A stretch of 64,000 nucleotides of DNA from an uncultured bacterium (GCA_963825135.1 CAWGRW010000009.1:2304001-2368000); one strand, 5' to 3'; positions 1-64,000 are shown, counted from the stretch's first letter. Notes: a model not told the origin generated them from the sequence alone. Translations and numbers: made by a program.

Positions 1-259
1 TCCTCCCGTGTCCCATACCCGTGACAATGGGGATATCGACGTAGGGATTGGCTTCGTTCTTATGTTCGCCGGGGATTATTCCTATTGTCGTGCCCCCTTC
101 CGATTTTGCTCCCTTGCAGGCGGCTTCCATGACCCCGCCCAACCCTCCGCATACGAGCGTGCATTTTCCCCGCGCAAGCTCCCTTCCTACCTCAAATGCA
201 GCGATATATTCCTCTTCCGCGGCATTACCGGCCCCTATTACTCCTACCAGTATCTCCAT
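1..259 (-). CDS. TIGR00725/LOG-family Rossmann-fold protein (partial, runs off the left edge)
   Basis: Manual translation from ATG at 259: MEILVGVIGAG...LVCGGLGGVMEAACKGAKSEGGTTIGIIPG...ANPYVDIPIVTGMGHGR; not in the ORF track. Confidence 0.85.
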   Translation of the reverse strand, partial: MEILVGVIGAGNAAEEEYIAAFEVGRELARGKCTLVCGGLGGVMEAACKGAKSEGGTTIGIIPGEHKNEANPYVDIPIVTGMGHGR

Positions 260-533
260 ATACGTCTAGATTATATGCTTTTTCCATTTGAGACTCAAAC
301 GGTCCGCCGGGCGGCGCAAGAAACACCCTCAACCCTCCGCCCGTAAAGTGATTTATCACCAGCCGCGGAACCTGTACATCATCGGGTACTGCGCTCCGGT
401 TATAACGGCGCGCATTCTCCGGGGATACGGGTTTTGCTCCGGGGCGGAAGAAATACTTGATTTTACTCCTCCTATCTTATAGCTTTTTAAGTTAGGGTTC
501 TAGCTCTCGACCAGAAAGGCAGGGGGGAAGTTA

Positions 534-1172
534 ATGAAGATGTTAAAAAATCCGTATGTGCTCTTGGTGTTATTGACGTTAACGGCGGTTTCTTATGCGT
601 CCGCCCAGCAAAAGGCGGATCTGGCTCCTCTGGGATTTACTTTCGGCATCTCGGATGACGACGCCCAGGATATAATCGAGACAAACGGCAAGAGGCTGAT
701 CGATGACAAGGTCGATTCGAAGAAAATCCGTACGATACTGATGCAGGGCATGATCGTTACTCTCCCGCTCGATCTGGAGGGGAGGGACGTGAGCACAGGG
801 CTTGAATTCTATGACAATAAGCTGCTCTCGAGCTCGCTGATTGTGACGGCCAAGGATGAGTCGGAGGAATCCCAGTTGCGGGATGAGCTCATGAAGTACC
901 TGAAAGACAAGTACGGCGAGCCTGCGAGCTCCGACAGCATGCTTTATTTCAAGACGTGGACGTGGCATATGCCGGATGTGAAAATGGTTTTCCATACGGA
1001 TCAGAAGAATAAAATTGTAAAGATCGCATATACCTATGAGCCCGTAAATCAGGCCAAAGTCGAGAAGGATCTGGACAAGCTGCGGGGTACCGAGGTGATA
1101 GATCCCGCAAAACAGATGTTTATCGACGGGGATTACAGCAAGCCTAAATTTTACGACGAGACGGGGCACTGA
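534..1172 (+). CDS. Secreted hypothetical protein
   Basis: 212 aa, N-terminal signal peptide ending ASA, purine-rich RBS upstream. Confidence 0.7.
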   Translation: MKMLKNPYVLLVLLTLTAVSYASAQQKADLAPLGFTFGISDDDAQDIIETNGKRLIDDKVDSKKIRTILMQGMIVTLPLDLEGRDVSTGLEFYDNKLLSSSLIVTAKDESEESQLRDELMKYLKDKYGEPASSDSMLYFKTWTWHMPDVKMVFHTDQKNKIVKIAYTYEPVNQAKVEKDLDKLRGTEVIDPAKQMFIDGDYSKPKFYDETGH

Positions 1173-1215
1173 GTTATCTGGAGACACGGCCCGTATTGGC
1201 GAGAGAGGGCCTGCA

Positions 1216-1713
1216 TTAATACTTCGTGCACTCCCTGACTTCTTTTAAATTTTTATGGTCGTTTCTCAGTATACCGTAGGCATGAGCCCATTCGTGCTTG
1301 AGTACGGGCAGAACGCCTCTCCTGTTAAAAGCCTTATAGCTTACTATTATTAATCTGTAATCCGAGTCGCACTCGCCGTTGCATCTGCCGTGGTGGTATT
1401 CACATTCGAATGTGCCGTTGACGACGGCGATCTTGTATTCCTTGGCTCCCTCACCCCGGTCCGTGATATTAAAACATCCGCTGAACTCGGCGAATTGCTC
1501 GTCCACGTTCTTCAGTATCTCGTCCCGCTCTCCCGGCACGGTCCCTGCAATACCGACCTTTAGTCCGTATTCCGGCGTTGTTTCATAGGGCAGTTTCTTG
1601 AGCTCGTCCTTGCTGAGCTCCTCAGGGTTCATGACCTGACCGAACTGCCCCACATTGGCGCATGAAGCTGTGGCGAGGAGAATAAGCACGATAGCCGGTA
1701 TTCCGATTCTCAT
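1216..1713 (-). CDS. Putative lipoprotein with HExxH zinc-metallopeptidase motif
   Basis: Lipobox-like TASC after a hydrophobic stretch; LKHEWAHAYG motif. Confidence 0.6.
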   Translation of the reverse strand: MRIGIPAIVLILLATASCANVGQFGQVMNPEELSKDELKKLPYETTPEYGLKVGIAGTVPGERDEILKNVDEQFAEFSGCFNITDRGEGAKEYKIAVVNGTFECEYHHGRCNGECDSDYRLIIVSYKAFNRRGVLPVLKHEWAHAYGILRNDHKNLKEVRECTKY

Positions 1714-1844
1714 GGTCAGGCGTAATAATATAACTTATCGGCGGCGGTTCATATCTGCATTCATGGGCCCTGCGGGAAAACCGGTGAGGTGTATAGAGTT
1801 GTCTCTTTGTTGTAATATAGAAGGGGCGTTCATCTCCGCTTCTT

Positions 1845-2351
1845 ATGACCGACTCGACAAATAAATGCAGCTCTTTTAAAAATTTTCTCGCCTGGTTCGG
1901 GTCAACCCGCGCCGGGGCTTGGACGATTATAAACCTGGGCTCCCGTCTCGATTCATGGCTGATACGGGCGACGGGCGGCAGGTACAACACCACGTTCGCC
2001 TGGTCCTGCCTGCTTCTCACGACGAAGGGAGCGAAGACGGGAAAGCCGAGGACTACCCCGCTTGTCTACGTGAGAGACGGGGAACGCCTCGTGCTCATAG
2101 CCTCCAAGGGAGGGAACCCGCGCCACCCGGCGTGGTATCTGAATCTCAAAGCCAATCCGGAGGTAGAGGTCTTCCTGGACGGGAAAAGCGCGAGGTACGT
2201 CGCCGCGGACGCGGAGGGGGAAGAGCGCGAAAGGCTCTGGAACAAGGCCGTCGGGGTGTATTCGGGTTACGAGAAATACAGGAGAAGGGCAGGGGGGAGA
2301 CAGATTCCAGTCGTGGTGATGGAGCCCGCATCTGTGCAACGAAAACTGTGA
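1845..2351 (+). CDS. Deazaflavin (F420)-dependent nitroreductase family protein (DDN-like)
   Basis: LLLTTKGAKTGKPRTTPL, ASKGGNPRHPAWYLNLKANPEV and RQIPVV motifs. Confidence 0.9.
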   Translation: MTDSTNKCSSFKNFLAWFGSTRAGAWTIINLGSRLDSWLIRATGGRYNTTFAWSCLLLTTKGAKTGKPRTTPLVYVRDGERLVLIASKGGNPRHPAWYLNLKANPEVEVFLDGKSARYVAADAEGEERERLWNKAVGVYSGYEKYRRRAGGRQIPVVVMEPASVQRKL

Positions 2352-2366
2352 TAACAAATCATCATC

Positions 2367-2696
2367 TCACTTCCCTGGAAGCGTCGAGACGAAGTCGACG
2401 CACCTGTCGATCCAGACCTTGAGATCCACGTCCTCCCTGTACCCCCCGGTCTCGACGTAGACGTACCCCTTCATCGGCTTGCCCGTGAAGTCCATGGGCC
2501 TCACGTGGGGCAGGGCTAAAGAGGCTTCGTATAGCCCGGGCCCGACCCTGGCCATTAGCAGGTCGTTCATTACCCCGCAGCACATGTTGCCGTTCAGCAT
2601 GAAAGCGATCCCCCCGAACATCTTCTTTTCCTTCGTGTCTAACTTTGCTGAAAATATTCCCCTTATACGCTCGGCGAGCTTTTCATCAAACGGCAT
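2367..2696 (-). CDS. TfoX N-terminal domain protein
   Basis: EKKMFGGIAFMLNGNMCCGV...RPMDFTGKPMKGYVYV. Confidence 0.9.
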   Translation of the reverse strand: MPFDEKLAERIRGIFSAKLDTKEKKMFGGIAFMLNGNMCCGVMNDLLMARVGPGLYEASLALPHVRPMDFTGKPMKGYVYVETGGYREDVDLKVWIDRCVDFVSTLPGK

Positions 2697-2797
2697 TACG
2701 GGTTCTCCTTTGTTTGTTCTCTTTGCGAAATTATAACAGAAGTTAACTCGAATTCAGATTGAAAAGTAATATGAGAGATGCCGATGAGGTAGAGAGG

Positions 2798-2824
2798 GGA
2801 GGGGAGGTAATTGCCCTCCCCTCC
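2798..2824 (-). terminator. GC-rich hairpin, possible terminator of 2836..3162
   Basis: GGAGGGGAG...CTCCCCTCC inverted repeat just after the stop codon; no strong U-tract. Confidence 0.35.
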
Positions 2825-2835
2825 TGACGGTTTAC

Positions 2836-3162
2836 TTACATATTTTTGTTGCTGCTCGTGGACGGGGTGTATCCCTCGACCTTTTTAATAGAGGCCGGTT
2901 TCCCGTTCTCGTAGGCCACGGTCACTTCGTCTCCGCTCTTAAGTCCCTGGAGCATCGAGGGGTCGCTGACGCTTACCATGTGGTATTTCCCCGACTGGTC
3001 CTTGAGAGTCAAACTATTGGTCTTTATCTTGGTAATTTGACCCGTGACGATTTTCGTGGCGGAAGCGACCTGCTGTCCCTGCTGATGAGGGACTGCAAAA
3101 GAATTCATCGCCGCTACCGAGAGCATTGCTGCTACTATCATACATGTGATTGTTCTGTTCAT
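2836..3162 (-). CDS. Small secreted OB-fold-like protein (CusF/DUF5666-like)
   Basis: Signal peptide; VTGQITKI...LTLKD...LQGLKSGDEVTVAY pattern; GGAGG RBS. Confidence 0.6.
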   Translation of the reverse strand: MNRTITCMIVAAMLSVAAMNSFAVPHQQGQQVASATKIVTGQITKIKTNSLTLKDQSGKYHMVSVSDPSMLQGLKSGDEVTVAYENGKPASIKKVEGYTPSTSSNKNM

Positions 3163-3254
3163 GATTGTTATAACCTCCGTTGTTTTTAAGTAAAAGCCTC
3201 AATACGGCCGGTAAAAGGGCCGCATTCAATATCTCTCAAAACCACAAATTGCTG

Positions 3255-3650
3255 TTATTTCGACGGAGGTGATCTTAGGTGGGAATATGCGAATGCAGTA
3301 TTGTAACGGAAGGAATTGATCGAGCTTTTCAGCAGGCGCTGTTTAAATCCGGGCCCGAACGATGTAATCAGGCTCGCGGCTAATGCGAGAAACAGAATAA
3401 ACGCTTTTTTAGTCGCGGGACCATTGCTGATTTCGTCATCGAGAATATAATTGTCCCCCTCGGTCATATAATTCGCGGAGTGCGGTTTGTAGTGTAGATT
3501 GATGGATCCCGATTGCGGTGAGTCAACCATGGGTGCGGAAGGAAAAGCGTAATGCGCTATAACGCCGATAAGGCCGAGATATACGAGTATTACAATCTTT
3601 CTTTTGGGGGTTAAGGCATTTGGATTTTCCGGAGTAATGAATCTTGCCAT
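3255..3650 (-). CDS. Hypothetical membrane protein with C-terminal RSPP motif
   Basis: Two hydrophobic segments; ends AYSHLRSPPSK; start uncertain (3650 or 3662). Confidence 0.5.
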   Translation of the reverse strand: MARFITPENPNALTPKRKIVILVYLGLIGVIAHYAFPSAPMVDSPQSGSINLHYKPHSANYMTEGDNYILDDEISNGPATKKAFILFLALAASLITSFGPGFKQRLLKSSINSFRYNTAFAYSHLRSPPSK

Positions 3651-3769
3651 ATCGGACAACACACGCTCTATTTCAATAGTCTAAGTTACGCTTTCGGAAT
3701 ATCAAGCGAAATTTTATTGCGGTCGACTGCCTGGTCTTTCCAATAGTTGATATTTCGGATCGGATAACT

Positions 3770-4513
3770 CTACCTGTTCGTGAGGTCGAATCTGACCGGT
3801 ACCGCGACCCAGCTTGAGGCCGGCCTGCCGGCTATCTTGCCCGGGATAAAAGTCCATTCTCTGACCGAGTTTAGAGCGGAATCGTCGAGCACATCGTACC
3901 CGGACGATTTGCGTATCTCTATCTTCCCGACGTTACCGTTCTCTAGTACGAAGACGTTTAAGACAACTAATCCTTCGTAACCGTGCCGTTTTGCGATCAT
4001 CGGATAATTCGGCTTGGGGTTCACGCCGTAGTCGGGATAGCCTATCTCGGCGCCTCTGCCGTCGCCCTTCGTATCGAGCCCGGTCCCTCTGTCTCCGAGT
4101 CCGCTCCCTCTCCCCTTGCCGTCCGGCGAGACGCTATCCGACTCCACGGCGTTTGCCGAGGGGATTGTGCTCTCAGCCGCTGTTGTTTGCTCCGTAACGG
4201 GCTGAATATCCCGACTTATTATCTCTTTCTTTTCGGTTTTTTCGGGGGGTGTTCTTTTAGTGACTACCATAACTGTCTTCTTTTCATGAGCCTTCTCGGC
4301 TTTCTTCACGGGTTCCGGCTCCCCCATCGGCGCGGGCTCGAGAGAATTCCCTTTTCCCCTTCCCGGATCGTTATATCTGGTTGTGACGCCGACCGTGAGT
4401 GGCTGGGCTAATTCGTCCGGCCTTTCCGGAGTGAGGGTAATAAATGCCGCGAAGACCGCGGCGTGCAGTATTAACGAAAGGAGGATGAATATTCCGATCC
4501 GCGAAAAGGGCAT
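3770..4513 (-). CDS. tonB: Energy transducer TonB
   Basis: N-terminal TM helix with SLILH, Pro/Lys/Glu-rich linker, PNYP...GYEGLVVL...SSGYDVLD C-terminal domain. Confidence 0.92.
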   Translation of the reverse strand: MPFSRIGIFILLSLILHAAVFAAFITLTPERPDELAQPLTVGVTTRYNDPGRGKGNSLEPAPMGEPEPVKKAEKAHEKKTVMVVTKRTPPEKTEKKEIISRDIQPVTEQTTAAESTIPSANAVESDSVSPDGKGRGSGLGDRGTGLDTKGDGRGAEIGYPDYGVNPKPNYPMIAKRHGYEGLVVLNVFVLENGNVGKIEIRKSSGYDVLDDSALNSVREWTFIPGKIAGRPASSWVAVPVRFDLTNR

Positions 4514-4529
4514 ACGGTTTTCTCCGGAT

Positions 4530-4949
4530 TCAGGGCGCTTCCGATTTTTCGGCCGCTATGGCTATTTCCTTCGCTCCTGCTTCCTTTGCCTGGCTTATCA
4601 GCTTGACGGCATCCCCAAGGAGCGCGTTCTTGTCTCCTTCCAATACGACGACCTTGGTGTTGCTTTCGGAAAGAGCCTTTTTCAATTCCTGCTCGAAATT
4701 ATCTTTCTTCGTCTCTTTCTGGTTTATAAACGTTTTCCCGTCGGTAGTCAGCGTCACCACCACGTTTCTCGATACAGTTTCGGTTTTAGAGACCTCCGGC
4801 AGCTTGATATCAGCGCCCGATTCGATGAGGGCCGAGCTCGTGATCATGAAAATTATCAGGAGCACGAGGAATATGTCCGTGAGCGGGGTGATATTAATCT
4901 CCGCTACGATATCCTCATCGGTCTTTTCGTCAAGTTTCCCGATCGCCAT
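4530..4949 (-). CDS. exbD: ExbD/TolR biopolymer transport protein
   Basis: [21 protein letters not shown] motif. Confidence 0.92.
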
Positions 4950-5580
4950 TGCCTGATCTCCCTTGTTTGTAAGCCTGAATGAATTTAGAGTGGTTGATTC
5001 TTAGCTCCGCGTTTATACCGGCGACCCTTACCTGAAGGTAATTGTAAGCGATGACCGCGATTATGGCCACGACGAGCCCTGCGGCCGTAGCGACGAGCGC
5101 TTCGGAAATGCCTCCCGCGACTACCGAGAAACCCCCCGTGCCGGCTATGGACATGTTATGGAAGGATTTGATGATTCCGACGACCGTGCCGAAAAGGCCG
5201 ATAAAAGGGGCGCTGCTGCCTATGGTTCCGAGGATCCATATGTTCTGCTTGAGGTCCTGGACCTCTTCGTACCTGCTTTCTTCCAGCTTCTCCGAAACAT
5301 CTATTGGATTAGCCGGTCTTTCTTCCGCCAGAATGGAATGATAGAGCCTCGCCTGCACGCTTTTCCTGTGCTTATTGCAGACGGAAAGCGCTGCGGAGAA
5401 GTCCCCTCTCGTCAACGGTGGTACGACAAGGCTCGTAAGCTTCCTCGTCGAGGACGCTAGGCCGCTGAATGCGAGTATCCTTTCCCCGAGTAGAGCTACC
5501 ATAATTATGGAGCACAGGATGAGAGGGTAGGTGGCGATCCAGCCCTGCTGTACCAGGTCGATTAAATTCAAACTCTGCAT
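4930..5580 (-). CDS. exbB: ExbB/TolQ/MotA proton channel protein
   Basis: [14 protein letters not shown]...[13 protein letters not shown] motifs. Confidence 0.92.
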
Positions 5581-5848
5581 AATCTATCACCTCTTAATTC
5601 CGGTTTCTCTATATTGGTGTTCTTCATCCGGTATGAGCTTGGTATCCAGATAATCATATCCGATACAATCTGTTCCTCAATTGCTTATGTTGAATGCGTC
5701 AAAATATTTGCTGCTCTGCGGCCGGTCCGGTATGCGGCCCACACTCCGTCCGCACAAACCCTGAAACGGCGATTGTCTATGGTTGTAAACCATACTCTCC
5801 GGGCTTGATGTATCTATAAGAGGGCACATTATCTTGAAGTGTTCATCT

Positions 5849-5867
5849 GATAATGAATATCAATATC
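5849..5867. promoter_or_regulatory. Fur-box-like operator upstream of exbB-exbD-tonB
   Basis: GATAATGAATATCAATATC matches GATAATGATAATCATTATC at 16 of 19 positions; minus-strand TTGACA at 5904-5899 just upstream. Confidence 0.65.
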
Positions 5868-6080
5868 GGTAGAATTAAGGTACATGAGTATTGGTTGGTG
5901 TCAATGTGAAATCTCGGAAGTTCCTGTAGAGCCATATTCATTTATTTCTGAAGTTGTTTGAGAATCTCCAACATCCGCTGTCCTTTTCTAAACAATCCTG
6001 ATTCATTCCCCCGCCTTCACGGGCACGAATAGCGATAGAACCCATTTCGATCATTAAAGTTATGCGCTTGCACTGACCAC

Positions 6081-6096
6081 TGGCATGCATGTTGCA
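6081..6096 (+). promoter_or_regulatory. Sigma-54 (-24/-12) promoter candidate
   Basis: TGGCATGCATGTTGCA fits TGGCAcGnnnnTTGCW with correct GG-to-GC spacing, ahead of the DUF1328/csbD genes. Confidence 0.55.
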
Positions 6097-6101
6097 CATT
6101 T

Positions 6102-6371
6102 ATGCTAAATATGCAAAAGACGATAAACATCAAGGAAGTCGCAATCGTACTCGGATTATCGGCGACTTTTCTCATAGTCGCGTTGCTTGCATTTACTTTC
6201 CTGATAGTCACTTTGATTCTCGTAATGCTGGGCTTCACGGGAATTGGAAGTACGGCGGCTGCGACAGCAAAAATTCTATTGCTGGTTTTCTTCGCGCTTT
6301 TTGTAGTCTCTCTATACCTCGGACGACGGGGGAGCAGTGTGACAAATAACCATCGAAGCCGTAGAAAATAG
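6102..6371 (+). CDS. DUF1328-like small membrane protein (N-terminally extended)
   Basis: LGFTGIGSTAAATAKILLLVFFALFVVSL motif. Confidence 0.65.
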   Translation: MLNMQKTINIKEVAIVLGLSATFLIVALLAFTFLIVTLILVMLGFTGIGSTAAATAKILLLVFFALFVVSLYLGRRGSSVTNNHRSRRK

Positions 6372-6383
6372 GAGGTGATATCG

Positions 6384-6581
6384 ATGAACTGGGACCAAGT
6401 ACAGGGAAACTGGAAGCAGCTTAAGGGGAAGGCGAAGGAAGAATGGGGGAAGCTGACTGACGATGATCTCGATGTAATAAACGGCAAACGCGATCAGCTC
6501 GTAGGGAAGTTGCAGGAGAGATACGGGTACACGAGAGAGCAGGCTCAAAGGGCGGCCGATAGCTGGTCTAAAAACCATTGA
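6384..6581 (+). CDS. csbD: CsbD family stress protein
   Basis: MNWDQVQGNWKQLKGKAKEEWGKLTDDDL; GGAGGT RBS favours ATG at 6384. Confidence 0.93.
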   Translation: MNWDQVQGNWKQLKGKAKEEWGKLTDDDLDVINGKRDQLVGKLQERYGYTREQAQRAADSWSKNH

Positions 6582-6797
6582 GTTGTTTAGCTTTTGTCTT
6601 TAGACCTATTTACCCCATACCTCTGGCCGCTCTTCTCCTCGCAAACCTGGGAGGGCGGCTTGTTTCACAAGGAGCGGGTTCTGATTGAATGATAGTTAGC
6701 GGATTCGAAAAGTAGGCACGAAAATGCTGATTCACCTTTCCAGGTTAATGCATTCGGCCGATGATCGTTTCCGGATTCATAGAAGGGGGTGATAAAT

Positions 6798-6959
6798 ATG
6801 TTGAGCTGGGCTCTGACGTTTCTTGTAGTTGCCGTTATAGCAGCCGTTCTCGGGTTCACCGGTATTGCAGGAGCTGCAGCCGGTATCGCGAAGATATTGT
6901 TCGTGATATTCCTCGTGATTTTTGTAGTATCGCTCGTATTCGGCAGACGCGCGGTCTAG
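6798..6959 (+). CDS. DUF1328 family small membrane protein (53 aa)
   Basis: Manual translation [53 protein letters not shown]; below the ORF-track cutoff. Confidence 0.9.
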
Positions 6960-7014
6960 GCTATGTCGTTTGAATGGTCCAGGGGCTCCGGACATGGATC
7001 GGGCCGGAGTAATA

Positions 7015-7899
7015 TTATATGTTCGAATGAATCCTCGCTGAAAAATATCCGGACACGTTCGCTACCTGGGACAGTGCTATTAACAAAGAGAGGAACGTCT
7101 TATAACGGCATGAAGTCTTCCAGGGATAGAGTATCAAACCGGTGTAAAATTTCACGGGCTCAATCTTCAATGTATTCCGGCTCCGGCTAGCCCGGATATT
7201 GTGGAACTTATATGCGCCCTGTCCGTAATTAAAATGCTGCTTGAAGAATCCGCTCAGAGTAAGCGGGTGTGAGTGGCGCACTATAGCATCAGGGGCATAA
7301 ATCGTTTTATAACCGCAGTAGAGGTACCTGTCACAGAACTCCCTGTCTTCGGCTGCGGCGATTGGAAAAGTAGTATCGAATCCCCCGACTTTGAGGAATT
7401 GCTCTTTGGATAGGGCCATATTGTTTGAGGCTATGAACCTGGCTTCGTCCCTATTATTGTAGTAGGAATAGAGGAAGTCGGAGATCAGCTGGCTCGCAGT
7501 CGAATAGGAGTTGTCGGGCAGATCGTTGACTGTCCGTCCCGCGACTAATAGTTCAGGGTTTTGATTTAACGCATCTTCTAATTTTGTAAGCCAGTGCCGG
7601 GACGGCTTACAGTCATCGTCGGTAAATGCGAGGTATTTGCCGCTCGACTCCTCAGCGCCCCTGTTTCGCGCGGTAGCCGGCCCCGCATTGTCCTGCCTGA
7701 ACAGCTTTACGTTGATCCTCTTCCGAAACGCTCCGACAATTTCTTCGAGAGAGGTCTTGCTCCCGTCATCGACGACGATCACCTCGAAGCCGTCCCCGGG
7801 GTAAGCGATCTCGGCCGCCGAGTCCAGGCACTCTTTAAGCTGCTTCGGACGCCCGAAGGTCGGAATAACGATTGAGAAACGGGGTTCAAGCCGGTTCAT
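7015..7899 (-). CDS. Glycosyltransferase family 2
   Basis: SIVIPT, VVDDGS, NAGPATARN, FTDDDC, EDREF motifs. Confidence 0.93.
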   Translation of the reverse strand: MNRLEPRFSIVIPTFGRPKQLKECLDSAAEIAYPGDGFEVIVVDDGSKTSLEEIVGAFRKRINVKLFRQDNAGPATARNRGAEESSGKYLAFTDDDCKPSRHWLTKLEDALNQNPELLVAGRTVNDLPDNSYSTASQLISDFLYSYYNNRDEARFIASNNMALSKEQFLKVGGFDTTFPIAAAEDREFCDRYLYCGYKTIYAPDAIVRHSHPLTLSGFFKQHFNYGQGAYKFHNIRASRSRNTLKIEPVKFYTGLILYPWKTSCRYKTFLSLLIALSQVANVSGYFSARIHSNI

Positions 7900-8095
7900 G
7901 ATACAATATTATAGTCCATTCCGGGCAGGAAATGCTTTCTCGCCCGAGGGATCGGTCCTCCATTATGATAAATCCGTTCTTAAATGCTGAATAGTGAATA
8001 TCCCGATTGTGTTTATCTATCGATTACTGACCGGGTGTGTATGTACACCACATGAGATATTGCCATATCTACCCGGAAAATAAAGGGCCGCGAGG

Positions 8096-9619
8096 TTAGA
8101 TGTCGAGCTTTTGTCCCGTCATAGCGGCAGGGACAGGCTCTCCCAGGAGTGACAAAAAAGTCGGGGCGATGTTCAGAACCTCTATGTCGTCGATCTTTCC
8201 GCGTTTTTTTACGGAAGGTCCTGACAACGCGATGAATCCGTGAGCCGAATGGTCGCTTCTCCTGAAGAATTCGGGTCTTTTCTGTCTTATTTCTGCCTCG
8301 GGATGAACTACCCGCTCCATGAAGCTTCCGGGCTTCCATTCGACAAATATATCCGGTAGATACTCGTGCGGGGCACAATTAAAAATCTCCACGGCTTTAT
8401 TGACGGAGACGACGGCGGGTTCGCCCGTCGCAGGGTCGATCAATTTAAATAGCTCTCGCGTGATTCTATCAATCAGAGCGTGGTATTCATCTCCCGGTTC
8501 TACGATGCCCCGGGGTTCACGTCCCTTGAGATTGATACGTATGAAGCTCGTGTACGAGACAGGTATTGAAAAAGCCGTAGTCCGGTCCCAATCCGTTCCC
8601 TTCCTGAAGATGTCGGAGACCAATTGCTCCCTCTGCTCTCTGGACATTCGCTTGCTGAGCGCGATCCGCACCGATTCGGGGAGGAGTCTGCGCGCTATGT
8701 CTATGGGACTGAAGGAATACGGGCCGCTCTCGGGTGTCGCCTGATAGCCGAATTGTCTGCAAAAGGCTTCTCCCAGGCCCGCATTTGGAAAATCGTCTTC
8801 CATGCCGACCGAAGACACGATGCAGATGTTAGGGTTGTCGAATTTGTCGAGTGTCTGCCCGATCTCCGCGTCGATCGCCTTGTATACGTCTCTGATGGCA
8901 TATGTCAGTTCGCAATCTACATCTCCTATATCTCTGTTTTTCGGATGGTATTTCCAGAATTGATGATTCGCGGCGTGAGATTCGGCGAAGATCATTAAAG
9001 AGAGATCGAATCTGTCCCGGTCGATGAGATGACGGCACATCTCGCCTTTTATCCTGACATTTTCGATGAGTCTTCTATGGAGCTCTAAATCCTGTTCATA
9101 CGTGCTGCCGTGGTTCTCTTTCATCATCAGCTTGGCCCCGAACTTCCTGCTTATATCGTCAATGACATCGGGCGGTTCGGATGCGGTAACAAAATGGTAC
9201 GGGTCCCAATTATGGTGAGTCGCCCAGTTTGCGACCTGGATTCCCTTAAGCCCTTTATAGAGGCCCGTGTCGGCTGCATCGATAACAAGGGTTTTTTTAT
9301 TCGTTCCGATTAAATGTGACCAGAGGGGAGGGGCGTCTATATCGAGTCCCGTGACGGATTTTAGATCATAAGCCCCGGGTATTAATTGTCTGAAGTAGTA
9401 ATAACCGTGCCGGCCGCGGGAAATGCCGCTTAAGAGTGAGATCCATACTCCGTGCTCCGTAACCAGCTCCGGCCCCGCTGTCCTGCCCCATAAGCCGGTT
9501 TTCATGATGGAGGAAATGTTCGGCAAATGACCCTGATCGGCCCACTCTTCAATGAATATAGGATCACCGGCGTCTAAGCCTATGATAACCAGGGGAGGGC
9601 GTTCTTTATCGGGCGTCAT
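8096..9619 (-). CDS. Alkaline phosphatase superfamily (nucleotide pyrophosphatase/phosphodiesterase-like) protein
   Basis: IIGLDAGD...LPNI, HGYYYF, INLKGREPRGIV, SDH...IAPTFLSLLG. Confidence 0.85.
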   Translation of the reverse strand: MTPDKERPPLVIIGLDAGDPIFIEEWADQGHLPNISSIMKTGLWGRTAGPELVTEHGVWISLLSGISRGRHGYYYFRQLIPGAYDLKSVTGLDIDAPPLWSHLIGTNKKTLVIDAADTGLYKGLKGIQVANWATHHNWDPYHFVTASEPPDVIDDISRKFGAKLMMKENHGSTYEQDLELHRRLIENVRIKGEMCRHLIDRDRFDLSLMIFAESHAANHQFWKYHPKNRDIGDVDCELTYAIRDVYKAIDAEIGQTLDKFDNPNICIVSSVGMEDDFPNAGLGEAFCRQFGYQATPESGPYSFSPIDIARRLLPESVRIALSKRMSREQREQLVSDIFRKGTDWDRTTAFSIPVSYTSFIRINLKGREPRGIVEPGDEYHALIDRITRELFKLIDPATGEPAVVSVNKAVEIFNCAPHEYLPDIFVEWKPGSFMERVVHPEAEIRQKRPEFFRRSDHSAHGFIALSGPSVKKRGKIDDIEVLNIAPTFLSLLGEPVPAAMTGQKLDI

Positions 9620-9693
9620 TAGTGAACATCAATTATAAATGGTTTTATTTCTCTTTCAATCTGCGGGAAGCTCACGATAAATCAAATCATCAA

Positions 9694-11193
9694 TCAGTGC
9701 TGACAAACGCTGCTTTTGCCTGATGGGACTGGTCTGAAGAGCAGCAGCTTCCGGAGGAAATAATTCTCCTTCTCGAAGAGCGCGGGATCGTCGCCGGGAT
9801 TTGATACCCGTTTATCTGTGCCTGCCCTGACATATTCGAGCTTGTTTTTATCGGATACGAAATTATAGTTCATGCTCATATAGCGTCTGAGCTCGAAATA
9901 TGGAAGTAAATATCCTTTTTCATGAAGAGCGTTGAGACGGGGGTCGGAGGAATACTTTATATCCACCAGGTCGTTCTGAAAATCAGCCAGGTAGTATGGA
10001 CGGCGCATTATCAAATGATTAGTACGCCCTCCTTCGGTATGCAGGTTGCTGAACATGGACCATGCGGTTTGTGTTTTGAGGCCGAGATAGGGGCTTGAAC
10101 CGTTGATAGCGACGAAGAGAGGGAACAACATTAATATTTTATAGCCGGGAATAAAATATCGACGCGTCTCATAGTGCGGGGGTTTTCCCCTTCGCAGTGA
10201 AATTAGGAATACTGCAATTATAGCGCTGCCGAATAATCCCCAGAGCACAAGGAATGCGTAGTAAAGTCTCGTTTTCCCGAGTTTCCCGACGTCCATCGGA
10301 TCTACGAAAGGTTGAACACTCGGATATTTTAATTTTGTGTAAATAAAGAGAGCTAAACAGGCGGCGCCCGTCATTATAAGAATCGGCGCTTTCACTTTAC
10401 CAATTAATTGTGGAACAGGGGGGAATTTATACATTTTCGGGATCCCAAAGTCATGCCACAGCCCTAGTAAATTTTCCGTAATATTGTCCGGGGTGAATAG
10501 AAACAGCAAGGCATATGTGACACCCGAAAAGTTATAGTATTCGAACATTCCCAGAATAAAATGGAAGACCAGTGCGATGACGATTCCGGCTGTACGCAGC
10601 CTGCTCGTTAGGAGAAAAAAGAGTATAGCGCATTCCACGATCAGGGTTCCGTATATGGGCATGGTTTCCGAGAACAAGGGCGCTTGAAAGAATCCCGGAT
10701 GATCGAACGATGATAAAAGTATTTTTGTTCCGCAGCTGACGGCCGGATCAAACCAATCAGTGTTGAGTTTGTGAAAGAGGGTGAAGAAGTAGAGTAAAAC
10801 GAGTTCGAGCCGCAGAGCGGGAGTGAACGTGTCAAATAATCTGGACCTATCAATACTTATGCCCCTGGCTGAGATGATAAGGATAAGTGCTGATACCAGA
10901 ATCGTAAGGTTAACTATCGACGCGAACAGCCAGTGGTTTGGAATCCACGGCATTTTGTCAAAGGCGTCGATGAGTTGCAATATTATTAATATGTAAAACC
11001 TGTAAGACGAGGAGGGTCTCAAAATAACGGATACAGCCGAGACTCCGAGCGCGAAAGATACCGGGGAGTGAAGCCAGATGTTCCACTTCCCGAGGTGAAA
11101 AATTACGGCTGCCGCCCACAGGAATGAAAATAAAGTGAATCTATCGTCCGATAATGATTTTTCTCGCGTCGTCTTTATCTTGCTAATATTCAT
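9694..11193 (-). CDS. Multi-pass membrane protein, HTTM/vitamin-K-dependent carboxylase-like
   Basis: NHW, YFFTLFHKLNTDW, FH motifs and C-terminal WSMFSNL; many TM segments. Confidence 0.65.
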   Translation of the reverse strand: MNISKIKTTREKSLSDDRFTLFSFLWAAAVIFHLGKWNIWLHSPVSFALGVSAVSVILRPSSSYRFYILIILQLIDAFDKMPWIPNHWLFASIVNLTILVSALILIISARGISIDRSRLFDTFTPALRLELVLLYFFTLFHKLNTDWFDPAVSCGTKILLSSFDHPGFFQAPLFSETMPIYGTLIVECAILFFLLTSRLRTAGIVIALVFHFILGMFEYYNFSGVTYALLFLFTPDNITENLLGLWHDFGIPKMYKFPPVPQLIGKVKAPILIMTGAACLALFIYTKLKYPSVQPFVDPMDVGKLGKTRLYYAFLVLWGLFGSAIIAVFLISLRRGKPPHYETRRYFIPGYKILMLFPLFVAINGSSPYLGLKTQTAWSMFSNLHTEGGRTNHLIMRRPYYLADFQNDLVDIKYSSDPRLNALHEKGYLLPYFELRRYMSMNYNFVSDKNKLEYVRAGTDKRVSNPGDDPALFEKENYFLRKLLLFRPVPSGKSSVCQH

Positions 11194-11263
11194 ATACCAA
11201 CGGCCTGATGCTTTCGTTCAATATCAGTCAGGCATGAATGGAAATGTGCTTATAAACACGCCG

Positions 11264-12448
11264 TCATACAGATACCGGCAAAAGCCTCTTATATATATCA
11301 AGCAGCTTACACAGAAACAACTCTTCGCTGAACCCGGATTCCGCGCAGTAGCGTGCGGCCCTGCCGAAAGCTTCGGAGAGATTCCTGTTGCGCAAAAGCA
11401 GTAGTAATTTTTCCGCGAGCGCATCCACGTCTCCCGGCGGCACCAGGAACCCGCTCTTTCCATTCTCTATGATCTCCTCGAGTCCTCCCGAGGCGCTTGC
11501 CACTACCGCTGTCCCCCTCATCATCGCCTCGACGGCGGTAATGCCGAAAGGCTCCGACCAGACCGAGGGCACTGCCTGCACCCATGCCCGGCCGAGCGCA
11601 GCTTCGAGTTCCGAGTGCGTTAAGTGTCCATGAAAGGTAACGTTCGAAGATAGATTCAGGCGCGAGACGAGGAGCCCTAATTCTTCTCTTATGGGCCCGT
11701 CACCGGCAATCAGCAGCCTGGCGGACGGTAACTGCTCCGTTATTTTCGCGAATGCGCGGAGCAGTATGTCGACGCCTTTTTCCCGCACGAGACGTCCCGC
11801 GTATGCCGCGGTTGGTGTCTCGAATAGCGATAATCCTGCCGGTCTCGGGGGTGCGCCGTAGTAAAGCACTTCCACCCCGTCGATGCCGTTCAGTAACAAT
11901 GTGTCTCTTACAAATTTGCTGTTGGCTATAATCGAATCGAATGCCCATCGCCACCGTCTGAATAGTTTAAGTTGTATCATTAATGGTCCCCAGTCCCTAA
12001 GGGGCAGGCATCCATTCCGGTAACAGGGAATACCGGGGCTTACGGTGCAGATGCTGCCGTCGGGGAGAAATTTCGTTCCGGTGGGACAGACCGGGCGGTA
12101 CCACGCCACGTGATATAGAGACGGTATGTCTTTCAAGAGCGGAAGTATCAGCGGCGAGAGCTGAGTCAGAAAAATCTTGACATGGATTATGTCGGGTCTG
12201 AATTCTTTTATTACATCCCGGAGTCTGAAATATGCCCACGGATTTAATGTCTGAAGCAGCGTGCGGAAAGATGAGACCGTACCCGGGCATTTGAAGTCCG
12301 CATCGTTTTTGAAATCTCCGCTCTCTATGCTGGTCGTGAATAATCTGGCATCGTGTCCTTTCTCTCTCAGCAATTGGCGGAGCCTCAATATTTGTATTTC
12401 GGCTCCGCCCGTGGGTATTCCGTAGTCATTAACCAGCAGGATTTTCAT
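11264..12448 (-). CDS. Glycosyltransferase family 4
   Basis: GGAE, GRLVREKGVD, PSVWSEPFGITAVEAM. Confidence 0.93.
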   Translation of the reverse strand: MKILLVNDYGIPTGGAEIQILRLRQLLREKGHDARLFTTSIESGDFKNDADFKCPGTVSSFRTLLQTLNPWAYFRLRDVIKEFRPDIIHVKIFLTQLSPLILPLLKDIPSLYHVAWYRPVCPTGTKFLPDGSICTVSPGIPCYRNGCLPLRDWGPLMIQLKLFRRWRWAFDSIIANSKFVRDTLLLNGIDGVEVLYYGAPPRPAGLSLFETPTAAYAGRLVREKGVDILLRAFAKITEQLPSARLLIAGDGPIREELGLLVSRLNLSSNVTFHGHLTHSELEAALGRAWVQAVPSVWSEPFGITAVEAMMRGTAVVASASGGLEEIIENGKSGFLVPPGDVDALAEKLLLLLRNRNLSEAFGRAARYCAESGFSEELFLCKLLDIYKRLLPVSV

Positions 12449-12474
12449 CGTTAAAAAATCCGTTGGACTCCAAT

Positions 12475-13455
12475 TCAGAGACTCGATACACGTTTTTTAT
12501 CCTGCTCGGTGAGGTATTTGAACCTGTCGAACTCGAAGCTGTTTACATTCCGCTGTGTATTTCCGAAACCAAATGCGTACCCGCATAATTTCCCCAAGAA
12601 ATGAGCCGAGAGTCCCGTCACTATGATCGGTAATGCGGGGATGAGCTTGTTCCACTGTCCCGTGCGCCGGATACTTTGTAAGGTGCCCTGAAAATGTCTC
12701 AGGATTATCAGAGGCTCGAGGAGAGCTTGGAGAAGCCTTTTCCACGGGGACCATCTCTTATAATGAACGAGGGCGGCCGTATACAGCTGACCGTTATAAA
12801 ACAGGTCGAAAATTATAGACACCGTTTTAGATATATTTATATGATCTGTTTTAGCTTTATTCTCCATGTAGAGGCGGTACCCCCGCGCCCGGAGGTCCAT
12901 GTGCATTATATTCGTTCTGATCAGCATAAACCTAAGTTCATCACCATAATCCAGTAATATCGAACGTTTGTAAGAGGTATTGTGTCCCGGAAGGTCGTTA
13001 ATTTCCCCCGACTCGACAGGTTCGGTATAGCGTCCGTATGTCATGTAGAGTTGCGCCCAGCTGTTCAAACTATCGGGGTTGGCGTTCCTGATGACGCTCC
13101 CCACGGCGGCCCATGGCCCCTTATGCGCCTCTATCAGTGCCTCGGCCCACTGCGGCACCGGGAACGCATGGTTCTCTCCGAACGCCACTATCGGCGCGCG
13201 CGATTCATTGACCGCATCTACCCAAGCGTTATAAAGTCCGTTATCCAAATCGGCTTCCATAATTATAGAGTTGTTGAAATGTTTGAGCTCCGTCTCCTCG
13301 GCGTCCGTGAGCCTCATCGAAGGAGATACGATAATCACTTCAAGCCTGTCTGCCACGGTTTGCTTTTTAAGGTGCTCGATTACGGTACTGACGGATTCGT
13401 ATCCGCCGATGGTCGTGATTATTACGGACATGAGTGGCGGCTGATTTTCTTTCAT
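12475..13455 (-). CDS. Glycosyltransferase family 2-like protein (degenerate DxD: FGENH)
   Basis: GT2-like N-terminus SVIITT...LEVIIV; locus context. Confidence 0.7.
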   Translation of the reverse strand: MKENQPPLMSVIITTIGGYESVSTVIEHLKKQTVADRLEVIIVSPSMRLTDAEETELKHFNNSIIMEADLDNGLYNAWVDAVNESRAPIVAFGENHAFPVPQWAEALIEAHKGPWAAVGSVIRNANPDSLNSWAQLYMTYGRYTEPVESGEINDLPGHNTSYKRSILLDYGDELRFMLIRTNIMHMDLRARGYRLYMENKAKTDHINISKTVSIIFDLFYNGQLYTAALVHYKRWSPWKRLLQALLEPLIILRHFQGTLQSIRRTGQWNKLIPALPIIVTGLSAHFLGKLCGYAFGFGNTQRNVNSFEFDRFKYLTEQDKKRVSSL

Positions 13456-13498
13456 AGCGGCACTATCTCGTAAAGCATTTTTGAGTGGGTGTGTCGAA

Positions 13499-14557
13499 TT
13501 ATCCGGGGCATTTAGCTTTCTCCTCTCCTAAAAATACCACTGCGCCTGTCCGTGCTGACTCTTCGGCTGCGGCCAAAACCTTGAGGCATTTGTAACCGTC
13601 GAGTAAATCAGGGCTCGCTTCACTTGCCCCTTTTATCGCCGAAAGGAAACGGACGATCGCGAGTTCAAACGACGGTTCTTTACCGGGGAAGAGTATCCGG
13701 TCTTTTAAATTTTGGGAGTTAAGAAGCGAACCAATATCGCTCTTGATCTGCGATAATAGTCCCGGCCGCTGGGACTCCGAGATTACAACCCTGAGGCTGG
13801 AATTGAATCTGTCGGCCAAGAGCTTGCCCCGGGTGCCGTAAACCTCAATTTTATCCTCGTCTATCGATGTTATCGAGAAATAGGATTGAACATCGATGCC
13901 TCCCGATGTTTTAAACTCGCATATAGCGTTGTCACCTTCAGTATTATGAGAGCCGATCGTTGCGGAAACTTGGGTCATGTCCGTGTCCAGTGTATATCGT
14001 ATGAGGTCTACATGGTGAGAGCCGATGTCGAGCAGCGCTCCGCCCCCTGAGACCCTATGCTTTCTCCATTCCGGGAATTCCCTGCGCCAGTATGAGAAAA
14101 CTGTGCGAACGCACGTTATTTCCCCGATAGCGTCTGACTCGATATGTTTCTTAAGCGAGAGATAGACAGGATTGAAACGAAGATTGAATCCTGCCATGCC
14201 TACTAGATTGGCGCTCACCCATGCCTTCAATACCTTCTCGGCCTCGTATGTACTTATGGAGATCGGCTTTTCCAGATAAACATGCTTTCCCGATTCGAAT
14301 GCCGAAATTGCCGCTTCTGCGTGCATATCGTTCGGAAGGCAGATTATCACCGCATCGAGGTCCGGGTGACGCAGCAGGTCTTGATAGTCCGGGTAGAGCG
14401 CTGCGTGAGGCGCCGATCTTCCGGCTTGTTCCCTGTTCACTGTGTCTGATTCGGCAATCGCGGCAAGTCGCAGCCCCGGCAGCTTTTTAAGTATATTAAG
14501 GTATACCAGGCTCGCGATACGTCCACACCCGATGAGGCCGACTTTAATATCCCGCAT
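13499..14557 (-). CDS. Gfo/Idh/MocA family NAD(P)-dependent oxidoreductase
   Basis: GLIGCGRIA, GKHVYLEKP, GGGALLDIGSHHVD. Confidence 0.93.
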   Translation of the reverse strand: MRDIKVGLIGCGRIASLVYLNILKKLPGLRLAAIAESDTVNREQAGRSAPHAALYPDYQDLLRHPDLDAVIICLPNDMHAEAAISAFESGKHVYLEKPISISTYEAEKVLKAWVSANLVGMAGFNLRFNPVYLSLKKHIESDAIGEITCVRTVFSYWRREFPEWRKHRVSGGGALLDIGSHHVDLIRYTLDTDMTQVSATIGSHNTEGDNAICEFKTSGGIDVQSYFSITSIDEDKIEVYGTRGKLLADRFNSSLRVVISESQRPGLLSQIKSDIGSLLNSQNLKDRILFPGKEPSFELAIVRFLSAIKGASEASPDLLDGYKCLKVLAAAEESARTGAVVFLGEEKAKCPG

Positions 14558-14691
14558 TTTCTATTTCAGCTTTCCCGTCTAGTTGAAATTACGTCCGTTA
14601 TTCTCGCCGCAGCTCGATTTCATACTACCTTAGTCTGGGTTTATTGAACAGGCGGGCCGGGTTGTGACCGATATAAAATCGGGCGTCAAAA

Positions 14692-14738
14692 TGGAGCCGA
14701 CAAGAGGATTGAAATCTCCGACCTGCTCATTACGAGTG
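14692..14738 (-). repeat. Distal att site: degenerate 3' half of tRNA-Thr(CGT)
   Basis: TGGAGCCGAC and GACCTGCTCATTACGAGTG are identical to, and spaced as in, 29571-29617; the intervening T-arm is diverged. Confidence 0.85.
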
Positions 14739-14989
14739 GGAGCACGTTATTTTCCAGAGCATAAATTACCTAACGATTTCAGATCAACTGCCCTAAAATA
14801 TTGTAGAATGCCCAACGGTTACAAACGTGTCTTAAATGGTAGAATCACCTGAGTCATATGTATCACACCTGAATTATAAACTGAGTTTTACTGACTTTTC
14901 GTTTAATAACCAAGGCGATTTCATGTCCGTGGTTACGTATAAGGAGTGCGACGGAAACGTGTGCGTCAAGATCGACCGCGCTACGCGGC

Positions 14990-17266
14990 TCACTTGAATT
15001 TGTGGATTGCCTCAAAAACACCGTCCCACTCTTCAGGCGGCGGTGTCTCCCGGTAAATTTGGCAACGCTCGGCCATCGTCCGGGAAGGACCGTCACCCGG
15101 CCATAGCCCCAGGGATTTGTTGAAGTTCTCCTGAGCTTCGCCCCAGCGTCGTTCGCGGTATGCTCCCAACCCCGCAGCATAGAAACCAAACGCTTTTTCT
15201 TGCTCATCGGGTAGCGATGTACCCTTCGTAGCCAGGAGCTCATAGATACGCACGGGCTGTACCCTGCCGACCACTTGCACCATGTCGACTTCCCGCAACA
15301 AGAAAGAAGTCGCGACCAACTGAGCAGTGTTCTCCCCGATGAGAATTTCCGTTCCATAAGCCTTATTGAGTCCCTCAAGGCGGGAACCCAGATTCACCTG
15401 ATCCCCCAGCACTCCATAAGCAAAACGATATTTGGACCCAAGGTTACCCACCAGCATGCGGCCGGAGTTTATACCGGTCCGGGCGATCATGGGCGGGCGG
15501 CCGATCTTGGCCCACTCTTCATTCAGCGCGTTGCGATGATCTCTCATGGCCAGGGCCGCACCACACGCTCTTTCCGCATGGTCGATCTGTTCAACAGGGG
15601 CGCCAAAAATAGCCATCAGCTCGTCGCCCACATACTCTTTGAGCATGCCCTGATATTCGAAGACCTGTTCTGTCATTCGGGCGTAGTATTCACTTAGAAG
15701 CACGATCATCTCGTGAGGAGCATAACGCTCCGACGCAGAAGTAAATCCTTGAAGGTCGCTGAATAAGACTGTCAGGACTTTTTCATCTCCTCCCAGTTTT
15801 AACCGCCCCGGATCTTTGAGCATTTCTTCAATCACCACGGGGGATACATAATGCGTGAAAGCCTTTTTGATTTTCTTGCGTTCGCGCTCCTCCGTTGCAT
15901 AGTAATAAACGGTAAGAACCATATAACTCATCGAAAGGGTCAACAGTGGATAGACGATATTAAGCCACACTCCGGCCTTTACAAAAAGCCAAAGGACAAC
16001 GGTGATATACAGGATGATCAGTCCGGAGACAAACAATAGCCCTTTGAAAGCACCCATCCGCGGTATGGCTATCCCGATCAGCGCTCCCAGTATAATTATG
16101 GCGAGCAGGTCGTAAATCTTTGTCCACCGGGGCTTCGAGATGAAATTTTGTGTCAATATGTTGTCGATGACATTGGCATGGACCTCCACACCGGGATACG
16201 CAGGGCTGAAGGGTGTGCTCCTCAGATCATAGATTCCCGTGGCTGTGGCCCCAACAAGCACGATCTTACCTTTGAAAGTCCCCTTGGCGAACCTCCCGCT
16301 GACTATATCGCTGATCGAGAGATGAGGAAAGGTTTTTGGCGGCCCAAGGTAGTTAATAAGCAGTTGACCGCTTTCGTCGGTCGGTATGAAACGGTCTCCC
16401 ATCTGGATCCCTTCCACTCCGTAGCGACCGACCTTAACCATCAGTTGAGGTTTGTCCAGATAATGCCAGGCACACAGAACCGCAAGAGGAGGAAAGATAT
16501 CCTCGCCGTACTGTATGGCGAGCGGCATCCAGCGGAGGACACCGTCCTCGTCACTTCGCAGAGTAAAATAACCCGAAGAAGCCGCTACTTTGGTAAAGAT
16601 TTCGAGATTACTCTCGGGGGCATAGGCTCTAATGAAGGGGACAGAATCGATTCCTTGTTCCTCATAGAGTACGAAAGGGTATTTTGAAGCGCTGATGCGC
16701 TTGAGCTGTCGGTCTATCTCGCTCTGTTCGATACTATAATCGAGGTCGGCTTCGCTCATGTGAAAGAAATATCCAAGGACTACTTCAGCAGGCGAATTTT
16801 TTATGGCGACGGCCAGGGCCATGTCGTTATCGGCTCGCTTTTTGCTGTTTTGTATGAAGTCGGCCAGTCGTGGGTGTTTCCCATCCAGAGCATCGACTTT
16901 CTGACTAAATTGATTGATAAACTCCAGCTGGGAGTTCTCATCCGCCTCAAGGAAACCTATATCGAAACCGATAACTTTGGCTCCGTCTTGTGATAGGACG
17001 TCCACGAGAGCAGCGATCTTGGACCTGGGCCAGGGCCAGCGCCCTTCGCTATCGAGGCTTTTTTCATCTATTACCGCGATTACGACTGCCGGTGAGGGCG
17101 GCAACTGACCGCGAGATAGAAAACGGAGGTCGTAAGTTTTCAATTCGATCAGGTCGAGGATCGTCGTCCTCGCCAGGAAGAGCGCTATAACAACCAGGAT
17201 TGTGCCTAGTGTCAGAGAGACAGGATTTGTCGATGAAAGAGATTTAAAAAATAATTTCATAGGCAC
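14990..17266 (-). CDS. CHASE2-domain class III nucleotidyl cyclase (guanylyl-cyclase-type residues)
   Basis: IDEKSL..GRWPWPR CHASE2 motif, 3 TM helices, FSDLQGFT / EYVGD / YGVLGDQVNLGSRLE catalytic motifs. Confidence 0.92.
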   Translation of the reverse strand: MPMKLFFKSLSSTNPVSLTLGTILVVIALFLARTTILDLIELKTYDLRFLSRGQLPPSPAVVIAVIDEKSLDSEGRWPWPRSKIAALVDVLSQDGAKVIGFDIGFLEADENSQLEFINQFSQKVDALDGKHPRLADFIQNSKKRADNDMALAVAIKNSPAEVVLGYFFHMSEADLDYSIEQSEIDRQLKRISASKYPFVLYEEQGIDSVPFIRAYAPESNLEIFTKVAASSGYFTLRSDEDGVLRWMPLAIQYGEDIFPPLAVLCAWHYLDKPQLMVKVGRYGVEGIQMGDRFIPTDESGQLLINYLGPPKTFPHLSISDIVSGRFAKGTFKGKIVLVGATATGIYDLRSTPFSPAYPGVEVHANVIDNILTQNFISKPRWTKIYDLLAIIILGALIGIAIPRMGAFKGLLFVSGLIILYITVVLWLFVKAGVWLNIVYPLLTLSMSYMVLTVYYYATEERERKKIKKAFTHYVSPVVIEEMLKDPGRLKLGGDEKVLTVLFSDLQGFTSASERYAPHEMIVLLSEYYARMTEQVFEYQGMLKEYVGDELMAIFGAPVEQIDHAERACGAALAMRDHRNALNEEWAKIGRPPMIARTGINSGRMLVGNLGSKYRFAYGVLGDQVNLGSRLEGLNKAYGTEILIGENTAQLVATSFLLREVDMVQVVGRVQPVRIYELLATKGTSLPDEQEKAFGFYAAGLGAYRERRWGEAQENFNKSLGLWPGDGPSRTMAERCQIYRETPPPEEWDGVFEAIHKFK

Positions 17267-17426
17267 ACCCGTTGAGAGAAGAATTACCGGTGGTCCGGAT
17301 CTGTTACGCCGACCGGACTCGCCGGAATCCGCATGTTCTCCAATGGCACAGACTCAGCCTGTAGCGCTGCCTCAACCTGTCGTCGTTAGTGAATTTATGA
17401 CGTTCACTGACGGCATGTCTCGCGGG

Positions 17427-18200
17427 TCAATGGTGGGGTCCGTGATCGGAGCACTCATGACTTTGTTGCGGGAGCTCCGTGCACGTATATGGTATATCCG
17501 TCCCCGGCACGTATCCCGTCAGATCAGCCGTACACTGCTGTGCAAGGCAAACCTCTTTACCCTTTTTCGCGCAGCCGCCGCCGATTCGCCGCTGAATGTT
17601 AGCGCAGCATTCTCCCTCGGTCGAGAACCCGCCGGGGCATACGCAAATCTCCCCATTGAATTTTGTGGCCGAAAAGGTTGTTAATTGCGTATCCGGACTT
17701 ATATCGAGCTCGATTGATTTTTGACATAGGCCGTTCTTGTCGCACTTTTGGATATCGGCTGAACCGGTGAGAGGCGTATCCAGAATAAGCGGCTGTCCTT
17801 GGGGTTCCGGACAATCTCTCTTTTTCGGTCGGAAGTGATTAGTGGTTGTTAAGGAAGAAATTACCGGAGTTAGACCAAAGGCGATGCCCTCAATGCCGCA
17901 GTCGGGGTCTAACGTATTGGGGTCGCACAACCCGTCTCCTAAGTCTACTGTGCCGTAGACGGAACAAGTCACGACCGGGCAATTCAAACCCGGGACACAG
18001 TTTTTAATGTTGCCCAATCCGGCGACTTCAGCGTCACAAATCTCGCTTCCCGTCCTCCAGCATCCGCAGCATCTTGTCCCCCCGACGGTCGGACATCTGT
18101 ACGTATAACCCGCTTTACATGTCGCCGCGTCGGCTTCGGTCCCCAACGCCGAGACCACAATCATACCTAACAGGCAGATAAACGTTAATCTCTCAAACAT
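17427..18200 (-). CDS. Secreted cysteine-rich hypothetical protein
   Basis: AAGGAGGT RBS before ATG at 18200, signal peptide ending ADA, more than 20 Cys. Confidence 0.75.
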   Translation of the reverse strand: MFERLTFICLLGMIVVSALGTEADAATCKAGYTYRCPTVGGTRCCGCWRTGSEICDAEVAGLGNIKNCVPGLNCPVVTCSVYGTVDLGDGLCDPNTLDPDCGIEGIAFGLTPVISSLTTTNHFRPKKRDCPEPQGQPLILDTPLTGSADIQKCDKNGLCQKSIELDISPDTQLTTFSATKFNGEICVCPGGFSTEGECCANIQRRIGGGCAKKGKEVCLAQQCTADLTGYVPGTDIPYTCTELPQQSHECSDHGPHH

Positions 18201-18302
18201 GATGAATACCTCCTTATTTAAGAATTTCTTTTGCGATTTCTCTTTCAACATCGTGGGGGTTTCTCATGAACAACACCCCCATTTTTCTCAGCGGTCTCCC
18301 GA

Positions 18303-21300
18303 TTACGGAAGCGCCAGTGTAACCCGGGCGTAGAACATCCTTCCCGGCTGAATGCGCGGATTGTCGACGTCCACCTCAAAATAATTGAACTTTTGGTCAA
18401 AGAGATTCGTTGCTCCTACGGTGATGAAACCGTACCGCTTCGGCAGACGGTAATAGATCGCTGCATCGACTATCCAGAAGTTATCTTCGCCGGACACAAA
18501 ACCGTCTCCGTCCGGCGACAGAAAATCCCCGTCCTGGTTGAGGTAAGTCACGGTGAAAGAAGAACCCAAGCCGGAAGGATGGAAGAAATTGACCCCCAGG
18601 GGGACACGATTCGTATTCAGCTCTTTTGGCTGGTCGGTCAAACCCTGAGTCTCAAATCGCTCGAATATATACTGCGCTCTGAGAGCAAACCACGGATGTG
18701 GAGCCCAGAAGAGGTAGGCAAGGCCCAGATACTCGTTTACGTCCTCGTTCCGGATCGGAGGATTTTCAGGATCGACTGTAAAATCCAAGAATGGAGTATT
18801 CAGATCCCTCTTGGAAAATTGTACCCCCCCGAAAAAGTCTTTTGGGAATTTCTGATCGATGGCCCCCCCAAATACCCAGGATTCCGTTCCGTTTACATCG
18901 TCGAAGAATTGGTTGAAACCGGCGACCTGCGTCGGCTCCAGGGTCTGGTCCGTAATCAACGTTCTCTTCAAAACCCTGAATACAGCGGCGCGTAATGTCG
19001 TAGCCTGAAATGGGTTCCAGGTAATACCGAATTTCGGGTTGAACTGGTTTTTATCCCCGACGTCGGGACTGTCGCCGCTCAAGAAGTCGGCGCTTGCCCC
19101 GAGAGTAAACGTCACATTCTCCAGGGGGTTGATGTAAGAGTATGCGTACACATTCAGGTGTTGGAGATCCGTACTCGTGGTGGACTGCGCAACGATGGGT
19201 CCGTCGGGAGGTGGAATATCAATCGTGATGGTAGTGTCGATCCTTCCGTTTATGTCGAAATATCCCGCGCCGGTAACAAGGTTTACGTATTGCGAGCGGT
19301 AAAGGTGCTGGGCCTCGGCGCTATAAGCGTCTTCCGGCCTTACTGCGTCAAAGGAGCCAAGCTTATCCGTTAAATTAAAATCTGCCTTCTGATATGTAAA
19401 GTTGGCTATCAGGACCGAATTCGGTGAAAATGCGTGCCGTCCCCCAATCCGGAAGTAGTTTCTCTCTTCCTTGTTTCTCAACCCGGGGAGGAAGTCATCG
19501 GGAAAGAATCTGAGTGCGAGGTCCCCCAGCTCTGTATTTCGATACCTGTACTCTGCTTGAATGCTTGTTTTGTAAGAGAGTTCCAGCTGGACATAAGCGG
19601 TTGCGATTTGATCGGTCTGGTCGTCGTTTGCTCTGAACCCGTCCGTGTCAAATCGAGAATAACCCGCGCTGAAGCTGGCCTTATTATATATGCCTGAGAC
19701 GATGCCTTCTCCGGCCCAAGTATCATTTTCACCGACAAGGCCGCTCGTGAGCAGCGTTACCTGGTTACGGTTAAACAGCGGGTTGAACTCATCGAATGAC
19801 GCAGCCCCCGGGCCTTCGGAGGAGATTAAGAAGAGATTGCTCTCTGCGAGCCGGGGCTGAATAGGGGTGATGTTGATCGGCTGAAGCAGTTGGGACTGTA
19901 GCAGCTCGCTGACCCTGGCTATCTCGTGACGGGGTAAAACGGCATATGAATCTGCCAGGAACCGGTGGGCGGAAAAGCTCGCAGGATCGATGTTAACCGA
20001 TTTCCATCCTTCCACGAGGGCAAGCTGCTGGAAGCTCAGATCGGAGTATATTCGGGCAAGGCCGGCACTTCGCGCGGCCAGGTCCGAATCGAGCAGCAGA
20101 CGCGACCTATAGACCGCCCTGTTGTCGTTTAATTCGATGGATTTTTGCAGGTTATGCAGGGCCTCGACCGGCCTGTTTGTAGTCTGTTTCGCTATCGCAT
20201 CGTAGAACCACGGTGTTGGGTCCAGGGGATCCAGTTTCTTGGCGGTTTCGTACTCACGCACGTCCAGCTTGGTGCGTTTTTCTTCAAAGTAGGTTTTACC
20301 AAGATAGCTTCTGACAAGGGAGTTGTTGGGGTCAAGGCTTGCGGCAATCTCGATTTCCCTGCCTCCGCCATGCAGATCGCCATCCCGTATCATTGCCAGA
20401 CCAAGACCCAGCCTCGGGAGATAATCAGCCTGATCGAGGGCAATCGCTTTTTCAAATGAGTCCTTTGCCTGTTTTGTATCGACCTGCGTCAGATAGGCAA
20501 AGCCTAAAACTGTTTGCGTTCTCGAGAGATTCGGCTCCAGGGCTACTGCCTTCTGTGCCGCTTTGAGTGCTTTATCCAGATCGCCGAATGACGACCAGAT
20601 CTCCGCCAGCCGTGCCCACGCCAGCGCGTTTTTAGGATCCAGTTGCACCGCTTTTTCGAGGCTTGCTCGAGCGCCTTTCAGGTCAAAACTTGCCTGCTGT
20701 GCATATGAAAGGGCTATCTCTGCCGTGGCGGAGTCGGGATTCGTCTCGACGGCCTTCTCCGCAACCTCAAGCGCTTTATCTTTCTCGTTCTGCACAATGT
20801 AGATAATTGCTTCAAGCGCTAAGGCGTCGCCATACGTCGGGTTCAGACTCAGGGCCCGCTTGATATCTGCACCCGCCTCATCAACCCGTCCTACGGCCAG
20901 AAGCAGTGAGGCTCGATAAGCAAAAAAGCGCGGGTCACGGATATCCTCGGGAACATTCTTAATGCTGTTGAAGGCTCCCTGAATATCCCCGCTTATGTAA
21001 AGCTCGATGGATTTACGGACCATTCCTTCCCAGTCCGCACCGGCATGAAATTCATCAGGGCGGAGATAAAGGACGGGCGGATAGTACAATGTCCATTGGA
21101 CGGCATCCCTCGGACGCGCCACGATACTTAGCACCGGCGCTTTCCCGGCCTCGGCAACGGCCGATTGGCCGCCGGTAAGAGTCAGGCTTCCTGCATCGTT
21201 AGAGGCCACAACCGTCCCTTCAAAAGTAGACAGTAGAGTCTTGTCTTCTTCAACGTTTACCAGAAATTCTGTTCCCCTGACACCGGCAGTGGTAAAGGGC

Positions 21301-21692
21301 GTATGCACCTCCAGGCTGCTGGGGCCGCTGCTGAAGAAATGTGCGGCTCCCTTGATCATGTCTACCACGCTGGTCCGTTCTTCCTTTACGCCTTCGAGGG
21401 TTATCGTAGTATTTTCATTAAGGCGGATTACGGATTTCTCAAGCAAGGTTACGTCGGCACGGCTTTTATCCTGCACCCGAATCTTATCTCCGGGGCAGTA
21501 TGTGTCATTCAATTTAACCGGCTGCCAATTCGTTTCACCCACCTTTTGCGCCTCTACGGTTCCTTGGACCGAGACCACTTTTGCAACCGACTTCTCACAC
21601 GTCTCTGCGAACGCGGCATGGGAGTATAGAAAAGCCGACAAGAAGCTTGCACCCATGATAAAGCGCAAATAATAGAGATGCCTTCTCTTCAT
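18303..21692 (-). CDS. FecR-domain / TPR / TonB-dependent-receptor-like beta-barrel fusion protein
   Basis: Signal peptide; TPFTTAGVRGTEF (FecR); many TPR repeats; C-terminal barrel ending NLFDQ...PGRMFYARVTLALP. Confidence 0.85.
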   Translation of the reverse strand: MKRRHLYYLRFIMGASFLSAFLYSHAAFAETCEKSVAKVVSVQGTVEAQKVGETNWQPVKLNDTYCPGDKIRVQDKSRADVTLLEKSVIRLNENTTITLEGVKEERTSVVDMIKGAAHFFSSGPSSLEVHTPFTTAGVRGTEFLVNVEEDKTLLSTFEGTVVASNDAGSLTLTGGQSAVAEAGKAPVLSIVARPRDAVQWTLYYPPVLYLRPDEFHAGADWEGMVRKSIELYISGDIQGAFNSIKNVPEDIRDPRFFAYRASLLLAVGRVDEAGADIKRALSLNPTYGDALALEAIIYIVQNEKDKALEVAEKAVETNPDSATAEIALSYAQQASFDLKGARASLEKAVQLDPKNALAWARLAEIWSSFGDLDKALKAAQKAVALEPNLSRTQTVLGFAYLTQVDTKQAKDSFEKAIALDQADYLPRLGLGLAMIRDGDLHGGGREIEIAASLDPNNSLVRSYLGKTYFEEKRTKLDVREYETAKKLDPLDPTPWFYDAIAKQTTNRPVEALHNLQKSIELNDNRAVYRSRLLLDSDLAARSAGLARIYSDLSFQQLALVEGWKSVNIDPASFSAHRFLADSYAVLPRHEIARVSELLQSQLLQPINITPIQPRLAESNLFLISSEGPGAASFDEFNPLFNRNQVTLLTSGLVGENDTWAGEGIVSGIYNKASFSAGYSRFDTDGFRANDDQTDQIATAYVQLELSYKTSIQAEYRYRNTELGDLALRFFPDDFLPGLRNKEERNYFRIGGRHAFSPNSVLIANFTYQKADFNLTDKLGSFDAVRPEDAYSAEAQHLYRSQYVNLVTGAGYFDINGRIDTTITIDIPPPDGPIVAQSTTSTDLQHLNVYAYSYINPLENVTFTLGASADFLSGDSPDVGDKNQFNPKFGITWNPFQATTLRAAVFRVLKRTLITDQTLEPTQVAGFNQFFDDVNGTESWVFGGAIDQKFPKDFFGGVQFSKRDLNTPFLDFTVDPENPPIRNEDVNEYLGLAYLFWAPHPWFALRAQYIFERFETQGLTDQPKELNTNRVPLGVNFFHPSGLGSSFTVTYLNQDGDFLSPDGDGFVSGEDNFWIVDAAIYYRLPKRYGFITVGATNLFDQKFNYFEVDVDNPRIQPGRMFYARVTLALP

Positions 21693-21769
21693 TCTCCACC
21701 CCCTTTACTCTTCTACAGCAAACTACCTGTTCGGATACAAGAAAGGATGTTCCGGCACAAACTCACTAC

Positions 21770-23659
21770 TCACCATGAGAGCGTAGTGACTTCCCGCTCA
21801 ACTATCATAAGCATTCGGGAGAAATTGCGCAACAGATTTTGGAGAAGCGTCATCTTCACCGTGGGATTCGTTTCACCCAGCTCATCGAATGCAGTCGTAG
21901 AGAGTAGGTAGCACTCTACGTGTTTATCGGCACGGACGTCTGCTGACCGTACCGTGCGGTTCACTACCGCAATCTCACCGAATGCCATACCGGGAGAAAG
22001 GGTCGATAACCGTTTGATCTGACCGTTAGGCAGATCGACTATAACACTAACTTCACCGCTCATGAGCAAGTAAATTTCATCCGCCGGCTCTCCCTTTCGT
22101 ACTATGAGCTCTCCGGGGTCGTAACGTTTGCTCGTGAGCAAAGGTTCCAGGAACGCGACGGCTTCAGGCGCGAGCCCCCGGCAAAGGTCATGCTCGGCCA
22201 GTGTCACCGACTCAAGAGAGCTGTCCTCGGGTTGCTGACTGGCTATCAAACGGTTCTCGCACCACTCGATGGCAATATCCATATCAGGGAAAATGTGCAG
22301 CCAAGCCTCCTGCTGATCATCGGTGTTAAGCTGCTCTTCTAAAAATCTGACAAAATTCGGGTGCTTCTGTAAGTTCACCAATAAAAGGTGTTTTCCACAA
22401 CTCTCGAAAGTCTTAATTAGTTCGAGCAGGGTCTGCGCGGACGAATCCTCAATATGTGTTACTCGCTTGAAGTCGATAACAGCTATGTCTGTCGTATCGC
22501 TAACATCGACTATCCTGCGGACCGTCACTTCCACAGCGGAAAAAACAAGATCACCCTGTAACTCATATACTTTCGCCCGCATGCCCGATTTATCGAGAAT
22601 TTCCGCATCACGCTCACCACGTAGTCGCTTGGACCTGATCTTGGAGACATCGTACTGTGCCCGAATCGCAGCACGCGAGGAACGCGGAACGCGAAGGCAG
22701 TGCAGGTTAAAATCCTTCGAAAGGTTCTTGCAAACCTCAATCCCTCGGACGCTGTTCCCGCGTGCATCGAGAGGAGGCGAGAAAACGCCGATCCCGGCTT
22801 GCCCCGGCATAACCGCCATTATTCCTCCTGACACGCCGCTCTTTGCGGGTATGCCGATCCAGTACATCCACTCACCCGCGTAGTCATACATACCGCAAGT
22901 GGTCATGATGCTCATTATGTTCTCAACGAGTTCGTCGCGAATTGCGCGCTCCTTCGTAAGCGGGTTGATTCCGCCGTTCGCCAAAGAGGCCGCCATCAAG
23001 CTCAGGTCTCGACAATCAATGGAGATTGAGCACTGCCGAAAATAGAGATCGAGCGCTATATCAGGATCTTCGCTCAGTATGTTGAAGTTACGTAGCATAT
23101 GACCGATGGCACGGTTACGATGGCCTGTTTCTCTCTCGGACCTGTACACAGTGGCATCTATGGAAAGCTTGCGGCCGGCGTAGACGGAGAAAACTCCCAA
23201 GAGACGATCCAACTTGTCCTTGCCGGAATTTCCGGCCACTAGAGACGTTGTAGCGATAGCACCGGCGTTGATCATGGGGTTGAACGGACAGCCGGTTTCC
23301 GGCGCGAGGCTGATCGAGTTGAAGGCATCGCCGGTCGGCTCAACCCCAATCTTGTCGAGCACCGCCTCTATGCCTCGATCTTCAAGAGCAATGCCATACA
23401 CGAACGGCTTTGAAATCGACTGAATCGTGAAGGGCTGACGAGTATCGCCGGTTTCGTAGACCCGGCCGTCGGTGGTAGCGATGCTGATACCAAACCAGTT
23501 AGGGTCCGCCTTAGAAAGCTCCGGGATATAGGTAGCGATCTTTCCGTCTTGCAGCTTCGTGCATTTTGCGTGCAGGCGCTCTAGGTACGCCTGAATGGGA
23601 GATTTGACTTGATGGCTCTCTCCTGTGTTCCTGCTTTGCACCGCGCGTCCTAACAGCAT
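21770..23659 (-). CDS. glsA: Glutaminase A with STAS and cNMP-binding domains
   Basis: TIQSISKPF, NPMINAGAI, PAKSGVSGG; IDFKRVTHIEDS (STAS); FGEIA...RSADV (cNMP); RBS favours ATG at 23659. Confidence 0.92.
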   Translation of the reverse strand: MLLGRAVQSRNTGESHQVKSPIQAYLERLHAKCTKLQDGKIATYIPELSKADPNWFGISIATTDGRVYETGDTRQPFTIQSISKPFVYGIALEDRGIEAVLDKIGVEPTGDAFNSISLAPETGCPFNPMINAGAIATTSLVAGNSGKDKLDRLLGVFSVYAGRKLSIDATVYRSERETGHRNRAIGHMLRNFNILSEDPDIALDLYFRQCSISIDCRDLSLMAASLANGGINPLTKERAIRDELVENIMSIMTTCGMYDYAGEWMYWIGIPAKSGVSGGIMAVMPGQAGIGVFSPPLDARGNSVRGIEVCKNLSKDFNLHCLRVPRSSRAAIRAQYDVSKIRSKRLRGERDAEILDKSGMRAKVYELQGDLVFSAVEVTVRRIVDVSDTTDIAVIDFKRVTHIEDSSAQTLLELIKTFESCGKHLLLVNLQKHPNFVRFLEEQLNTDDQQEAWLHIFPDMDIAIEWCENRLIASQQPEDSSLESVTLAEHDLCRGLAPEAVAFLEPLLTSKRYDPGELIVRKGEPADEIYLLMSGEVSVIVDLPNGQIKRLSTLSPGMAFGEIAVVNRTVRSADVRADKHVECYLLSTTAFDELGETNPTVKMTLLQNLLRNFSRMLMIVEREVTTLSW

Positions 23660-23875
23660 ATATCCCCCTGTATTGGTACTCAACGGTGGCAATATGGATG
23701 CCAGTGGAAAGAATTCGTAATCTACCATTATAAGGAGGGACGAGTAATATAAAGAAATTGCGCGTAAGGTCTGCTAAGAACGAATAAATATTTAACAGAT
23801 GAGATGGCAGGAAAATAATCCTATCAGTTATGTATCTGATCATTTGTGCTTAGGTTAAATTACTCTGTGCGAAAA

Positions 23876-23915
23876 ATGCGCAGGAATTAAGCATCGTTGC
23901 TTAATTCCTGCGCAT
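23876..23915. repeat. Perfect 18-bp inverted repeat with 4-nt loop
   Basis: ATGCGCAGGAATTAAGCA-TCGT-TGCTTAATTCCTGCGCAT. Confidence 0.9.
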
Positions 23916-24268
23916 ATCGAATTGCTATGATTTAGAAATTCTCTAAATCTAGAATACGTAATATTTAATCATTTAGTGGGATTCCGGAGTATGTGGGTGA
24001 TATATATTTGGATAGGGTAGGGGGTAATATGAAGCATGCGTAGAAATTCATGAAGGTAATATCCTGACTGTTAAGCGGAATCAAAGGCTGATAACAAAGC
24101 GTGTATCAGAGAGACAAGAGCCCTTGATTTCGAACACTACTCATATATGATAACACCGGTCCTGGTGGAGAGAAAGGTATCGAGGCGAACGGAATCTCGG
24201 ATGGAGCGAAGTATTAGCTTCAATGGCCATGAACTATATTTAGTTCATAACCCATTACAGTGTGTAAG

Positions 24269-25018
24269 ATGAAACTGCATATATTAGGCTCTGGAACTTG
24301 CGTTCCCAATATTAGAAGAGGATCGTCAGGCTACGCGCTTGAGCTTTCCGAATCGACAATTTTACTTGACTGCGGTAGCGGTACTACATGGAAATTAGGT
24401 ATGGTCGGCGTTGATTATCTTACAGTGGACCATATCTTTATAACCCACTTTCATCCCGATCATACTGCAGATTTAATCCCGTTCTTATTTGCAACAAAAT
24501 ATCCTCACCCCACTAAAAACCGGGAAAAACCCCTTGTTATATGGGGCCCAAAAGGTTTTACAGAGTTCTACTCATCTTTAAAGTTAGCCTTCCACGATTG
24601 GATTGCTCCGGATAACTTGACTATCAAAGAAATAACTGAGGAACCGTTGAGGCTGGACGATTTTGTTTTGGTCGCCCGAAATACATTTCATACGGAAAAC
24701 AGCGTTGCCTACAGGATAGAATCTGGCGGAAAATCAATAGTATACTCCGGGGACACGGGATACACCGATTCATTGATTGAGCTTGCAACAGGTGTGGATT
24801 TGTTAATCGTCGAATGCTCATTTCCCGATGAACTTAAATTTTACGCCCATCTTACCCCAAGCGAAGTCGGAATGATTGCAAGTGCGTCAAAGGCTAAAAA
24901 AATTATTCTGACACACCTTTATACTGATTGTGATGAGATAGACATTATCGGGCAAGTTAGAGAGTATGTAGACGTGGATGTAATTCTCGCCGAGGATTTG
25001 ATGGAAATCGATATATAA
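24269..25018 (+). CDS. MBL-fold metallo-hydrolase (RNase Z/AtsA-like)
   Basis: LGSG, LDCGSG, THFHPDH, YSGDTG, LTHLY motifs. Confidence 0.9.
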   Translation: MKLHILGSGTCVPNIRRGSSGYALELSESTILLDCGSGTTWKLGMVGVDYLTVDHIFITHFHPDHTADLIPFLFATKYPHPTKNREKPLVIWGPKGFTEFYSSLKLAFHDWIAPDNLTIKEITEEPLRLDDFVLVARNTFHTENSVAYRIESGGKSIVYSGDTGYTDSLIELATGVDLLIVECSFPDELKFYAHLTPSEVGMIASASKAKKIILTHLYTDCDEIDIIGQVREYVDVDVILAEDLMEIDI

Positions 25019-25336
25019 GTCTCCCTGTTTATAAAAACCTGCCGTGTAAACGATAAGGCGCGTGATGCCGTCGATCTGCTGGGAATAACTTATTTTGGGT
25101 CTAAAGCGAAGTTGGAGTGTGCTCGGACGTCGTATGAGGAAGTGTCCAAAGAACTTCAGCTCTCGTTCCCTCTTCAACCGGCGCCGGGAGCCGAGTTCCA
25201 GAAGGCCCTGGACCAAGCACAGCCGGAACTAAAAGAACGCGTCTACTCAGCCTCACGGTTCGACATTAGAATGCATACCCTAGACGGCATGCTCGATGCC
25301 GTGGTGAGATGGTGAAATAACGCACTGCCGAATTGC

Positions 25337-25594
25337 TCAGAGCATCATGCTCAACTTAAGCTCACGTACAGGAGGCAGCCAAATCACGTCACAGTACAAC
25401 AATTTCCCTTTGTTGTCATAATGGCAATCTAGGCAAAGCCTTCCGTCATCACTGCATTTCATTTCTTGCGGAATTATAACCTGACCATCCGTACGGTCGA
25501 CCTTGCCCGTCTGAAGCAAGTAGCGCTCACCCATCTTGTCGAGCGAGAATTCTGCGGTAAATCCTGGAATAGCCATTTTATACAATTCGCTCAC
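25337..25594 (-). CDS. Putative precursor peptide 3 (IPGFTAE leader, 4-Cys core)
   Basis: MAIPGFTAEFSL...VIIPQ leader shared with neighbours; start could be 25594, 25585 (TTG) or 25576 (ATG). Confidence 0.7.
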   Translation of the reverse strand: MSELYKMAIPGFTAEFSLDKMGERYLLQTGKVDRTDGQVIIPQEMKCSDDGRLCLDCHYDNKGKLLYCDVIWLPPVRELKLSMML

Positions 25595-25720
25595 CTCCTT
25601 TCGGATTCTTGCACATACCTAAAATTTTCACACACCTCACGGTGCATATTTGCAGCACATCCCGGTTTCCCCCCTGTTCATCGCATCTCAGGCGGGGCTT
25701 GAGTGAAAGAACGGTTCTTC

Positions 25721-26017
25721 TCACCAAGGCCAAATGCATCGCGTGCATGGTGTTTCGCAGCAATCCCAGTGACAAATGGGGTTACATCTCATGTGATATT
25801 CGCAATTGCAACACCAGCTGTCCCAGCAGCCCCAAGCGTTTAAGCCGCCTACCCCTCCTAACCCCCCCAAGCCGCCACCAACCCGTATTTGTGAAATGAC
25901 TCTTTGCTCTCCGCTACTACAACCTTGAGTCGCTACAGACTGGTAGCGCCTGCTCGTCTTGTAGAGTGAAGTATCTGCGGTAAATCCCGGAATAGTCATT
26001 TTATACAATTCGCTCAC
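25721..26017 (-). CDS. Putative precursor peptide 2 (10 Cys, 6 Trp core)
   Basis: MTIPGFTADTSLYKTSRRY...RVISQ, Gly-rich linker, WGCWDSWCCNC...PCTRCIWPW; ATG at 25999 is an alternative start. Confidence 0.8.
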   Translation of the reverse strand: MSELYKMTIPGFTADTSLYKTSRRYQSVATQGCSSGEQRVISQIRVGGGLGGLGGVGGLNAWGCWDSWCCNCEYHMRCNPICHWDCCETPCTRCIWPW

Positions 26018-26143
26018 CTCCTTTCGGATTCTTGCACATACCTAAAATTTTCACACACCACACGGTGCATATTTGCAGCACATCCCGTTTTCCCCACCGT
26101 TCATCGCATCTTAGGCGGGGCTTGAGTGAAAGAACGGTTCCTC

Positions 26144-26443
26144 TCACCAAGGCCAAATGCACCGCGTGCATGGTTCGCACACCTGCTGCTGACACTCGCA
26201 TACATAACGGCCGTCTCCGGTAGGCCAGCAGGGGCCCCAAGCAACACATCTGCAGCATTCAGACTCCCAGCAGCCCCAAGCGTTTAAGCCGCCTGCCCCT
26301 CCTACCCCCCCCAAACCGCCACCAACCCGTATTTGTGAAATAACTCTTTGCTCTCCGCTACTACGACCTTGAGTCGCTACAGACCGGTAGCGCCTGCTCG
26401 TCTCGTGGAGTGAAGTATCTGCGGTAAATCCTGGAATAGTCAT
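26144..26443 (-). CDS. Putative precursor peptide 1 (10 Cys, 6 Trp core)
   Basis: GGAGGT RBS; MTIPGFTADTSLHETSRRY...RVISQ, Gly-rich linker, WGCWESECCRC...PCTRCIWPW. Confidence 0.82.
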   Translation of the reverse strand: MTIPGFTADTSLHETSRRYRSVATQGRSSGEQRVISQIRVGGGLGGVGGAGGLNAWGCWESECCRCVAWGPCWPTGDGRYVCECQQQVCEPCTRCIWPW

Positions 26444-26476
26444 TTCATTTACCTCCCTATAGAGTGATTTTCGATC

Positions 26477-27412
26477 TTATCGGTCATAGTACGGTGATAA
26501 CTTGCTGACCAGGAATGGAAATTCCTCGGTCACATCCACGCGAATAAAGAACTTTTCGGTGACATCGGTATTGCGGTTCGTGAAAGAGAATATTACCTCA
26601 ACGATTTTGCGCGTGCTGCTGAGAGGCGAAGGACGCACCTCAACCGCTGTCAAAGATTGGTTTTGAGCGAAGGCTTCTGCCGCCCTGGCGTAGATTCCAC
26701 TGCATCGCACCGCTGAATAGTTTAGGGCGCGATGTTCATCTGTCGCTCCCCCATTATCAGCCATCTGCATTATCCTCAGGAACAGTTCCTCTGCAGCGGG
26801 TGTGAAATCTTTTGTGGCAATTTCCTTTGGTTTTGGAATAGACTTTATCAAAGAGTCGATGTCGAATGAATACATCTGGTCGAACACTACAATGGGAACC
26901 ATAAGCCCATTGCACATCTCAGGCGGGGCAATTGGTCCCCTTAAGCCAATCACCACATCAATATCTGTGAGACGCGAAGAGTGTAGGGAGTCCACCAGCT
27001 GATCATAGCTCGTTTGGTCGCGAGGAAGTAGTACGTAGGTTTCCAAACCCTCAATGGTAAACACCCAACATAACTGCCGCACAAGGTAGCGGTTCTTTGG
27101 CTCAGACAGAATCTTGTGAAGGGCCTGCCGGTCTGTGAGCCCGGCTGTATCTCCTCGTCCGGTGGCTTGGGCAAATTCCTTTTCCACCGACAGCCGTGGA
27201 CAAACCGCGTTGACTCTGCCAAGTGCATATATGTAGGAAGGGGGCGTAGAAGCAGTTCCGTCTCCACAAGTGGGGCAGCTTCCCTGGTCGGTCTGCGGAG
27301 AGATAGTCGTTTTTGCATGACCATTGCCAGGAGATTTAGAAATTGCCAATGTGTCCTTCATATTTACAGCTTGGTCTCCCAACTGTTCTTTCACTTCATC
27401 ATTCTGTTCCAT
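26477..27412 (-). CDS. Stand-alone PatG/PatA C-terminal DUF protein (PatG_D + PatG_C-like)
   Basis: YIYALGRV, LCWVFTIEG..TYVL, DNGGATDEHRALNY, VEVRPSPLS, FFIRVDVTEEFPFLV parallel the cyanobactin protease C-terminal domain; AGGAG RBS before ATG at 27412. Confidence 0.8.
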   Translation of the reverse strand: MEQNDEVKEQLGDQAVNMKDTLAISKSPGNGHAKTTISPQTDQGSCPTCGDGTASTPPSYIYALGRVNAVCPRLSVEKEFAQATGRGDTAGLTDRQALHKILSEPKNRYLVRQLCWVFTIEGLETYVLLPRDQTSYDQLVDSLHSSRLTDIDVVIGLRGPIAPPEMCNGLMVPIVVFDQMYSFDIDSLIKSIPKPKEIATKDFTPAAEELFLRIMQMADNGGATDEHRALNYSAVRCSGIYARAAEAFAQNQSLTAVEVRPSPLSSTRKIVEVIFSFTNRNTDVTEKFFIRVDVTEEFPFLVSKLSPYYDR

Positions 27413-27494
27413 AATATTTCTCCTCTTTTTGAGATATATTTGAAAGACTCTGTGTATCCATTTACTCGGGGCACATCGCAATTCCTCTCTACAT

Positions 27495-27686
27495 TTAACG
27501 CCGCCCGGAGAGAACTATCCATCGGTTCAGCGCCGCGGCACGACGTTCGCAGCTGCCGCATTGCCTGATTCCGACCGCGGTTGTTGCTCGCTTGATCACG
27601 TCCCCAAGCCCGATGTCCTCATCGGCGGTGAATCCCGGAAGTCGCACTCTGTAAGGCCGGCCTTTCCTTGTCTCATCTTTTTTCAT
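27495..27686 (-). CDS. 63-aa hypothetical protein with LPGFTAD and CxxC motifs
   Basis: Overlaps the protease stop; AGGAGA RBS; RVRLPGFTADEDIGLGD...CGSCERRAAALN. Confidence 0.7.
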   Translation of the reverse strand: MKKDETRKGRPYRVRLPGFTADEDIGLGDVIKRATTAVGIRQCGSCERRAAALNRWIVLSGRR

Positions 27687-28641
27687 GTTGCTTTCTCCTA
27701 AAGTTGACCTTCATGACCTGATATGCTCTCTCAACATCCAATAAAGGCGGGACAACCGTAGCCCGCCGCCGGGCGTGTGCTTGTGCTGCCGCTAGTTTCA
27801 CTTGAGCTGAGGTTGCGGAGGGAAATTCGGACCATAGAAGTGCGATTGCACCTGTTACAAATGGCGCTGCAGCGCTCGTCCCTCCGAATGTGTGTGATTT
27901 GCCATTAGTTCCCAAACTTGTAATGTTGTCACCAGGGGCGCTTAGACCTCTCCTGCCTATCGAGCTTCCGAGATTCGAATAGATAAGCGGTCTTCCTTGA
28001 TTGTCACATGCAATAACAGGAATTACCCAGGGATGGCGCGTGATAGCGGAGCTTCCGATTGTTCCTTGATTTCCCGCAGCCGCAACAATAATAGTTCCGC
28101 GCATTGCGGCATAATCTAGAGATTCTTCTAATTTGCGCTCACCCTTAGACGAAGGTTGTGCAAGGGCAGCACTCAGGTTGATCACGTTTGCGCCTGCATC
28201 AACTGTCTCGATAATCGCCTCTGCTAGTTCATCTGGAGTCGCACTTGGCATTTGTCCGTTCTCAGACGGCTCTGCGAAGATCGGACGTACCAGCAGGGTG
28301 CAATCGGGACATATTGATGGGGCTTTGGAACCTCGCTCTCCGCACAATATACCTGCTACAAATGTTCCGTGCATACAGGCAGTGCTGCTCGCAAGTGCGC
28401 ACGCACATGAAAGTTTCCCCGGGATCTCACGAATATTCTCATTGGAGAGGTTGGGGTGGTTCAAAAAGACTGGTCCGTCTATTAGACCAATCATAATCTC
28501 AGGCTTACCTCTGCTGAGTTTCATAAGCCCAATGAGATTTAGTAAATCCAGGGGGCTTATTGAGTTTGAACTATTAGGCGATTGTTCTGAGGTACTTCGA
28601 GTAGTCTGATCCTCAGTAAACCCGCATTCGAGTACAATCAT
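27673..28641 (-). CDS. S8 subtilisin-like serine protease, PatA/PatG protease-domain type
   Basis: IGLIDGPV (Asp), MHGTFVAGIL (His), AAAGNQG (oxyanion Asn), GGTSAAAPFVTG (Ser); no signal peptide. Confidence 0.92.
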   Translation of the reverse strand: MIVLECGFTEDQTTRSTSEQSPNSSNSISPLDLLNLIGLMKLSRGKPEIMIGLIDGPVFLNHPNLSNENIREIPGKLSCACALASSTACMHGTFVAGILCGERGSKAPSICPDCTLLVRPIFAEPSENGQMPSATPDELAEAIIETVDAGANVINLSAALAQPSSKGERKLEESLDYAAMRGTIIVAAAGNQGTIGSSAITRHPWVIPVIACDNQGRPLIYSNLGSSIGRRGLSAPGDNITSLGTNGKSHTFGGTSAAAPFVTGAIALLWSEFPSATSAQVKLAAAQAHARRRATVVPPLLDVERAYQVMKVNFRRKQHEKR

Positions 28642-28742
28642 ATTCCCATCACCCTAAAAAAGTCAGAGTAAAAGGGAAATCACTTATATGCTAGATTGCA
28701 ACTTAGACACACAGGAAGGTGTAAAATTTTTTGAGATCTAAC

Positions 28743-28830
28743 TATTGCAATCCAGCCGCCTTAAACATCAAGTTCTTAGGCCTGTGACTTTGCGTCCCAC
28801 TCTTTCGAATGGTTTGCCCTTTTAGTCTAG
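28743..28830 (-). ncRNA. Cyclic di-GMP-I (GEMM) riboswitch
   Basis: Minus strand reads AGGGCAAACCATTCGAAAGAGTGGGACGCAAAG-TCACAGGCCTAAG...GGCGGCTGGATTGC, matching the Vc2-type aptamer as I recall it; lies 5' of the S8 protease gene. Confidence 0.92.
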
Positions 28831-28834
28831 AGTG

Positions 28835-28864
28835 AGACTAACACAAAGATGTCAATAATGTCAA
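28835..28864 (-). promoter_or_regulatory. Sigma-70-like promoter upstream of the riboswitch
   Basis: TTGACA (28864-28859), 18 nt, TGn-TAGTCT; implied start site falls near the aptamer 5' end; a second TTGACA lies 9 nt downstream. Confidence 0.5.
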
Positions 28865-28901
28865 CAACTATTTTCTTGAATGAAAATAAAAAATTTTATA
28901 C

Positions 28902-29094
28902 TGACCTGCCCCCCCTGTAATAGTTCCATAAGTTAAGTTGGATTTTCGATAAAGAACCCTATATACGGGAGTTCATCGGAATGGCGAGGAATCGTTACAC
29001 TGCAGAGCAAATAATAAGGCATTTAAGACAAGCAGAAGTTCTCTCTTCTCAGGGCAGGAGTGTGTCGGATCTTCATTTAAGGAAAAGATATTGA
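28902..29094 (+). mobile_element. IS3-family (IS407-group-like) left end and truncated OrfA
   Basis: TGACCTGCCCCC terminal repeat at 28902; ATG at 28981 gives MARNRYTAEQIIRHLRQAEVLSSQGRSVSD then an early stop. Confidence 0.75.
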
Positions 29095-29262
29095 AACTTT
29101 AGCCACTTCAGGCGGTTCAGCCATAAATGATGTATACGAGTTAACATAAAGAATTAATTTGTAAACGGTCGTTTATGAAACACAGCCCCGTGTGCTTGCA
29201 ATCCATTTTGACCTTGCCACAATCTGCTGATCGTACAACCGGTGACAGTAACAGCCATTTTG

Positions 29263-29531
29263 AAACCTATGGGCTCTCCGAGTCGGGCTTGGAGGGCGGC
29301 GATTAAGAAAGCTAATTTACGGGTTTACGTATTCACGATCTGCGACACGCGTTCGCTACGAGGGTAGGGGAGGCAGGTTTTCCAGTGCAGACTATTCAAG
29401 CACATTTCCGGCACAGTGATGTCCGAGCCTCAATGCGATACGTGCATCCGGGGCAGTCTTTTCGGGATGCAGTCGAAAACGTGTCACTGACTTCTACTGA
29501 CTTTTCGCAGAAAAAAGAGGGAAAAAACTGA
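29263..29531 (+). pseudogene. Tyrosine recombinase/integrase C-terminal remnant
   Basis: KPMGSPSRAWRAAIKKANL, frameshift near 29320, then GLRIHDLRHAFATR...HFRHSDVRASMRYVH; N-terminus absent. Confidence 0.85.
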
Positions 29532-29570
29532 TGCTATCGATTGAAAATACGAGTAAGTCCCCGTAATCAT

Positions 29571-29645
29571 TGGAGCCGACGCCCAGACTTGAACTGGGGA
29601 CCTGCTCATTACGAGTGAGCTGCTCTACCACTGAGCTACGTCGGC
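29571..29645 (-). tRNA. tRNA-Thr(CGT)
   Basis: GCCGACGTAGCTCAGTGGTAGAGCAGCTCACT-CGT-AATGAGCAGGTCCCCAGTTCAAGTCTGGGCGTCGGCTCCA cloverleaf with encoded CCA. Confidence 0.97.
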
Positions 29646-29876
29646 TTATTGGCAAGTTCGAATAGGAAAAAATTGTCCGTATATATCTTAAGGAACGGGA
29701 TTATATCATGATATCTGAATCCTATCCACTGTCGCCGAAAACATATAATGAGTACCCGTCCCTGTCCTTGGGAACCTGCCAGATAACGGTTCGGGCTCCC
29801 TCCCCGGACCAGTCATGGCGATATATAACGCACTCTTTATAACTACCTGGTTATCCGGGACCATGATAACCGATGT

Positions 29877-30779
29877 CTATTTGTCTCTTCGTTTAAAACT
29901 CAAGGTATTGCTGATACCTCCCAAGACCCAGCAGGAAAATCCAACGGCAAGAAGACCTAGAAGAGCTATGGCTTTCCACCATGAGTACCCTCCGCCGCGA
30001 GCGGTCCTGCGGAATACTTGAAACCTTTCCCAATTGGTTAGTGGTCTGGCATTTACTACCCGTCCGTATTCACGGCTGCTCCTCCCATAAATGAATATTT
30101 TTCGGAAAAATTTATCCGGACTATCGATTTCCATATGACGAACCCGAATATCGGGCGAATAACGAATGATATCACACGAATATCTGTCCACGCATCCGCG
30201 AATGAAGATAACGTCCGACCCCCTGGCTCTTTCGAGGAACGGTCCCATATCATCGAACAGCATCTTTCGGACTGCCATATTTCTCGTATATCCATAGTAT
30301 AATTCCTTGATCCCGCTCGTGAATACGTAGTTGTTTTTTTCATTCTCATAGTCCTCCAGCATCGAGAGCATGAACGATTCCCTGGCGGCTTGATATTTCC
30401 CAATGACGATGCCCGCATCGGAATTGGCCATCGCCGATTCAATCTCATTCAACCAGTCGCCGGACGGGACGCAATCCGAATCCGTAAAGGCGATTATCTC
30501 GCCGTTCGCCGATTGAAGTCCCCTGTTGCGTGCTGAATACGATCCCCGTTTTCTTTCGGAGATTAATTTAATTTGAGGATGCCGCCTTATAATGTCTGCC
30601 GAAGAATCCATCGAACCGTTGTTGATGAATATGATCTCATAGCGTTCTTCCGGATAATTCTGGTTTCGCAGACCTTCGACGCATTGTCCGATGTATCGCT
30701 CCGAATTATAAAATGGCACTATCACGGAAATACGTATCATATCATTGTCATCCGGGTTTCCGGGTATGAACATGGGCAA
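29877..30779 (-). CDS. Glycosyltransferase family 2
   Basis: SVIVPFYN, GSYSARN, FTDSDC; paralog of 30812..31732. Confidence 0.92.
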   Translation of the reverse strand: MPMFIPGNPDDNDMIRISVIVPFYNSERYIGQCVEGLRNQNYPEERYEIIFINNGSMDSSADIIRRHPQIKLISERKRGSYSARNRGLQSANGEIIAFTDSDCVPSGDWLNEIESAMANSDAGIVIGKYQAARESFMLSMLEDYENEKNNYVFTSGIKELYYGYTRNMAVRKMLFDDMGPFLERARGSDVIFIRGCVDRYSCDIIRYSPDIRVRHMEIDSPDKFFRKIFIYGRSSREYGRVVNARPLTNWERFQVFRRTARGGGYSWWKAIALLGLLAVGFSCWVLGGISNTLSFKRRDK

Positions 30780-30811
30780 GGCTGCGGCTAATCACGCCGC
30801 GGCTCCATCGA

Positions 30812-31732
30812 TCAGGGCAGCACCTTGCGCAGTTTGGCGATTCTGACGCTCAGGCGTCCCGACGTGAAACAAACCACGCCGGCAAGGACCAATGCAATTA
30901 GATATATAGAGTCAACAACACTATACCCATGTTTCTTAATAGTCGAGTGGATTATCTCATATCGCTCGGAAAAAGTCATTTGCCTGTGAGTCTCCTTCCT
31001 TATATCGTAATTCTGTTCGAGGCTCTTTCCATATATGAACCTCTTACCAAGGTAATCCCGCAATTTTGTGATTTCCAGATGTCTTATAGAGGCGTCTGGC
31101 ACGTAGCGTATGATTTCAGACGTATATTCCTCGATCGCGCGGTTCACAAAAATGCTGTCCGCTCCCCTCATAACCTCTAAAAACGGTCCGCACCGGTCAA
31201 ATACATCCCTTTTGACAGCCATGTTATTTGTGTATCCGTAATAGAGTCCCTTCGATTTTCCCGAAAACGTGTATAAAGCTCTTTCGGACTCATAAGCTTC
31301 GAGCATCAAAAGGCCTCGCGATTCAGTGGTATACTGGCGTCCCCCCTGTATAATGCCCACCCCGGGCGAGCGCAGGGCCTCCGAAATCCTATTCAGCCAC
31401 TCCGGGTCTGGTATGCAATCCGAATCCGTGAACACGATAGTGCCGCCCCTGGATTCGGCGACTCCGAAGTTACGCGCAGCGTATGAACCCTGCTTTGATT
31501 CCGATAGTAGTCGTATTTGGGGATAATTCTTTACAATTTCTGCCGAATTATCCGTTGAGTTGTTATCAACCATTATCATTTCGCGGCGCGAAGTCGGGAA
31601 AGACTGTGAAAGGAGGGCCGTTATACACTGTTCGATACTCTTTTCGGCGTTGTGAAAAGGAACAACCACAGAAATGTCTACAATATTTTGTTGAGGGCTG
31701 GTAGATTTTGGCTGATAAGTAACGTTGCTCAA
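30812..31732 (-). CDS. Glycosyltransferase family 2
   Basis: SVVVPFHN, VDNNSTD, GSYAARN, FTDSDC. Confidence 0.92.
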   Translation of the reverse strand: MSNVTYQPKSTSPQQNIVDISVVVPFHNAEKSIEQCITALLSQSFPTSRREMIMVDNNSTDNSAEIVKNYPQIRLLSESKQGSYAARNFGVAESRGGTIVFTDSDCIPDPEWLNRISEALRSPGVGIIQGGRQYTTESRGLLMLEAYESERALYTFSGKSKGLYYGYTNNMAVKRDVFDRCGPFLEVMRGADSIFVNRAIEEYTSEIIRYVPDASIRHLEITKLRDYLGKRFIYGKSLEQNYDIRKETHRQMTFSERYEIIHSTIKKHGYSVVDSIYLIALVLAGVVCFTSGRLSVRIAKLRKVLP

Positions 31733-31898
31733 TACACATGCATCTCAATGAGTATTTTATCAGTCACATAAGCGTTCTCACTAGGAAGAATTGAAACTTA
31801 AATAAAAAGAAGCGTAAAGAGAATGTCAATGTGATTGGTAAAGACTCAGCATTCGTTCCTTTACAGACGCATAATAGCTTACAATATAAAAAATCGAC

Positions 31899-32979
31899 CT
31901 AGGTCCGAGTCTTCAAATTCCATAAACCGCGTGCATTATAGTATATAAGACAAAGAAAAGCAAAGATAGTTAATCCAAGGTAAATGAAAAGTTCCATATC
32001 GTGTCTGATCCCAGCCATCCGAGCCAGCTCATTGCCCCAATCCGGTCTTAACGCCAACATAATCCAGAAGACCGTGACAGTTCTTACGATGAGACCCACT
32101 CTGTCCCAAGACACCCAAAAGATATAACCAATCATGAATAGCCTGAAATCGATACCCATTAGTATTATTATGCCGATCTGTATCAAGAAAGCACCAGGCA
32201 CCAATATCCAACGCATCCTGCGGCTGAATAGGGCCAAAGGGAATCCGGCTTCGCATACTATAATCCCCGCCGCAATCATCCGGCTAAGCCAACTGATCTG
32301 AGCTATATACGTACCCCATGATACTAATGACGATCCGTTGAAATTGGATTGTATGAGCAATATTGACAGGTTATCCGACATAATCCACTCGATGCCTGAC
32401 TGTTTGATCTTAGACACCCCCGCTCCGAAAAATATGAGTGCCATAACAAGCCAGACGGTGCGCAAGGGCCATGTATATTCACCGCTCATTCTTGGACTGA
32501 TTTGCCGATTGGCGAGTACTTTTGCGGAGTCTCGTTAACCACCTGTCCACCGACAGATCATCGCCGCAATGAGAAACAGCCATAATCCCAAAGATAAACA
32601 CCAATATTGCATCGGAGTGATTCGTCTTCCCAAAGTTGTGGGGCAACCCAAGTAAATATATTCCGAGAACAAATGACGTAAATGTGCTAAGTCGAGTCAA
32701 AAGGCCGATGCAGCTCAAACCGAGCGCCGCCTTCCATACGAACTGAATAATAACTATAAGATTTTCAGATATTACAGGTATGTGAAAGTGCGAGAAAAGC
32801 CATATCGGCTTCCAGAAGATGGTATCTACTTCAGCCCAAGCGCTGAAATCCATCTGCATATAAAACAAGAAGAGCGCTCCGTAAAAGAGCGCTCTGCAGA
32901 ATCCGAGATTATAAGGCGTCGCAGGCTCGAACCAGAATTGTCTCCAATGTTTGTATTGTATCAATATCTGTTTCTTCAT
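31899..32979 (-). pseudogene. HTTM-like membrane protein split by a 1-nt frameshift (ORFs 32479..32979 and 31899..32489)
   Basis: Both halves are collinear with intact paralog 33805..34884; one extra base just before MSGEYTWP. Confidence 0.8.
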
Positions 32980-32982
32980 TTT

Positions 32983-33483
32983 TTATTCTGGGTTTGTGAT
33001 CTCGTATATTAGTTCCCGGTCGTATGGCTTTTCTACGCGTCTGCCTTGAGGGTCGAGCTTCCAGGAATATCTATAAAGACTTATTCCACGGAGTTGCGGT
33101 CCGTTGTGTTCACCTGCTAAGCGTAACAGCTCATAGCGTTCAAGAATGCGAGTCAATACCTCCTTTATATATACTTCGTAGGTCAAATTATCGGGCTTCT
33201 TTTTAAAAGTCATCGATAAATGTGGAATAGTCAGTGGTTGAATATATTGAGGTTCCAGTAGATTCATCTCACTGTGAAGATTGTCTTTTGTCACGCCGAA
33301 TAACTTAAACTCTGTATAGGAATAATCACGCCTGAGCCATGAAAACATTGGATATCGCGAGAATGGCCAGTGTTCCCTGTGAGTGATGATGTCGAATAGA
33401 GAGCCGCACGCGATTACAAAGATTAATACATAAACCGTAATCTCTCTCCATCTTTTCATTTCGACCTTAAAATTTGAAGTCAT
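32983..33483 (-). CDS. Membrane-anchored hypothetical protein (HWPFSxYxMFS), HTTM partner
   Basis: Paralog of 34881..35393; one TM helix; directly upstream of an HTTM-like gene. Confidence 0.75.
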   Translation of the reverse strand: MTSNFKVEMKRWREITVYVLIFVIACGSLFDIITHREHWPFSRYPMFSWLRRDYSYTEFKLFGVTKDNLHSEMNLLEPQYIQPLTIPHLSMTFKKKPDNLTYEVYIKEVLTRILERYELLRLAGEHNGPQLRGISLYRYSWKLDPQGRRVEKPYDRELIYEITNPE

Positions 33484-33485
33484 TA

Positions 33486-33785
33486 TTCTTATCCGGACAA
33501 TTTATTATTTCACCGAGCAGATTTCTCCACCTTTCCATAAACGCATCCTCGCTATACTTCTTTTCCGATACCTTCCGCGTTCTGATGCTATGCTCCCTAT
33601 GCCAGCTCTCGGGCATCCGTGACACCTCCAGAATCACTCTCTCTATCTCTTCCAGCCCGTCACCCTCAAAAGTTATTCCGAAGTCCTCCGTATCTATCCC
33701 TGTCTCTTTTGTGACGAAATGGGATCAATCCCGAATACATACACTGAACCACGGAGCCGGGCTGGCCTTCTGCGCATGATGTGTT
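33486..33785 (-). pseudogene. C-terminal fragment of GT4-like glycosyltransferase
   Basis: Near-identical DNA to about 36440-36700 (AEGQPGSVVQCMYSGLIP...YSEDAFMERWRN) with an indel. Confidence 0.8.
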
Positions 33786-33804
33786 TCAAAGTAATTATAA
33801 CGAC

Positions 33805-34884
33805 CTAAGTCCGGTTATTTGGTTTCAATGCCCCGAATGCGGCGTAGTATATGAGACAAAGGAAAGCGAAACCGCCTAAACCCAGGTAAATCGGAAGTTC
33901 CATATCACATTCGATGCCGATTATCCGGGCTATCATATTAACCCAGTCCGGTCTTAACATCATAAATATCCCAAGGGTTCCGACCGCTCGTATGACGGGA
34001 CTAACGCGGTCCCACGATATCCAAAAGAGATACACGATCATAAACTGCGTGAAGTATATTCCCATTAGTATTTGTATGCCGAGTTGTATTGAAGCCATGA
34101 CCGGGACTACGATCCAGCGGGCTTTACGGCTTAACAACGCCAACGGAAAGCAGGTCTCGAAAATTATAGTGCCCGCGGCAAGCATTTGACAAAGCCAGCC
34201 GTATTGAGCTATAAAAACCCCCCACGATGTTAACGGCGAATTTCTGTAATCAAATTGTAACAATAATATTGACATATTATTTGACATAACCCATTCTGTG
34301 CCGGTTTTTATGATCTTCGACGCACCTGCAGCGAAGAAAATAAGCGCCATTACAAGCCATATAACTCGTATCGGCCATGTGTACTCGCCGCTCATAATCG
34401 GTTGATTTGGTGATTGTAAATTTCTGTTACGAAGCCCCAAGAGAAGATGATCGACGGACAAACTATCACTGCAGCGAGATAATGCCATTATTCCGAGTAC
34501 AAATACCAAAATCGCATCTTCGTGACTTGTCCTGCCGAAGTTGTGCGGCAGTCCCAGTAGATATATTCCGAGAACGAAAGAGATGATGGTGCTCGGACGC
34601 GTAAACAAGCCGATACAGCTCAATCCGAGAGCCGCCTTCCATATAAATTGAATGATTACTAGTTGGTCTTTGGACAACACGAACAGATGAAAGTGTTTAA
34701 AAAGCCAGATGGGTTTCCAGAAAAATTTATCAACTTCAGCCCAGTCGCTGAAATCGATCTGCAGGTAAAACAATAACATCGAACCAAAGAATAGTATTCT
34801 ACAGAAGCTGAGGTTAAAAGGTGTCGCAGGCTCGAACCAGAAGTGTCTCCAATGTTCTCTTAGAAATGATATTCGGCGCCTCAT
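33805..34884 (-). CDS. HTTM-like multi-pass membrane protein
   Basis: SLSVD, YTWPIR...IFFAAGASKI...W, FETCFPL motifs; multiple TM helices. Confidence 0.75.
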   Translation of the reverse strand: MRRRISFLREHWRHFWFEPATPFNLSFCRILFFGSMLLFYLQIDFSDWAEVDKFFWKPIWLFKHFHLFVLSKDQLVIIQFIWKAALGLSCIGLFTRPSTIISFVLGIYLLGLPHNFGRTSHEDAILVFVLGIMALSRCSDSLSVDHLLLGLRNRNLQSPNQPIMSGEYTWPIRVIWLVMALIFFAAGASKIIKTGTEWVMSNNMSILLLQFDYRNSPLTSWGVFIAQYGWLCQMLAAGTIIFETCFPLALLSRKARWIVVPVMASIQLGIQILMGIYFTQFMIVYLFWISWDRVSPVIRAVGTLGIFMMLRPDWVNMIARIIGIECDMELPIYLGLGGFAFLCLIYYAAFGALKPNNRT

Positions 34885-35393
34885 TCTTTCCGGGGCTCCC
34901 TGACTTCAAGGATTAGCTCTCGAAGGTCCGGTCGTTCTACGCCGTGTGTCAAAGGGTCGAGCTTCCATTGATATCTGTAGAGCCTGATTCCATGGAGTTC
35001 CGGCCCATCGTGTTTTCCCGCAATGCGCAATGCCTCATACCTAGTTAGAATATGGCGCAGTGCCTCCTCCACATACGACTCGTAACTTACGTTATCGGGC
35101 TTTCTCTTCATCGACATTGCCATTTGTATGTTAATATCATCTAAGGGCTGAATATATTTGGGGTCCGTGAGAGGTATTTCGCGGGACGAGTCGATATCCG
35201 TTAGACCGAACAACTTCAACCAGCTTAAGGAATAATCCCGTCTGACCGAAGAAAACATTGAATATGGGGAAAATGGCCAGTGTTCCCGTTGGGTGATGAT
35301 ATCAAAGAGTGAGCCGCCGATAATTATAAATATGACTGCATATACCAGGAACTCCCTCCTCTTCTCCAATCCAACTTCAGAGCCGTCGGTCAT
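34881..35393 (-). CDS. Membrane-anchored hypothetical protein (HWPFSPYSMFS), HTTM partner
   Basis: 4-nt overlaps with both neighbours; paralog of 32983..33483. Confidence 0.75.
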   Translation of the reverse strand: MTDGSEVGLEKRREFLVYAVIFIIIGGSLFDIITQREHWPFSPYSMFSSVRRDYSLSWLKLFGLTDIDSSREIPLTDPKYIQPLDDINIQMAMSMKRKPDNVSYESYVEEALRHILTRYEALRIAGKHDGPELHGIRLYRYQWKLDPLTHGVERPDLRELILEVREPRKE

Positions 35394-36376
35394 TTTTTTG
35401 CCGCTCCGTCTTCCATCTCCTGTGCTAGCCGTGTCGGAAGGTCGATACCCAGTTTTTCCCGGAGGATTATATCAAACTCCCGGTTGAATAGACCAAAGTA
35501 TGAATCCTGATGTTCGCGTGCATTCCAGAAGTTGTGCCAGTGATATGCGAACGCTCCGGGGAAGAAATCGCGGTAAGAACGAACGGTTGGATTCTGCTTG
35601 AACCGCCAGCCAAACTTGTGAAAAAAGCCTTCGAACCGGTCGAATGGAGCATCGTTATAATTGTCTCTGCGGTCGTGATGAGACCAAAGCGGGTCAAAGA
35701 ACGTGCATGGCAGAACCAGGAGGTCAAGGTTGACGTTATCTTCAAATCTAAGCACGTTCATCGGGCGGCAACTGCCGACTTCGACGCATTTAGACAGCAG
35801 AGCGCGGGCTGTTTCACTATACTGGCTGAGTCTGAGGACGGCGCTGTTGCCATACGGCAAGTGAGCGGACCAGCGATAGCAAAATTCATCATGGAGGTGC
35901 ACTGTGCGGAGCAGCGCACTCATATCTCTGAGAAACATCGTGTCAATATCGACATAGGTGCCGCCGTGCTTGTATAGCGCAACGTGGCGAAAGAAGTCAG
36001 ATCGTTGAGTTGGCGCTACTCTTGTGAAGAGCTCGGTTTTTTCCCCCAATGGAGTGTCCCGGGCCTCGGCATCCGGATCAAAATGCTTCACGCTAATGAA
36101 GCTCAGGAAAGGCTTGAGGTGGACATTGTTTTCATAGCCGGCATAGCCGTTCTCTGAGTCGAGCCACAGCCACAGTTCTGAGTTGTTGAGGTCTTGTGTT
36201 GCCAGGAAGGACTTGACCGCGAAAGCCTGTTTCGATGAAAACGTGCCGTGCCAGTACATGTGATACCGTTCGACTGTTTGCAACCCGGCTTTCGTGGTTT
36301 CGGCATCGAGCTCACGCAGGAATTGCAAGCAGTATTCGGTGCGGGAATAGAGCCGCTCGTCCGGTAAGAATTTCAC
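35390..36376 (-). CDS. DxD-motif glycosyltransferase (GT32/OCH1-like)
   Basis: SDFFRHVALYKHGGTYVDID and FAYHWHN; GTG start at 36376 overlaps the upstream TGA. Confidence 0.85.
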   Translation of the reverse strand: MKFLPDERLYSRTEYCLQFLRELDAETTKAGLQTVERYHMYWHGTFSSKQAFAVKSFLATQDLNNSELWLWLDSENGYAGYENNVHLKPFLSFISVKHFDPDAEARDTPLGEKTELFTRVAPTQRSDFFRHVALYKHGGTYVDIDTMFLRDMSALLRTVHLHDEFCYRWSAHLPYGNSAVLRLSQYSETARALLSKCVEVGSCRPMNVLRFEDNVNLDLLVLPCTFFDPLWSHHDRRDNYNDAPFDRFEGFFHKFGWRFKQNPTVRSYRDFFPGAFAYHWHNFWNAREHQDSYFGLFNREFDIILREKLGIDLPTRLAQEMEDGAAKK

Positions 36377-37587
36377 TGGGGTTCTCCGCTGTTGAATAGC
36401 CGGCTTTTGCCGGCACCGTTTAATATCTCGGCAAGCATATTTCTCCACCTTTCCATAAACGCATCCTCGCTATACTTCTTTTCTGATACCTTCCGCGTCT
36501 TGATACTATGCTCTCTATGCCAGCTCTCGGGCATCCGCGACACCTCCAGAATCACTCTCTCTATCTCTTCCAGCCCGTCATCCTCGAAAGTTATCCCGAA
36601 GTCCTCCGTATCTATCCCCGTCTCCCTCGTGACCAGCGGGATCAATCCCGAGTACATACACTGAACCACGGAGCCGGGCTGTCCTTCTGCGCATGATGGG
36701 TGTATGACATATGCGCATTTGACTATTAGTTCGTTATATTGCCGGCTGTTAACTCTGACCCATCCTACGGGGTGTATGTTGGGAGTCTTGTAAAGCTCCT
36801 TATAATAGCAAGCACGAAAGTCTTCCTCTTTCTCAAATTCACTGCAGACATAGAGGTTGAGTTCCGGGTGCTTTGGAAATATTTCCAGAAGCAGGTCCAG
36901 ACCCTTCTGTACCTGACTTTTACTTGCATAAAAAAGGAAACTATTGCGCGCCATGGCGAAGTCCTTCGAGTCGGTTAGGAATTCCGTTTCCTTAAACCCA
37001 TAATTATTAAATGGGTAAACAGGGATATTGAACGCTCCTTCCCACGTGCTAATAATATATTCGTTCCCGAAACCTATTATTGCATCCGCATTCTCAACAT
37101 AAGGCATCGATTCGGATTGTATCCGCCGCAGCTTTACGCGGCGTCCCCGCCTCTCGTATAGGAGCTGATGTCTCCTCCGTATGTTCTCATTATGAATTTT
37201 ATGATGCATGGTCGTTGCGAGATATATTCTGATTGAATCAGATTTGAGAGGGAACTCGGATACTTTGTTGCGGATAACCAGGTCGTAATCTCTGGTAGGC
37301 GTGAAATTCCTGCTTCTAACGTCGGCGACATCGACCGCGAATCGCAGGCCGTCGAGAACAGTTGTAACCTGCTGACTTTGCCTGTAATGTTGATGCGTGA
37401 GAAAAAGAGGTCCATTTTCTCTCAGCAGGAAATCCCTGGAGACCCACAACAGAAGGGCGCGTTTAGCATATTCTGACTCGTCTATAGCGTTTGCGTTTAT
37501 GATAGTAGGATAGCTGCTCCTCTTGTCGTACAATGATTTAAGTTTGTTGTAAAAAATGATGATATAGTGCTTTAGCATCTTATTCAT
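36373..37587 (-). CDS. GT-B (family 4-like) glycosyltransferase
   Basis: KGLDLLLEIF, HPSCAEGQPGSVVQCMYSGLIP. Confidence 0.85.
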   Translation of the reverse strand: MNKMLKHYIIIFYNKLKSLYDKRSSYPTIINANAIDESEYAKRALLLWVSRDFLLRENGPLFLTHQHYRQSQQVTTVLDGLRFAVDVADVRSRNFTPTRDYDLVIRNKVSEFPLKSDSIRIYLATTMHHKIHNENIRRRHQLLYERRGRRVKLRRIQSESMPYVENADAIIGFGNEYIISTWEGAFNIPVYPFNNYGFKETEFLTDSKDFAMARNSFLFYASKSQVQKGLDLLLEIFPKHPELNLYVCSEFEKEEDFRACYYKELYKTPNIHPVGWVRVNSRQYNELIVKCAYVIHPSCAEGQPGSVVQCMYSGLIPLVTRETGIDTEDFGITFEDDGLEEIERVILEVSRMPESWHREHSIKTRKVSEKKYSEDAFMERWRNMLAEILNGAGKSRLFNSGEPQ

Positions 37588-37635
37588 AGTAGATATACTA
37601 TCGTCAGCGGAAAAACCCGCATCCGGCGAGACGAT

Positions 37636-38805
37636 TCAGAGATGAAGCCGATTCTGAATCCATACGCCGGTATTTATTGCCCTTAAACCCAATGCATACA
37701 ACCCAAGTTTGGCTGACAGCCGTAAAATCAGGCTCCTCAGCTGCCGGCGCCGTCTTCTTGTTCTGTTGACGTCATATATATGCGAGCCGGGTGCCTTCGA
37801 GAGCAGTTTAGCCAGGTATGAAAAGCTCGATCTCGAGTCGAGAATGAGATAATCGCATTCAGCGAGCAGGTATAAATCAACCAGCGCTTCTATGCCGTTC
37901 TCTATACGGTCGGGACAATCTTGGTTCTGATGTATATGTGACCCCGGAGCAGGATACCAGTGAGGCGCGGTAAGTACGTTCGGATAACTATTCTCCAATT
38001 CTTTCTTGATTTGCTCATTGTCAGTCGCGAGGAAGATTCGGCTGGAAGGCATGCGCTTGAGAACCGAGTCGAGTTTTCCGAGGATATTGGAGAGAGCGAC
38101 TTTCCTGTCGGAATAGCGGACATGCAGGCCGAGTGTATTGGAAAGAAAATGTTCACGCCTGAACTGATCGACCCGCTCACGTATCTCGCTTTGGAGTATG
38201 AGGTCTTCCTTCAGAAGTTCTTTCAATATTTGTTCGGTGCTCGAATAAGCAATTCGTTTATATTTGCCATTGAAATACCCCCTCAGATCGTCGACTGTCT
38301 CCATATGCGTCCACATGATCAACAAGTCTTCGCTGTAGTCAAGCTTCGCGGGATCGATCGATAATCTCCGACGGCTTTCTTCCGAATCAGTGATATTTCC
38401 GAGGAGCCTCTCCATATCTCGTACGGAGTTGTGCAGATTCCCGTTCCATATATCAGGGCTTACGGAATCTGCTTCTGGGAATTGATCCTTTGGACTGACA
38501 AGCGGGCATTTAAAAAATCTGTGAAAAGAGTTCGTTCCATCGTTAGTATAAGTGGGATCACTCCAGTCGATATACAATTTCCTTCCGCTTAGCTTGGAGT
38601 AAAGTATGCCGGTCAGCAAAGACTGCATCCGGTTTCCCAACCCTGCTTTACCCTTGACTAAAAGAAATTTATCTTTGCGCAAGATATTGTTCTCACAATG
38701 AATATTGATATAAAGATACCGGAGTTCCGTCCCTGCCTCGTCTTGTGATGGTTTCAGCTTGTATATAGACGAAAAGATAATATTTTCATCGATTCCCCAT
38801 GTCAA
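37636..38805 (-). CDS. NodZ-like (GT23) fucosyltransferase family protein
   Basis: GLGNRM, GLHVRYSD, FLATDN, ALVDLYLLAECD, SSFS; true start probably downstream of 38805. Confidence 0.8.
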   Translation of the reverse strand: MTWGIDENIIFSSIYKLKPSQDEAGTELRYLYINIHCENNILRKDKFLLVKGKAGLGNRMQSLLTGILYSKLSGRKLYIDWSDPTYTNDGTNSFHRFFKCPLVSPKDQFPEADSVSPDIWNGNLHNSVRDMERLLGNITDSEESRRRLSIDPAKLDYSEDLLIMWTHMETVDDLRGYFNGKYKRIAYSSTEQILKELLKEDLILQSEIRERVDQFRREHFLSNTLGLHVRYSDRKVALSNILGKLDSVLKRMPSSRIFLATDNEQIKKELENSYPNVLTAPHWYPAPGSHIHQNQDCPDRIENGIEALVDLYLLAECDYLILDSRSSFSYLAKLLSKAPGSHIYDVNRTRRRRRQLRSLILRLSAKLGLYALGLRAINTGVWIQNRLHL

Positions 38806-38815
38806 ATATATAGAC

Positions 38816-39747
38816 TTAGAAATATTTTTCCTCTCCGTTATTCTTCAATATCTCGGTGAGCATATATCCCCATCTATCCATAAATGCGTTCTCGCTGTAT
38901 TTTTCCACAGAAGCCTCGCGCACCCTGATGCCATATTCCCTGTGCCGGCTATCGGGCAGCTCCGACACTTCGCGTATTACCCTCTCTATCTCCTCCATGC
39001 AATCGTCGGAAAAAGTCACCCCGAAGTCCTCCGTATCTATCCCGGCCTCTTTCGTGACGAGCGGGATTAAACCTGAATACATACACTGAACAACCGAGCC
39101 GAGCCGTCCCTCTGAACAGGAAGGAAGGATGGATGGATGGATGGATGGATTACAGAAGCACACTTCCCTACGAGCTCATTGTATTCGGAGCCATTGACCG
39201 GTACCCACCCGATCGGGTGAATGTTCGGGGTCTCGTACAGCTCCTGGTGATAGCACTCACAAAAATCCCTCTCCTTTTCATACTCGATGCGGATGTAAAG
39301 GTGAAGGTCAGGATGCTTCGGGAATATTTCCAGCAGCAGGTCCAACCCCTTCGGCATTTGGCTTTTACTTGCAAAGAACGGGAAATTCTTCCGCTCCAGT
39401 GAGAAGTCCTTCGAATCAACAAAGGACCCCGTCTCCTTAAAACCGTAGTTATTGAATGGATACGCCGGAAGATTAAATGCCGTTCTCCATGTACTCATTA
39501 TGAACTCGTTCCCGAAACCAATGATTGCGTCCGACCTTTCTACATAAGGCATCGCATCCGAATAAAATCGCCTCAATTGCACCCGACATCCCCGCCTCTC
39601 GGATAGTAGCTCATGCCGCTTCAGTAAGTTCCTGTTATGGATATCGTGCGATAAAGTAGTGGTAAGGTATATTCTCATTACATCTTTGTTGAGCGGGGTA
39701 TCAACTCCTCTATTGCAAATAACAAGGTGGTAGTCTCTGGAAGCGGT
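38816..39747 (-). pseudogene. GT4-like glycosyltransferase paralog, 5'-truncated and frameshifted at a tetranucleotide repeat
   Basis: ORFs 39067..39678 and 38816..39163 are collinear with 36373..37587; break at (ATCC)6(TTCC)2. Confidence 0.85.
39119..39150. repeat. Simple sequence repeat (GGAA)2(GGAT)6
   Basis: Read directly from the sequence. Confidence 0.95.
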
Positions 39748-39784
39748 TTATATTGTTGACGCAACTGTTTTCCTATACGCTCAA

Positions 39785-40831
39785 TCACTTATTCAGGTAT
39801 CTTTGTATTTTCGCGACCCTGCCTATCATGATTATACCCCAGGTAAATAGCCCCAGCTTGGACATGAGCCGGGTGATCTGCCTGCGTAGACGAGGAGAGT
39901 GTTTCCCTCGACTCCCGACGTCGTATATATTCGACTCGGGCGCATTCGTGAGCAGTTTGGCGATATAAGAAAAGCTCGAGCTTGTATCAATTATTATGTG
40001 ATCACATTCCGGGAGGAGATATAGATCTACCAAGGCTTCTATCCCGCTTTCTAGAGCGTCGGGACGCTTCCGATTCTGATGTATGTTCATCCCGGGTGTC
40101 GGCGAATACCAGTGTGGTGTGGTGATAACGTCCGGATAAAGTTCTTCGATCATGTTCTTTATTTGCAGATTGTCCGTAGACAAAAAGATTCGCAGTCCCG
40201 GCTCCCGTTTAATTAACGAGTTCAGCTTTTTTAGCATTGCCCAAATATTGGTCCTGTGGTCGGTATATCGAACATGTACGCCGACCATTTTTGGGCCGAA
40301 ATTATTCTCCTTAAACCTGTCGACCCGTTTGCGGATTTCCGGACGGAGCGGTAGATGCTCCCTGAGCAGTTTTCTCAGTATGTTGTCCGTGCTTATCCCG
40401 TTGAGTTCGGCAAATGTCTCCTTAAAGTGTTTCCTCAGTAAATCCACCTTATCGTCGTATGTCCACATGACTATGACGTCCTCGTCATGATCCAATCTCC
40501 CCAGATCGACAGAGAATATTTGCCACGCTTCGGGGTTGTAGACTTGCCCTTCCTGCTTTCTCATATACCAGGCTGACTCGCGCAGATTGCCGCGCCAAAT
40601 AGGAGGGCTGACGGAATCTGTTGCCGGAATTTCATCCGTTGGGTTTGTTAACGAACATTCGAAGTAACGATGAAAAACGTTGGATCCATCGGAAGAATAA
40701 TAGTGATCACTCCAATCGATAATGAGTCTTCGCCCGGTCAGACGTGTGTACAAAATCCCGGTCAAAGCCGAGAGCATTCGATTACCTAACCCAGCTATGC
40801 CTTTTACGATTAGATATTTCTCTTCGCTCAT
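39785..40831 (-). CDS. NodZ-like (GT23) fucosyltransferase family protein
   Basis: GLGNRM, GVHVRYTD, FLSTDN, ALVDLYLL, SSFS; paralog of 37636..38805. Confidence 0.82.
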   Translation of the reverse strand: MSEEKYLIVKGIAGLGNRMLSALTGILYTRLTGRRLIIDWSDHYYSSDGSNVFHRYFECSLTNPTDEIPATDSVSPPIWRGNLRESAWYMRKQEGQVYNPEAWQIFSVDLGRLDHDEDVIVMWTYDDKVDLLRKHFKETFAELNGISTDNILRKLLREHLPLRPEIRKRVDRFKENNFGPKMVGVHVRYTDHRTNIWAMLKKLNSLIKREPGLRIFLSTDNLQIKNMIEELYPDVITTPHWYSPTPGMNIHQNRKRPDALESGIEALVDLYLLPECDHIIIDTSSSFSYIAKLLTNAPESNIYDVGSRGKHSPRLRRQITRLMSKLGLFTWGIIMIGRVAKIQRYLNK

Positions 40832-41109
40832 AATAGATTTACATTTGAGATTACAACTGCGGTAATATCTTGTCTATACGGTTATCAAAATCGTTCTTAT
40901 ATATTTGGAGATTTCACAAACCTTACAAACCTTCGCATAAGACCTAAACCAAGTGGAAAGAGCTCAGGACCGGGCATTATACGCCGGTTTACGAACGGAG
41001 TACATCTATATACCCTCTCTCCCTGCCCTGGCGTGAACGTTGAATACTACTTGGGTCGGTCATCTTCTAAAGCGGGGTGGGTGGATCAAGAAAAAATGAA
41101 GGTTTTCTG

Positions 41110-41769
41110 CTAATTGTTTTGGCAAATCCACTTGTAACTGTATGAAATATCGTACATGTTGTTGCTCTTGTCCCTTGCGTGCCCGCAAACGACCTCGGCG
41201 TCGAGCGCGAGCTTCCCTCCGTCGTTAGTGATAAAAAAATCATATTGCGGGCTGCACTGGCCGCTGCACTTCTTGTACATGTCCTGACCGTCCGCCCCCT
41301 TACCCCTCGAAAAGTTGGAGAACCAATCCTGCACCTGCGACATGGTATCAAACTGTTTGTTATATTCAAACGGATCTTTCTGAGTCTGTTCCAGAAGTTT
41401 CTGACATTTGTTATAATCGGAGTAGCTGGTCAAGAACTTCTGAGGAACAGCCTTAAAAATAATTACGGGCGTAGTCCTTATCTCACAGCCCGCCGGACAG
41501 AAATCTGCCGGTTTAACTGCATGGGGCATGCCGGCTTCCGCTTTCTGCAGGATGGCGCCGGATTCGTATCTTACCGAGCCCGGTTTATTGCCTTCGTTTG
41601 CGAAAAGAGAAGCTGTCCCCTGAGTGGATGCCTCAGCTACGTCTTTTTCGATATCCGAGCATGTATCGGATCCTTTAGCCCCCGTTGTATTGAGCAGGAG
41701 GAGTGCGGCGAAAAAGAGTATTTGCGATAATATCGTCAACGATCGTCTGATTCTGTATGTCATGTGCAT
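41110..41769 (-). CDS. Secreted hypothetical protein with several Cys
   Basis: Signal peptide, 8 Cys including CPAGC and CSGQC; AAGGA RBS. Confidence 0.65.
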   Translation of the reverse strand: MHMTYRIRRSLTILSQILFFAALLLLNTTGAKGSDTCSDIEKDVAEASTQGTASLFANEGNKPGSVRYESGAILQKAEAGMPHAVKPADFCPAGCEIRTTPVIIFKAVPQKFLTSYSDYNKCQKLLEQTQKDPFEYNKQFDTMSQVQDWFSNFSRGKGADGQDMYKKCSGQCSPQYDFFITNDGGKLALDAEVVCGHARDKSNNMYDISYSYKWICQNN

Positions 41770-42018
41770 TTCCTTTTAAATGTGGTTATTTTGTGAAGCG
41801 GGCATAAATAGCGCCCTCCTGAATATCCACTAAATATACATCTTTAAAAGACTTTATGATAAATATTTTTCAAACGTGCGGCTTGTGTGCGATTCATCCG
41901 GCCGAATGCGGATTTTGTCGTATCTTTTCGGCCAGCGTGATATTAACTCAGTTTTTCCATTCGGGTGAAACCCCCGCCGTCAGGATTATTCCCGCACTCT
42001 CCGTTCAAAACGTATGGT

Positions 42019-44439
42019 TTATTCAGGGGACGAACCGCCTGGGACTGAGGTTCTCCAATGAGCGGTTCGTGAGGCGCGCATAGAATTTTTGTTTGATTCG
42101 AGGAAGGAATTAATTTTGTCTCTTAATATGTCGGAGATTTCTCTCAAATTAGTGAATCTTTCATACTCGCTTCCATCATATCGAGAAGATTCGGGATCTC
42201 GCACATCCTCCTTAGTCGAAGCTGTATGCCTGCCCTCTGATGGTATTCGTGTTTCGATCAGCTTGATTAGTTTCCCGGCCTTCTCACGGAACGCTTCGTA
42301 CCTCGCTTGATCCTTGATGTTTATGAGAGACCTGAGTTGAGGAAATATCGCATAAGATTCCAGGATAATCCTGTCATCATCGAGGCCCGCTTTCAACAAA
42401 TACCGTTTATTGTCTCCGAGCTTGGTAAAGTACACCGTGCGTCCCTGAAGGACAAAATACAGATTATCGACCCTGGCTTTGGAGAGCATACTAAACCCAC
42501 GCTCTTTATTACGCCCGTAATACCCAATCAGCTTTTCTGTTATCTGGTAACGGCTAAGGTCATAAATGAAGTAATCGGTATTATGATCGGGGCGATAAAA
42601 TACGGGATAGTCAGCGATTTCTTCTTTCAGTACAATGGAAATATCCCGAGCCCTATTGAGGCCCCCTCTATCGACGGGCTCTTTTTCTTCAGGAGTCTCC
42701 GGGCTTTCACCACTATCATTTAGATACACATATTCTCCGGGAGTGACACTTCCGCTCGTCGCGAGGTCGAAAAGATGGAGCAGTCTCGCCAGAATAGCGG
42801 GGTGTAGTCCGTCGCTCCCCAGCTCCGAGGATTTCAATAACAGGTCCTCAATTTCGAGCTTCGATTCGGATATCCTGTTTTCATGACGGGTCAAAATTTT
42901 ATTTTCCTCTATTCCGTTTAGCATGGACCGGAAGCACCTTCCAATCAGCCTCTCTCTCAATTGCAGTTCATAATGATTAATTGGGCGGGCCGCTATATTT
43001 TGCTCTATCGTGTCCAGGCGCCAATGGGCCTTATAGAAATGGTGTAACGCCTTGAGGGCAGGGCTGAAACGGTTAGTGAAAGTAATTCTGTCTCTATCAT
43101 AAACTACGAGCGGGCCGCCCGATTTTTTACCCCGGAACAAATCGCCCAGAATATTCCATTCCCCTGAGGTGTAAACAACGACGTGAACTCCTATTTTATC
43201 TTTTCCGAAAGGGGGCAGCGTATATCTCAGTTTTTTCTCCAGATTCTTGAGTAATCCATACACGCTTTCATTGTCTCTCTCCCTAACTACGATGACGAAA
43301 TCAATATCGCTCAGGCCCGGCGCTATGTCCCCGCCCGCCATACTGCCCGTCAGGAAGACCGAACGAATTTCAGGCGACATACGAAAAATCAAGGTCGCGG
43401 CTCTTGCGCACAGGGAGTACGCGGCTCTACCGGAGAATTTAAGCCCTTTTATGCTGCTGATTCTAAATAAAGATTCCTTTAGGTCCAATCTGAAATAATC
43501 CGCCTTCCGATCATATGTCGACTGTCTTTTTGATTCCGTGTAGAAGCTCCCGTAATAAGTAACGAGGAATAAGATTATGAAAGGGGACAGTGCCAGGTAC
43601 TCGAATCCGCGGCCGATATTATAAGATAGCTTTACCCAGCGGCAATATCTTTCGATTGTTGATGAAAAAACACTCATTAGAGGTTGTATTCCCGTTGTGA
43701 CCGGATATTGTGACTTCAACGCCCTGAAATGGCTTTTTCCGTATCTGACCCTCTGACCCAGATAACCGAAGAGCCCTTTATCTTCCCAGTGGTCAATATA
43801 TTTATTCATGAAGAAATAAACGGGCATGTTGCTCGAGGCCATCCTCATCCCGAATTCCCCGTCCTCGCCCGTGAGAAAGTCCTCATTGAAGTATCCAAGT
43901 GAATCGAATACCTCCTTCCTGAATACCGCTCCCCTGGAAGGCGGAAGATCGAGACTTTTAACCACATCGTTATCGAGCTCTCGTTTTTCGACTCTCTGAA
44001 GGAGAGTCATCTGGAGATAGAGTCTCTGCACGTACCTAAAAACACTCGGACCCGTCGGTCTGATGTTATGAGTAATAACCCAGGCGTCGGGATTTCTGTC
44101 GAGGAATTCCATAACGTCAAACAGATAATACTCAGGAAGCGTATAGTCGTCCGCAATAAATCCTATCAATTTTCCCCGCGACTTTCTTAAACCGAAGTTC
44201 CTGGTCGAGGCAACGCCTTCATTTTTCTTTTTGTAATATCTGATTCCGAGGGTTTCTTTAAACTGGTTGATTACGGGGAGATTATCCGTTTCAGACCCGT
44301 CATCGACTACGATGACCTCAAACAGTATTTCCCCCCTTTCCATTCTCAATATCGAGTCGAGACATCTCCTGAGACCTTCACTGCGGTTGAATGTCAGAAT
44401 AACGAGCGAAATATCTGCGATTGGCGGATCGTTTATCAT
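42019..44439 (-). CDS. GT2 glycosyltransferase fused to a Pol-beta-like nucleotidyltransferase domain
   Basis: VVDDGS / GEDGEF GT2 domain; SVFLTGSMAGGDIAPGLSDIDFVIV (GS...DxD) NTase motif. Confidence 0.8.
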   Translation of the reverse strand: MINDPPIADISLVILTFNRSEGLRRCLDSILRMERGEILFEVIVVDDGSETDNLPVINQFKETLGIRYYKKKNEGVASTRNFGLRKSRGKLIGFIADDYTLPEYYLFDVMEFLDRNPDAWVITHNIRPTGPSVFRYVQRLYLQMTLLQRVEKRELDNDVVKSLDLPPSRGAVFRKEVFDSLGYFNEDFLTGEDGEFGMRMASSNMPVYFFMNKYIDHWEDKGLFGYLGQRVRYGKSHFRALKSQYPVTTGIQPLMSVFSSTIERYCRWVKLSYNIGRGFEYLALSPFIILFLVTYYGSFYTESKRQSTYDRKADYFRLDLKESLFRISSIKGLKFSGRAAYSLCARAATLIFRMSPEIRSVFLTGSMAGGDIAPGLSDIDFVIVVRERDNESVYGLLKNLEKKLRYTLPPFGKDKIGVHVVVYTSGEWNILGDLFRGKKSGGPLVVYDRDRITFTNRFSPALKALHHFYKAHWRLDTIEQNIAARPINHYELQLRERLIGRCFRSMLNGIEENKILTRHENRISESKLEIEDLLLKSSELGSDGLHPAILARLLHLFDLATSGSVTPGEYVYLNDSGESPETPEEKEPVDRGGLNRARDISIVLKEEIADYPVFYRPDHNTDYFIYDLSRYQITEKLIGYYGRNKERGFSMLSKARVDNLYFVLQGRTVYFTKLGDNKRYLLKAGLDDDRIILESYAIFPQLRSLINIKDQARYEAFREKAGKLIKLIETRIPSEGRHTASTKEDVRDPESSRYDGSEYERFTNLREISDILRDKINSFLESNKNSMRASRTAHWRTSVPGGSSPE

Positions 44440-44442
44440 TTT

Positions 44443-45441
44443 TCATTTCTTCAGATTAGAGATAAATTCTTTGAATACACTGAAGTTTTTCTCCGTATCC
44501 CTCGATAAGAATATTTGGTAACAATCCGTCTTCTTAACGAATCTTATAGCGGACACGGTTCTCCTGAAAAAGACCGGGACCAATGTAATAATTTCTTTTA
44601 GCGGGTTGTTAAAGACGAATTCCATACCCTGGTAAAGCCCGAAACCGATTATTGCCGATCCTATAAGACTGATAAAAGCCCCGTATCCGGAAATTTGCTC
44701 GACGTACGGGTCTCCGTTTATCAGCCTACGGGCAACGAAATAAATCTTCTTATCGAGTTCCCTCTTCTCCAATCTATTATTCCAATATTCCATATCGACG
44801 AAGAATTTCCGTCCGAACTCCATCCGATCGAGCTCGTAAACATATTCGTCCGGTATGTATTTAACTTTGTTCTCGTCCAGGGTTCCGATTCGCAGGGGAA
44901 AAGGCAGCACGCGGCCCGAACTGTTCACGAGCGCCTCATCATCGGAGATGATATTAAAGTTATCGCTCTCAAGCAGGGCGAAGGCCATTGTCGATTTTCC
45001 TCCGCCGGCATCTGCCGCGAATAGTACTGCGGTGTCTCCGAATGAGAATGCCAGGGCATGTATTCTGAATATTCGGTTCTTATCGCAAAATTGCCCGAAT
45101 ATGAACAATACCAACAAGTAGAACGCCTCCTGGAGAAAGTTCGGGTCTGTGCCGTAGATCGTGAATTTCCGTTCCCCGCTCTCTTCCACGACTACCCCTT
45201 TGCCGAAATAATCGATTATTTTTATGCCAACCCCCTTAAATACTATGTTGCGGGGGGTCGAGAAGCTCGCCTTCAGCCTGGGGAAACTATCATAAGGAGG
45301 TTCAGTCGTTTGAACGAATATCTCGACTACGGGGAGACCAGAGTTCGTAATGAAGTACTTGAACGGCCTCTGCAGCCGCGTTAGAAGCTCGTCCGACTGG
45401 CAATGAGTTTGTACGATTAGTCCGTGTATGTCTATGAACAT
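44443..45441 (-). CDS. HPr kinase-related P-loop protein
   Basis: IHALA...GGGKST (Walker A)...ISDD, PFPLRI motifs. Confidence 0.75.
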   Translation of the reverse strand: MFIDIHGLIVQTHCQSDELLTRLQRPFKYFITNSGLPVVEIFVQTTEPPYDSFPRLKASFSTPRNIVFKGVGIKIIDYFGKGVVVEESGERKFTIYGTDPNFLQEAFYLLVLFIFGQFCDKNRIFRIHALAFSFGDTAVLFAADAGGGKSTMAFALLESDNFNIISDDEALVNSSGRVLPFPLRIGTLDENKVKYIPDEYVYELDRMEFGRKFFVDMEYWNNRLEKRELDKKIYFVARRLINGDPYVEQISGYGAFISLIGSAIIGFGLYQGMEFVFNNPLKEIITLVPVFFRRTVSAIRFVKKTDCYQIFLSRDTEKNFSVFKEFISNLKK

Positions 45442-45832
45442 GGTTACGTAAAATGCAGAAATTCACGTACTGCGTGTGCGAGTAAAGTGATATTTATTAT
45501 CCGGGTGAACCGCTTTTTGATTGTATCATAAGGGCTATTGATTACAATTTAATCATTAACCCGCGAGCATCGCTATGAGCAGTTTTCATCGGCATTTGAG
45601 CAAAATGGTCCGGCATTCCCTCCGGCCGTCGGGTTCAATCGGTTCCTTCCTGTCTCCAAAATCCGGGGCGCATCCGGAGTCCGTTTATAAGATCTATGAC
45701 AATTCGCCCAGGCTCGAGTTGATACCCTGAATATCCTCGTTCGGTCCAATCAATCTTGTGTTGTCTTCCAACATATGATAATTTGTTTTCAGGGGAGAGG
45801 GATCCTTTCAATCTATTACTTAGAGAGACTTC

Positions 45833-46447
45833 ATGGGAATAACGGTCAAGGGCATGACGGTACCGGCCTTATTGGTCAAACTGGATGAAAATTTGTCGGT
45901 GGAAGAGAATATTTCACAAATAAAAGAGAAACTCTCCAGCGATTTCTTTAAGGGTTCTCTTGCTGTCATCGATTACGAAGGCACGAAAATTTCCGAAGAT
46001 AATTTGAAGAAAATAGAGGAAGCGGTAAGGAACTCGAGCACAAAATTCGTCGGGTATAAGCCGTCCCTTAAGCTCGAAAAGCCCTCTAAGACAGCGGTTT
46101 CCGAACCGAAACAGGACATCAGAACCCTCAAGCTGATAAACAAGAATATGAGAAGCGGGCAGAATGTGGAGCACGAAGGGGACGTCCTCGTTATAGGGGA
46201 TGTAAACCCGGGTTCCTATATTACGGCTTCGGGAAATATCGTAGTCATGGGCACATTGAGAGGGATAGTCCATGCGGGGGCAGGGGGGGATGACGGCGCA
46301 ATTGTGATTGCGTTAAAGCTCAGGCCCCAGCAGCTGAGGATAGCAAGATGGATAACGAGATCCCCGGACGTATCGGACGATCCGGAGTACCCGGAGAAGG
46401 CCTATGTCAAAAACAACCAGATTTTCATTGAAAAAATTCGAAGCTAA
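45833..46447 (+). CDS. minC: Septum site-determining protein MinC
   Basis: MRSGQ...GDVNPGS..TASGNIVVMGTLRGIVHAGA. Confidence 0.95.
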   Translation: MGITVKGMTVPALLVKLDENLSVEENISQIKEKLSSDFFKGSLAVIDYEGTKISEDNLKKIEEAVRNSSTKFVGYKPSLKLEKPSKTAVSEPKQDIRTLKLINKNMRSGQNVEHEGDVLVIGDVNPGSYITASGNIVVMGTLRGIVHAGAGGDDGAIVIALKLRPQQLRIARWITRSPDVSDDPEYPEKAYVKNNQIFIEKIRS

Positions 46448-46458
46448 GGGGTATCAAT

Positions 46459-47241
46459 ATGGCTAAAGTTATTGTCATAACATCCGGTAAGGGAGGGGTC
46501 GGTAAAACTACCGTGACAGCCAACCTCGCGGCCGCGCTGGCATCGCTGGGGAACAAGGTGCTGACTATAGACGCGGATATCGGTCTTAGGAATCTCGATA
46601 TGATTCTCGGCCTCGAGAACAGGATCGTTTACGACATCGTGGACGTCGTTGAAGGGGTGATACCGCCTGAAAAGGCTTTCGTAAAGGACAAGAGGAGCGA
46701 ATCCCTGTATCTCCTGCCCGCGGCCCAGACCAAGAACAAGGAAGCGGTAAGCGGCGAGCAGCTCACCGCGATCGTCGAGAGGGTAAGATTCAATTTCGAT
46801 TATATATTCATAGACTCGCCCGCCGGTATAGAAGGGGGGTTCCGGACCGCCGCCGCCCCGGCTGAAGAGGCTCTCATCGTAGTGAATCCGGAAGTTTCTT
46901 CCGTCAGGGACGCTGACCGTGTTATCGGGCTCCTCGAGTCTATGGGCAAGGATAAGCTCAGCCTGATCGTGAACAGGATTAGGTCCCACCAGGTAAAGAA
47001 GGGGGAGATGCTTTCAGTCGAAGACATAGAAGACGTGCTGAGGATAAAAAAGATCGGGGTGATACCGGATGAGGAGAAGATGGTCGATTACACCAACAAA
47101 GGAGAGCCCATAGTGCTTTCTAACAACACCAGCGCCGGTGAGGCGTTGATGAACATAGCGAAGAGGCTCATGGGCGAGGAAATAGCGTTTAATGAACTCG
47201 CAGACAAAAAAGGATTTTTCAGCAGATTGCTAGGGGGATGA
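46459..47241 (+). CDS. minD: Septum site-determining ATPase MinD
   Basis: SGKGGVGKTT, DIGLRNLD, DSPAGIE, C-terminal amphipathic GFFSRLLG. Confidence 0.97.
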   Translation: MAKVIVITSGKGGVGKTTVTANLAAALASLGNKVLTIDADIGLRNLDMILGLENRIVYDIVDVVEGVIPPEKAFVKDKRSESLYLLPAAQTKNKEAVSGEQLTAIVERVRFNFDYIFIDSPAGIEGGFRTAAAPAEEALIVVNPEVSSVRDADRVIGLLESMGKDKLSLIVNRIRSHQVKKGEMLSVEDIEDVLRIKKIGVIPDEEKMVDYTNKGEPIVLSNNTSAGEALMNIAKRLMGEEIAFNELADKKGFFSRLLGG

Positions 47242-47244
47242 TCA

Positions 47245-47496
47245 ATGTCGTTATTCGGATTTTTTAGACGGAAAAAATCGGCGAACGTTGCCAAAGAAAG
47301 GCTCAGGATGGTACTGTCCTACGAAAGGAAGGACCTGCCTCCGAATTTTACGGAAAAGATTCAGAGCGACCTAATTAGCCTGTTCCAAAAATACCCTCAA
47401 CTGAACGTGAATAATATTGAGATTAACGTGAAGGAAGCAAACCAGAGGGATGAGCTGTATATTTCGATACCATTTGTGGACCGCAGTCATCACTGA
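47245..47496 (+). CDS. minE: Cell division topological specificity factor MinE
   Basis: SANVAKERLRMVL; follows minD. Confidence 0.95.
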   Translation: MSLFGFFRRKKSANVAKERLRMVLSYERKDLPPNFTEKIQSDLISLFQKYPQLNVNNIEINVKEANQRDELYISIPFVDRSHH

Positions 47497-47616
47497 CCGC
47501 TTCGAGGTCCCCGGTATTGCGCCCTGACACCTGATATATCACTACAATCCGTTGTCTTCGGGTGCGTCCCAAAAGGATTCGCATGAAGACTGATTGTAAG
47601 GATGGTAAACAACCCC

Positions 47617-47943
47617 TTAATAGACGCAGGACCTGGCCAGGGACTGACCTGCCGTGACGTATATGTGGACGCAGAAGGGCTGCATCAACGCTCCCCTCGC
47701 TCTATCCTCTATCGTATCGGCGAGCTCCTGAGCCCTCGATTTCTGGCTTGAGGAGACCTGCACCCACATCGATACGGGGGATTCCCAATCTACGGTCTTG
47801 AACGTTTTAAGCTGGGATATAATATGTGTGAAATGATTCTGTGATGCGGTCAGAGGGAAGTATTGGCTGAGAGCGTGGCTGTTCGAAGTGAAGGCGGAGA
47901 AAAACATAGCCGCAGAAAACGTAAGGGACAAAATGTATTTCAT
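47617..47943 (-). CDS. Secreted hypothetical protein
   Basis: AAGGAG RBS, signal peptide ending SHA, two C-terminal Cys. Confidence 0.65.
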   Translation of the reverse strand: MKYILSLTFSAAMFFSAFTSNSHALSQYFPLTASQNHFTHIISQLKTFKTVDWESPVSMWVQVSSSQKSRAQELADTIEDRARGALMQPFCVHIYVTAGQSLARSCVY

Positions 47944-48067
47944 TCTTATCTCCTTTAATATGATTATTAGACTAACACCTGTTATTTATACCACGAAATC
48001 ATGCTTATTGTCCAGTCCCGCGTTGCTCTTATTACTAAAATATAATCTTTTGGTTTAGGTAATTACG

Positions 48068-48829
48068 TCATCTGGCTATCCATCCGCCGTCAACGGAAAG
48101 CATGGTCCCGGTCATGAATCCCACATTGTCTTCGCAAAGGAACAGCACGGAATGGGCTATTTCTTCAGGAGTGCCGAACCGCCCCACCGGGTGGAATGAT
48201 TTAAACAGCTTTTCCGCCTCCGCTCTATCCGGCATTTGATCGAGAAGACCGTCCACCATGGGCGTATCGATTGTACCCGGGCATATAGCGTTAACCCGTA
48301 TCCCCTTGTCCGCATACTCGAGGGCCATGCTGCGCGTAAGCTGGGTCACGGCGCCTTTACTCGCATTATACGCGGCGACACCCGGCACCGCCTTCAGCCC
48401 GAGCACCGACGAGTTGTTTACTATGCATCCGTAACCTTCTTTTATCATGTGCGGGAGAGTATGCTTCGACATCATATACGTCCCCTTTGCATTGATGTTG
48501 AATGTCTTGTCCCATATCTCCGTGTCGGTATTGTGTGTAAATCCCGTGTACAGGACCCCTGCGTTATTGAAGAGTATATCGATCTTTCCGTACTTCTTTA
48601 TCGCATAATCGACCGCTTTCTTGCAGTCCTCTTCCCTGGATACGTCGCTTACGAGGTGCTCGAGGGTGAGCCCTTTCTTCTTCGCTTCCTCCACGGTTCC
48701 CTTCAGGGTCTTCTCGGTCCTGCCCGTGATAATCACCTTTGCGCCTTCCTCCGCGAACAGGAACGCAGTCGCCTTTCCGAGTCCCAGGCTCCCTCCCGTT
48801 ATGAGGGCCACTTTGTTTTCGAGCTTCAT
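48068..48829 (-). CDS. Short-chain dehydrogenase/reductase (SDR)
   Basis: TGGSLGLG, NNAG, YNASK; AGGAG RBS favours ATG at 48829. Confidence 0.95.
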   Translation of the reverse strand: MKLENKVALITGGSLGLGKATAFLFAEEGAKVIITGRTEKTLKGTVEEAKKKGLTLEHLVSDVSREEDCKKAVDYAIKKYGKIDILFNNAGVLYTGFTHNTDTEIWDKTFNINAKGTYMMSKHTLPHMIKEGYGCIVNNSSVLGLKAVPGVAAYNASKGAVTQLTRSMALEYADKGIRVNAICPGTIDTPMVDGLLDQMPDRAEAEKLFKSFHPVGRFGTPEEIAHSVLFLCEDNVGFMTGTMLSVDGGWIAR

Positions 48830-49015
48830 GTTGATCCGGTCTCCTTTTTTTACGGATGAGTATAAAGGAATCACTTTTTTTATTCAAGAAAGCATATCGT
48901 TATGTTATTATCTCATTGAGCTAAACTTAGGGAATATTGTTATGTAAGTGGTCAGAACCCTTATAATCCGGGTACCAGGACCGCATGTTAACGAAAATTC
49001 ATCCGGAGGTCTCTT

Positions 49016-49438
49016 ATGAGCAATAAGGCCGAGCGCGGGGATGCCGTTACCTTGAATTATGAGGGTAAAATCGAGGACGGGTCGACGTTTCACACCTTTG
49101 AACAGGATCCCATTATGGTTGAGCTCGGCTCGGGAACCCTCGTAAAGGGTCTCGAAGCAGAGCTTATAGGCATGGCGGAGGGGGAAGAAAAGGTGTTCAG
49201 AGTTATGCCCGAGGACGGTTACGGTGCTGAAAAACCCGAGCTCTATCAGACTATAGATTCGGACTTGTTCGCGGAGACGGATATAACCCCCGGTATAGGA
49301 ATGGTGCTTAAAACCCCTCATGGGAACTGTCACATTACAAAAATAGAAGACGGAAGGGTGGAAATAAGCTACAACCACCCTCTTGCCGGAAAGGTGCTCG
49401 ATTACAGGGTTAAGGTCCTGAGGGTCGCGAAAAAATAA
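49016..49438 (+). CDS. FKBP-type peptidyl-prolyl isomerase (SlyD/SlpA-like)
   Basis: GLEAELIGM, PEDGYG, NHPLAGKVL. Confidence 0.92.
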   Translation: MSNKAERGDAVTLNYEGKIEDGSTFHTFEQDPIMVELGSGTLVKGLEAELIGMAEGEEKVFRVMPEDGYGAEKPELYQTIDSDLFAETDITPGIGMVLKTPHGNCHITKIEDGRVEISYNHPLAGKVLDYRVKVLRVAKK

Positions 49439-49537
49439 GTGCGCTTAACCTACTGTAATTACACAGGTATGTCGCAGATAAATACCGCTTGATAATAACC
49501 GTGACGGTTCTTATACTATTAATTGGAGGTCTGCGCA

Positions 49538-50119
49538 ATGGACACAATGCTGAGCATATTCGTGGGGGTGGGGCTTAGCGCGGCTTGCGGTTTCAGGGTA
49601 TTCGTCCCGCTTCTCGTCATGAGCGTCGCGTCGCTCACGGGGCAAATGACGCTCTCTCCGGAGTTCGAGTGGATAGGCACGTATCCGGCTCTTGCGGCTT
49701 TCACGATTGCCACTATATTCGAAATCGGCGCTTACTACATTCCGTGGGTTGATAACCTGCTTGATACCGTAGCCATACCCGCGGCTACAGTGGCCGGTAC
49801 GATAGTAATGGCATCGGCGGTATCCGAGATGAGCCCTTTCCTAAAGTGGGCGCTCGCCGTAATAGTCGGAGGCGGCGTGGCGGGCACTGTTCAGGGTTTC
49901 ACGACGATAACGCGCATAGCGTCAACGGCTGCGACGGGGGGGTTGGGTAATCCCGTTGTCTCGACCGTGGAAGCCGGAGGGTCGCTCATCATGTCCGTGC
50001 TTGCGATAGCGGTCCCGGTGCTCGCCGCCATAGGCGCAGCCGCCATTATATTCATTGCGTGGAGAAAGATCTACTCGTGGCTCGCGGACAAAAACAAGCT
50101 CGAGCCCCGTCACGAGTGA
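49538..50119 (+). CDS. DUF4126 family membrane protein
   Basis: GLSAACGFRVFVPL, YYIPWVDNLLD, TGGLGNPVVS. Confidence 0.88.
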   Translation: MDTMLSIFVGVGLSAACGFRVFVPLLVMSVASLTGQMTLSPEFEWIGTYPALAAFTIATIFEIGAYYIPWVDNLLDTVAIPAATVAGTIVMASAVSEMSPFLKWALAVIVGGGVAGTVQGFTTITRIASTAATGGLGNPVVSTVEAGGSLIMSVLAIAVPVLAAIGAAAIIFIAWRKIYSWLADKNKLEPRHE

Positions 50120-50138
50120 CACCGTTTCGTTTCCGAGT

Positions 50139-51560
50139 TCAAAAATGACCTTCAAACAGGGACTCCAGCAGCCTTTCTGAAGCCCTCTCGCCGGAATAGA
50201 TGCAGTCCGGGATACCGACGCCTCCGAATGCGTTTCCGGCTACCTCAAGCCCCCTGAGCTTCTTTATCTCTCCCTCAATCCTCCCGGCTAGCTCCATGTG
50301 CCCGACGTGATACTGGGGCATTGCCTCCGGGTATCTCCTGATATGGGTAAAGACCGGTTTTGATTTGATACCGAGAATGGGGCTCAGCTCTTTTTCGACT
50401 GTGTCTATAATGCTGCCGTCGCCCATCATATACCTATCCGGATCGACGGCGCCCCCGATGAAAGCGCGTATTATCGTGTATCCCGCGGGGGCCCTTCCCG
50501 AGAATTTTTCGCTGCTGAACGAGCAGGCGATAATGCTGCTCTTTTCTATAATCGGTACGACGAACCCGAAGCCGTCAGGCATATTCCCCATTTCGTCCCT
50601 TCTGTACGCGGATATAATCACAGCCGAAGAAGCGTATTCAATCTGCGAAAGCAGGTTCGAGCACTGTCCGGCCGAATTTTCCAGGAGCCGGGCCGTGACG
50701 TAAGAGGGCGTCGTAACTATGACTCCTGAGGCATTGATCGGCCCGTCGTCGGTTATTACTTCCCAGCCTTCGGGACCCTCTTTGATCTCTCGTACCGTTA
50801 CGCCGGTTCTTATCTCTTCTTCGCGGAGCGCATTCGTAAGGGCTTGTACGAGGGTGTTCATGCCCCTCTTGAATGAGACGAACATGCTGTACCTGGCGCC
50901 GCTGTCAGCCGCAATTCTTTTATCCCTGTTCCTGTAAGCGTGATACATCCCTTTTAGTACACTTCCGTATCTTTCTTCCATCTCGAGGAACTGAGGCATC
51001 GTCGACCTCAGGCTGAGCTTCCGGGGGTCAGCCGTATAGATTCCGCTTATCATGGGCTGAGCCGCGCGCTCGAGCGCCTCGGCGCCGAGACGCCTCCTGA
51101 CGAACGACGAAAGACTCTCGTCTTCGTGTGTTTCCTTAGGAATTACGAGGTCCATGAGGATCCTGATTTTTCCCCTCCATGAGAAGAGCGGGGTTTTTAA
51201 AAAGGGAATTATTCTCGTCGGGGCGAGCATTATGAATCCGTCAGGGAGCGGGACCAGTTTTCCGTCCCTCAGGATAAAGGTGCGTCTCTTGTCCTCACTG
51301 GTCTCGATGAGCTCCCCTTCGAGGCCTAGCCTGCTGCAGAGGTTAAGGCCCCACGGTTTCGTGGTTATGAAAGAGTCGGGCCCTTCTTCTATAATGAAAC
51401 CGTCTTTCTCGACCGTCGAGATCACTCCCCCGAGCCTGTCCGATTTTTCGAGAAGAACGACTTCCAGGTCTAGTTTCTTGTCCCGGCCGAGCTCGTGAAT
51501 GCGGTGCGCGGCGCTTAACCCCGATATACCGCCCCCGATGACGACCACCCGTTTAGGCAT
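50139..51560 (-). CDS. hemY: HemY-type (copro/proto)porphyrinogen oxidase
   Basis: GGGISGLSAA, EEGPDSF, GFGFVVP, MPQYHVGH, GVGIPDCI. Confidence 0.94.
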   Translation of the reverse strand: MPKRVVVIGGGISGLSAAHRIHELGRDKKLDLEVVLLEKSDRLGGVISTVEKDGFIIEEGPDSFITTKPWGLNLCSRLGLEGELIETSEDKRRTFILRDGKLVPLPDGFIMLAPTRIIPFLKTPLFSWRGKIRILMDLVIPKETHEDESLSSFVRRRLGAEALERAAQPMISGIYTADPRKLSLRSTMPQFLEMEERYGSVLKGMYHAYRNRDKRIAADSGARYSMFVSFKRGMNTLVQALTNALREEEIRTGVTVREIKEGPEGWEVITDDGPINASGVIVTTPSYVTARLLENSAGQCSNLLSQIEYASSAVIISAYRRDEMGNMPDGFGFVVPIIEKSSIIACSFSSEKFSGRAPAGYTIIRAFIGGAVDPDRYMMGDGSIIDTVEKELSPILGIKSKPVFTHIRRYPEAMPQYHVGHMELAGRIEGEIKKLRGLEVAGNAFGGVGIPDCIYSGERASERLLESLFEGHF

Positions 51561-51630
51561 ACGATTATTTAACCATGCAAAGGGTTTTAATGACAGTGTT
51601 TATGAAATTTAAGAATCCGTGATCGCCGAC

Positions 51631-52986
51631 TCAATTCTCTTCGTGGTCTTTTATTTTATAGAGCAGCGACCTCCGGCTTATCCCCAGCATCTTCGCCGCT
51701 TTCGTTCGGTTGCCGCGGGCGTCCGAGAGGGCCTTGTCAATGTATGACCTTTCTATTCTCTGTCTGGCTTCGTCATATGACATTGTATCTATCCAGGATT
51801 CGGGGACGAAACCCGATCCTGCACGGGCAGCGCCGAGGTCTACTTTGTCGATACACTCCGCATCACACAGTATTATCGCCCTTTCGACGACGTTTTCGAG
51901 CTCCCTTACGTTGCCGGGCCAGTCATATTTCATTAATTCCGCCATGACCCCGGGCGTCGCATCCTTAATCCTGTGCTTTAGCAGACGCTTGTATTTATCG
52001 ATAAAGTGGCGCACGAGCGGAGGTATATCTTCCTTCCTCTCCCTGAGCGGCGGGATTTGTATCGGGAAGACATTGAGTCTGTAGTAGAGGTCGTTTCTGA
52101 ACCCTCCGTTTATAGTCTCCTGCCCAAGGTCCAAGGACGTAGCGGCGATGACCCTCGAATCCGTTTTAATCAGCTTCGTATCGCCGAGACGTCTCATTTC
52201 CCCTTCCTGAAGCACTCTCAGGAGCTTTGGCTGTAGGGATAGAGGGAATTCGCCGATCTCGTCGAGGAAGAGCGTACCCCCGTGGGCTTCTTCGATTAAC
52301 CCTCTTTTTGAGCTGTCGGCCCCGCTGAAAGCCCCCTTCGCGTATCCGAAGAGCTCGCTTTCCAGGAGAGTCTCCGGAATCGCGGCGCAGTTTACTGCAA
52401 TGAACGGCGCTTCGTTTCTCCCGCTCATATTATGTATCGCCCTTGCTATAAGCTCTTTTCCGGTACCGCTTTCGCCAGAAATGAGGACGGTGGTCTTGTA
52501 CTGGGCCGCCTTTTCGGACAACACTATGACGCCCTCCATTTTTTCGCTCTCGTATACGATATCGAGGAATTCTCCGCGGGTATTGATTTCCTCCCGGAGA
52601 TGTCTGTTTTGTATCCTGAGGAGCTGTCTCTCCTCGGCCATGCGCATCCTTAAAATGAGCTCCTCGGAATTTATCGGTTTATTGATATAGTCGTCGGCTC
52701 CTTTTTTGATAGCCTCGATCGAGCTCTCGACCGTACCGTAGGCGGAGATCATGATAATTATCGAGGCGACGTCCATCTCGCCGATTTTTTCAAGGAACTC
52801 CATCCCCCCCATGCCGGGGAGCTTGATATCGCAGATGATGAAGTCGTATCTGTTGCCCTGGTCTATGAGTCCGAGTCCGGTTCTCACGTTATCGACGCTG
52901 TCCACCTCGTAATTCTCCATCTGAAGTATCAGCGACAAAGAATCTCGTATTCCTCTCTCGTCGTCAATTAATAAAATTTTCTGCAT
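51631..52986 (-). CDS. Sigma-54-dependent response regulator (NtrC/PilR-like)
   Basis: Receiver domain, GESGTGKE, ESELFG..KGAFSGA, WPGNVRELEN, Fis-type HTH; start at MQKILL. Confidence 0.94.
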   Translation of the reverse strand: MQKILLIDDERGIRDSLSLILQMENYEVDSVDNVRTGLGLIDQGNRYDFIICDIKLPGMGGMEFLEKIGEMDVASIIIMISAYGTVESSIEAIKKGADDYINKPINSEELILRMRMAEERQLLRIQNRHLREEINTRGEFLDIVYESEKMEGVIVLSEKAAQYKTTVLISGESGTGKELIARAIHNMSGRNEAPFIAVNCAAIPETLLESELFGYAKGAFSGADSSKRGLIEEAHGGTLFLDEIGEFPLSLQPKLLRVLQEGEMRRLGDTKLIKTDSRVIAATSLDLGQETINGGFRNDLYYRLNVFPIQIPPLRERKEDIPPLVRHFIDKYKRLLKHRIKDATPGVMAELMKYDWPGNVRELENVVERAIILCDAECIDKVDLGAARAGSGFVPESWIDTMSYDEARQRIERSYIDKALSDARGNRTKAAKMLGISRRSLLYKIKDHEEN

Positions 52987-54469
52987 TCTCGTAACCTCTG
53001 GCGGCCGGGAAGACGATGGTGAAGAGAGACCCGTTCCCTTCCGTGCTCTCAACCCTCATCACGCCCTCGAACGTCTCCACGATCCTGGCTGAGACCGAGA
53101 GGCCGAGTCCGGTCCCCTGACCCGGGTCCTTTGTGGTAAAGAAGGGGTCGAATATCTTATCGATTATTTCTCTGGGTATGCCCGCGCCGTCGTCTCTCAC
53201 GGACATGATCACTTCCTCCTCTCCGCCGCATCGGGTCGATATGACGATTTCTCCCGTATCGCCGAGAGCGTCTCTCGAGTTCAGTATGAGGTTGATAATC
53301 ACCTGGGAGAGCTGTCCGGGGTCGGCTATGATCGACGGCGATTCTTCCGTGAGGTCGAGAGCGAGCCGGATATTTTTCAACACGCCCTGACTCCTCACGA
53401 GTTCAGCCGTGTCTTTTATTGCCTGATTGATGCCTGTTATCTGAAGCGAGCTTTTTCTAGGTCTCGCATAATCGAGAAGCGTTCTGATTATCCTGTCCAC
53501 GCGGCCCACTTCCCTCAGTATATCGTTGATGATTCCGTCCCTCTTTTCGTTATCAATATCTGGCGCTCTCTTCAGAACTTCCGAGTAGACTTTGATCGCG
53601 GACAGGGGGTTCCCGATCTCGTGCGCCACGCCCGCCGAAAGCTGTCCGAGAGAGGCGAGCTTTTCAGCCGCTATCAGCTCCCTCTGGGTCAATTTGAGCT
53701 CGGCGTTCGTCTCTTCGAGCTCCATGATCTTGTCCCTGAGCCTTCTTTTGCCCCCCTCGATTTCATCGTACATGGCTCTGAGGGCTGAATACAGCTGGTT
53801 GATTTCCTTGACGCTGCCGATCTCCGCGTGCTCCGGGAACCTCCCGGAGCCGATTTTCTCGGTCGCCCTTATGAGCTCGTGCACAGGCTTTACGATCCTT
53901 CTCGAAAGGATGTAAAATCCGAACAGCGCGATTATTACCAGGAACACGATGATCCAGAGTGCTATGAGTCTCTGGCTCAGAACCATATTCTCCTCAAGCG
54001 ATGAAAGGGGCTGATAGATAAACACAGTTCCCCGTTTATTCCCGGATATACTGACAGGGGCCGCGATTTTAATTGCTTCGTAGGAAGAGAAGGGCGGTAT
54101 ATTTACGCCTTCTATTTCCGTTACCCTGCTCCCCGCCCTGATTGACTGGAGCATGAGCGGGTCAGTTTCATTCCCGGGACCCCCGCCGCCCGGTGTGCTG
54201 AACGAAACGCTTTCACCGCCCCCTGCGATTATTCCCCACGCCCCGGGGTTGAGAGATTTTTTTAGAAACTCTATGCCGCCTTCGATATCGTTATCCCTGA
54301 GGTAAGAGCCTTCGAGCGCGGAGATTATCGTGTCTACCCCTTCGACCCTGCCCTGCACGGCGAACCTTTCCGTCACTTTAAAGGCGATTATGCCGATAAG
54401 GAACATAGCGACAGCGGTTATAAAGAGGATGTTTACGAGGATTTCAGCTCTGAGACCTATCTGTTTCAT
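52964..54469 (-). CDS. HAMP-domain sensor histidine kinase
   Basis: 2 TM helices, AHEIGNPL, NLILNS, DDGAGI, FFTTK, GTGLGL. Confidence 0.94.
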   Translation of the reverse strand: MKQIGLRAEILVNILFITAVAMFLIGIIAFKVTERFAVQGRVEGVDTIISALEGSYLRDNDIEGGIEFLKKSLNPGAWGIIAGGGESVSFSTPGGGGPGNETDPLMLQSIRAGSRVTEIEGVNIPPFSSYEAIKIAAPVSISGNKRGTVFIYQPLSSLEENMVLSQRLIALWIIVFLVIIALFGFYILSRRIVKPVHELIRATEKIGSGRFPEHAEIGSVKEINQLYSALRAMYDEIEGGKRRLRDKIMELEETNAELKLTQRELIAAEKLASLGQLSAGVAHEIGNPLSAIKVYSEVLKRAPDIDNEKRDGIINDILREVGRVDRIIRTLLDYARPRKSSLQITGINQAIKDTAELVRSQGVLKNIRLALDLTEESPSIIADPGQLSQVIINLILNSRDALGDTGEIVISTRCGGEEEVIMSVRDDGAGIPREIIDKIFDPFFTTKDPGQGTGLGLSVSARIVETFEGVMRVESTEGNGSLFTIVFPAARGYENAENFIN

Positions 54470-54560
54470 TTTTGGTATAACGGCACTGTTCCCCCGGTTC
54501 GGTCGGGGTAAAAGGACGCCCTTATACCTAAGTTTAGTTCTTTTTATGGAGTCGTGTTAA

Positions 54561-55394
54561 CTAATTTATCAGTCTGAAACCGCCCGTAAATACGTAGATT
54601 ACGGCGGCCAGGGAGAGGAAAGGGCCGAAGGGGAGGGCGTATTTGAGGTTTCCTTTCTTGTAGAAGATTATCGACAATCCCGTCACGGTGCCGATAATCG
54701 AGCTTACTAACATTACGAACACCACCCCCTGCCAGCCGAGAAAGGCTCCGATCATGGCGAGGAGCTTCACGTCCCCCATCCCCATACCTTCGGTTTTTCG
54801 CACCAGGACGTAGAGAAACGCTATCAGGAACAGGACGCCGCCCCCGATAACGAGCCCGAACACGGAATCGAGGAACGGGACCTCATTCAATATTCCGAAG
54901 AAATTTTCAAGACCGAAGCTGAACCTTCCCAGCAGGTCCCTGCTCCTTTCCCAGTCCGTGATGAGCGCGTTGTAGATCAATCCGGCTATAGCGCCCGGTA
55001 TCGTGATCGCGTTCGGGATGATCATGTGCTCCAGGTCGATGAACGTAATGACTATGAGCGAGTAAATGAGCAGCGCATAAAATAAAGCTTCGAGAGAGAG
55101 GCCGAATTTATACAATACGCCGGTCAGGACGATGCCCGAGATCAACTCGATTATCGGATATCGGAGAGATATCCTCGAGCCGCAATCGGCGCACCTCCCT
55201 CTCAGCATCAGATAGCCGACTATGGGCAGGTTGTGGTAGAACCTGATCGGATTACCGCAGGACGTGCAGTGAGAGGGCGGGAAGACTATGGATTCGTCCC
55301 TCGGCAGTCTGTATATGCATACGTTCAGAAAGCTGCCGATGACCGACCCGAATATGAATGAAAAAATATATAGGAGTGTTTCTCTCTCAGACAC
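54561..55394 (-). CDS. pilD: Prepilin peptidase
   Basis: GSFLNVCIYRLP, two CxxC motifs, GMGMGDVKL, PFGPFL. Confidence 0.95.
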   Translation of the reverse strand: MSERETLLYIFSFIFGSVIGSFLNVCIYRLPRDESIVFPPSHCTSCGNPIRFYHNLPIVGYLMLRGRCADCGSRISLRYPIIELISGIVLTGVLYKFGLSLEALFYALLIYSLIVITFIDLEHMIIPNAITIPGAIAGLIYNALITDWERSRDLLGRFSFGLENFFGILNEVPFLDSVFGLVIGGGVLFLIAFLYVLVRKTEGMGMGDVKLLAMIGAFLGWQGVVFVMLVSSIIGTVTGLSIIFYKKGNLKYALPFGPFLSLAAVIYVFTGGFRLIN

Positions 55395-57537
55395 TCTTAC
55401 TTTCCGAGCGCCGGTTTTTTATATCTATGTTCGCGATGATCTTGTTTTTAATTTCGTCGAGCGCCTCGTCAAAGTGGCCCTCGGTTATCTTTATGGCCTT
55501 TTTCCTGTTCCGGAGGTGCTCTCTTATGGCTATGATCGACGCCCTCTGGCACACGAGCTTTATATCCGCGCCCGAAAGCCCAGAGGTCTTGCGGGCTATC
55601 TCCGCCAGTTTAGCGTCCTTCGCTATCGGTTTTCCGCGGGTATGGATCTTGAGGATCTCGTATAGCTCGTCCTCGTCCGGATAGGGGATATTGAATATGA
55701 GGTCGAACCTGCCCGAGCGGAGGAGGGCCGGGTCGACGATGTCGATCCTGTTTGTGGCCGCGAGCACGAGGACCTCCCTCAAATCCTCCACGCCGTCCAT
55801 TTCGGTCAGGAGCTGGCTTACGACCCTCTCGGATACGCGGGTTCCGTCGGACTCCCTCCTCGGAGGCGCGAGCGCGTCTATCTCGTCGAAGAACACTATG
55901 CACGGAGCGACTTGCTTCGCTTTTTTGAACACGTCCCTCACGGCCTGCTCGGATTCGCCGACGTATTTCGAAAGCAGCTCCGCCCCTTTCACGGATATGA
56001 AGTTCGCCCCGCTCTGGTTGGCGAGCGCCTTGGCGAGGAGCGTCTTACCTGTTCCCGGAGGCCCGCAGAGCATGATGCCCTTGGGGGCCTTCGTGTCGGT
56101 AATCTCGAAGAGGTCTTTATGTATGATCGGCCAGATCACCGCCTCGACGAGCCTGTCCTTGATCTCCTTAAGTCCTCCGATTTCGTCCCAGGTGACTTTT
56201 GAGATTTCGACGAATATCTCCCTTATGGCGGAAGGCTCCACTTCCTTTAGAGCGTCCATGAAGTCACCCATCTCGACCTTTATCGGCGTCGGGTTCCCGT
56301 TTTTAAACACCAGCCCCTCTTCCCCCGTGTCGTAGTCGGGTATCTTTTTCCTGAGCGATTTCATCGCCGCCTCGCGGCAGAGGTTTTCTATGTCGGCGCC
56401 CACGAACCCGTGCGTCAGGTCGGCCAGGCGTTCGAGGTCGATGTCTTCGTCAAGCGGCATTCCGCGGGTGTGCACTTCCAGTATCTGCGCCCGCCCGTTC
56501 CTGTCCGGCACCTCCAGCATGACTTCCCTGTCGAACCTCCCGGGTCTCCTGAGAGCGGGATCGATTGCTGACGGTAGGTTCGTCGCGCCTATGACGACGA
56601 TATTCCCCCTGTGCTTGAGGCCGTCCATGAGCGAGAGGAGCTGTGAGACGATTCTTTTTTCCACGTCGCCTGAGACTTTGTCCCTTTTGGGGGCGATGGC
56701 GTCGAGTTCGTCGAGGAATATTATCGAAGGCTGGTTCCTCGTGGCTATCTCGAATATATCGCGGAGCCTCGCTTCGCTCTCTCCGTAAAACTTGTGCATT
56801 ATTTCCGGGCCGTTAATAACCTGAAAGTTGGCGTTGGTCTCGTGCGCCACAGCCTTTGCCAGCAGCGTTTTCCCGCTCCCCGGGGGTCCGACGAGTAGGA
56901 TTCCCCTCGGAGGGTCTATGCCCAGCCTGTCGAAAAGCTGAGGGTATCTGAGCGGGAGCTCCACGATTTCCCTCACCTTTATGATCTGTTCCTTAAGGCC
57001 CCCGATGTCCTGGAAGCTCACGCGGGAGCTGTCGAATTTGACCTTGGGCTTCCGTTTTATGTCCACCTTGGTAGAGGTTCTTATGACCGAGGAATCGGAA
57101 GGTATGACCCCCAAAACGTGAAATTCCTCTAATCCTGTTGTCGGGAGCTTGATGCGGATTTTGTCCCCCACGGTGATTGGGTAACCGTCGAGCCTGTCCA
57201 GTATGTATTTGTTTTCGTTCCCGTTGTAAAGGATGTCGGTATTTTTGGGCGCGAGCACGACCTTCGTTGCCGATTTGTTGTCGATCTTCTTCACGAATAC
57301 GTGTTCGTCAAGCTCTATGCGCGCGTTCTCTCTCGTTACACCGTCTATCTCGATTATAGATTTATCGGGAATGGACTTGTCGAGAGGCATGACCCGCACG
57401 ACCGTTTTTCTTTTCCCGCCGATCTCGACCAGGTCCCATGCGTCAACCCCGATTTCACGCATATCTTCGGGGTTCAGGCGCGCAAAACCCTTGCCCGTGT
57501 CCTTCTTCGCCAGTTCGCATATCCTGAGAGCTATCAT
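55387..57537 (-). CDS. CDC48/VCP/VAT-family AAA+ ATPase
   Basis: N-domain plus two AAA modules ([25 protein letters not shown]); start probably MIALR at 57537. Confidence 0.93.
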
Positions 57538-57690
57538 GTAAGTACCTGAGAAGATAATACCGTTCACCCATTTTAGGGTCAAGGAAAATATTGGCCGCCG
57601 CGGGTTCGGTCGGAGATAAATAGAGATATAGATTGAATAAACCTTTCTTCTTTATTATAATTTTTCAAATACAATTTCGATAACGATCCC

Positions 57691-58791
57691 GTGATACTGA
57701 AATCCCTAATACTTAGAAACTTCAGGTCTTATGCGTCGGAGAACTTTTCTTTCCACGAGAGAATCAACGTTATATACGGTGACAACGCTCAGGGAAAGAC
57801 CAACCTGCTCGAAGCCATACATCTCCTGCTGATGTTCAGGCCGTTCAAGCAGGTGAGGTTCGAGGAGCTCATCAGCTTCGGCTCTTCCGAGTGCAGGATA
57901 AAGGGCGAGGTGGAATCGGAAGCGGGGCTCGATGAAGTGCATGTGCTTCTGAGCGGCGACAAAAAGACGGTTAAGCTTAACGGAAAGATCGTCTACAAGA
58001 CGTCCAGGATTCTGGGCAGATATAACGTCGTGTCGTTTCTGCCCTCGGACCTGGAGCTCGTCAAGGGGAGTCCCCAGGGGAGGAGGCGGTATATAGATGC
58101 GCTAATCTGCGCTCTCGAGCCCGCCCACCTGAGAGACCTCAAGCTCTACCACAGGTCACTGCTTCAGAGGAATGCGGTACTGGCTAAATCTCAGGGCCTG
58201 ACCCCGAGGGCGCTTGAGGTCTGGGATGAAAAGCTTGCCGAGACCGGGAGCCTCGTCGTATCACGAAGGCTAAGGTACATAGAGAAAATAATCCCTGACC
58301 TGATTCGTATCTATAAGCTATCGTCAGGCGACGACGCCGATGTGGATATTCAATACAGGAATTCTTCCGGCATGTCGGATAACCTCGAGGAAGGGTTCAG
58401 AAAGGAACTGGCGGCGAGGTTCGAGAAGGACAAGAGGAGGGGGCACACCACTTTCGGACCGCACAGAGACCTGGTAGGTTTTACGATACGGGGGAGGGAC
58501 GCGTCCCTGTTCGCGTCGCAGGGCGAGGCAAAAAACCTCGCGCTCGCGCTTAAGGCATCGGAGATAGAACTCGTCAGGAGCCTTATCGGAAAAACCCCGG
58601 TCCTCCTTCTCGACGACATAACGAGCGAGCTCGACGAGCGCAGGAAAGGGTTTCTCTTCGGCCTCCTCGACGACTTCCCCGGGCAGATATTCATCACCTC
58701 CACCAGTCTCGGAGAGGTCCGTTTGAAAGGAGCCATGCGGACATTTCACATCAGGGCCGGAAGAGCCGAGCAGAAGCAGGTAAACCGGTGA
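57691..58791 (+). CDS. recF: DNA replication/repair protein RecF
   Basis: GDNAQGKTNLLEAI, GPHRD, SQGE, LLLDDITSELD. Confidence 0.96.
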   Translation: MILKSLILRNFRSYASENFSFHERINVIYGDNAQGKTNLLEAIHLLLMFRPFKQVRFEELISFGSSECRIKGEVESEAGLDEVHVLLSGDKKTVKLNGKIVYKTSRILGRYNVVSFLPSDLELVKGSPQGRRRYIDALICALEPAHLRDLKLYHRSLLQRNAVLAKSQGLTPRALEVWDEKLAETGSLVVSRRLRYIEKIIPDLIRIYKLSSGDDADVDIQYRNSSGMSDNLEEGFRKELAARFEKDKRRGHTTFGPHRDLVGFTIRGRDASLFASQGEAKNLALALKASEIELVRSLIGKTPVLLLDDITSELDERRKGFLFGLLDDFPGQIFITSTSLGEVRLKGAMRTFHIRAGRAEQKQVNR

Positions 58792-58895
58792 TTGTATCGA
58801 TATTCCCAAGGGTTATGCGAGTCCATGCGGTAAATCCAGGTTAAATTTCATCTGTAATCCGGCGTTGATTTAAATATGAACAGGGAGGACATTTC

Positions 58896-59363
58896 ATGAG
58901 CGAGAAAGCCTTTCAGGATTACTGGGAAAAGAACAGGTGCTGGGGCTGCGGGAGCGGCAACGAGCACGGGCTCCATCTTAAAAGCTTCTGGGACGGCGAC
59001 GAATCCGTTTCCGTATTTCTGCCGTCTAGGAATCATAAGGCGGGGCCTGACGAATATCTGAACGGCGGGATAATCGCCACGATTATAGACTGCCATTCCA
59101 TCTGCACCGCGATAGCTGACGCTTACGCGCGGGAGAAGAGGGCATTAAACAGCGAGCCCTTTATCTGGTATGTTACGGCTTCGATGAAGATCGATTATCA
59201 CAAGCCGACCCCTATTTCCGGGCCTGTAACTCTCAGGGCCAGGGTGGGCGAAAGGGAGGGGAAGAAGACTCTCGTCGCTTGCGAGCTCTTTTCAGGCGAG
59301 CTCAAATGCGCGGGGGGGGATGTGCTGGCCATAAGGGTGTCTCCCGAAAAATGGTTTAAGTAA
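58896..59363 (+). CDS. PaaI/hotdog-fold thioesterase
   Basis: CWGCG..N..GL, LNGGIIATIIDCH. Confidence 0.88.
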   Translation: MSEKAFQDYWEKNRCWGCGSGNEHGLHLKSFWDGDESVSVFLPSRNHKAGPDEYLNGGIIATIIDCHSICTAIADAYAREKRALNSEPFIWYVTASMKIDYHKPTPISGPVTLRARVGEREGKKTLVACELFSGELKCAGGDVLAIRVSPEKWFK

Positions 59364-59426
59364 TATACGGCGAGGGCGCCAGGCTGTAAATTAATACATC
59401 ATAGAATCCGGCCCGCGGGGAGCGCG

Positions 59427-60287
59427 ATGAAAAGAATTGCAATATTTATTCTGTTAATATTTTTCCTGTCTTCAGCCGCGGTAATCGATATAAGCGCCGC
59501 GGAGCAGCCCCGGCCGGTCAAAGCCAGGATCGTGGCGGATGTCACTGCAGTCAAACCGGGCGTGCCTTTCAAGTTCGGCGTGCTGTTCGATTTAGACCCG
59601 CACTGGCATATTTACTGGAAGAATCCGGGGGACTCCGGTCTCCCCACGTCGGTTGTGTTTTCGCTCCCTCAGGGCTTTACGGCTACTGACCTCGGATGGC
59701 CCGTTCCCACACTCCTCAAGGGGGCGGGCAATTTGACCGACTACGGCTACGAGGACTCGCTCCTTCTGCAGGCGGGCGTAACGCCCCCTCCCGACCTCAA
59801 GCCGGGCACGGCCGCTAAATTCACGGCCCGGGTCTCGTGGGTAAGCTGCAGGGATATCTGCATACCGGGCAGAGCCGAGCTTGAGCTTGAGCTGCCAGTT
59901 TCAAAGAGCGCCGAGAATGCGAACAACGAATTATTCTCGGAATGGCGGGCGCGCTTACCGGTGAATCGTTCCGGCCGCAAGCCGCCTTTTGAAATAGACT
60001 CAAAAACGGCCGCAAGGGGCGAGAACGAGTACTCTGTCGTGATCCTGCTTGATCCCGGGGACTCGGTGAACGATATCGGGCTTTACCCCGTGCCCGGCGA
60101 TTCGTTCGTTGTCAGCGATATAGAGGCCGGGACGGACAAGGAGAGCGGTAAGAGATCTCTCGTCTTTAATGTGAGGGCGCTTGCGCAACGCGGGTCCCCC
60201 GGTAACGAGCTCGAAACCCTAATCGTTTACACGGACAAAAGCGGCAAAAGGTCGGGATATGAATTTCCGGTAGCATTGTCTCATTGA
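59427..60287 (+). CDS. DsbD N-terminal-domain periplasmic thiol-disulfide protein
   Basis: Signal peptide, WHIYWKNPGDSGLP, CRDICIP. Confidence 0.88.
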   Translation: MKRIAIFILLIFFLSSAAVIDISAAEQPRPVKARIVADVTAVKPGVPFKFGVLFDLDPHWHIYWKNPGDSGLPTSVVFSLPQGFTATDLGWPVPTLLKGAGNLTDYGYEDSLLLQAGVTPPPDLKPGTAAKFTARVSWVSCRDICIPGRAELELELPVSKSAENANNELFSEWRARLPVNRSGRKPPFEIDSKTAARGENEYSVVILLDPGDSVNDIGLYPVPGDSFVVSDIEAGTDKESGKRSLVFNVRALAQRGSPGNELETLIVYTDKSGKRSGYEFPVALSH

Positions 60288-60375
60288 TAGAGTTAATCCG
60301 GAGTATTTTTGCGGCGTTATCCTTAACACGAAATTAACATCGTCCTGATATGCTGGGAAAACGGAGCGTGTGTGT

Positions 60376-62406
60376 ATGGCCAGGAAACAGATACTTATAA
60401 TCGGCGGCGGTTTCGCCGGCGTGAAATGCGCGAAAGCACTTCGCAGCGGGCTTGCGAGGCAGGAGGCCGACATAATCCTATTCAACAGCGAGAACTACAT
60501 GGTATTCCAGCCTCTCCTCGCCGAGGTCGTCGGGGCGTCGATCAGCCCGGAACACGTGGCCCTGCCCCTGCGCCAGATGCTCCCCGGAGTGTACTGCAGG
60601 ACCGAGGACGTGGCCCATATAGATGTGGATAATAGTTACGTAGAGTTCATGGGCGACCGCGGGGTTAAGGGGATGATGTATTACGATCACCTCGTGATAG
60701 CGTGCGGCTCGGACGTTAACCTCGGCCTGATACCCGGGATGGCGGATCACGCCTTCCCCCTTAAGACCGTGGGCGACGCCGTGGCGCTCCGTTACCACGT
60801 CCTGCAGCAGATGGAGAACGCCGAGATCGCCGACAGCGTCGACCTCAGGAAGTGGTACCTGTCGTTCATAATCGTGGGAGGCGGGTTCAGCGGAGTGGAG
60901 GTCGCGGGGGAAATAAATGACCTCGTCAGGGGAACCCGCAAATACTACAGAAATATTCCGAAAGAGGAGATAAAGGTCACGCTTATACATTCGCGGGACC
61001 AGATTTTACCCGAGGTCACCTCCGACCTCAGGGATTTCGCCAGGATAAAGATGGAACAGGCGGGCGTAAAAGTAGTATTGAACAAGCGCGTCTCGTATGT
61101 GACTTCTGAATGCGTCGGGCTCGGCGACGACGGATTGGTCGAGGGCGCCACAATTGTTTGTACTGTCGGGAATGCCCCCTCTCCGATGATTGAGAAGCTC
61201 GATGCGCCGAAAGACAGGGGGAGGCTCCTGACCGGCCCCGACATGAGGATTCAGGGACTAAAAAACGTATGGGCGATTGGAGACTGCGCATTTATAATGA
61301 ATGAATATGACAGCAAGCCGAGCCCGACGACCGGGCAGTTCGCGGAGAGACAGGGGACGCAGGCGGCGAAGAATATAATCAGGGTGATGAAAGGTCAGGA
61401 GACGAAGCCCTTTCGGTTCAAGCAGGTCGGGCAGTTGTGCGCTATAGGCGGACATAACGCGGTTGCGGAATTTCTCAGGTTCCACATATCGGGTTTTTTC
61501 GCGTGGTTTCTGTGGCGTTCCGTGTACTTGTTCAAGCTCCCGACGCTCTCGCACCAGCTTAAGGTGGGGTTCGACTGGGCCTGGGAAGTATTCTATTCCA
61601 GGGACCTAGCGCATCCCAAGGGCGACAAGACGGAGAGGGTTTCGAGGGCCCATTTTCAACCCGGGGATTATATTTTCAGGGAAGGGGACCCTTCGAGCAA
61701 TTTTTACATCATAGAATCGGGCGAAGTCGAGGTTCTGAGGACAACTCCGGAGAAGGATAAGGAAATGACTGTGGCAGTGCTCGGCCAGGGGGATTTCTTC
61801 GGTGAAATGGCGCTCCTTGAAAACCGGAACCACAGTGCGAGCATAAGGGCGAGGACCAATGTGGAGCTCACAGTGATGGGTACGAAGGTATTCCAGCAGA
61901 TATCCGGCGCCCTGGCGCCCTTCAAGGAATTCCTGGCAGACGCCGTAAAGAGGAGGGGCAGCGATATCTGGCAGCGGATTCCCGCCGCTTACAATATATT
62001 AGAGGCGGAGCCCCTCAGCACTTTCGTCAAACCGCTTTCCGATAAGCTTCTGCCGTCGGATACCTTCCGGACCGCGGTCAGGAAATTGAGCGGCGACGAT
62101 CTCGACTTCTGCTGTGTTACGGATGATTCGGGCAAGCTCCTGGGTATCGTTACGCGTACGGACGTTTTCAGGGCGGTAGACGCGGGCGTAAGGCCCGAAT
62201 CCAGGGTCTCTGCGTTCATGAACCCGTCGCCTGTCTGCGTCACCATAAAAGACGCGAGCACCGTGGTTGCCGGGACCATGCGGGAGCGCGGCCTTAAATG
62301 GGTCCCGGTTGTAGACGACCAGTCTAATCTGAAGATTGAGGGGTATGTGAGGAGGGACGGTATGATAGGGTTCGTCCTCGAAAAACTGAGCGAAATAGGG
62401 GTTTGA
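60376..62406 (+). CDS. Type II NADH dehydrogenase fused to a cNMP-binding domain and a CBS pair
   Basis: GGGFAG, GGGFSGVEVAGE, WAIGDCA; IFREGD...FFGEMALL; LLGIVTRTDV / VPVVDD CBS motifs. Confidence 0.9.
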   Translation: MARKQILIIGGGFAGVKCAKALRSGLARQEADIILFNSENYMVFQPLLAEVVGASISPEHVALPLRQMLPGVYCRTEDVAHIDVDNSYVEFMGDRGVKGMMYYDHLVIACGSDVNLGLIPGMADHAFPLKTVGDAVALRYHVLQQMENAEIADSVDLRKWYLSFIIVGGGFSGVEVAGEINDLVRGTRKYYRNIPKEEIKVTLIHSRDQILPEVTSDLRDFARIKMEQAGVKVVLNKRVSYVTSECVGLGDDGLVEGATIVCTVGNAPSPMIEKLDAPKDRGRLLTGPDMRIQGLKNVWAIGDCAFIMNEYDSKPSPTTGQFAERQGTQAAKNIIRVMKGQETKPFRFKQVGQLCAIGGHNAVAEFLRFHISGFFAWFLWRSVYLFKLPTLSHQLKVGFDWAWEVFYSRDLAHPKGDKTERVSRAHFQPGDYIFREGDPSSNFYIIESGEVEVLRTTPEKDKEMTVAVLGQGDFFGEMALLENRNHSASIRARTNVELTVMGTKVFQQISGALAPFKEFLADAVKRRGSDIWQRIPAAYNILEAEPLSTFVKPLSDKLLPSDTFRTAVRKLSGDDLDFCCVTDDSGKLLGIVTRTDVFRAVDAGVRPESRVSAFMNPSPVCVTIKDASTVVAGTMRERGLKWVPVVDDQSNLKIEGYVRRDGMIGFVLEKLSEIGV

Positions 62407-62677
62407 GCTCTGCTCTTCCCGATTAGTATCCCCGCGCCCAGTACTATAAGCCCGCCCACTATCACCTGGGGAATATGAACCTCTTCCGCTCATCATCGCG
62501 GCCCCGGCTTATCCCCGTTCCGGTTTCTTCTTCAGTTCCCATTCCGGGCATTATACATCCGTTTTTATTGCAATTTTTACAAGCTGCTGCAGCCGGGCGT
62601 CAAGCTTGAATTGGGCGGTTTTTGGGGTTAGAATGGTTTTACCTGTGTGTACGGTTTTTAATCTACGGGAGGTAATG

Positions 62678-63352
62678 ATGGGCAAGATCAAAACATTAAC
62701 TGGGTTTATAATAATTTTATTGCTGGCGGGTGTGAATATCCGTGCGTCGGAGACGGATATCACGATAACGGAGTTCCGTCAGCTCTATGACAGTCTCCTC
62801 GCGGGCAAGACGCTCGTCACCTCAACTCAGGAAGACGGCGTGGATATAGTCAAGGAGAGGACGTTCGGTCAGGCCGTCGGCGTCGGAGGCAATGATTTTG
62901 AAGTGCCCACAGAGTTAGTGATTTCGAAATCGAGAGACGGGGTCCCGGCGGAGACCATAAAAATAAGCATACTCGACAGGATTAACGACCTTGGCGGCCA
63001 GCCTATTATTTACGAAGAGGCCAGGAATATGGAGGTCGAGAGCACCGGCGCCCAATCCCGCGATACCGGTGAAATTGAGTTTATGGGTCTTTTCCGCGTC
63101 TCTAAAAACGATAAAGGCGGGTTCGACGTCTACAACTTCGGGCTTACCCCCTCTGTGGTCGTTGACGGCAGTACCAATAAGATAGCGGGTTCGAATCTGT
63201 CCTATTCGTGCTACCCCGAGAACGGCCTGACCAAATGTGTTTTGACAATACGGGATTTTCACCTCGGCCCCTACACCCCGCTAGTCGGTTATAAGCTCAT
63301 GCAGCCTGTGGGAGGGGATTTGGTAGAAATTTCTGAGGAAATGAAAAAATAA
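62678..63352 (+). CDS. Secreted hypothetical protein
   Basis: GGAGG RBS, signal-peptide-like N-terminus. Confidence 0.65.
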   Translation: MGKIKTLTGFIIILLLAGVNIRASETDITITEFRQLYDSLLAGKTLVTSTQEDGVDIVKERTFGQAVGVGGNDFEVPTELVISKSRDGVPAETIKISILDRINDLGGQPIIYEEARNMEVESTGAQSRDTGEIEFMGLFRVSKNDKGGFDVYNFGLTPSVVVDGSTNKIAGSNLSYSCYPENGLTKCVLTIRDFHLGPYTPLVGYKLMQPVGGDLVEISEEMKK

Positions 63353-63416
63353 CGGTTATTATATCGGTATTGGCTGTATATACTCATTATATAGAAATTA
63401 TTTGGAGGTCAATAAA

Positions 63417-63791
63417 TTGAAGAAAATCGCGTTTCTGATAACACTTGCCGCGCTCATCGGCTGCCAGACCTATAATCCGGTCGTGGACCCGCAGAGCGTC
63501 GGCAACGGCGACGCATATTACAGGGACCAGGCGGAGTGCAGGGCCATAGCCCAGCAGGGGGCGCCCAATTGGCAAAACACCGCTAAAGACACTGTAGTGG
63601 GCGGAGCGGTGGGTACAGGCACTGGTGCGCTAATCGGTACGATAGCGGGGAATACCGTGGCGGGGCTCGCGTACGGCGCTGTAATCGGCGGGCTCGCCGG
63701 AGGCGCCAAGGGAGTATACGATTCGGAGAAGGGCTACGAGCAGATATACAGGAACTGCATGATAGGAAGGGGATATAACGTTCTCAACTGA
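63417..63791 (+). CDS. Glycine-zipper lipoprotein
   Basis: LIGC lipobox, GGAVG..GALIG..GAVIGG glycine zipper, CMIGRGY end; GGAGG RBS before TTG. Confidence 0.85.
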   Translation: MKKIAFLITLAALIGCQTYNPVVDPQSVGNGDAYYRDQAECRAIAQQGAPNWQNTAKDTVVGGAVGTGTGALIGTIAGNTVAGLAYGAVIGGLAGGAKGVYDSEKGYEQIYRNCMIGRGYNVLN

Positions 63792-63806
63792 CAAGCATCT
63801 AGAGGA

Positions 63807-64000
63807 ATGAACGACCGTAACATCCGGAGATTCCTGGATATATTCGATCTCGGCCGCAATTTCTCGGACGAAGAGCTGAAAGACGCCTATAAGGACCTCG
63901 TGCAGGTCTGGCATCCGGATAAGTACTCGAACAACGAAAGGCTCAGGAATCGCGCGGAATCCAAGATAAGGCTGATCAATGAGGCTTACGGCACGCTCAA
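63807..64000 (+). CDS. DnaJ (J-domain) protein, partial at the right edge
   Basis: Manual translation LKDAYKDLVQVWHPDKY...INEAY with the HPD motif. Confidence 0.88.
   Translation, partial: MNDRNIRRFLDIFDLGRNFSDEELKDAYKDLVQVWHPDKYSNNERLRNRAESKIRLINEAYGTL

Follow-up and report, generated by a model that had tools for sequence, protein, structure and literature searches.

Within the window, by which we mean the whole 64,000-nucleotide stretch of DNA that was analysed, the minus strand carries, in order, a riboswitch, a gene for an S8 protease, a gene for a 63-amino-acid CxxC protein, a gene for a protein with PatG_D and PatG_C domains and three small genes that share a leader. The original prediction had proposed every one of these elements, and all of them were found on the minus strand exactly where it had placed them. 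Judged from sequence, the cassette appears to be a self-contained peptide-maturation operon with a cyanobactin-type leader protease, two helper proteins and three precursors. The features, numbered from the first letter of the window, are as follows.

28743..28828, minus strand: c-di-GMP-I riboswitch aptamer (Rfam RF01051, 77.6 bits against a gathering threshold of 35, E 1.6e-13, model positions 1-87)
28642..28742, minus strand: expression platform from the aptamer to the S8 start codon (predicted RNA fold)
27673..28641, minus strand: PatA/PagA-type S8 serine protease, 322 aa (Pfam Peptidase_S8, 2e-25)
27495..27686, minus strand: 63-aa conserved small protein (homologues between S8 and DUF in 61/69 loci)
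26477..27412, minus strand: stand-alone PatG-DUF protein, 311 aa (Pfam PatG_D 1e-28 and PatG_C 2.5e-33)
26144..26443, minus strand: precursor 1, 99 aa (leader HMM E 1.1e-9)
25721..26008, minus strand: precursor 2 (leader HMM E 5.1e-11)
25337..25585, minus strand: precursor 3 (leader HMM E 1.4e-6)
25009..29285, no strand: stretch of ~4.3 kb with the whole cassette and riboswitch, missing at the syntenic site of a same-genus genome
29571..29645, minus strand: tRNA-Thr(CGT) flanking the insertion (ARAGORN; Rfam tRNA 71.5 bits)

The protease has no signal peptide, no prodomain and no hydrophobic N-terminus. Its Asp (LIDG), His (HGT), Asn (AGNQG) and Ser (GTSAAAP) motifs match those of PagA and PatA in alignment, and with the Asp/His/Ser triad and the oxyanion Asn complete, as in active members of Peptidase S8, it is predicted to be catalytically competent. 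The closest solved structures are PagA (4H6W, 9.5e-34) and PatA (4H6V, 3.8e-31), with generic subtilisins at ~1e-15 and the PatG macrocyclase domain at 1e-11, a ranking that places it next to the cyanobactin leader proteases and well away from the macrocyclase. NCBIfam TIGR03895 scores it at 110.5 bits, under the full-length cutoff of 421, because that model spans the DUF too. No second S8 of PatA/PatG type was found in the genome, where the next S8 match (2.6e-10) lies 1.6 Mb away.

Cysteine pairs recur in all three proteins of the operon. A CP(D/G/N)C motif is present in 62 of 70 S8 homologues, CxxC in 61 of 64 homologues of the small protein, and CxxC or CxC at the N-terminus of the DUF protein in 57 of 81. 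The small protein itself, whose reading frame overlaps the S8 stop by 14 nt, has a CGSC motif and belongs to a family with the signature RVRLPGF...GLGD..GI.PCGGC..RAAALNRW; it matched no curated family above cutoff, and its Atlas neighbours are all named "hypothetical protein", none with a Pfam family. It also carries LPGF, which in the source genome reads LPGFTAD; over a 20-nt repeat the DNA here is 90% identical to the leader codons.

For the DUF protein the chosen start is an ATG preceded by a GAGGAG ribosome-binding site (the longest ORF extends to 27481), which gives a disordered N-terminus with a CPTC motif followed by PatG_D and then PatG_C. That this reading frame encodes a PatG-like protein had been predicted, and the Pfam matches and the AF2 model (pLDDT 89.2) both bear this out, the latter superposing on the PatG DUF 4UVQ (Foldseek E 1.5e-15; Z 22.6, rmsd 2.9 Å, 244 residues, 20% identity). 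Beyond 4UVQ the model has only matches in the chance range (Z <= 7.4), to binding-type folds such as OB-like domains, and curated family searches detected no cofactor-binding family. Clustered at 90%, the relatives of the protein number at least 7,999; the top 120 are 61-100% identical to it, identity across phyla is 61-79%, and in a set of 17 diverse members many Asp/His/Arg/Asn/Cys residues are invariant. Elsewhere the DUF occurs in fusions with either an S8 or a JmjC catalytic domain, as would be expected if it behaved as an adaptor module. The 2014 structure paper could not assign a function to the cyanobactin DUF, and reports that the PatG DUF did not bind the precursor PatE in NMR tests (PMC4259220); a 2025 cyanobactin paper still uses the label "Domain of Unknown Function" (PMC12639078). 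The separation of protease and DUF into two genes, which the original prediction had stressed, is present here but is no local peculiarity, being the common architecture of a huge family that is accompanied by closely related fused S8-DUF proteins.

The three small ORFs have in common M-x-IPGFTA(D/E)-x-SL...Y...VI(S/IP)Q, followed by Cys-rich tails. When the 3.1-Mb genome was read as 85,116 stop-to-stop frames, a leader HMM built from other genomes matched these three frames and none else at E<0.01 (next match E 0.25), so chance is excluded. Precursor 1 consists of a 37-aa leader to VISQ, a Gly-rich linker and a 10-Cys core with the end CTRCIWPW, and its NAWGCW...CTRCIWP(W/Y) core is common to seven close homologues. 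Precursor 2, which starts at the ATG at 25999 or at the TTG at 26008 with better Shine-Dalgarno spacing, has the same leader and a long Gly-rich linker like that behind VISQ in precursor 1, and a different central core; 10 Cys lie in the core. Between the two genes, the leader is 95.0% identical at the DNA level, the central core 28.9% and the tail with the intergenic stretch 95.5%, a pattern of cassette-type hypervariability between near-identical flanks. Precursor 3 (ATG at 25576 or TTG at 25585) has a leader to VIIPQ and an unrelated core with 4 Cys. No NCBIfam or Pfam precursor family matched these three precursors, nor any of 37 leaders from 35 loci (0/37).

Across 225 precursors the leader is anchored by a PGFTAE-SLY..Y box (P 97%, G 78%, F 95%, T 68%, A 95%, E 76%, then S 85%, L 81% and Y 86%) and, at a fixed distance from it, by a (V/I)-x-P-(Q/A) box (V/I 83%, P 88%, Q 54% or A 26%), while 47 of 238 leader matches have no P(Q/A), SQ or AQ box by a crude regular expression. 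The conserved second box is consistent with a cut after the conserved Q. PatA cleaves behind G(L/V)E(A/P)S (PMC10885120), with an aliphatic residue at P4 and Ala/Pro at P2, and the second box of the cassette leaders resembles this site at both positions. Behind this box, the cores vary extremely in length, spacing and composition; they are rich in Cys and Trp and have no fixed common motif. Whole precursors have an even number of Cys in 202 of 238 cases (11 of them with zero) and an odd number in 36, and separable cores an even number in 183 of 191 (5 of them with zero), these precursors being kin, so that neither Cys nor leader counts are independent. The even numbers point to disulfides, with which they would be consistent.

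The aptamer is full-length, stands on the same strand as the S8 gene, 101 nt ahead of its start codon, and is predicted to bind its ligand. The genome has nine further c-di-GMP-I aptamers, which align with this one and precede PilM, SLT-SPOR, CBM96 and PilZ genes. The predicted RNA fold of 28620-28850 has an energy of -72 kcal/mol (z -4.48 against 200 shuffles), and in the platform one helix would compete with the 3' half of the aptamer and one hairpin would cover the Shine-Dalgarno region. The link between riboswitch and cassette is local, being found in 4 of 81 loci; three Brocadia loci have a same-clan riboswitch (c-di-GMP-I-GGC or c-di-GMP-I) upstream of S8, and the association arose at least twice, here and in Brocadia.

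In the source genome the cassette appears to be a horizontally acquired insertion. In a same-genus genome (G009, contig C24), query positions 1-2509 end at 8563 and query positions 6787-7126 begin at 8650, and PatG_C was found in none of nine same-genus genomes (0/9). Between 28981 and 29531 lie short transposase-like scraps, among them an HTH_Tnp_1 fragment with an E of 0.0042 that is below cutoff, together with scraps that, by their motifs, we take to be integrase-like.

There are 388 loci with the DUF protein among species genomes, and the precursor family holds 1,724 called proteins, the listed source names of which are all "hypothetical protein". The predicted association of PGFTA-leader genes with the S8 and DUF genes proved tight: leader-bearing peptide genes, 1-7 per locus, occur in 80 of the 81 loci examined, and 237 of 238 lie on the DUF strand, 225 of these 237 downstream of the DUF gene. 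Of the 69 loci with enough sequence, 67 have S8 upstream of the DUF gene and 61 have the CxxC protein. No other neighbour family is common to more than 6 of 81 loci, and S8 is the sole catalytic domain always present. The absence of a YcaO protein, oxidase, prenyltransferase, radical-SAM enzyme and exporter, noted for this locus in the original prediction, extends to the family, in that none of these is conserved beside the cassette across the 81 loci; nor is any known tailoring-enzyme family beyond leader proteolysis and disulfide formation. When PADLOC defence models were searched, the small protein, the DUF protein and one precursor had no match at E 0.1 or better, and matches were limited to the S8 domain (generic subtilase/IetS models). 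Carriers among the best 80 loci, a list biased in being the most similar to the protein of the window, include Nitrosospira, Methylobacter, Brocadia, Nitrospira and Methanoperedens, as well as Acidobacteriota, cyanobacteria, Streptomyces and rhizobial plasmids. The family spans many phyla and one archaeon and is not mainly cyanobacterial. A literature search found no published description of it, in line with the original prediction.

We lean, with moderate confidence, towards a model in which the S8 protease frees disulfide-rich peptides behind the second leader box, with the DUF and CxxC proteins as its partners, secreted action of the products and gating by c-di-GMP. The whole operon of the source genome would be read only as the c-di-GMP-I riboswitch allows, which would tie peptide production to the surface and biofilm programme served by the other nine riboswitches. 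Three precursors of ~80-100 aa each would be made, with a leader of ~35 aa that has a (hydrophobic)-PGFTA(E/D)-x-SLY...Y box towards its N-terminus and a (V/I)-x-(P/S)-(Q/A) box towards its C-terminus, and a hypervariable even-Cys core behind. By analogy with PatA, the cytoplasmic protease would recognise the second box, cut behind it and free the core. The PatG-DUF and 63-aa CxxC proteins would be obligatory partners that most likely hold the leader or build a protease complex rather than act as enzymes. Released cores would then fold via disulfide bonds into stable peptides, and the mature peptides may act outside the cell, probably in a bacteriocin-like or signalling role. How such peptides would leave the cell is a difficulty for this idea, as the protease lacks a signal peptide and the neighbourhood has no conserved exporter.

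Some observations sit uneasily with this proposal. If a peptide is membrane-active, cutting it in the cytoplasm would put the producer at risk, and the DUF is more highly conserved than a simple scaffold usually is. The failure of the PatG DUF to bind PatE by NMR, the leaders without a second box (47/238), the odd Cys counts (36/238) and the small share of loci with a riboswitch (4/81) also weigh against it.

The constant presence and extreme conservation of the DUF, with its many invariant Asp/His/Arg/Asn/Cys residues, would be readily explained if the DUF, alone or with the CxxC protein, were an enzyme that installs a novel modification in the core, such as cysteine-based cross-links, with the protease only finishing the product; the cassette would then define a truly new class of modified ribosomal peptide. 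The conserved Cys motifs in S8, the small protein and the DUF N-terminus fit this idea, and even Cys numbers would suit any pairwise cross-link, not disulfides alone. We nevertheless regard it as unlikely: the confident AF2 model, apart from 4UVQ, finds only chance-level matches to binding-type folds, no cofactor-binding family was detected, and the cores offer no fixed motif for an enzyme to recognise. Less probable again is a leader that serves mainly as a targeting or export tag for the DUF and small proteins, with S8 cutting elsewhere, for instance in the helper proteins or the Gly-rich linker. The small protein shares the (hydrophobic)-PGF motif of the leaders, which suggests a docking signal used by a non-substrate too, and both the long linker behind VISQ in precursors 1 and 2 and the leader matches without a clear second box accord with this; against it stand the fixed distance of the second box from the first, its conservation (V/I 83%, P 88%, Q/A 80%), its resemblance to the PatA site at P4 and P2, and the fact that S8 is the only catalytic domain always present.

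We give equally little credence to the idea that the peptides stay inside the cell as metal-binding or redox-active molecules activated by leader removal. A cytoplasmic protease, the lack of a conserved exporter and cores rich in Cys and Trp would all suit such a role, as would the many metal-hungry nitrifiers, methanotrophs and anammox organisms among the carriers of the best 80 loci, but this carrier list is biased to the most similar loci, and Acidobacteriota, cyanobacteria, Streptomyces and rhizobial plasmids also carry the cassette. Metal sites, moreover, need no even number of Cys and are usually conserved, whereas these cores are hypervariable; the genome's remaining c-di-GMP riboswitches control surface and secreted functions.

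If the favoured model of leader cleavage by S8 is extended, the protease, PatG-DUF and CxxC protein might together form a leader-docking, perhaps oxidative-folding, machine, a prokaryotic counterpart of conotoxin libraries that is switched by c-di-GMP in some lineages. We consider this possible but doubtful. If true, thousands of hypervariable disulfide-rich peptides would have one conserved leader in common and would have been carried by gene transfer across bacterial phyla and into archaea, and a three-protein system would give the cyanobactin DUF a testable function. For studying the role of this DUF, the cassette family is the simplest system that nature offers; it is very large and spread over many phyla, and we found no published description of it. 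Its cores constitute a natural library of Cys-rich peptides behind one short common leader and one protease, which is attractive for discovery and engineering, and experiments can draw on cultured carriers: strains of Nitrosospira and Methylobacter, plasmids of Mesorhizobium and Streptomyces, and a conjugative plasmid of Sinorhizobium mexicanum ITTG R7. Peptide production linked to c-di-GMP signalling would also be a new riboswitch output, arrived at independently in Brocadia.

Compared with known c-di-GMP-I (GEMM-I) regulons, the genome is typical in that its nine other copies precede pilus, cell-wall and secreted-protein genes, whereas a peptide-maturation operon as riboswitch target was not found described in the literature. 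Class I lanthipeptide systems (with NisP/LanP-type S8 proteases) and class II bacteriocin systems (with C39 peptidase-exporters) share with the cassette a ribosomal precursor with a conserved leader, a dedicated protease and several paralogous precursor genes per operon, and some cassette cores are hydrophobic and Gly/Ala/Cys-rich like membrane-active bacteriocins. They differ in that no LanB, LanC, LanM or C39-ABC exporter is conserved near the cassette, and in that its protease is cytoplasmic and closest among solved structures to PagA/PatA, with generic subtilisins far behind. To our knowledge, the cassette leader has neither the double-glycine nor the FNLD-type box of those systems. Conotoxins combine a conserved signal and pro-region with a hypervariable, disulfide-rich mature peptide. 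These animal families resemble the cassette in design only, in their conserved N-terminus, hypervariable even-Cys core and tandem paralogous arrays; there is no kinship between the proteins, the cassette is prokaryotic and its leader is not a signal peptide.

Cyanobactin pathways consist of a PatA leader protease with a C-terminal DUF, a PatG macrocyclase with a DUF and a PatE precursor. Unlike these, the cassette has no second S8 (macrocyclase), heterocyclase, oxidase or prenyltransferase, and its protease and DUF are separate genes with the 63-aa CxxC protein between them. No curated precursor model, PatE-type or other, matches its leaders (0/37), its cores have 30-130 aa and 4-10 or more Cys as against 6-20 aa, and its precursors have no C-terminal recognition sequence. 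In other respects the two are alike: the S8 is nearest PagA/PatA and the second protein has the PatG-DUF fold, a dedicated exporter is absent from both, and in both a leader precedes a core that is hypervariable, cassette by cassette, between near-identical flanks, and the cut site, presumed in the case of the cassette, combines an aliphatic P4 with Pro/Ala at P2, as in G(L/V)E(A/P)S.

The cassette lies in the window much as the original prediction described it, as an operon-like run on the minus strand from 28828 to 25337 with all of its parts found in the claimed order.

Features of the cassette, in order of transcription
28743-28828, minus strand: c-di-GMP-I riboswitch aptamer (RF01051, 77.6 bits against a gathering threshold of 35, full model)
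27673-28641, minus strand: S8 protease, 322 aa (Pfam Peptidase_S8, 2e-25), its start 101 nt beyond the aptamer
27495-27686, minus strand: small protein ORF, 63 aa, with CGSC, overlapping the last 14 nt of the S8 gene
26477-27412, minus strand: DUF protein, 311 aa (Pfam PatG_D 1e-28, PatG_C 2.5e-33)
26144-26443, minus strand: precursor 1, a small ORF with an M-(T/A)-IPGFTA(D/E) start and a Cys/Trp-rich tail
25721-25999 (ATG) or 26008 (TTG), minus strand: precursor 2, with the same type of start and tail
25337-25576 (ATG) or 25585 (TTG), minus strand: precursor 3, with the same type of start and tail

The Pfam matches of 26477-27412 confirm the PatG domains predicted for it, and the protease is as it had been described, with Asp, His, Asn and Ser motifs that align with those of the cyanobactin leader proteases PagA and PatA, and with no hydrophobic N-terminus that would indicate a signal peptide. 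In precursors 2 and 3, the TTG nine bases upstream of the ATG is better spaced from a GGAGG box. Scans for promoters and terminators returned sites no commoner than in shuffled sequence, and predicted structure was not significant in the intergenic repeats between the precursor genes (z -1.16 and -1.47) or 3' of the last gene (z -1.40).

Comparison across 81 loci, the window and the best 80 of 388 loci that encode the DUF protein (one genome per species), firmly establishes the cassette as a real feature and settles its anatomy. Upstream of the DUF gene, at a distance of up to 3.5 kb and in the same orientation, an S8 gene is found in 67 of the 69 loci having at least 1.6 kb of upstream sequence, and 61 of these 69 also carry the small protein. 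A leader HMM built from these loci gave 238 matches, and 237 of them share the DUF gene's strand, with 225 located downstream of that gene and 12 between it and the S8 gene, so the proposed association of leader peptides with these genes holds well beyond the window. One to seven leader genes are present in 80 of the 81 loci, and the sequence of the single exception stops 146 bases past its DUF gene. Run as a control on the 3.1-Mb genome that contains the window (85,116 frames), the leader HMM found nothing beyond the three precursors. Clustering of all ORFs of at least 90 aa across the 81 loci found no further common family; the best extra cluster is an ABC-ATPase-like protein in 6 loci, and the remaining large clusters arise from cassette genes read in alternative frames. 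The small protein is absent from the cyanobacterial and Methanoperedens loci, where S8 abuts the DUF gene, and a crude regex count bore out no link between its presence and the N-terminal CxxC of the DUF protein.

The family to which these genes belong is large. The DUF protein has at least 7,999 relatives at E<=0.001 among 8,000 candidates scored, the best 120 of them 276-356 aa long and 61-100% identical, and these are called 'hypothetical protein' or carry automatic PatG labels where a name is given. In a library clustered at 50% identity, the DUF profile matched 1,918 proteins at 1e-3 and 597 at 1e-30. The best 80 of the 388 loci come from Acidobacteriota, Nitrosospira and Nitrosovibrio isolates, Methylobacter luteus, cyanobacteria, Brocadia, Nitrospira, Planctomycetes, Chloroflexota and one Methanoperedens archaeon. 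A profile of 70 full precursors, scored against 2,874 candidates, recovered 1,724 of them at E<=0.001; none of these has a Pfam domain, and each source name listed is 'hypothetical protein'. The core type NAWGCW...CTRCIWP[WY], to which precursors 1 and 2 belong, is a rare one for which there are 7 homologues. A search of a phage collection with the DUF protein gave no matches, and a known anti-phage defence system was rejected as an identification, a generic S8 domain being the sole match of the cassette proteins to PADLOC models.

The precursors combine a conserved leader (median 35 aa) with a core (median 51 aa) that shows no conservation except for its cysteines, which make up 11.6% of core residues versus 3.9% of leader residues. 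In percent of 225 precursors, the leader profile is P97 G78 F95 T68 A95 E76 x S85 L81 Y54 ... Y86, and after about a dozen variable residues there follows a second box of V/I 83, x, P88, Q54/A26. Of 238 whole precursors, 202 have an even number of cysteines (11 of them have none), as do 183 of the 191 cores separable by regex (5 without Cys), counts made on sequences that are kin, for which p-values are not to be relied on. An even parity is the pattern that pairwise bonding would predict. In the window, the cores of precursors 1, 2 and 3 hold 10, 10 and 4 cysteines, and one extra cysteine is present in the leader of precursor 2.

Judged by their DNA, precursors 1 and 2 are a recent tandem duplicate. 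They share 170 of 179 positions (95.0%) over the leader and linker and 148 of 155 (95.5%) over the last codons and a 130-nt spacer, versus 26 of 90 (28.9%) over the central core, which makes this core a hypervariable cassette flanked by conserved DNA.

The DUF protein is structurally a relative of the PatG DUF. The PatG DUF structure 4UVQ was the sole match of its sequence profile in the PDB (9.5e-6), and an AF2 model from 68 diverse homologues (pLDDT 89.2, pTM 0.80; used in place of one from 17 close homologues with pLDDT 50.4) superposes on 4UVQ with Z 22.6 and an rmsd of 2.9 A over 244 residues at 20% identity (Foldseek E 1.5e-15), with residues 1-55, including CPTC, disordered. Beyond 4UVQ, the N-terminal half matches OB-fold proteins (SSB, PriB, anticodon-binding domains), a pertussis-toxin chain (6ro0_C) and SilF at Z 5.6-7.4, and the C-terminal half matches cystatin-like or propeptide-like folds at Z of about 6; since all of these lie in the tool's chance range, we do not read a function from them. 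Close relatives of the stand-alone clade also occur as fusions: of nine long matches examined, 5 are fused behind an S8 domain, 2 have an S8-domain tail and 2 are fused behind a JmjC/cupin domain. This fusion to differing domains suggests the behaviour of a substrate-recruiting module. In the two JmjC/cupin proteins (P0220 and P0241), the oxygenase domain is joined to a PatG-DUF that retains its N-terminal CxxC stretch, an architecture of which we found no mention in the literature searched.

The small protein is highly conserved, with the signature (Y/H)RVRLPGF(I/L/V)-x-(D/E)E-(I/V)GLGD-x-(I/V)K(R/K)-x-T...GI-x-PCGGC-x-(R/K)RAAALNRW, and it has no match among curated families and only unnamed neighbours in the Atlas. 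Since its (hydrophobic)-PGF start is shared with the leaders, this motif is probably a docking signal. In this genome, its LPGFTAD codons (27621-27640) are 90% identical in DNA to leader codons at 25550-25569, 25973-25992 and 26417-26436, forming a 20-nt repeat family; the small protein of other genomes reads LPGF(I/L/V)-x-(D/E), and the local likeness may reflect gene conversion or chance.

The closest solved relatives of the S8 protease are PagA (4H6W, 9.5e-34) and PatA (4H6V, 3ZXX and 3ZXY, about 1e-31), as compared with about 1e-15 for generic subtilisins and 1e-11 for the PatG macrocyclase domain. Among 70 intact cassette S8 homologues (window 27673-28641 and loci L009-L088), 61 contain C-x(5-12)-C-x-HGT and 62 contain CP(D/G/N)C 10-40 residues past the catalytic His, cysteines that PagA and PatA lack and that may form a four-Cys metal or redox site adjoining the active site.

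The PatG_C domain occurs once in this genome, in none of 9 same-genus and none of 32 same-family genomes searched, and in 3 of 6 genomes of another family in the order Nemesobacterales. The split cassette recurs in two of these three (G048 and G052), with as many as seven precursors, and the third has a fused S8-DUF gene of 637 aa with no leader-type ORF found nearby. In a congener, 87 bases separate the glutaminase and MBL genes (query 1-2509) from the sequence beside tRNA-Thr (query 6787-7126), so 25009-29285 is an insertion or deletion difference. It adjoins tRNA-Thr and short scraps of mobile-element genes, the latter weak matches. About 170 bases at 28899-29069 (query 6400-6570), between the riboswitch promoter region and integrase-like scraps, recur with 74-86% identity at many sites in every same-genus genome and overlap a weak HTH_Tnp_1 fragment, which looks like a small dispersed repeat or IS remnant. 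Just beyond the insertion, 21770-23728 on the minus strand encodes a 652-aa protein with glutaminase, STAS and cyclic-nucleotide-binding domains, a putative signalling-coupled glutaminase.

The genome contains ten c-di-GMP-I aptamers, the other nine including ones 5' of PilM, an SLT-SPOR transglycosylase, a CBM96 protein, a PilZ-aminotransferase and a GSDH-like protein. With ten such aptamers present, and that of the cassette 82-94% identical to others of the genus, the arriving cassette appears to have been placed under a resident riboswitch type. In the predicted fold of the expression platform (z -4.48), an anti-aptamer helix forms and a hairpin covers the ribosome-binding site. When the ten aptamers were made into a model and this was run on the 81 loci, just four gave a riboswitch, namely the window and three Brocadia loci, and in every case it precedes S8 (Rfam assigns two of the Brocadia ones to RF03167, at 65.2 bits, and the third to RF01051, at 57.9 bits). 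Rfam found none at the G048 and G052 cassettes. The c-di-GMP link is a local one that arose at least twice. One Brocadia contig (L055) has a c-di-GMP-I aptamer upstream of a single S8 gene and carries two DUF and two small-gene copies, separated by a match to group II intron D1-D4 (RF02003, 75.1 bits) (features at 3270-3400, 4646-5626, 6507-6654 and 6923-7951), and another Brocadia locus (L018) has a second aptamer, c-di-GMP-I-GGC (62.4 bits, 9977-10098), downstream of its precursor genes. The sequencing runs listed as containing the sequence comprise 16 DNA runs, all with shares of at most 0.14, and no RNA run.

Cultured carriers exist, which makes experiments possible. One is Sinorhizobium mexicanum ITTG R7, with a copy on its conjugative plasmid pEmeITTGR7b (L103 3736-6623). 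The gene table of this plasmid, which is incomplete and from which the original record may differ, lists S8 and a 'hypothetical' DUF protein but neither the small CxxC gene nor the four to five precursor genes. Further carriers include Streptomyces and Mesorhizobium plasmid strains and Nitrosospira.

The mechanism that we infer, with a little more belief than doubt, is that the N-terminal PGFTAE box would dock the precursor on the DUF protein, the small protein or both, that the S8 protease would cut behind the (V/I)-x-(P/S)-(Q/A) box, and that the freed cores would oxidise to disulfide-rich peptides acting outside the cell. The proposed cleavage site has an aliphatic P4 and Pro/Ala at P2 in common with the PatA site, G(L/V)E(A/P)S (PMC10885120). 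The main weak points of this mechanism are that no exporter was found, that the protease is cytoplasmic and that the cyanobactin DUF did not bind its precursor PatE in vitro (PMC4259220). Complex prediction of the DUF protein with the leader scored 0.07 and 0.17 versus a mark of 0.32, values that, obtained without controls, weigh on neither side of the question of binding.

Alternatively, the DUF protein, with or without the CxxC protein, might be a modifying enzyme of novel activity, which we consider unlikely. The 2014 structure paper assigned the PatG DUF no function (PMC4259220) and a 2025 cyanobactin paper still calls it a domain of unknown function (PMC12639078). Two further readings seem to us more doubtful still, and equally so. 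The cores could be intracellular metal or redox peptides, a reading to be set beside the cytoplasmic protease on one side and the even cysteine parity on the other. The leader could also be a targeting tag with the S8 protease acting elsewhere, to be weighed beside a conserved second box and the steady company of S8 and leader genes. Docking, cleavage and extracellular disulfide-rich cores remain our preferred account.

There is a high chance that the system is so far undescribed: our literature search, which could miss descriptions in subscription journals, found none of the leader motif, the stand-alone family or the riboswitch link. What this window newly contributes is the c-di-GMP control with its Brocadia parallel, the insertion polymorphism, the Cys-parity count, the cassette-type divergence between paralogues and the JmjC-DUF fusions. 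Compared with cyanobactin pathways, the cassette lacks both the macrocyclase and a PatE-type precursor, and no heterocyclase, oxidase or prenyltransferase is conserved near it among ORFs of at least 90 aa in the 81 loci. It is not a cyanobactin pathway, yet what it resembles is the first step of one.
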